DNA from: Fimbriosthenelais zetlandica | Lineage: Eukaryota | Length of the DNA stretch: 64,000 nucleotides | Assembly (NCBI GenBank): GCA_977030845.1 | Contig: OZ365114.1 | Span: 19,220,001-19,284,000 of the forward strand | Direction: 5' to 3' | In this document: positions 1 through 64,000 of the stretch, one piece after another | Layout: each line of letters opens with the position of its first letter | Position numbering within the stretch: the stretch's first letter is position 1 | Position numbers and translations under genes: made by a program | Notes under the pieces: model-generated | Databases searched by the model: none | The model's input: the letters and a program-made list of their open reading frames with translations, nothing else | Told to the model about the DNA's origin: nothing

Positions 1-2934
<2,934 letters not shown>

Positions 2935-3056
2935 TTTGTCGGGTTTTGATAATCGCAAAATGACCAAGTCTGAGCGGTGGCATGTAGAGGGGGTAGAACC
3001 AGTTGCTGCCACTGATGAAGGATCGTCTGCTCTGGCTTGATGCGGTCGGTAGCGGC

Positions 3057-3132
3057 TCTATATATGGAGGATCTATGTGATACGCTCTGACTGTTTTCTC
3101 CCAGCATTCATCCAAACTTTAGCTGTGAGTCA
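3057..3132 (-). promoter_or_regulatory. Probable MMP core promoter: TATA-like box plus AP-1 site
   Basis: TATATA at ~3064-3058 and TGACTCA (plus strand tgagtca, 3126-3132), 125-200 nt upstream of the ATG. AP-1 plus TATA is the classic layout of inducible MMP promoters. The TSS is inferred only. Confidence 0.45.
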
Positions 3133-5629
3133 TGCATAATAAACAGCCTCGTGACGATTCATTCCCTATATGGCTTGCTGTAGGCTACATCTTTCGTCGT
3201 TTCCAAAATCCCAGAACAAAAAGTTTTTGTTCCCTTCCTTTTCATTTTCTAAATTAAATCGGTCATGCCCTAAGGCTTTGTACAAATCTTAGTAAATGTC
3301 ACAAAGACCTAGCTACAGGTGAATTTACTCTAATAGATTACGTGAATCTAGATCTAAAGGGGGAAATAATTAGAATTATATAATGGGCCTACCAATTTGT
3401 TTTTTTTTTCAAAATTAATACATTCTTCAGTCCATCATGTATAATAATATTGAGAACAACTATTATGAATTAAAACCGGAAACCGATTTTAATTTCAGTG
3501 TTAAATGTTAGGCTACATGATGATGAATACACCCTAGGGTTGTTCGGGGGTGGCTTGTGTGTCCACGTAGGAGTAGAGGGGTGACGAACCATTCCGGGTT
3601 GTTTGTATCTTATTAATCTTAAGATCCCGGTACGGAGAGTGTGTACTATGCATTTACATGGTTGGGGGTGGATTTGCTTACATAATTGCAGGTTGGAAGC
3701 CTTTGATCAGTCCTTCTTCTCACATCACGAATACAGGAAAATGGCCTGGGTCACGTGTCTAATTGGAAATCTTAAAAAATGTATATATAAAACAGTATGT
3801 GAATATAATTGTTAGGCCCTAATGAGGTCTGATCGAATTTAAAGGATGTCCTAATATGCATGGTTACGTTATCATGAACAGGTTCCATATTGGAATTATG
3901 AGATCATCAGTGTATCTACAGTCTCAGGATATCACGTTTGGCTTTATGATCATTATACAAGGACGAGACCTGTATTCACGACTGCTAATTTTAAATAAAG
4001 CATTAAATATTCTTTAAATGCCGAAAGTAGGTCCATTACACTTCCTGTTTTGGTGTTTCTTTCTGTTAAGCATCAGTGGTTTTCTAGAGTTAGGATGGTG
4101 TTATAGGCCTACACCCTCCTATAATGTAGATCGGGAAAAAATCCTAGTGGACTTGTTGTTCACATAATATACGGAGGTATGGAGATTTGTGATTAAAAAT
4201 ATATTCATATAGCGCTTTCCTTTATCTATCTCAATAAACCTGGAACAGGTGGGTATACAGCTATAGGGGTGTAACAATACGTTGATTACCAACTTGGCAG
4301 TTACCTTGGGGATCACAATGCAGAACATTCTAAAGTTGTCACGACTGCCTTACAGATACAGTATTATCTCTATTCTCCTATATGAGGGGTATCTCCGCCC
4401 TCCACATCCCAATATGTCACGATGAAACACGATGGAATATTGAATAAGCACATTACAAAAAAATAAACTTTACCTCGTAATGCAAGATTATTAAAATAAA
4501 TTGTCCAGAGCAAAACCATTTTCAATGCCATGTTAATTAACGTGATATGCAACGTGTCATTACTACATGTAGTTGCATGGTCGCAGAAGAGGGAAAATGA
4601 ACCCTGTAAGTGGCTGTATGAAAAATAGACTGAAAATCTGCAATGATATTTTGTCACATTTCAGTGCACATTACATGGCAAAAGAGGACCTGGGACTATT
4701 TCTAAACTATTAACTTTTACTCGGTATGTGGTGGAGTGAAATTAGCAAAAACATTTTAGAGATAACCCTAGGATTATTTATGTCGTTAGTCTACTTCTTG
4801 CATTAATCGAGCCTTTATGCCTACCATACACATCCCATTAGGTAATGCGGTATGTCTGATATGTTAATGTATTAAATTTATTTTAGCTATCACTGCCTTT
4901 ACAGAGAAGGCACGTCAGAAGCAATTTGTGATATATGTGCATATGAATAATATCAAAATCAAGAAATTTGAATATATTAACTGTAAGATTGTTATATCAT
5001 ATTTGATTATTCATAATGAGTGGAAACCTGAGTGGGAACACTTGACAAACTCTCGGATGAGGGTCAAAGGAGGGGAGATGAGTCGTGAGGGGTTATTCAC
5101 TCATGCATTTTGGCAGACATGTTAGCCCCTACTATATACTTGTCACGGTATAATTCCTAAAGCATCCAATCCGTGTATATTATGACATTGACCTAATCAA
5201 GAATGTAGTCCAAATCTCTTATAATTATATGTTATTCTATTATATGGCATGCTCCCTAGTGCTCATAATAAGTAATCAGTGGAATAATTTTCTATATACC
5301 CGGTTAGTCTACAATGCATCTGAATAATTATATGAAGTGAACCTGAATATTTTCGAAAAAAGGTTAACCAGAATTTAAATAAAATAATATAATCGTCATA
5401 TCCAACCTGCAGCATAATGAAAATTCGAAAGTACGATATGAAAATGTATATGAAAATATTCATTATGGACCAGCCCTTATAGTCTATACAAAGGTATTTA
5501 CTTTGTCTGATAATGATCTGATAATGACTTTCATGGAAATGAACAATTTCCTTTGTTTCACAATGAGATAAACCCCCGTTTTTATCAAAGTATGGTCGAG
5601 TACAATCAATGCTAGCAGATGGATAGAAA

Positions 5630-5700
5630 GAATGAATGAATGGTGGTTTAACGCCATGCCAGCTGCTATAAGGCTACATTCATGGCGAGAGATTCAAGGA
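5630..5700 (-). mobile_element. SINE-like 3' end with (ATTC)n tail
   Basis: gaatgaatgaatggtggtttaacgccatgccagct (5630-5664) recurs with 1 mismatch at 54649-54683, where it is flanked by a TSD. Element extent uncertain. Confidence 0.55.
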
Positions 5701-8700
5701 TGCCCCAGTCATGTTTCAGGGCCTGTGGTTTGAGGTTCTTGTCCCGTGTACTTTACAGGATATGAATCAGAGAATGTGATGTCTATATCTACAAGCTAGC
5801 TCAGCTGCCTATATTGTATGATCATATTATATACAATGCCTTCAGCTCAATATAAACGGTGCAACCCCACTGATAAGGGACCATAAAAATATCTATTACA
5901 GGAGGGGGAAGGTGGTGGGGTGTCTACCTAGAGTACAATGCACGGGTCAGTCATTTTAGAGACACCTGTCCTTCATAGTACATGTGTGTCTACTAAAAAC
6001 AATAATCTTAGGTGCAGATCCCGTGAAAATAGGATAATATAGACCCTTAAAAAAATACCCTTTTATACTTATCGTTGACAGTAAGATACATAGTCTATCA
6101 GGTACTAAAATAGTGTACATAATGGACAGTACAATGGACTGGACCGAAACAAAATTGATCTACTTGTCGCCCCTTTTGTCTGGAATTCACACCCTCAACC
6201 TTGTTAACATTCACTACATATCATTTCTCTTTGCATTGTTGAAAGCTAAGTCTTCCATTGATTCCACTATTGATTACTATTCCACAGCAGACATATTTGT
6301 CTACTCATGAGTTTATCACTTGTTCAAATATTTAGCAATTCTACTTTGCATTCAAATGCATGATTTATTGCTTCTAGTGGACATTAAAACTTGGGAAGTC
6401 CAAAAATTATACAATTTCTATTGTAATCTTTCTATTTCCCACTTTTTTCATTTGTATTTCTTTTACTTTTTGTCAGGTAGGACACAAGACTCTGACTCAT
6501 AACCTCAAGGGACTTGAGGTATATAAAGACAGGGCTAGGAGTGCGCTTTGTGGTTTTGGAACCAGGGTTGGTAAAATATTGGCTTATTCATGTGTCACTT
6601 GGGAAATTCAAGAGGAGAGGCTTCATTGGAAGTCCTTGAGACTTTCCTTCTTCTTCTTTTGTTCAAGAACAGATGGAGGAAAATGTTATGGTTATTATGT
6701 AAAAAGGTGCAATGAATGAATGAAAAGTTCAAGGGGGAAATGAAATGACAGAAGCATAGATGTAAACGTATTCCATGAAGAAGTAGGATATAATTATAAT
6801 AGTGTTTACATTTTATATACCTACAGTAGACTACTTTGCTGATCAAATATTCAAGCACCTGTAGTGTAACAAATGATTCACTTGGGATTCCCAACGTGCA
6901 ATCTAAACCTGAAGGGGAATAGGCATAACAGAATTGGAATAAATTACTCAAGAATCTAGTGGGAATTTCGGATTCGTGGAGATGAGTTTTGTTTCGGAAT
7001 GAATAGAAGATCAACAGGCTACAGCTAGGGGCGGAATTCAAATGTGCCCTCAAGCGGACCGGGGTGACACAGATTCAAATTTCAAACACCCCATAATTTG
7101 CCCACCAATGTTTAGAAACTACTTGTTGTATCTAGACCATCAACTAACAACTGAATGTCACATATATGCATCTTTTATCGTCATTTGTCCGTCGTGTATT
7201 TCTTATTATTATTTTTCGTTAAGCTAGTTGCTGTCTCCACAACAAATAAGCGCGACTCCACTAGAATTCCATCCTCCTAGAATAGATTAAACACTCATGA
7301 ATCTTCCCATATTATAACTCTATTATAAGTAACTGTCGTTCTTATGAGCTGATAGCCATGCTTTGTAGATTAACCAGCAATGGGGCTGTCCCTACAAATA
7401 ATATATGTAAAATCGATTCCTAGCAGCGACTCTTAGAATGGACATAAAGTGGAATTTGAACACGACATAGCTTTACCATTGTGGTAGTGTATACATACAT
7501 ATCCATGGCACCAATATATGATACTGAATATTGAATCTCTATTGATATTGAATCTATATAACTGTTATATAGTTTCAGGTTCGCCATTACCGCAGATTTC
7601 TGTCCTCGATAATATTGGAGGATTAAAGCCAAGTGCAAGGGAAAAGACGTGATGTAAAACGGCTTTTAAAGTTCCACTTCAAGAGGGCTTCACAATAGTG
7701 GCGTATCATGCAGGATTCAGAATTGTCACGACTTATAAATGCTTTCCCAGGCCAGGGTCTCAGAAATCGTTTATGTAATGGGGCTGATATATATGTTCAA
7801 GCTATATACCTGTACGTTCCGCCTCCCTGGGAATGGAGATGATGGAAATGCTAATGGAAATGAATATAACCAGAGTTGCAGGCGTTTTTCTCTGTTATTA
7901 CACGTTCATCTAATGCAAAATAAAATCAACCCTATATAAATTTCCTTTCTTAATTGTAACTACAACGGGAAAGCTTTCCCAACAAGGAAGCTATCTAATG
8001 TGTAACCAAGTATTAATAGGCTAATGTGTTTTGGCTATCTCCCCATGTTTGGGAAAGCACCTCACCACCTCCCGACCTTAATTCATGGCCTATAGGAATA
8101 ATAGTTGTGATTTCATCGTTTCTGTTATAAGTAAGGCTCGGTTTACGTTGCCAGAGAAACCTACACGTGCCCACTGTCATGCCATTTACCCATCTATCAC
8201 GTGCATGCTCAAAGGCCTTTCCTCTAAAAATTGATAAAATATTGAAGTACTGGCTATCGAGGCATCATTGCATATTTAATGGACTTTTGTCTCACAATTG
8301 ATACAATTTATATTTTGTATCCGTTGGTTAAATAATTAGAGCATTATCTGCCGGATAATTCCAGGATCTACATGTATATTATTATTATGAGATATTTTGT
8401 AAGAAAATTTCTTAATGAAATTAATTTAAGACAAGTGGCCAATTATTAGGATGTGTAGTGAGTCATTTTACACTCGGACTGTTCTTGGCTTGTTTAGATG
8501 ATGTTGTGGCTTGGCTAGGAGTATTGTCATGGTAACCACAACATGGCACGGTTGTTTTGGTCGTGAAGGATATATGGTTGGGATTTCCCTGCATTCAATA
8601 CCCAAACCTTTGAACGTGAGAGCCTGTTGGCATGTTAGCTCTCTTCTATTGACGGATAATGAGAAGTTCCTCGTCAATAAACTTCCTCCCATCGATCGAC

Positions 8701-10728
8701 CCATATATCCATAATATGTAAAGCGAAAAAACATATTCAACACGAATTTCAAAATGTCGTAATTGATTAATAGGGTACATAGGCAAATCCTATGTATGGG
8801 GAGCGGGGAGGGGATCGGGTGCTTGTAGCGCACGACATATATTTGAGCGACAAAATAATTATGAATCTACAGGAGGCGGGAGTTGGTCCACTCGACCGTC
8901 CATCTGAATCCACCTGGAAATGGTGAGGGGAAGAGTAGAGGCGTTACGAAAATGCTCGTGAGTGGCGAGGCAATGAAAGAGGAAACTTAAACAACACATA
9001 TATCAGGCGGCTGGTTTGAACCGTCGTAATTCTCTCTCCCACGCACTCCCCCATCCTTTGTTAGCAATTCAGTTACAGAAGCACCTCAAGTTTTCAGATT
9101 TATCCAGAATTTCAGCCTAGGTAGTCTAATTAACCTTCTTTAAAGAATAAACCTCCAACAGAGTATGATTATAGTTGACACTTATGTAATTGCCAAACAA
9201 ATGAGCTTTGTTTCAAGTGACAGACTGATACTTTTAAGCATATTAATGTCAGGAGAATTTTGAGCTGTAAATTAGGACTCTCCTAAACCATGCAGCCAGA
9301 GTACACAAACTACTCTGACTGTTTGATGGATGTGAATCAAACTCGTTATGCTGTAGTAAACTTACAACCTGTCATACACAGTAGTGTGAGGAGCACCAAA
9401 GCTTTGTTTGAATGTGGCCATAATAAAGATTATACTACAGCCCTGGAACAATAGAATGGTGACATGATCTTGTCAGGTAACAACTCATGTCCCTCTTTCT
9501 GACGATGGCAATGGAGTAACACCCACAGATTGGGTCCTTTTACTTTTCATTTCTCGTCGTGAGCATACATTTTACTGGATCCAGGAGAAAGACAGTTCCA
9601 TTATGGATGCCTTCTATATTTTAAGACCCTTTGGGATAATCTTCTTCCTTAATCTCTATTTCAAAGGTGTTTTAAGTCAATATACGGAAGAGGATCTCTT
9701 TCAAGAGTTCGAGAAAGGGCTTCAAGGCAATGGACATTCAACACTCGAGTCTCCAATACAACTGAATCAGAGGTAATTTCAAGTAATACATGCTCCATTT
9801 ACTTTAAGGCTTTCTATGTAATAATTTGCCTCTATGTATACATCTCGGGATTATTTCCAGTGGGACATAGTCCTTCCGTATATAGCAATATACTAAGAGA
9901 AATACCAAGAAAACCGGTGCTATAAACTTTAAATGGATGCCAAACACTTGATATAAAATTAGTTTCATCTGGCGACTGCTAGAGACACCTTCAAGGACAG
10001 CCAAGATGACCGTTAAAAAACAGGGGTGCACGCGCTCCTTTATATAGAAGTTCTTGTCCAAATTATGTGGAGAAATATAGGGAATGTCCCTCCACGATAT
10101 ATTTAACGTGAATGATCAATTATGTCACGAAAAACTGGAAATTGCATGCTTCGAATTTAATTTCCTTTTCACAACAGGTTACCGGAATGGACGACATCCA
10201 TTCCAACCAACACACATAGACATGAACACAATTTGAATTTCGGGAGGAAGTATTGGAACGAGAGACAGATGAACCAATTAGTAATACAAGATGATGCTTT
10301 GACAGAAGGTTTGCTAGATACATATTCTCATTTTTCCATTGCATTTAAATCTATAGATCTAATTAATTTCTCGATGATCACATCAATTCAATTCAATGCC
10401 TTTAGTCCGCAATTATTGTTCATGAAATTTTAATTTAAAATATTCTGCTTTTAATTCAAAATATTCTGCTCTTTATGACTGCTATATGACACCTACACCC
10501 CATAAACTATTCATAATAGGTTGCTTCCCAGCAGGGGCTTATCAGCCATTCCTCTTAATATTTTATGTACACACATAAAATATAATGGCTCTAATTCCAA
10601 GGTAGAGCCTCCAAAATCCATCAAATTATAATTAGTTCGTTTTATACTAGTATTTGGTAATTTCAAGGATGTATTAATATAATATGTATTCACTCATGCC
10701 TTGTAACATTTATCATTTCTTAACCCAG

Positions 10729-11102
10729 AAAATATTATTGGAAAAGAAAACAGGAATGAGGTGGATAGAGACTACAACATGAGGATTGAGTCCAAGGTAA
10801 TATATGTCTTCGTGTACTACATTCAAACTCAAAAAAAACTAACAATATATTATCCAACACAGGTTATGACAAAATGATGTCAAACTAACGATTTCTCTTA
10901 TGTCTGAAAGCTGTTTTTAGAATCTACATTACACGACCCCAGAGAGGCACAGTGGGAACCGCTGAGCAATGCTTCAACCATGGACGGCCGCCTAGTCACA
11001 GTGGCGACGCCTAGTGTCAATTCATCAGCCAAACCCAGCTACTCACTCCACTACACGTGGCTCGTTCTTCTTGTGATCAAATCCATTTATATGCACTTTT
11101 AA
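10729..11102 (+). other. Candidate last two exons of an unidentified gene or pseudogene ending in a GPI-signal-like tail
   Basis: cag|10729-10796|gtaata reads (E)NIIGKENRNEVDRDYNMRIESK. aag|10911-11102 reads LFLESTLHDPREAQWEPLSNASTMDGRLVTVATPSVNSSAKPSYSLHYTWLVLLVIKSIYMHF*. The phases join. No upstream exon or ATG found. Confidence 0.35.
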
Positions 11103-13549
11103 TGAGAAATAATTATGTAAAGTCTTACACAATACAGAAAACGTCATATGGCTCTATATTTAAATATCATAAAAGAGTTGAATAATGGCTAGTGTGTCCG
11201 ACACTCACAATTAGATAGGCTGATTGAAGTGGATGTCACGCACTCTAATTGTAATTTATATAATTTGATATAATATGTTATATAGGCCTACATATAAATA
11301 TCTAGAACATTATGCTAACAGATGCTAGATAAAATAGAATCTATTGCAAGCTGAGAAGATTTCTATTATTTAATTGTAAATCATAGCTCTGTAAATTGCA
11401 CAAAACATGCTGTGTACAATATTAACAAAAAAATATATTAAAAGTTATAAATTGTTATGAATATCTCGCATTATCTTGACTTTTTAATATAGCCTAATCA
11501 TATTATTTTAGCATTGATTTTCACTGAGCCTTTCATATAAATCATTGTTACAATGACATTATTGCCCACTATTGGAAGTCGATTGGTTAATGCTGCTGAA
11601 TGGTGGCTAAAATCACCTAATGGCTCGTTGGTTTGGGGACAGGGCTTGGGTGGGAAATGGTGTTAGGGGCACGAGGATATAACGCAAATAGCCTCTATTT
11701 GCGCTAAAGTTAAATGACATAGAAAACACGGAACGAACACTGGAGGAGCGCAATGTGGAACACTCGCGATGTGTGGGGTAAAATGTTGAGACGTACAACA
11801 GAAGGAGGGAAGTAGGCCTACAAAGAGCGCTAAAAGACATGGCACCATATCAGATGTATGGACTGGCAAAGTGATCTTCATGGATTTGTTGATGGAACTA
11901 TAAGTTTACTTGGTATCAGGTGTCCAGTCCCTGAACACGTGCTGTGCTCTGTGCAGCTTTAAAATATGGAAGTATTCTCGTCGAAATAGCAAAGTGACTA
12001 ATTATGAGAGGTGAGTAAAATCTATGCTAACATTTCTTTGAATAAGTCAAATCCTTCTGCGTATAGTAAAGGGGACAGACAACAATGAAATTAAATCATT
12101 ATTTAGAGATGCAGGAAGCATGAAAGTAGCATAGAAATAGAATGTGGAATATGTCCGATTTGTGGGTCGAAAATACTACATGAGACGATCTGCCTATGGA
12201 AGCACGTGTGGACCTACAATAACATGGGATTGGAGACGGAGAGTACAGACAACATCCAATCTTTTGTTTGGAGGTCAGTCATGACATGGAGTTCATTTTT
12301 TAGAGACAGAAGCTGACTGACATGAATGCGATCAGTAGAGTCTATGAAACAAATATGTTGTGAAGAAGGGATATGAACGGTACTGCCAGGCACCCTACCC
12401 TCCCACTCACTGATCATACAATCATGAATCATACATGTCCTAAAGATCATATACACAAGCATATACGGGAACACATGTAAAGTCACTTCTTTATAACATG
12501 ATGCTTTACTTCTAACTCTCACCACATTGTGGCGTTAGGCTTTACCCATGTGGTTGTATGATAGGTCAGACTGGCCATCATTTACCCGGAGGGAGGGGCA
12601 CTTCAAAGTTCACATGAGAACCCATGCTTTTGGATTTCGAGGCCGAAGGTCGAGACACCCTAACTCCCATAGAGCCTGAATGTCAATGTGGGTTATTCTA
12701 TTCAGATCTCTTTAGTATACACGAAGCTTTGATGAAGAAATCACAGAATGTACCATCTACAGGAAACCATTTTCCGGGACATAGTATAGTAATAATTGTC
12801 TGTGAGAGAATGCACTATACGATTTGGTTAATGGGTATAGAGCATAAAAGGGGCTGGAGTGTACTAAAGACATCATGGGCTATTAATTCCCCCGCCCCCA
12901 AGAAATTGCGTGGCTCTTCAATCTTGTGAGGCAAGATTTTCTTTTACAAAATACTCTTTTATATACCGCAGGGAGTTTGATCAAATAAAAAACTAGCCGA
13001 CAGGAAGTAATGTACCCCTGTGCAACTGAAAATGGGCAGAGCATAAGGTACCCACTTTGGTTCTGAGTGCCCGCGATGGGTCATTACCTCTCGCCAACCA
13101 CCTTCCCTACTATCTCACTCTCTCCATCTCCTCTTTCTCCAAATTTTCTGCCAGTTGGAGGATCCCCATCCTCCACTTTTCTCTGGCCTACCTCTCCCCT
13201 AAACTTCCCTCCCAGACCCCCACCCTCCCCGCTCTTTCGCTCTCACTCACTCACTCACCCCCACACAAGTGGCCAGCTGGATGATCCTTTTGGTGGTCCT
13301 TCTCCATCTTTACCCTCCTCCTGATAGTATCTGCCCGGATCAGAGAGGATAACCATCACAGATCAACGCTCTAAACACTCCAAGCTTGCACCGCACAACT
13401 TCTGTCTCCTACTTCAATTCATCCCACTCATCCTACTAATCCACAACAGCCAGAGGGTAAGCTTTGCAAAGAAGTGCATGCCGGGCTTCTTATTAACTAC
13501 TGACTCTCTCAATTATTCTCTTTTCAGAGGGAGGCATAATTACCACATT

Positions 13550-15000
13550 AATTTATTGATTGATCAATTATCACTCCATATTTGTTTAATCTGAATTCAG
13601 TATTGATTAGTTGGAAAGGTTGAAATATTCTTTGAGATTCATAATTGCATGCACAAGGAAGTAAAAATATATTATGATTCTTTACAACACAGAGGGATAA
13701 GTGCAAGGTTTGGGTATTCATAAATATCAAAGAACAGGAGTTAAGGCACATGTATATAACTTCTCATATAAGAATATAGATTGGGATCGTGAGAGATGAT
13801 CCAGCTTGCATGTAAGTGTGGATGAAATTTGGTGGAAGATCAATCTAAATGTGGAAAGCTTACGTAGCGGAAGGATTATGTAAAGAGAGGAGCTCTGATG
13901 AAGGATAAACGATTAAAACTGATAGCACCCGGGATTAGGTGCACCCTACTGAGCAGGAGGAGCCAGCATTGGGGTGAGCAGATTACTGGAAAGCAAAGCT
14001 AACATATTATTTGATAACAATCCGTTGGTTTCTGCACTAGCTTACCCTCTTCATTTTTGTTAAAATGGGGTGGGTGAGGGTTGGATTTATTTCTTGCCTT
14101 GTTCCAAAGTTTTGAAATGATAATTAATTTTACATTATTCGGTCCATCAAGTGCGGTGCATACAATAGGTGGTTTCATGAGTGGGTAAGTTGTATGGAGC
14201 ATGGGGGCCTGGGAGCTGGGGACAAAGGAGGAAGTGTTGGACAGCTATAGAGAAGAATGGCTTGTCTTCCACCTATAACTAAGAAGAGTCAGAGTGAAGG
14301 AAGTCATTACCAATGCATGTACCTCTGAGAATAACGTCAGTCTTTTCCCGCCTGACATTTACATTCTGAAACAAATTAGCTCCAGTACCCTTTGGACGAA
14401 TCAAATCTTAATGTCCCTACAACTTCAGTTGTTCATTTCTGCTATTTTCATCTTATCTGCTTAAGAAAGCTGTCTCTTGTAAGTATCTTCTTATTTCTGA
14501 TTATTCACATGAAATAGTTCATATTCTCTCATATGAGCTCAATATCTCAGGCGGGGCAGCCTCCATTGAGCATCCTCAGGTGCCGATTTTGGTGGAAGAC
14601 CAGCTGTTTTCACCCATTTATGTCCACAAGTATTTTATATTTAAGTATTTTAAGTATTTTATATGCTTCATTTTGAGCCCATACAGTCTCCAGCATTTGG
14701 ACTCAAGGGCAGGGCTAGCATCATTTATTGAACATTTATAACACTCTTGTTCTGTGCTCCTCACAAGAAGGGCGCATGGATTGCTCCCCAAGTGGCCGTA
14801 CCACAACCTGTTTACAGCTGTATTGATCCGCGTTTGTGGGCTGGAAAAAGAATAATCCCGACACCCCACTTCCGGCAAAGCTCTGCAGTTTCCACCAATC
14901 AGGGTGCCGCGCAGAAACGGGCAGAAGAGGTTCCCAACGGATACCTGCATCGATTTGCTACAAGAGACCGGAAGCTTCTTTTCTAACCCCAAGAGAAAGG
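13550..15000 (-). mobile_element. Degenerate non-LTR retrotransposon (LINE) fragment, endonuclease to linker region
   Basis: Minus-strand translation gives broken APE-like motifs (gtagggacattaagatttgat, resembling VGDxN; TDVILRG; NDFLHSD, resembling SDH), followed by SKLWNK..NPHPPHF-type linker sequence. Many stops and frameshifts; boundaries approximate. Confidence 0.4.
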
Positions 15001-15453
15001 GGTTTTTATTGGATGAATATGGAACACTTGCTCTCTTTCTGTGGCTGGGGATGCTTTGAGCAACAAGAACTAAAGCACAGATAATTGGGTGAAGAATGGA
15101 GTGATGAAAAGAGACGGTATAATGTGAAGATGAATGGAGTGAAGATCAAGAAATAAGGTCGATACATTGGAGATGATTTGCCTATGCAGAAATGCAGTCT
15201 CTATATAAGAAAACGAGACAGATTTTTCAGGCGCCAGGGAATGAAAACTGAGTTTCCTCTGCTTTCTCACTTTGACGCCCACATGTTCTTTGTAGGGTAG
15301 CAATGCTAACACGTATGTGGAACTTGTATCAAACTAGTTACAAATGGTATAAGGAATACTAGTACTAGAATTCCAGCCATACTCGGTGAGTTGAATAACA
15401 TGCTGTCTTCTTCCTTCCTGTCTTTCTCATTAGCTACTCGACCGGTGAGTAGG

Positions 15454-18400
15454 ATGGACACGAGCAGTTGGATTTACATGGTTACCTTTCTTGTATCAGT
15501 CAGTCAACTACCTCATGCTTCAGGTGAGTCATTTTCTGCTCGCTTAGATATCTTTACCTTCATTGTCGTTTGATCAATTATTGGCCTATATATATCAACA
15601 GAAAATAACTAAAAGACCAGATATATTGGACATGATTTACGTGCATGAAGACCGAAAACAAGAGTCTATAGGATTTCATTGTCAAGCAAAGTGATGTTCA
15701 TAGTATATAAACAGGTCCTACATCTGACGAGTGAATAAAATGACATAATAATAACCTCGGAGATCTGCAATATTCACCCAATTCTCCCCCAAATCTACCC
15801 ACCCTCGAGTTCTCCCACTTTTTGCCTCCAGCTCTTCCTGGCACTTGCCTGCCTCACCCTCTGCCTTTTTAGCCAATCATCAAAGCCTCAGCCAGCTTCC
15901 TAGGGAGCATTCATTATTTGCAGTTAGTGAGGCATGGTAGAATCGTTATTCATGGATGATTAACTGATTCTTGGATCCACACACAGGCAGTGCTATGGCA
16001 TTTATCGACCCTGGTGAAATCTGGGGCCAGTTATGCCGAGTGCCAAGTGCCACCTGGCGGATTAGGCCTAGTTCTCTCAGTCCACGTGATGTCGAAGGCT
16101 GTGATGTGATTGGGGAAGTATGTCATGTGATCTATAATGCCCTTACTGAGGCTGGTTCAGGTTGCACTGAGAGGTCCCTTTATATATCCACCCAACTCAA
16201 AATTCACAAAGCCATATTTTTTCTTGATCTACGGCATCGTTTAAAAATCAATATAAGCACAGCATTGGCCTGGGTATGTATTATATAAAATATAGAACTT
16301 TATGATTTCACATTTGACTTTTTTCTGTTCACTCAGCTGATCATAATGCCAGCTCTCTACTGGAGCGAGTGGCTCACACGTATTGGAACTGGAAGATCAG
16401 GCAGTTCCCAACGATTGCCTCACAATTTTACATTCCCTACATGGACGACAAACTTGAGAACTATTCAATCTTCGCTGCAGAGGAGAGATACGTAAGAGAT
16501 ATCAATTTGCATGCCAAACAAGTTTGCATGGTTACTTTTCATACGACAAGACTAAGTTGCGAATATGTAGATTCTAAACGTCTCACAAGTTCAATATTGG
16601 ACATCCTTTCCTTATGAAAATCACTCAATTGGAATCTAATGACTAGGGTTGGATTGCAATTTCATGAACATATAGAAATGTAGGCTATTCTGCTTTTTTT
16701 CCAGGAATATGCTGGTTCACTTTGGCACCACTTACAGCGTGTTAACGTCAGTGAGCTTGATGATAACGACACTCTCACATATGACGTGTTGACATGTGAT
16801 TTACGACACTTAATAGATGGCTACAAATATAGAATGTAAGTAGAGCCAATAAATACCATATACACTACAGAGGGAAACGGAACGTCAATGCCACTCTCTC
16901 CTTCCTCTCCAATTGTCTTCCCACCAAACCGATCACTATGCCACACACTCACACGCCCATTTTAAAACAATACAGGACACTGGTGGAATTTTCCTTTTAG
17001 TGACCCTCATAATTGCTCTCTCAGTCCTTCACCTCTCCAATATCTACCCACCCGAATTCCTGCCACCTTCCCAAGAACCCACTCGCCCATCCTGCAGTGA
17101 CATACGAAAAATTATGCGGCCCTTGATTTCTCACACCTTCATCTACGCCCGGGTTACCTTGGTTAAATCAGTTGTAGAAACATTGAACCCTCGCACCCAC
17201 CTGCATGTGCTCTTACATATCACCCATGCAGATGCTTAGGTATAATTAACGTTGCCGTCAATCTTTCTCCAGGTACGGCTCTGTTAATCCCATCAACTTC
17301 CTCCAAGGCTTCCACATGAGGAAGTCATGGATCAGGAACACGATACTTAACACCTTCCAATCTTATCAACGGTTTCTGAAGCGACTGGAGAGCGTTGCCG
17401 TTCAGGTTAGTCCAAAACATCCAGTATATTTATAATATGTGAATAAGAACTAGTCAAGTGTCCTACTAAACCCATAATGATCAGGTAAAATAAATCGGTT
17501 CATTATTTCAGGTTGATGATGTCATAGTCTTAATGAGGGAAGCTGTTCGGCTCAATCATACAAATCATAACGTCTCTATGGTAACTAGAAATTATTTCAA
17601 TGTCGCATATCAAATATTATTAGTAAGTGCCATTGAAGAATTTCCTTTGTGATATCGATACAAGCAATGTAATAATCATATTATTTCTTGCAGACAGGTG
17701 TAGTTGAAGCTGTAAGCTCTGAGCTGGATATACCAGACAATGAAACGGTTTATTTCCAACCTTTTCTTCTACCATCCGGTCTTCAGGCTGCTTACACACC
17801 TTCACAATGGTAGCTAAGCATATTCTTTTAATCATATTTTAAGCATCTCGTCTCTCCGAATTAGATAATCAAGTTTAAACAGAAACTATGGGAAAGTATA
17901 TGACTATATTTTTGATTTTTTTCAGGAAGATCCTTGTTAAAAAGGCATTATACATCATTTCACATATCATTAAGCCAGCATACAGAAGACTCAGGGACTT
18001 CCTAATAGAGGTAAACCTTTTATAATAGGTATGTAGGGAGCCTGTGGATGCTATGATTAACAATATCATGATGGCCTAAATGGCCAGAGTAAGAGATCCA
18101 AGAGAGTTAGCCATCGTTAGCAAGTGTGATGCCACAGGATGTCACATGGTGTTGGTTAGCCAATCAGAGTAAGGAAAGCTTTGGTGCATTGCCATTCTCC
18201 TGTACAGGGGTGGGTGGGGAATGCCATCTAACGGTCCAGTCTCAGGTCAGTGGCAATGCACCAAACCCTTCCTTATTCTGATTGGGCACCATGTGACATC
18301 CTGTGACATCATACTTGCTAAAAGATGGCTGATCTGTGACTGGGGCGAGTTATCATGTTTAGGAATTGATTTCTCTCTACTGAGAGGCATCAGGTACCTA

Positions 18401-21039
18401 TAATTCGTAGTGAAATCAACTATGTTCAGATCTACTAAGTAATTTTATATCATTTAATGTTTGACTACCTGGTACGAGGATGTAGAAAACCTTTGGATAA
18501 ATTCATGCCAAACTGGCAGTGAGAAAAAGTCATTTGGGGTTTCTAGGTTTATCTACCAGCAACCCGGCCAGGCTATGGGGTGGGTTCAATGCCAGGTGGC
18601 TTGGAATATTATGAGGCATGTCTACGTTTCCACCTGACGGCTGATGTCAGTACTGCAGAGATCCGCGACTTGGGGCTAAGAGAAGTGGAGAGGATCAAGA
18701 CACAGATGTACCAAGTCAGTCATTATCTCATCATTATTTTTTGTTATGGAAAGTAAAAATTATGTGATGCATTAAGTGATACAATGTACATGAAAAGAGA
18801 ATGATTTAAGATGCTCAGTCGATTCATTTCAACTAATTTGGCATTCTCTATTACAGATTATCAAAGAACAAGGGTTCAAAATGAGTTTATCCGAGTTCTT
18901 TTCCTTCATACGGGACAATCGAACAGCTCAATTCTACAATAGATCTCAGGATGAGATATTAGAAGGATATAAACATATTATCCATAACGTCATAGCGCCA
19001 AAATTACCCACCGTTCTCAAGGATATGCCAATAGAAGATATTCAGTAAGTTTGTTTAATAGTAATTTCTTCTGTCAAGGAGGAAGATGATCCCCAATAAT
19101 TTCTTGATAGGCAACAAACACATCCTACCATAAATCATAATATTCTATCCAATCTATTGTTATGACAGTCATATGTATTATATTATATATATTATATGCC
19201 TCACTAATATTTTCAGAGTCGTGCCCATGCAAATAGATGGCCCTACTGGTAGTTACAGTCATGGGACATTCTACGTCAATCTTCGACAATCACACAAGCG
19301 GTGCGAAATATGTTCCTAACTGTTTAAACAATTTGAAGAGACCCTCCATCCACACATTCAATAATATAATCGATATTTCATAGTATTTTATCATCATTCT
19401 GGGCATAAGTCACATTCCATTTCCTTTACTTCAGACCCACCTTCACAATGATGGCGTTAGCCCTTCATGAGGCAAATCCTGGTCACCATTTGCAGGTATG
19501 TATTCAGACCATAGAACTATATATAGACGTATAGTTCTATGTTCAGACCACACTTATGGTATACATGTAATTGGGGCCCGGGGTCGGGGTTGGGGTAGTG
19601 CAGAGGATATTTGAAAGTGGTACATATATATACGAGGTGTACATTTGTGGGGGAGTTTTTCTTAATGATAATCAACCAAATACATTATTGGGACCAATTA
19701 GTAATTACACACTTTCTGACCTTCACTTTTCAGGTCCAATATAGCCACCATCAAGATGTGCCTGCATTTCGTCGCTATCTTTGCTGTATGACATACAACA
19801 GAGTCCCCTTTGCCTACCAATGGTACTCTGCATATACCGAGGTAGCTAGGCTTACAGTTCCATACATTTGATAAATAATGCAGTCTTTAGAATTAAGTAC
19901 CTTTTTGTGTCCTTAATAAGGTTCGAGTATGAGAAAATGGTTCAAAATACTCACAATTGATTGGAACTTTCAGGGCTGGGGACTCTACGCTGAGTATTTA
20001 GGTGAACTGATGGGCGTCTACAATCATTCTGCTTTAGAATTGTGAGTCCTACCTCGACCATTACCAAGTCACATTTCTACTTTATACTGCAATCTATTTG
20101 CTCGTGCGACGTTCTAATTGCATCTGTGATTGCTGATTTAGGTTTGGTCGGTACTCAGCAGAAATATTACGTGCCTGTCGACTTGTGGTGGACACAGGCA
20201 TACATGCATATGGGTAAGCCCAGTTTATTTATAATTCCTGTGTTTATTTTACTGACAGAATGGCTCTACAGTTGTTCTGCTTCAGTAGGGATGGATCCAA
20301 GATTTGATGGGTGCGTGGGTGGGTTGGGAGGGTGTTGGGTGGGAGCTTGTGGGTCAAATGAAAATGAATATTAGGCCTATTATGTGACCCCCTGGATCTG
20401 CCCTTGTTCAACTAACGAAAAATTTATATTTGTTTATTTAATCCATGCTCATTTGTGTAGGTGGAGTAGAGAGGAGGCCATTGTGTATTTGGAAGAGCAT
20501 ACAGCCATACCACGTCGTCAGATTGAGGTAGAGGTAAACCGCTACATCTCGTGGCCAGGCCAGGCTTGTGCCTACAAGTATGGAGAGATCACCATCCAGA
20601 GCCTGAGAGAGGAGGCCCAAAAGGCCATGGGTGAGTCCACATACTGAGAATCTTTTATGGTAAATAACATGATGAAAAATGGTACCATAGTCGAAACTGC
20701 CAACAAGAGCAATTTCTGGCATAAATAAACTTTTTCATCAAAACCAGTTAGCTATAAATTATTGGTTGAGAATGGATCCAATCATTAAACAACTCACTTA
20801 ACTATGTTTTACCTTTTGCAGGTGCTAACTTTGATATTAGGGAGTTTAACCACCAAGTACTGAAAGTTGGACGAGTACCTTTGGATGTTCTTAAAAAGGT
20901 TACCAGGAAATGGATTAAAAGGTCGATAAAAAATTGGCAAGCCCAAGTGAGCGATGTAAGCAGTAAGAGTGAACATCTGCGTCTCCAGTCCGCCTTCCTT
21001 TTGTTTCTACTGGCCTGCTGGACAGGCCTGCACCTCTGA
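15454..21039 (+). CDS. DUF885-family protein, paralog A (631 aa): signal peptide, putative zinc-metallopeptidase-like domain, GPI-type tail
   Basis: Exons 15454-15523, 16337-16491, 16705-16835, 17273-17405, 17512-17580, 17694-17809, 17926-18010, 18547-18714, 18857-19044, 19217-19300, 19435-19495, 19734-19841, 19974-20041, 20142-20213, 20461-20630, 20822-21039 (1896 nt, open frame, all GT-AG). Motifs ALHEANPGHHLQ, YTEGWGLYAEYLG, RACRLVVDTGIH, EVNRYISWPGQACAYKYG, FDIREFNHQVLKVGRVPL. AATAAA at 21159. Confidence 0.93.
18107..18332. repeat. Long imperfect inverted repeat (~85-bp arms, 56-nt loop) in DUF885-A intron 7; MITE or foldback-like
   Basis: Left arm 18107-18194 ttagccatcgttagcaagtgtgatgccacaggatgtcacatggtg...ccaatcagagtaaggaaagctttggtgcattgcca pairs with right arm 18251-18332 tggcaatgcaccaaacccttccttattctgattggg..caccatgtgacatcctgtgacatcatacttgctaaaagatggctga. 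Confidence 0.85.
19503..19550. repeat. Small perfect hairpin (12-bp arms) bracketed by a 9-bp direct repeat
   Basis: catagaactata (19510-19521) and tatagttctatg (19530-19541); ttcagacca at 19503-19511 and 19542-19550. Confidence 0.7.
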
Positions 21040-23275
21040 GACCAATATAGATTATTCTAGTTTCCTTTAAAGTGCCACAGGGCAACGGAGAAAGGACTAT
21101 GTTGACGACGTGTACTTTGCAGGATTAATGCGGGAAATTGCAGACTTAAAGTGACATAAATAAAAGTCACAATTAGGCCTATGTGCTCCAAATAGAGCAT
21201 GTTAAGTTTGCATCCAAGACATTTAAAAACAGGAGTCATTCTACATCCGGTGCTTTCTCTCTTTCCCAAATGCCTAGTTCTGGCTGTGGCAAGGTTCTTT
21301 ACAGATAAATGATATAAGTATTTTTGTACTTGGTAATTTGTTATAAGTAAGTGTGTTTTGACATGTAGTTGTTGTTTTGCCTGTAGTAAAGAGGATGAAT
21401 CAGTATATCTGGACAGGTTTTGGATGTAAATAAAGTAATAAAATTTATATATGAGCTCATTCTAGTTTTATCTATATATGCTTAATGTATGCCTACCAAC
21501 ATACCAAATATTGCCATAATGCCATCTGTTAGAAAGCTTCTAAATTAAGCAAAGAATTTGTGGTTTCAGCTAGGTACAATCTTAGAACAAGATCACTAAG
21601 GTTCTGTCACAATGAGATGAAGAGATGATTCTGACACATCTCGGCCCAAGAAAAGATAACAGAAAAAGATGTTCTAACTCTATCAAGTTGTGTCCTGGAG
21701 TCTTTGTCCTGACTTTTTTGGGCGCCTGGGCGAATGTCTGTTTCTGTTCTAAGGATCTAGTTATGTCACATTCATACATGTTAATCGGTCTTCTCTCGCC
21801 CACGATTTGTTCTCGACTGGCCTCGTTATCTCTGGTGAGAGCAAGGCATAAAAAGATGATACTACAACAAGAGCAACCCTTTTTACACCTTTATTCCAGT
21901 ACATGAGTTTCGAAACAGAAGAGATTCGGTAGATAGGAAAGGGTTGTTAAAAGGCGTTGGAAGGATGGGTGAGATATGGAGGAATGGGTCTATAGTAGGG
22001 ACAGGGCAGGTTATTTCTCGTCCCACTGTATTAAAGGGAGACAGGGTTTCGAGTGGGTGGAAGAAACGGTGAGTGACAGTGCAGAGTGCTGAGAAATAAT
22101 AGAACCAATCAGCGACAAATGGCCAGGGTTCTACCGCCCACAGACCCCCAACTGCTCCCCATCCTCCGTCCAACACCAAAAAATATTATCAGCAAAATTA
22201 AATAATTAGACAAGGAAAATGAGGTAACAATGTTTCACCGGGGCCCTTGGTGGTAAATTACTGAGGTAGGAGACAATATTTGTAAAGGAAAACAATGAAG
22301 ATATTTCTGGTGAATGTCCCTAATTTACATCGGACCAGATGAGGTCTGTAATGAGGCAGGGGCTGAAGCAGACCTCTGATTAAGGACTGTCTTCTTCCAC
22401 AACTCCTTCTCCTCCTCACAACAACACAACCAATAATAATGGTGGTCAAATGGACGACAACAAGTAACAAACTATGTGCAGAATGAACGCCACTAACGAG
22501 GCGACCAATCCCTGCATATTTACACGCTCCTTCAAGGCCGCAAATTTCCACACACGACATGAAGCAAAACAAGTCCGTTTTAATGAATTGGAAGTCAAGT
22601 GGTGAGTGCAGAAAACAACTTGGGACAGCTTTCAAAAGCAAAGGAACTTAAAGTGAGTAGTTTGCAAGCTAGGAAATTAATTGGAAAGTTGAAAATAATG
22701 ATGGATTTGAATAAATGAGGTACAGATCTGTTTTAATGATTACGAATAAAATATAAAAGGGGGAAAACAAGCTCAATGAAGTTTGTGCAAAAGTCCATTA
22801 GTGAAATGCCTATCTTACATCTGAAACGAGTAAGATCTAAGTGCCCATGCAGAAATCAAAGAACATCATTGGAGAAATAAAAGACAGTGTAAGCGAGAAA
22901 GAAGGGCAGAAGAACCACAGAAAGAACAAATAACGAAATAGAGGAGCACACCACTCACACTAATCTAGAAGAAACTGGGCCAAATTAATCGGTATTGCAG
23001 TCGTCATCTAACACCGTCGCTTAAGTAGCAACCACAAATTCAACAATGATTAAATACAAAAGTACAAATTACCAATATTTACACATCTATAACTCTTAAA
23101 TCCTTGTACAGACTATGTACAAAATGAGCTTGAATCTTAACATCAAGTTTTGATTTTCCTGTATTACACACTTGGAAAAGATAATTTACATATTGCTAAT
23201 CATCATAATAAATGCAGAAATTAATACTTTGATCTGGCCAGTTTACTTTTGGGGCTGAGTTTTCTCCTCAAATTA

Positions 23276-26200
23276 TCATAATATCATTCTCTGCCCTCGT
23301 GTGAATAGTGAGAGGCATATAGAGCAAAGAATGAGCAGCGTAAGTGACGCCACTCTGACGTCACTTGGGGACCCGGATATGGGTCGTTGTTTGGTGAGCC
23401 ACTCGTGAATGGAGGACTCGAGAATGTCTAGAGGAACGAACCCTTGCCGCAGAACTTCCCAGTGAAATTCTCTCACGTCCATGTTCTCACCTTAATTCAA
23501 TAAACATGCAAAATAATGGACTTCATTTAACCTGTGAATCTATAGGATCTCGCAAAGGAGGATGTGCAAAGCCGACATGTAGGCTGTGAGATATAACTAT
23601 TGTGTTCTTTTGTATGGTCAACGCTGACTATGGAAATGTTTTGTGTTTTAAATTGGTTTAAATTTATCAATTTTTTTATGTGTGAATGCTCCGGTAATTT
23701 AGAAAACCGTGGAATAGTACCGGAAGTGGTCATAAACAGGAAATGCCGAGTTCAGGTGTCGCTATACCAAATCGTCTGGCAGGCTTGAGACGTACTTATT
23801 TCTAACTTAGGCTTAAAACTACTTATTTCTAACTTAGGCCTTAAAGTTACTATACATATAAATTCCGCGAGCGGTTGTATATGTACTCACCGAGTGTTTC
23901 TTCTGCTCTTTTGCGGAGTTCCTTTATTTTCAGTTCTCCTATTTTATAAGCGCAGGCCTGGCCAGGCCATGTGATATAACGGTCCACTTCAATCTCAATC
24001 TGGGGGCGTGCGATGAATGTATGCTTCAGCATGAAGTCTATGGCCTCCTCACGGGTCCATCTATAATCAGATATAGAGAAGATGGTCATGAGATACAATG
24101 GCTTTCAATTATTCACAATGATCTCTTCCATATTATAAGATAGCTCTATTGGCAGCTACATAGAAAGATTGGCCGTATATGGTTCCCACCTTTTAGCATG
24201 AATCCCAGTATCCACGACCAAACGGCATGCTCGGAACATCTCAAAGGTGTATCGCCCAAAGCTGTTAACAAAAAGCAGAGCAGAGAATCTGTTAAGGGAA
24301 ACAGACTACATGAAATGTCCATGACTTGGAGCTTGATTTCGGGCTTCCGATTGGCATTTCTCAATAGCATTTGTGCAGTGTTAAAGGCAATTTGCACTAC
24401 AAATGAGGCATCAAACTATCAATGGTTTCAGTCAAAATGTCATCTGGAGTAAGGTCAAGACCAACCTCTATGCTAGTGATAAAGTACTCATTACTTATTT
24501 TTTATATTTCATGCAAGTATTAGATTACTTTTAGACACTATAGTATCTGTTGTGATCATGTTTTAAGCAGGGAAATAGGTACCAACTATTCATAAGGATC
24601 AGCGTAGAGTCCCATCTCTTCTCCCATGTGCTCGGCATATAGACCCCAGCCCTGGTGAGAAGAAAAAAACACATGGTAAAATTATGTTCTGCTTTCGCCA
24701 ACGATAAATATTAGAGTAAAACTGCCCCAACTACATTGAGCCACGAGCCAATTCTTCCATTGGAAAGCACTTAGCCCATCACGTCCAACAGTTTAAATAC
24801 TTAGCATCTGTGGTCCATTTTGACATCTATCCTCCCTTTACATATTGTTTAACTATTATTTTACACCTCCACCCACCTCGACCATTGCAGTGTAGTATGG
24901 GAAATGTAGGGGAGCAGAGTACTTCCGGCCTCCCCACAAGTAACGCCTGAAGAGGGGGATAGGCAACTTCTGTGTTAATGACACCTGGCAAGGTAAGGTA
25001 AAACAAGGGTAAACACACAGTGAAAAATTATCATTTAGCCTATACAATTTACGTGTTTTGGCACATCCTTTCCTATAATCATCACAGCGCTTATCCTCTC
25101 ATAGTCTATACGGATCGTATTTGAAATTCATTTCCTACTACTCAAAGATATGAAAAAAATAGCAAAGTTATAATATTTATTATGTGCTTACCTGCAAATG
25201 GTGTCCAGGGTTGGACTCATGTAGAGCTATGGCCATCATGGTGAAAGTGGGTCTGTAAAGCATGGGAACATATGTATAAATAAAACAAGGCTATTAAATG
25301 TCAAGTAGGAGTGAATTAGTCACACTGTAAGTGACATGGCATATGGCCTTGTGTAGAGTAATATGCCAGGCTCACCTGGTAGCTGGACGCCTGGTATTTG
25401 CTAGAAAAGTCCCATCAGAATAAATCGCACTCACACCATCAATTGACATAGCTTCCACCCTGGAGTTCAAAACATAAAATTCGCGATTCATCAACTCATC
25501 AAAAAGAAGAAAATTGCAAAGGAAAAGCCCGTAGATATAAGAAACAACTGAAGCTTTTAAATGAATGCATATACAAGACATGTACATGGATCTGTAGGCT
25601 AGAAAACAATAGAGAAACTCACTTGACTGGAGGAATGTCAGTTAAATTAGTGAAGAACTTCGGAAGCTTAGGCTGTATCCGGTCGTAAATAATATCCTTA
25701 TATTCCTCAATGAGGTCTTCCTGAAACAGGTGGAACGATCATCATCTTAGACAGAGTTGTATGGTTGCTCTTTACAAGTTCAGACTGTGTTTTGACTTAT
25801 ACCATATGAAATTTACATCTCAATAGACCCGGCAAAGTTTTACCACTTACTTCTGTGTGGTTGTAGAAACGGTGCTTTGACTCTAGTACTTTGAAGAAAG
25901 ATGTAAGATTTCCTTGAAATCCTAAAGACCTCATGATCTAATAAGAATAATAAATTTCATTATGTACTATGTAATAATACCACTTCAAGTCATTAACTCA
26001 GTGCATAGTAGTGTACTCCATGCTAAAATATTACGGGGAATTTGGTATAGAGCATACTTACTCTTATCATGTGTGTTTTGATACGGGCCACCTCCCGGAG
26101 GCCTACATTGTGGACATAGTCAGGGTGGAGGTCCACTGACAGGTACCAGCGGAGGAGAGCCCGATAATACTGTAAACCCTGGTGGAGACTCCATACACCA

Positions 26201-28255
26201 TGGTCAGCCCGAGTCCTGGGTAGGTACTCCTTGAAAATATAGCAACAGGGTTCAATCCATAAATGTCCAAACATTGAAGTGCTCAGTATCGATGATAAAT
26301 TCTAAAATCTGCAGAACTTTTCCATAATTATTATGGATATAAGTGTCTTTACACAATGGAATGTTTTTCAATTCATGTGTTATATATCTGTTGCCATCCT
26401 TACCTCAACAATAAAGTTCCTGAGTTTCTGCAGTGCAGGTTGAATGTGGTCTCGGATGGTCCTGCGGCCCTCATGCCGCAATTCATGCCTACAAAAACGC
26501 AATGTCATAAAGGCACTGTTGAAGCTGTACACTGACTCGTAGCTTTGATCAAAGCAGACGCCTGAAACATTTAACTTACCTTCTGTGCCTTGATAAAGTG
26601 AGGTTGTCGAGGAGTTCAGTAAATGGTGGGAAGAAAGGGGTCTCCTGCGGCTCGCGGTTCAAATACTGATCAATTTGTTCTGGCACTTTCACCTGCAAAA
26701 GTGTGTTGCCATATGAATTGTAAATTTGAATTAAAAAGTTACTGTTTATTTTGTCACAAATCTGTTGCAGGTTATCGAATAGAGAGAATGTATACTCGAG
26801 ATCCAAGATGGTTTAAAATGAACAGAAGATACCACTCACAACGGAAACACGATGGTTGGTGGTGCCTAATTTGATAGCGCGGCGCATCAGGGCAATCATT
26901 TCATCAATCTGAAAGAGTATGCATTCCCTGATTGATTGATTGATTGAATGGGGTTTAACGTCACTTTCAACAATTTTTCAAGAAGATTGTTATTAGTTGT
27001 TACCACGTACCTTCTGTCAGTCACGAATTATTTGAATAATTTCACAAATCGAGTGATCAAAAACAACTTGACCCACCTGACGTGGTAGGGAATGCAGACG
27101 TTTGAGGTACTTCCCATAATCGCTTTCGTCCTTGAAGTCGGTAAAGCGGACCCAGGTCATTGATTTATGCATTCCTTCCAGGAAGTTCACCGGACTCAGA
27201 TTCCCATAACTAGATTATTTGAAGAAAGTTATTTATCAGACTTATAGGCGAAAGGGGAAGAGTGTGCAAAACAGTTTTGAACAACATAACACTTTGTCTA
27301 TTTTTGACGTTTGAAGCAGCAGAACTGGAAGCAGATTTGAGAATTGTAACAATGTTCTACTTACTCCCGCCACGCAAAGCCATCGACGTAAGTTTGAAGT
27401 TGATCCTTTAGTACCCATAATGTGAGACGATCAGTCACAGAAAGGCGACCCTCATCTATCACTTTGGCTTCTTCCAAGAATTGGCTGCAGTTATCCTGCA
27501 AAAGGCAGTATCTCATTGCTGTGTATAATTAAAGGGACTGGGAAATGAAAGCAATAGACTGTGTTTAACCAAACACATGGAAGTTCTGATGGACACCTAG
27601 CTGCATATTTGAATGTTAGACTCACCTTTCTTTGTTGGAATGTATCCAAAGAGAAGGACTCGAGTTTATCATCATGATCATGGAAATCTTCACTTGTGGC
27701 ATCTTCAGGATACTGCAGTAATTTCCACTGCCAGAATCTGTCTGTCAGATTTCGTAACTCGGGATCTTCAGGCTCTATACATGATAGAAAGCATGAGTAT
27801 AATGTATTCTAAAAGGTGTATAGGGGACAGATCTGGTGAATTTTTTTTTTTTTTTTTTAAATTTATCTATATAAATTTACACACGAGGCACTATAGAAAA
27901 AGCTATGGCAAGCAGGAGCGCACAAGGATGCTGTTTTCATCCTGCTTCCTGCCGCAACAATTATTACATCAAAATTGCCTGTTTAAACGAAATATTAATC
28001 ACTAATATATTATGCTTAAACAGGCAGTGGCTGCCCTTAAAGTAGACTCTAAAATGTACCCTAGATTAGTGACCAGATTCAGTCCCTAAACACAAAGTAC
28101 ATGTACATGTACTACATTTGGGACATTAATTAGTACATGAAAGTCATTAGTAAGTACAGGTATGCCGAGTGTTACCTACCATCTTGCCCCTGTCCGTTAA
28201 CCAGAATATAGAGTGCAGTAATCAACAGCATCAGGCGCCTCATGCTGGGCAACAT
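23276..28255 (-). CDS. DUF885-family protein, paralog B (627 aa): signal peptide, putative zinc-metallopeptidase-like domain, GPI-type tail
   Basis: Exons 28255-28180, 27774-27626, 27495-27365, 27209-27077, 26908-26840, 26692-26580, 26488-26404, 26229-26062, 25937-25851, 25720-25623, 25459-25376, 25252-25192, 24984-24877, 24651-24587, 24261-24190, 24060-23891, 23490-23276 (1884 nt, open frame). N-terminus MLPSMRRLMLLITALYILVNGQG (start may be M5). Motifs ALHESNPGHHLQ, VEGWGLYAEHMG, RACRLVVDTGIH, EVDRYITWPGQACAYKIG; C-terminus SGSPSDVRVASLTLLILCSICLSLFTRGQRMIL. Confidence 0.93.
23793..23850. repeat. ~27-bp tandem duplication in the last intron of DUF885-B
   Basis: tacttatttctaacttaggc occurs twice back to back. 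Confidence 0.75.
26930..26980 (-). mobile_element. SINE-like tail, (GATT)n + gaatggggtttaacgtcactttcaac, in a DUF885-B intron
   Basis: Tetranucleotide run followed by a gtttaacg core similar to the 5630 and 54649 element ends. Confidence 0.4.
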
Positions 28256-31200
28256 CCGACAAAAACACTAATCACCAATCAGAGTTCAATACTTCCTCTA
28301 ACACGCACTGGCCCAGAAATATTAGTGAGATATGTGACATCTAGAATCCTGTGAATATCTCCATCTCATGTGCATGCCTTAGGCGGCGGTCCTCTCCAAA
28401 TAGATATCCTACGGCTATTTCCTATGTCCGAGTATTGGAGCCAGTTCAGCCATGCATGACTGAGCCAATGGTCACAGTGAGTAGCTCATGAGCAATAGAT
28501 TTATGAGATGAGCAGGGGGCAGAAGCAGAAGGAGCAGTGATAGAAGGGAAGTTGAGATTGTGATTGCCTTTCTGCCCTGGTACTGTCACGGGTGTCACTC
28601 GTTTTGATTTTGAGTCCACCATGCATGAAGAAAACAGCGGGAATGAAGCCTGAGATCTGGTCCAGCTTCAGCCATGCCCTGGAGAGGAAGCCTGCAGGAG
28701 GCCAGTCTTCATATGTCCACGTGCCCTGCTGCCCCTCCACGGACGCTACAAGCGTCCAGTTGACCGGGCAGGAAGTGCTGGAGGAGAATGGGAGGAGGAA
28801 GGAGGTGTACAAGGAAGAGGAACTGCAGGAGCAGCAGCAGGAGGAGGTGGAGGAGGAAGAAGGGGAGCAATGTAGTCCTTGTCACAACCAGAGCCAGCGC
28901 TCATACAAAAGGCTTTATCAGCCTGCAGCCTAACGCTTACTGACTCTCCGCTGCATCTACCTCCCTCACCTCCTCCTTTTCCATCACAGACCTAATTGCA
29001 GCCCCACATCTTATCAGTGAAGAGAGAGATGGGGTGCCTGGGTGAATGTGGTGGTGGTGGTGGAGGCTGAGGAAATATTGGGTGGGTGGGATGGAGGGAG
29101 GGGGTAGGTGGATGGGAGGGAGTATGGGAGGGTGGGTTGGAGAGCTGAGAGCATTGGCTGGCTTATAGCAGGGTGCTGGTCCAAGCTAACACTCCCACAC
29201 ACTCTCATATACCCACACACATTCAGACACTCAGTAAAGAGCACACTGATCAATGGAGACAAGCTACAGGAAACATACATAATCCAGCTATGGCTTGCTA
29301 AGCAAATGGTTGGAGGCAATAGGAAAGCTTTGAAAGCCTTGCAACGGCTAGAGACAACAAAACGAATGAGATGCAGAGGAAAAGGGAAGGGCCTTAATTA
29401 TACCCATTCCTTAACGGAATGAGTATAGGCTAGATCAAATGGATGACGAGGAGAATAGATGACTGAAGGGTGATAGGACAATGAACAGTGAGCCCCGACT
29501 GTATGTCTTAATGGGTGAACACATTGCAGGCGGGCATATCCACATTATTGTTCTGAAAGGGAGATGGAGCTACAAGGCAGAGTAATTGAAATTACTGTCC
29601 TTTGTAACCACACTAATTTGTCATTAACACATTAGTGGAAAGCAGCCTAAGACCTGCCTTAGGGTCCTTATTTCCTATTTACTTAGATAAAGGACACACA
29701 CAGAATTTCCAGTCCCATTATTAGTGTATATACCCGTATAGTTCATTAGTTGACACAAGATTTGGGACAGCGGGGGCCTTCTTCCAAACAAACATGGGGC
29801 TGACAATTTTCCATCCATAAAATTTAATAGACCCAGTCTATTAAGTATTAAAATGTAATGAAACAAAAGTAACATCTAACAAATCATAGAAAATTGGGAA
29901 TGAACTTTATGCCATCAGTTCTCATGGAAGTTACTATCGAGAACATATAACTGATACTTGGGATGTAGCTTGGTTCATACACTTGTAAGCAGTACCAAGA
30001 ATTGCTTGGCAATAGACAAGACTAAACTAGAGGCATGCATGTGCTATAATAATAGAGGCCTACCTCTTGCTACTTGGAAGCGATTAACTAGTGTTATTAG
30101 CTAAAATTCCAGGAAGGAGACTGGTGCATGAAGGGAGATAAGAATAGATAGAAGACCAGTGGTAGCTGCAGAGATAAGCTATAGGTCTGTGCAGGCCTAT
30201 GACTTAGTGCCAGTAATACGCAACATATGGAAAATGAAAACGTTCTGGACGATAAAGTCCTAAATAAAACCTTGGCCCTGGTCTCTAAAAATATTAGAGA
30301 CATAATCTCCCGGTGAAAGAGACCCATATGATAACCTGGACCCATCAGCAGGGAACATATGGCCTAAACAAATTTTGTTGGGATGTTTGCATTAATTATT
30401 GAAAATCTCTTAAATGCAGAATTTTGCCTGCCAAATTGGGACTGCGTTTACTTGGAATATAGACGTTAAGCCCAGTAGAGGCCCTTCCTGTCTGGAAATA
30501 ACTCGAGGAATTTACTTATATTTCATGGCATTTCTCAGTACCAACTGCCACGAACACATCCTGACTATTCTGTGATGTGCAGCCATCATGTCAGCGGCGG
30601 CCGGTGGTGGCGCTAGCAGCAGGGCCATCAATGGTGGACGGATGTTGATAGATTACCTCATAACTCACCCTTTCATGGATGTGGTAGAAAGGTTTACAAG
30701 TTGTTGACGAGCAGGTGTTAAACCTTGCTTGGCCTGTAACCTTCAGACTCTGTAGGCATATTTCCAGTTACAGCATTCGTGAAGACCTGGGCCTGTAATA
30801 GAGAGTATACATGTAGGCTTTGATTACCAAGGTAGAGTAAGTTTTTCTGTATTTTATAAGGTTTAATTTAATTAATTTATCATCATTTTCAATTTCTTTC
30901 CAACCTTTCTACATTAATTGATGATTGCACAAATCTCTGTGGAGGAGTGGTGACATCCATTGTGCGATTCTTCTGCATGAGGTAACACTGCACTGTATGG
31001 GTCCAAATCCCCACTCAAACCTTCACATTTCTGTCTTATTCCTCCTCAAACCTTCACAAACTCGGAGAGGTCACCTAAAGGGGAAAAGCACGAGTTTCAT
31101 GTAGGGTTTTATAAACAAAAAACTTGAATTATCCTGGAATACATTTGGAGATAAAATATAGAATATTCAGCAAGTTATTTCAAGAAAACAATGACGTCAC

Positions 31201-34200
31201 TTACACTGCCAGTGGCGCCCTCTGATGAATATAGGTCAAACCCTCTCTATTGGCGGCATTCGTCAGAACTATCTTCACTAGAAGCGAGTGCCTTGCATAA
31301 TGCGGAGGAAAAGCCCTGAAAGAGTGTGGGATAACATATGCAAATATATTATAGGCATCATTTACACTACTTTTTAGGTAGATATCAATTGATGTATATT
31401 AGCTTTGTGAATCCAGACACTTCTCCACATATATAGCTCAAATAGGATTCCATTTTAATTCCAACTATGAAAGATGATGTAGACAACAAATGATACACTT
31501 GGCTTTAAAATGTTTAATTTTATTTATGAGTTATCAGTTACAATACATATTTCTTCCATGATGTACAAATTTGGGACGCTTAATAATAACTCTACTGGTA
31601 AAATTTGCAAGTTGATGAAAAGGACCTTCTTAACTCATTTTCCATTTAACTCCTTTGGAAGTGCCGATGCTTTACTAGCCTTGGGATTTATTAGAAATTA
31701 ACACATGTGAAAACGCCTTAAAATGACGTTCAGCTCCAATAAGGTGGCTGCCCTGATCAAAAGTTATTTTTTTTGTAAGCAAAAGAGATAATTTTGTTCC
31801 ATGATGTGCTGGTTCTGGTGATGGGTAGCCTATGCTGAAAATAAGCTGTACCTATTATTAGAAAGCTACACAATTCAATCATGATTCATATAATTATAAT
31901 GCTAACAATCATGATATTCATTCATTTCAAATTATATTATACAGGTCATACAATGCTAGTGTCAAGTTGGAAATGCAGATACAAATTATCCTGATATTAA
32001 AACATTAGACTCAACCAGAGGGAAGATCACCTGCCAGCTAAACATTTGTTAACAAATGACATTAATTACATAAACATGAATAATTACCGGACTGACTGCT
32101 GGATTTCAACAAAAACATTTAAGCTGGTAGGACATTCAACGGAAGTAATGTTGATAAATGGAGGTGTTGAACGTCACATGTATATGTCAGGGTAAGATAA
32201 GAAGCATGGGTTTATAGAGATGGTGACTCTGTGACACAGTTGCCATGCCAACCCAAGCCTGGACACGACCCTAGTATCCCGGTCTCCTCTATAATACAAT
32301 CAGACATTGAAAGACTTTCCGATCAACCGAATTAAATGTTTCTACTTCCTTTAATGAAGTTCAGAATTTAAGTTCCAGAATATAATTTATATGAATTTGA
32401 ATGAAGTTGACCAGGACACAAAGCAGGCAGGTGACCAGGAGGCAGGCTGGTAACCAGTAAGCACGAGTCGTCTGACTGTCTTGACTGGTCGCTATGCTGG
32501 GACATGAGGCTTCAATGTTTACAAACAGATGCTGTCTGGATTAGAAGGCCATAATAAGGTAGAAATGATGCCAGGCTGAGCTGACATTGATATGATTGGA
32601 TCATCAGCTTGCTTTCTTGTGCTAAATGCAGAAACAGAATAACAAAGAATCACTGTCCAGCATCCTGGTATTGCCATAGTGAAATATGAACAAACACTAA
32701 CATACTGCTGACAGAATGGAGCATCGTGTGGCTCTTCTAGCTATAACACACAACAAACTAGAATGAAGCACTTAGATACCAGTATGTAGTCACATACATA
32801 AACATTAACCATTAATGTCTTATCTATAATCTAGGATTTGAGTCCTGGAGGTTGTAAGGGTTAAGTCCGCGGTTACGTTAATTGACATTACAAGCTGGGT
32901 TGTGGGATCCCCAAAGCTTTATCTTACTAAAACGTGGACTGAACCCTTCGAATCTCATTTTAATTTTTATCTGACAAACTCAATGTATGTTGGCCCTCTA
33001 GTCCCAATCTTTATACAGTGGAAGTAGCTCAAATGATGACACATATCCCTGCCAGCTGGCATGACAACATGCGCTATGTAAGATAAAATGGTTACTTCTA
33101 CCCGTCAATCTAACAAATGATCTATATAATGAGTCGCATCAACTGATCTCATTTTAAACACTAACAACTCATTCATTCTTCAAAGGGCAGCAGCAGTGTT
33201 GGGATGCTTGTAGACGTGAGAGACGGGTCCTCCTGGCTGGAGATATTCTCACCCGACTCCGGAATGATACAATGGATCCCATGCATAGTCTAAAGAGCTT
33301 AATCATCATCATCCCCTACATGACGACTGCTGTATGTCAAGGCTGAAGATGTAGTCAGCATCATAAGCAGCGGTCTCACATCCAGTACATCCGTGCTCCA
33401 CTCAACTTGCACACCTGCGCAATTACAATCACGGCTGATGAAATCTTCTTAGTCCTTCACCAGGCCAAATACACAGCGCAAGTTTGTTCTCATCTAACGT
33501 CAAAAATTTTGGCAATGTAGTATCCAAAGTGTGTGTTATGAAGCCTATTATGAGAGAAGAATTATGTACAGTCTTTTTTGATTTGTTCGCTCTTGTAATG
33601 GAAGGAGCGAAGAAGCTACAATGCGTCGTCATCATGTTACATAGTTCACATGTGAAATATGAGAAGAGTATTATTTGGAGCACCCTGGTTCATGATATAT
33701 GCCAGTCAGCGGCTTGCTACCCAAGCATTTCTTTAGGAGGCGCCCTAACTGTGTCATAATTCACAAGATTAACATCAGGTGGCCGCATGAAGTGTGTAGG
33801 GGCTTTCAAGCAGGCCACGGTTACATGTTCAACTCAGGTGACGACCCGGGCCATCCAGAATCAGGCAAGGTTTCCCATCTTAATACGTTGGGTACCTAAA
33901 GCCAGCACATGCCAGAGCAGGAGTCAGTGAAGCTTGCCTGGTGTCGCTTTTAGTCCCACCACCAATTCATATATCATACAGATTATCCCAGTTAGCCAGT
34001 CATAGGAGTGGGAGGTGGTCAAGGCCTGCCACATAACAGTGTCATTAAGTGTCAGTCTGTTGGGTACAAACTGTTCACTTCTACAAGTCAATAGCACTAA
34101 ATACAGCCATATTCATCCACTGTGTCCTCGTCGTGTAAGTACTGTTAACAGCATGTTCTCCAGTGTCAATTTAAGCCATTAATTGTTGGCAATGGGAGTG

Positions 34201-34603
34201 ATGTCGCCTTGGTTGAAGTAATTAAACTTGGTTAAAACAAGTTAAGCCAAGTTTCCTAGTGTAAGTTGAATGTAGAAGACATTGAACTCGGTTAGAGGTA
34301 CTAGAAGGATGGTCACTGAAGAAGTTAATTGCCAAGAGCTAAGCTAGTTTGCTTCCTTCTTGCTGATCCATGGCTTTGTGTCTTATGGCTGTAGTACAAA
34401 GCATCATAGCAATGTCGCCCATGTTTCGTTCTTCGCGCGGCAGCTACCTTGTGGTTGGCCGATATCTAGCCACCTCACATGGCCATGATGGCAGCACAGC
34501 AGCAGCTGACTGGCTTAGACCTATGTGACCTGTATGTGGCGTTGCCTTGGTGACTTCTCCCTGAACTAGACTGGCCTGGTAGAGGGAAGGTGGACCCCAT
34601 GTG

Positions 34604-62418
<27,815 letters not shown>

Positions 62419-62676
62419 CTGTTTAACAAGAAAGACCAGATGTTGAGATGAAAATACATAAAGCAGAACACGCATGACTTTCAAACAAAGCATACATTAT
62501 AAGAAAGACTTTAGATTCATAACATAGTTTCTTCAAAGATGTTCATATTGCTTGGAGCTGTGGCAGGTGTCAGGATAGATATGCTAAACTATCAGTTATT
62601 CTAGTAGGTAGCAAGATGCCTCTAGAGCAATATCATGATTATTTTTTATCACTGTTTCAGTTTGGTTCAAACTCAC

Positions 62677-62886
62677 AGCAACCTGTTGTTTCAGTTTTTG
62701 GGTAAGGGCATGGCCTGCCCTCCAGGGACCTGGAGAAGGGTGGTGTTCTTGGTTTAAGACTCGCCTGTAATATTGGGCGAGCCGAGATCGATTCTTGCTC
62801 TGGGTCAGTTTGACCACGTTGTCCACCAGAGGTAAGAGTTGTGAGTGGACCATGTCCAATATCTCAGCTGTCTCACTCCCGGCCAT
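62677..62886 (-). CDS. Candidate CASK alternative first coding exon (70 aa, MAGSETAEILDMVHSQLL...KLKQQVA)
   Basis: Kozak context aagATGG with an upstream in-frame TGA; donor GCT|gtgagt at phase 0, in frame with the L27 exon at 62418. Confidence 0.55.
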
Positions 62887-64000
62887 CTTGCTTCTCCATC
62901 AAGTCGAGCACGTATGTTTTATAAAGGTAGGACACCTAGTTAGCGAGTCACACTTTTTTTTTTACATGGCCAGTTGTGACAACAAATCAGTCAGACACAG
63001 TCACATCTTGCTTCACAAGTAGTAAGTGATGTTTAAGATTGCTAGACTTGCCCAGAGTAAATGGTAGGGTAGAAATTTATGTCTGCAAAATCATATGCAG
63101 AAAATATGAAGTCCATAGGGGTTATATGCTTCACCAAGAAAGCCTGGGGAGTTTGCTGACAGCATAACTAAAAAAAGATCCAGAAGTTTCAAGATGATTG
63201 CTGATCTAAGATCAGTGTTGCTGTTGAAGGATCTTCATATATTTCAGTCAGGCATCTCTGCCGGGATCGGATTACCGGTATTTTAAATTTACAGTTTGAC
63301 TTTGCTATATATTCCTATGGGCGGGATATATAGTCCTACAGTTGAAGGAAGCAATATATCCACACAGGTCTGATGTGTGTTCCACGCACTGACAGCTCGT
63401 ATGAAGCCTTACAGCAGAGCAAGCAGCCATATGTAATGCCAGCCACCACAGATGGAAGTCTCTATTATATCAACACACTAGTTTTTCTCCATGTTTTACT
63501 GATCCTATTATATCTAATACTGAAAGTTATGCACGAATGAAAACTACTTAAGCACATGACTGAACGATTATACAATCTTGGGCCAATTTCCTGCCAGGAT
63601 ATTCCAGGATAAACAAAGTTTGATCCTACTAATCATTCAATCTTCTCTTTTGACCAGTAATGCTTTCAGACGATTCATCTGCTACTTGAGAGGACTTGAC
63701 CTTAGTATGAGGATCAGTGGAGAGATCACCAGGACTAACCAAACACTTTAATGACAAATAAAAACACCTGCCACAGCAAAAGAAAACAGCTTACACTGTA
63801 TAAACAGCTTACACCATATCTTGACCCAATACTTGAAGGACTTTTGTGTATATATGTGTATATTTTCCATCACCTGACACGAACTGAGTAAGCAGCTCTG
63901 CCCATTAAAGAATTAATTATATTAAACACCCAGTTTAATTAAAATTTATTATCTAATTGCCATGAGAGATGGACTATAATATGACTCAAACATATTACTA

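What the first reader, a model, noticed from the sequence alone, without database searches (positions are those of the whole stretch)
15454..28255. Pair of intron-rich, apparently GPI-anchored DUF885 genes: a mainly bacterial family rebuilt as an animal cell-surface system
Seen in sequence: two convergent paralogs, stop codons 2.2 kb apart. Each has a signal peptide, a full DUF885 body and a spacer plus hydrophobic C-terminus with no real cytoplasmic tail (A: ...DVSSKSEHLRLQSAFLLFLLACWTGLHL*; B: ...SGSPSDVRVASLTLLILCSICLSLFTRGQRMIL*). Established knowledge: DUF885 is a largely bacterial, functionally uncharacterised family, and many members are N-terminally lipid-anchored lipoproteins. Inference: an old horizontal transfer, or an ancient gene lost in most animals, was domesticated with 15-16 spliceosomal introns, swapped its bacterial lipid anchor for a C-terminal GPI anchor and duplicated. 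I know of no functional description of such animal surface DUF885 proteins, but I cannot check the literature.
Basis: partly seen in the sequence, partly recalled or inferred. Interest (0 to 1): 0.85.

Follow-up and report, generated by a model that had tools for sequence, protein, structure and literature searches.

The report
Ancient animal DUF885 peptidase-like gene pair
Two intact neighbouring genes in a probable annelid worm encode membrane-tethered, secreted-pathway versions of an uncharacterised zinc-peptidase-like family (DUF885). The family was inherited from the earliest animals, not recently taken from bacteria.

Summary
Two convergent, intact paralogs lie exactly where stated. Gene A is 15454-21039 on the + strand, with 16 exons and 631 aa. 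Gene B is 28255-23276 on the - strand, with 17 exons and 627 aa. All splice sites are GT-AG, the proteins are 40% identical, and the stops are 2,236 nt apart.

- **Family:** both match DUF885 (PF05960) from end to end and keep 25 of 26 family-invariant residues, including HExxPGHH and EGWxLYxE.
- **Architecture:** both have an N-terminal signal-like segment on its own 5' exon (phase-1 intron), 7-10 N-glycosylation sequons, and a ~47-aa C-terminal extension ending in a 16-18-residue uncharged segment. The same architecture occurs in 69 of 80 mollusc, annelid, brachiopod and nemertean homologs. It is absent from cnidarian, amphioxus, holozoan and bacterial members.
- **Origin:** the horizontal-transfer reading fails. 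In a careful ML tree, bacteria and eukaryotes split at 100/100, and the eukaryote side broadly follows the species tree. In addition, 14 of A's 15 introns and 15 of B's 16 share position and phase with amphioxus and sea-anemone genes. The gene was therefore already intron-rich in the cnidarian-bilaterian ancestor.
- **Likely function:** a membrane-anchored zinc ectopeptidase. GPI anchoring is plausible but untested.

The family is uncharacterised but widely annotated in animal genomes. The scan had already noted this same stretch once (s1-219950).

The parts
15454..21039 (+). Gene A, a DUF885 paralog of 631 aa with 16 exons: 15454-15523, 16337-16491, 16705-16835, 17273-17405, 17512-17580, 17694-17809, 17926-18010, 18547-18714, 18857-19044, 19217-19300, 19435-19495, 19734-19841, 19974-20041, 20142-20213, 20461-20630, 20822-21039
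   Evidence: Junction enumeration scored against 8 homologs; all junctions are GT-AG with polypyrimidine tracts. The protein matches the family profile end to end.
23276..28255 (-). Gene B, a DUF885 paralog of 627 aa with 17 exons (given high to low): 28255-28180, 27774-27626, 27495-27365, 27209-27077, 26908-26840, 26692-26580, 26488-26404, 26229-26062, 25937-25851, 25720-25623, 25459-25376, 25252-25192, 24984-24877, 24651-24587, 24261-24190, 24060-23891, 23490-23276
   Evidence: for the model; Pfam hits on exons; family profile match.
15454..15523 (+). Gene A exon 1: a signal-peptide-like segment (23 aa plus 1 nt), followed by a phase-1 intron
   Evidence: donor CAG|GTGAGT. N-terminal hydropathy is 2.28 over 10 residues. 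Among the genes compared, this intron occurs only in the lophotrochozoan ones.
28180..28255 (-). Gene B exon 1: a signal-peptide-like segment (25 aa plus 1 nt), followed by a phase-1 intron
   Evidence: donor ATG|GTAGGT. N-terminal hydropathy is 2.82.
19466..19489 (+). Gene A putative metal/catalytic motif HEANPGHH (aa 411-418). The partner motif EGWGLYAE (aa 456-463) spans 19839-19994 across an intron.
   Evidence: The H, E, G, H, H and E/E columns are invariant in 54 homologs.
25198..25221 (-). Gene B putative metal/catalytic motif HESNPGHH (aa 409-416). The partner motif EGWGLYAE (aa 454-461) spans 24879-24631.
20893..21036 (+). Gene A C-terminal extension beyond the DUF885 domain (48 aa). 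It ends in a 16-residue uncharged segment (20989-21036) that runs to the last residue. Candidate omega sites are S-K-S and D-V-S, 24-27 residues from the end.
   Evidence: My own rule-based reading, not a trained predictor.
23279..23419 (-). Gene B C-terminal extension (47 aa). It has an S-G-S candidate omega site, an 18-residue uncharged segment (23353-23300), and a 7-residue tail with two Arg.
21040..23275 (.). Tail-to-tail intergenic region of 2,236 nt, holding both 3' UTRs and several AATAAA/ATTAAA signals on each strand
   Evidence: No notable repeats.

Best explanation
These are two functional, anciently duplicated genes of the metazoan branch of the DUF885 family, in a lophotrochozoan genome that is probably an annelid.

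Each gene encodes four elements:
- a cleavable signal peptide on its own 5' exon;
- a ~570-residue all-helical, two-lobed DUF885 domain with the family's complete HExxPGHH ... EGWxLYxE ... RxxRxxxDxGxH residue set;
- N-glycosylation sequons;
- a ~47-residue C-terminal linker ending in a short hydrophobic segment.

The most likely product is a zinc metallopeptidase displayed on the outer face of the plasma membrane. It would probably act as a carboxypeptidase or oligopeptidase on short peptides. It is held there by a GPI anchor (more likely for A) or by a very short transmembrane anchor.

The gene family was inherited vertically from at least the cnidarian-bilaterian ancestor, and probably from a holozoan ancestor. 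Early-branching members look cytosolic. The signal-peptide exon and the C-terminal anchor were added later, in protostomes and lophotrochozoans.

What is shown: the gene models, the family membership, the conserved residues, the fold of a 48%-identical relative, the tree, and the shared introns. What is inferred: peptidase activity, surface location and anchor type.
For: **Gene models.** Searches give the models and one search shows the end-to-end profile match.

**Conserved residues.** Both genes keep 25 of 26 invariant residues.

**Fold.** An AF2 model of P0049, which is 48% identical to gene B, has pLDDT 93. Structural matches are:
- Z 40/34/31 to the DUF885 crystal structures 3o0y, 3iuk and 3u24;
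- Z 14.5-12 to M32 carboxypeptidases;
- Z 14.3 to MATCAP;
- Z 12-13 to M3 oligopeptidases;
- Z ~10 to ACE/ACE2.

Pfam places DUF885 in the Peptidase_MA clan (PMC12572635). Extended His motifs are known in active gluzincins (PMC10499314).

**Tree.** In one search the bacteria/eukaryote split has 100/100 support. Syssomonas branches first, the animals have 100/97, Protostomia 100/96, and Lophotrochozoa 100/100. Gene B joins the siboglinid annelids at 100/99. Taxon identities come, and from PMC7147346.

**Introns.** Positions and phases are shared with Lingula, Branchiostoma, Actinostola and Nematostella.

**Architecture.** 69 of 80 lophotrochozoan homologs carry a C-terminal uncharged segment (median 15 residues). 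No bacterial member does, and the cnidarian, amphioxus and Syssomonas proteins have no C-terminal extension (about 14 residues past the domain against ~47). Sequon counts are 10 (A) and 7 (B). The median is 6 in lophotrochozoans and 1 in cnidarians, amphioxus and bacteria.
Against: - No expression data could be obtained.
- No DUF885 protein from any organism has a demonstrated activity. The PDB holds only structural-genomics entries, and literature searches found no characterisation.
- The His motif is HE-x4-HH, not canonical HExxH. I could not inspect the metal-site geometry in the model.
- Z-scores of 10-14 between helical proteins are only moderately specific (note).
- Gene B's hydrophobic segment is followed by a 7-residue tail with two Arg. 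In addition, 45 of 69 homolog tails contain K or R, which fits a stop-transfer transmembrane anchor about as well as a GPI signal.
- The fold was predicted for a relative, not for the window's own spliced proteins.
Confidence: 0.7

Rival explanations
1. One reading: a bacterial DUF885 gene entered an animal lineage by horizontal transfer. It then acquired 15-16 introns and exchanged its lipoprotein anchor for a GPI anchor.
For: - The family is overwhelmingly bacterial in databases.
- Bacterial members are still 35-43% identical to the animal and holozoan ones.
- Distribution in eukaryotes is patchy, and DUF885 appears on a Dictyostelium HGT candidate list (PMC3188802).
- A transfer before the origin of animals cannot be excluded, because only bacteria are available as an outgroup.
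Against: - All 19 of the closest bacterial sequences sit on the other side of a 100/100 branch.
- The eukaryote side broadly follows the species tree: holozoan, then cnidarians with amphioxus, then arthropods plus lophotrochozoans.
- 14-15 introns are shared in position and phase with cnidarians and amphioxus.
- Early-branching animal members have no signal peptide or anchor, so no anchor 'swap' occurred.
Confidence: 0.03
2. The same genes and the same ectoenzyme reading apply, but the C-terminal hydrophobic segment is a single-pass (type I) transmembrane anchor with a minimal cytoplasmic tail, not a GPI attachment signal.
For: - Gene B has 7 residues with two Arg after the hydrophobic segment.
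- 45 of 69 lophotrochozoan homologs have K or R in the short terminal tail, as in stop-transfer sequences.
Against: - The uncharged segments are short, with a median of 15 residues (16 in A, 18 in B). That is shorter than typical plasma-membrane helices.
- Gene A's segment runs to the very last residue.
- 55 of 69 homologs have a small-x-small candidate omega site 4-14 residues upstream.
- The tails are at most a few residues long and are not conserved.
- All of this rests on rules of thumb, not a trained predictor.
Confidence: 0.35
3. The proteins are surface or secreted binding proteins, or hydrolases of non-peptide substrates, that use the DUF885 scaffold without peptidase activity.
For: - No DUF885 member has a demonstrated activity.
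- The motif is non-canonical.
- A bacterial DUF885 protein was pulled down with vitronectin, although it was not followed up (PMC10281475).
Against: - H, E, H/H and two E are strictly invariant across bacteria and animals in 54 sequences. That is the pattern of a catalytic metal site rather than a binding surface.
- The nearest non-family folds are all zinc peptidases.
Confidence: 0.12

Closest known systems
DUF885 / PF05960, with the bacterial structural-genomics structures 3o0y (Colwellia putative lipoprotein), 3iuk (Arthrobacter) and 3u24 (Shewanella putative lipoprotein)
   Same: Pfam match above threshold. The same invariant residues are present. A 48%-identical relative models onto 3o0y at Z 40, rmsd 2.3 A over 548 residues.
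   Different: The window proteins are encoded by intron-rich animal genes. They have a eukaryotic signal peptide, many N-glycosylation sequons, and a ~47-aa C-terminal extension with a hydrophobic end. The bacterial members have an N-terminal lipoprotein or signal sequence, or neither.
Uncharacterised animal DUF885 proteins in databases (molluscs, Lingula, nemerteans, Lamellibrachia, spiders, ticks, crabs, copepod, amphioxus, corals and sea anemones). Spider venom-proteome components (PMC7682650; 'venom protein [Lampona murina]') and a gastropod venom-gland transcript (PMC11359391) belong here too.
   Same: Same family and same clade. The lophotrochozoan ones share the signal peptide plus C-terminal hydrophobic tail architecture, and often lie in multi-copy clusters.
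   Different: The nearest named relative is only 50% identical (B against Lamellibrachia). The nearest to A is an unnamed metatranscriptome protein at 46%. Spider, tick and most crustacean members lack the C-terminal anchor and appear to be secreted. Cnidarian, amphioxus and copepod members lack even the signal peptide.
M32 carboxypeptidases (Taq/BsuCP type), M3 oligopeptidases (Pz-peptidase, Dcp, neurolysin), M2 ACE/ACE2, and MATCAP/TMCP tubulin carboxypeptidases
   Same: Two-lobed helical gluzincin architecture (Z 10-14.5), with a His/Glu metal-site motif plus a downstream Glu. ACE and ACE2 are likewise membrane-tethered ectopeptidases. MATCAP shows that extended His motifs can be active (PMC10499314).
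   Different: There is no detectable sequence similarity (8-14% identity in the structural alignments). The motif is HE-x4-HH rather than HExxH or HExxxH. Membership of any of these MEROPS families is not claimed.
GPI-anchored ectopeptidases in general, for example carboxypeptidase M and membrane dipeptidase (recalled from my own knowledge, not checked here)
   Same: The predicted way of working is the same: a zinc peptidase held on the outer leaflet, trimming extracellular peptides.
   Different: The folds and families are unrelated, and the GPI anchoring of the window proteins is only predicted.

Membership tests
DUF885 (PF05960) | Match to the Pfam model above the gathering score (32.4 bits) | tested here: met
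   Single exons already pass: 40.0 and 75.8 bits for A, 42.9 and 79.8 bits for B. The hits are colinear along the model. Both spliced proteins cover a 602-position family profile end to end.
DUF885 (PF05960) | Family-invariant residues (HExxPGHH, EGWxLYxE, RxxRxxxDxGxH and others) | tested here: met
   25 of 26 columns that are invariant in 54 homologs are kept in each gene. A has H to N in the C-terminal F-H motif; B has L to M.
DUF885 (PF05960) | DUF885 fold as in 3o0y, 3iuk and 3u24 | tested here: met
   Tested on P0049, a relative 48% identical to gene B, not on the window proteins themselves. pLDDT is 93 and Z is 40/34/31.
Gluzincin zinc metallopeptidases (Peptidase_MA clan) | HExxH-type metal/catalytic motif with a downstream Glu ligand | tested here: inconclusive
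   The motif is HE-x4-HH, not HExxH. Invariant Glu residues lie 45 and 52 positions downstream. The geometry in the model could not be inspected. The clan assignment is Pfam's, as cited in PMC12572635.
Gluzincin zinc metallopeptidases (Peptidase_MA clan) | Structural similarity to characterised members | tested here: met
   Z is 14.5 to BsuCP (M32), 14.3 to MATCAP, 12-13 to M3 enzymes and ~10 to ACE/ACE2. All non-family matches are zinc peptidases. The caveat for helical folds applies.
Gluzincin zinc metallopeptidases (Peptidase_MA clan) | Zinc-dependent peptide hydrolysis | not testable with these tools
   This needs a biochemical assay. No DUF885 member has been assayed in the literature searched.
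GPI-anchored proteins | N-terminal ER signal peptide | tested here: met
   Hydrophobic N-terminal cores are present (10-residue hydropathy 2.28 in A and 2.82 in B), each on a separate 5' exon. There are 10 and 7 N-glycosylation sequons, against a median of 1 in members without a signal peptide. This is heuristic; SignalP was not available.
GPI-anchored proteins | C-terminal signal: small omega, omega+2 residues, polar spacer, and a hydrophobic tail reaching the C-terminus with no cytoplasmic domain | tested here: inconclusive
   Gene A fits well (S-K-S or D-V-S, a 6-9 residue spacer, and 16 uncharged residues to the last residue). Gene B has S-G-S, a spacer and 18 uncharged residues, but these are followed by 7 residues with two Arg. 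These are rule-of-thumb tests only; NetGPI and PredGPI were not available.
GPI-anchored proteins | Release by PI-PLC, or a lipid anchor detected | not testable with these tools
   This is an experiment.
Horizontally transferred bacterial gene in an animal | Animal sequences nested within a bacterial clade | tested here: not met
   Bacteria and eukaryotes are separated by a 100/100 branch, and the eukaryote side broadly follows the species tree.
Horizontally transferred bacterial gene in an animal | Introns absent or lineage-specific | tested here: not met
   14 of A's 15 introns and 15 of B's 16 are shared in alignment column and phase with Branchiostoma, Actinostola and/or Nematostella.

The most novel reading that the evidence does not exclude
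Lophotrochozoans converted an ancestrally cytosolic, bacterial-like metallopeptidase into a multi-copy family of lipid-anchored cell-surface peptidases. They did so by adding a signal-peptide exon behind a phase-1 intron and a C-terminal GPI signal. These enzymes may process extracellular peptides such as neuropeptides, hormones or digestive peptides, a niche filled elsewhere by ACE- or neprilysin-type ectoenzymes. Arachnids independently released the same scaffold into venom.
Probability: 0.4. Interest if true: 0.5.

Novelty: new variant of a known kind. Interest (0 to 1): 0.35.

Why it matters
DUF885 is a large family with no assigned function. Animal members are annotated only as 'uncharacterized protein'.

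This analysis shows that the animal genes are ancient residents with conserved introns, not bacterial imports. That removes a tempting HGT story.

It also shows a clean, datable change of cellular address. Holozoan, cnidarian and amphioxus members look cytosolic. Arachnid and crustacean members look secreted. Lophotrochozoan members look membrane-tethered.

This gives experimenters a concrete hypothesis, a zinc ecto-(carboxy)peptidase, and natural soluble and anchored versions to compare. Beyond that, the pair itself is an ordinary member of a widely present gene family.

Tried and rejected
- **RNA evidence:** two searches for public sequencing runs (RNA, then any kind) listed nothing. Splice junctions therefore rest on homology and consensus sites, and read laying was not used.
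- **Spliced proteins as queries:** these have no reference form, so Pfam was run exon by exon. The big searches were started from one exon profile and from retrieved relatives. The structure was predicted for relative P0049 rather than for A or B.
- **First intron-mapping attempt:** filtering on 100%-identical HSPs lost most exons. It was replaced by an exact spliced matcher.
- **Chytrid placement:** a chytrid triple-DUF885 protein was added to the tree. It sits on a long branch (1.2) next to Lophotrochozoa in the quick tree. The careful search did not finish in time, so I draw no conclusion from it.
- **Pair arrangement in Lamellibrachia:** no second DUF885 copy was found within 10 kb of the Lamellibrachia ortholog, so conservation of the convergent arrangement is not shown.
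- **Protein atlas:** it returned only DUF885 clusters and no anchor information.
- **Unidentified clade:** eight unnamed eukaryote-like sequences that branch first within the animal clade could not be identified.
- **Pseudogene reading:** rejected. Both ORFs are intact across 16-17 exons with conserved catalytic residues.
- **Recent tandem duplicate:** rejected. A and B are only 40% identical, and each has a closer relative in another species.


Full report
**1. What is in the sequence**

Translating stop-to-stop ORFs of the + strand of 15.0-21.5 kb and searching them against the - strand of 23.0-28.8 kb gave a colinear series of exon-sized matches. This showed two diverged paralogs in convergent orientation.

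An exon profile from the most conserved exon of both genes was searched against 1.84 billion representative proteins. It returned full-length relatives. I used these for tblastn and to score every frame-compatible donor/acceptor pair at each junction.

- Every junction has one clearly best solution, with GT-AG and a polypyrimidine tract.
- Gene A runs 15454-21039 on the + strand, with 16 exons and 631 aa.
- Gene B runs 28255-23276 on the - strand, with 17 exons and 627 aa.
- A and B are 40% identical, and their 15 common introns have identical phases.

**2. Family**

Single exons already exceed Pfam's gathering score for PF05960. The values are 40.0 and 75.8 bits for A and 42.9 and 79.8 bits for B, with further colinear sub-threshold exon hits.

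Against a profile built from 54 homologs, both spliced proteins align from end to end, with E-values of 1e-204 and 6e-231. Of the 26 columns invariant in those 54 sequences, each gene keeps 25. These include HExxPGHH (A aa 411-418, B aa 409-416), EGWxLYxE and RACRLVVDxGxH. This agrees with the scan's other note on this stretch (s1-219950). Both genes look functional.

**3. Who else has it**

The family is not rare in animals. Named homologs come from the following groups:
- many gastropods, bivalves, cephalopods and a chiton;
- the annelid Lamellibrachia, the brachiopod Lingula, and the nemerteans Tubulanus and Lineus;
- spiders, a tick, crabs and a copepod;
- the cephalochordate Branchiostoma;
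- corals and sea anemones.

A further homolog comes from the transcriptome labelled Colp12. That is the unicellular holozoan Syssomonas multiformis (PMC7147346).

No vertebrate, insect or nematode name appeared in the lists I saw. This is not a test of absence.

The literature holds no functional study. Animal DUF885 proteins are mentioned only in three contexts:
- an abundant component of unknown function in a pholcid spider venom proteome, with M32-like fold predictions (PMC7682650);
- a gastropod venom-gland transcript (PMC11359391);
- a Dictyostelium HGT candidate list (PMC3188802).

**4. Origin: tree**

A FastTree of 257 full-length sequences was followed by a careful IQ-TREE run. That run used LG+C20+F+G4 with ultrafast bootstrap and SH-aLRT on 67 sequences, chosen to include the bacterial proteins most similar to the animal and holozoan queries. 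Both give the same picture:

- All 19 bacterial rows lie on one side of a 100/100 branch.
- Rooted there, Syssomonas branches first.
- Next comes a 100/97 clade of animals. It contains an unidentified clade of 8 eukaryote-like sequences, then Cnidaria with Branchiostoma, then Protostomia (100/96).
- Protostomia splits into Arthropoda (99/95) and Lophotrochozoa (100/100).
- Gene B is sister to the siboglinid annelid sequences (100/99).
- Gene A is sister to an unnamed metatranscriptome protein (100/99).
- Both lie in one of two old lophotrochozoan paralog groups.

The A/B duplication therefore predates the split of this species from siboglinids. The placement also fits other agents' notes that this genome is probably an annelid.

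Two of the eight unidentified sequences, P0419 and P0223, were looked up. Each lies on a contig whose surroundings hold only sparse short ORFs without Pfam hits, which is what eukaryotic DNA looks like to a prokaryotic gene caller.

**5. Origin: introns**

I fetched the genomic loci of the Lingula, Nematostella, Actinostola and Branchiostoma genes. I mapped their exact exon structures with a spliced matcher and projected all introns onto one protein alignment.

- Fourteen of gene A's 15 introns and 15 of gene B's 16 fall in the same alignment column with the same phase as introns of amphioxus and/or the sea anemones.
- Eleven positions are shared by all six genes.
- The one intron that B has and A lacks is ancestral, being present in Lingula, amphioxus and both anemones. 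Gene A therefore lost it.
- The only intron not shared with the non-lophotrochozoans is the first one. It is a phase-1 intron just behind the signal peptide in A, B and Lingula.

The intron-rich structure thus existed in the cnidarian-bilaterian ancestor. Together with the tree, this rules out a bacterial gene acquired and 'intronised' within animals. A transfer into a pre-metazoan ancestor remains possible and cannot be tested with bacteria as the only outgroup.

**6. Change of cellular address**

- **Syssomonas, corals, Actinostola, amphioxus and the copepod.** These proteins start directly at the conserved FWxWRL-xSPEFAT motif and end about 14 residues after the domain. They have no signal peptide and no tail, and a median of 1-2 N-glycosylation sequons.
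- **Spiders and crabs.** These have signal peptides and many sequons, but mostly no tail. That is consistent with the spider protein's presence in venom.
- **Lophotrochozoans.** Of 80 mollusc, annelid, brachiopod and nemertean sequences, 69 end in an uncharged segment of at least 11 residues (median 15). It sits on a ~45-50-residue extension, with a median of 4 residues after it. 55 of these have a small-x-small motif 4-14 residues upstream.
- **Bacteria.** None has a C-terminal hydrophobic segment.

Genes A and B fit the lophotrochozoan pattern, with sequon counts of 10 and 7. Gene A's 16 uncharged residues reach the last residue, with S-K-S or D-V-S 24-27 residues from the end. Gene B has S-G-S, a 5-residue spacer, 18 uncharged residues and then 7 residues with two Arg.

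The history, however, is addition of sorting signals to a cytosolic enzyme, not exchange of a bacterial lipid anchor.

GPI against a minimal transmembrane anchor cannot be settled here. I put GPI at roughly 0.55-0.65 overall, higher for A than for B.

**7. Likely mechanism**

An AlphaFold2 model of P0049, built with the 54-sequence alignment, is confident (pLDDT 93, pTM 0.89).

- It superposes on the three bacterial DUF885 crystal structures at Z 31-40.
- The next matches are all zinc gluzincins that enclose short peptides between two helical lobes: M32 carboxypeptidases (Z up to 14.5), MATCAP (14.3), M3 oligopeptidases and Dcp/neurolysin (12-13), and ACE/ACE2 (about 10).
- Pfam puts DUF885 in the Peptidase_MA clan (PMC12572635).
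- Extended His motifs are catalytically competent in MATCAP/TMCP and DPP III (PMC10499314).

The strict invariance of His, Glu, His-His and two downstream Glu from bacteria to animals argues for a catalytic metal site. I therefore read A and B as membrane-tethered zinc ectopeptidases, most likely acting on the C-terminal ends of short peptides. I give this about 0.6.

No member of the family has been assayed, the motif spacing is unusual, and Z-scores of this size among helical proteins are only moderately specific.

**8. Verdict**

It is wrong about horizontal transfer and anchor swapping.
- The pair is one of many such genes in lophotrochozoan genomes, so the finding is a new variant of a known, uncharacterised family rather than a new system.
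- Its modest interest lies in the datable relocation of an old enzyme to the cell surface, and in offering a testable function for DUF885.

Noticed in passing
window 1668-1997 (- strand), with a further ORF at 451-807: An exon of a matrix-metalloproteinase gene (Pfam Peptidase_M10, 88 bits) lies upstream of gene A on the minus strand. The 451-807 ORF looks like a hemopexin-type continuation but gave no Pfam hit.
   Followed up: partly
window 18857-19044 (gene A exon 9) against 25937-25851 plus 25720-25623 (gene B exons 9 and 10): Gene A has lost one ancestral phase-0 intron. Gene B, Lingula, amphioxus and both sea anemones all keep it.
   Followed up: yes
L005:7911-9994 and 10001-24752 (Lamellibrachia satsuma contig JAHXPS010002920.1): The annotated Lamellibrachia DUF885 protein (P0151) lacks its N-terminus. 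The homolog of exon 2 lies at L005:9550-9714, inside the separately called 144-aa upstream 'gene'. The public model therefore seems to be split in two.
   Followed up: partly
P0419 (ENA contig of 2.66 Mb); related proteins P0420, P0424, P0429, P0223, P0235, P0325 and P0347: An unidentified clade branches first within the animal clade, just after Syssomonas. P0419 is an intronless 579-aa ORF in a gene-poor, eukaryote-like contig. The source organisms are unknown.
   Followed up: partly
P0002 (chytrid Boothiomyces, 1690 aa) and P0001 (Amycolatopsis, 1654 aa): Both proteins carry three tandem DUF885 domains. In the quick tree the chytrid domains fall on the eukaryote side on a long branch, and their placement is unresolved.
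   Followed up: partly
P0282 (Plakobranchus), P0345 (Elysia), P0292 (Lymnaea): P0282 and P0345 combine DUF885 with a ShKT domain (PF01549). P0292 is named a ShKT domain-containing protein by UniRef. This fits extracellular or secreted use of the scaffold.
   Followed up: no
window about 37339-57935: Other first-stage notes place a CASK gene downstream of gene B. I did not check this.
   Followed up: no
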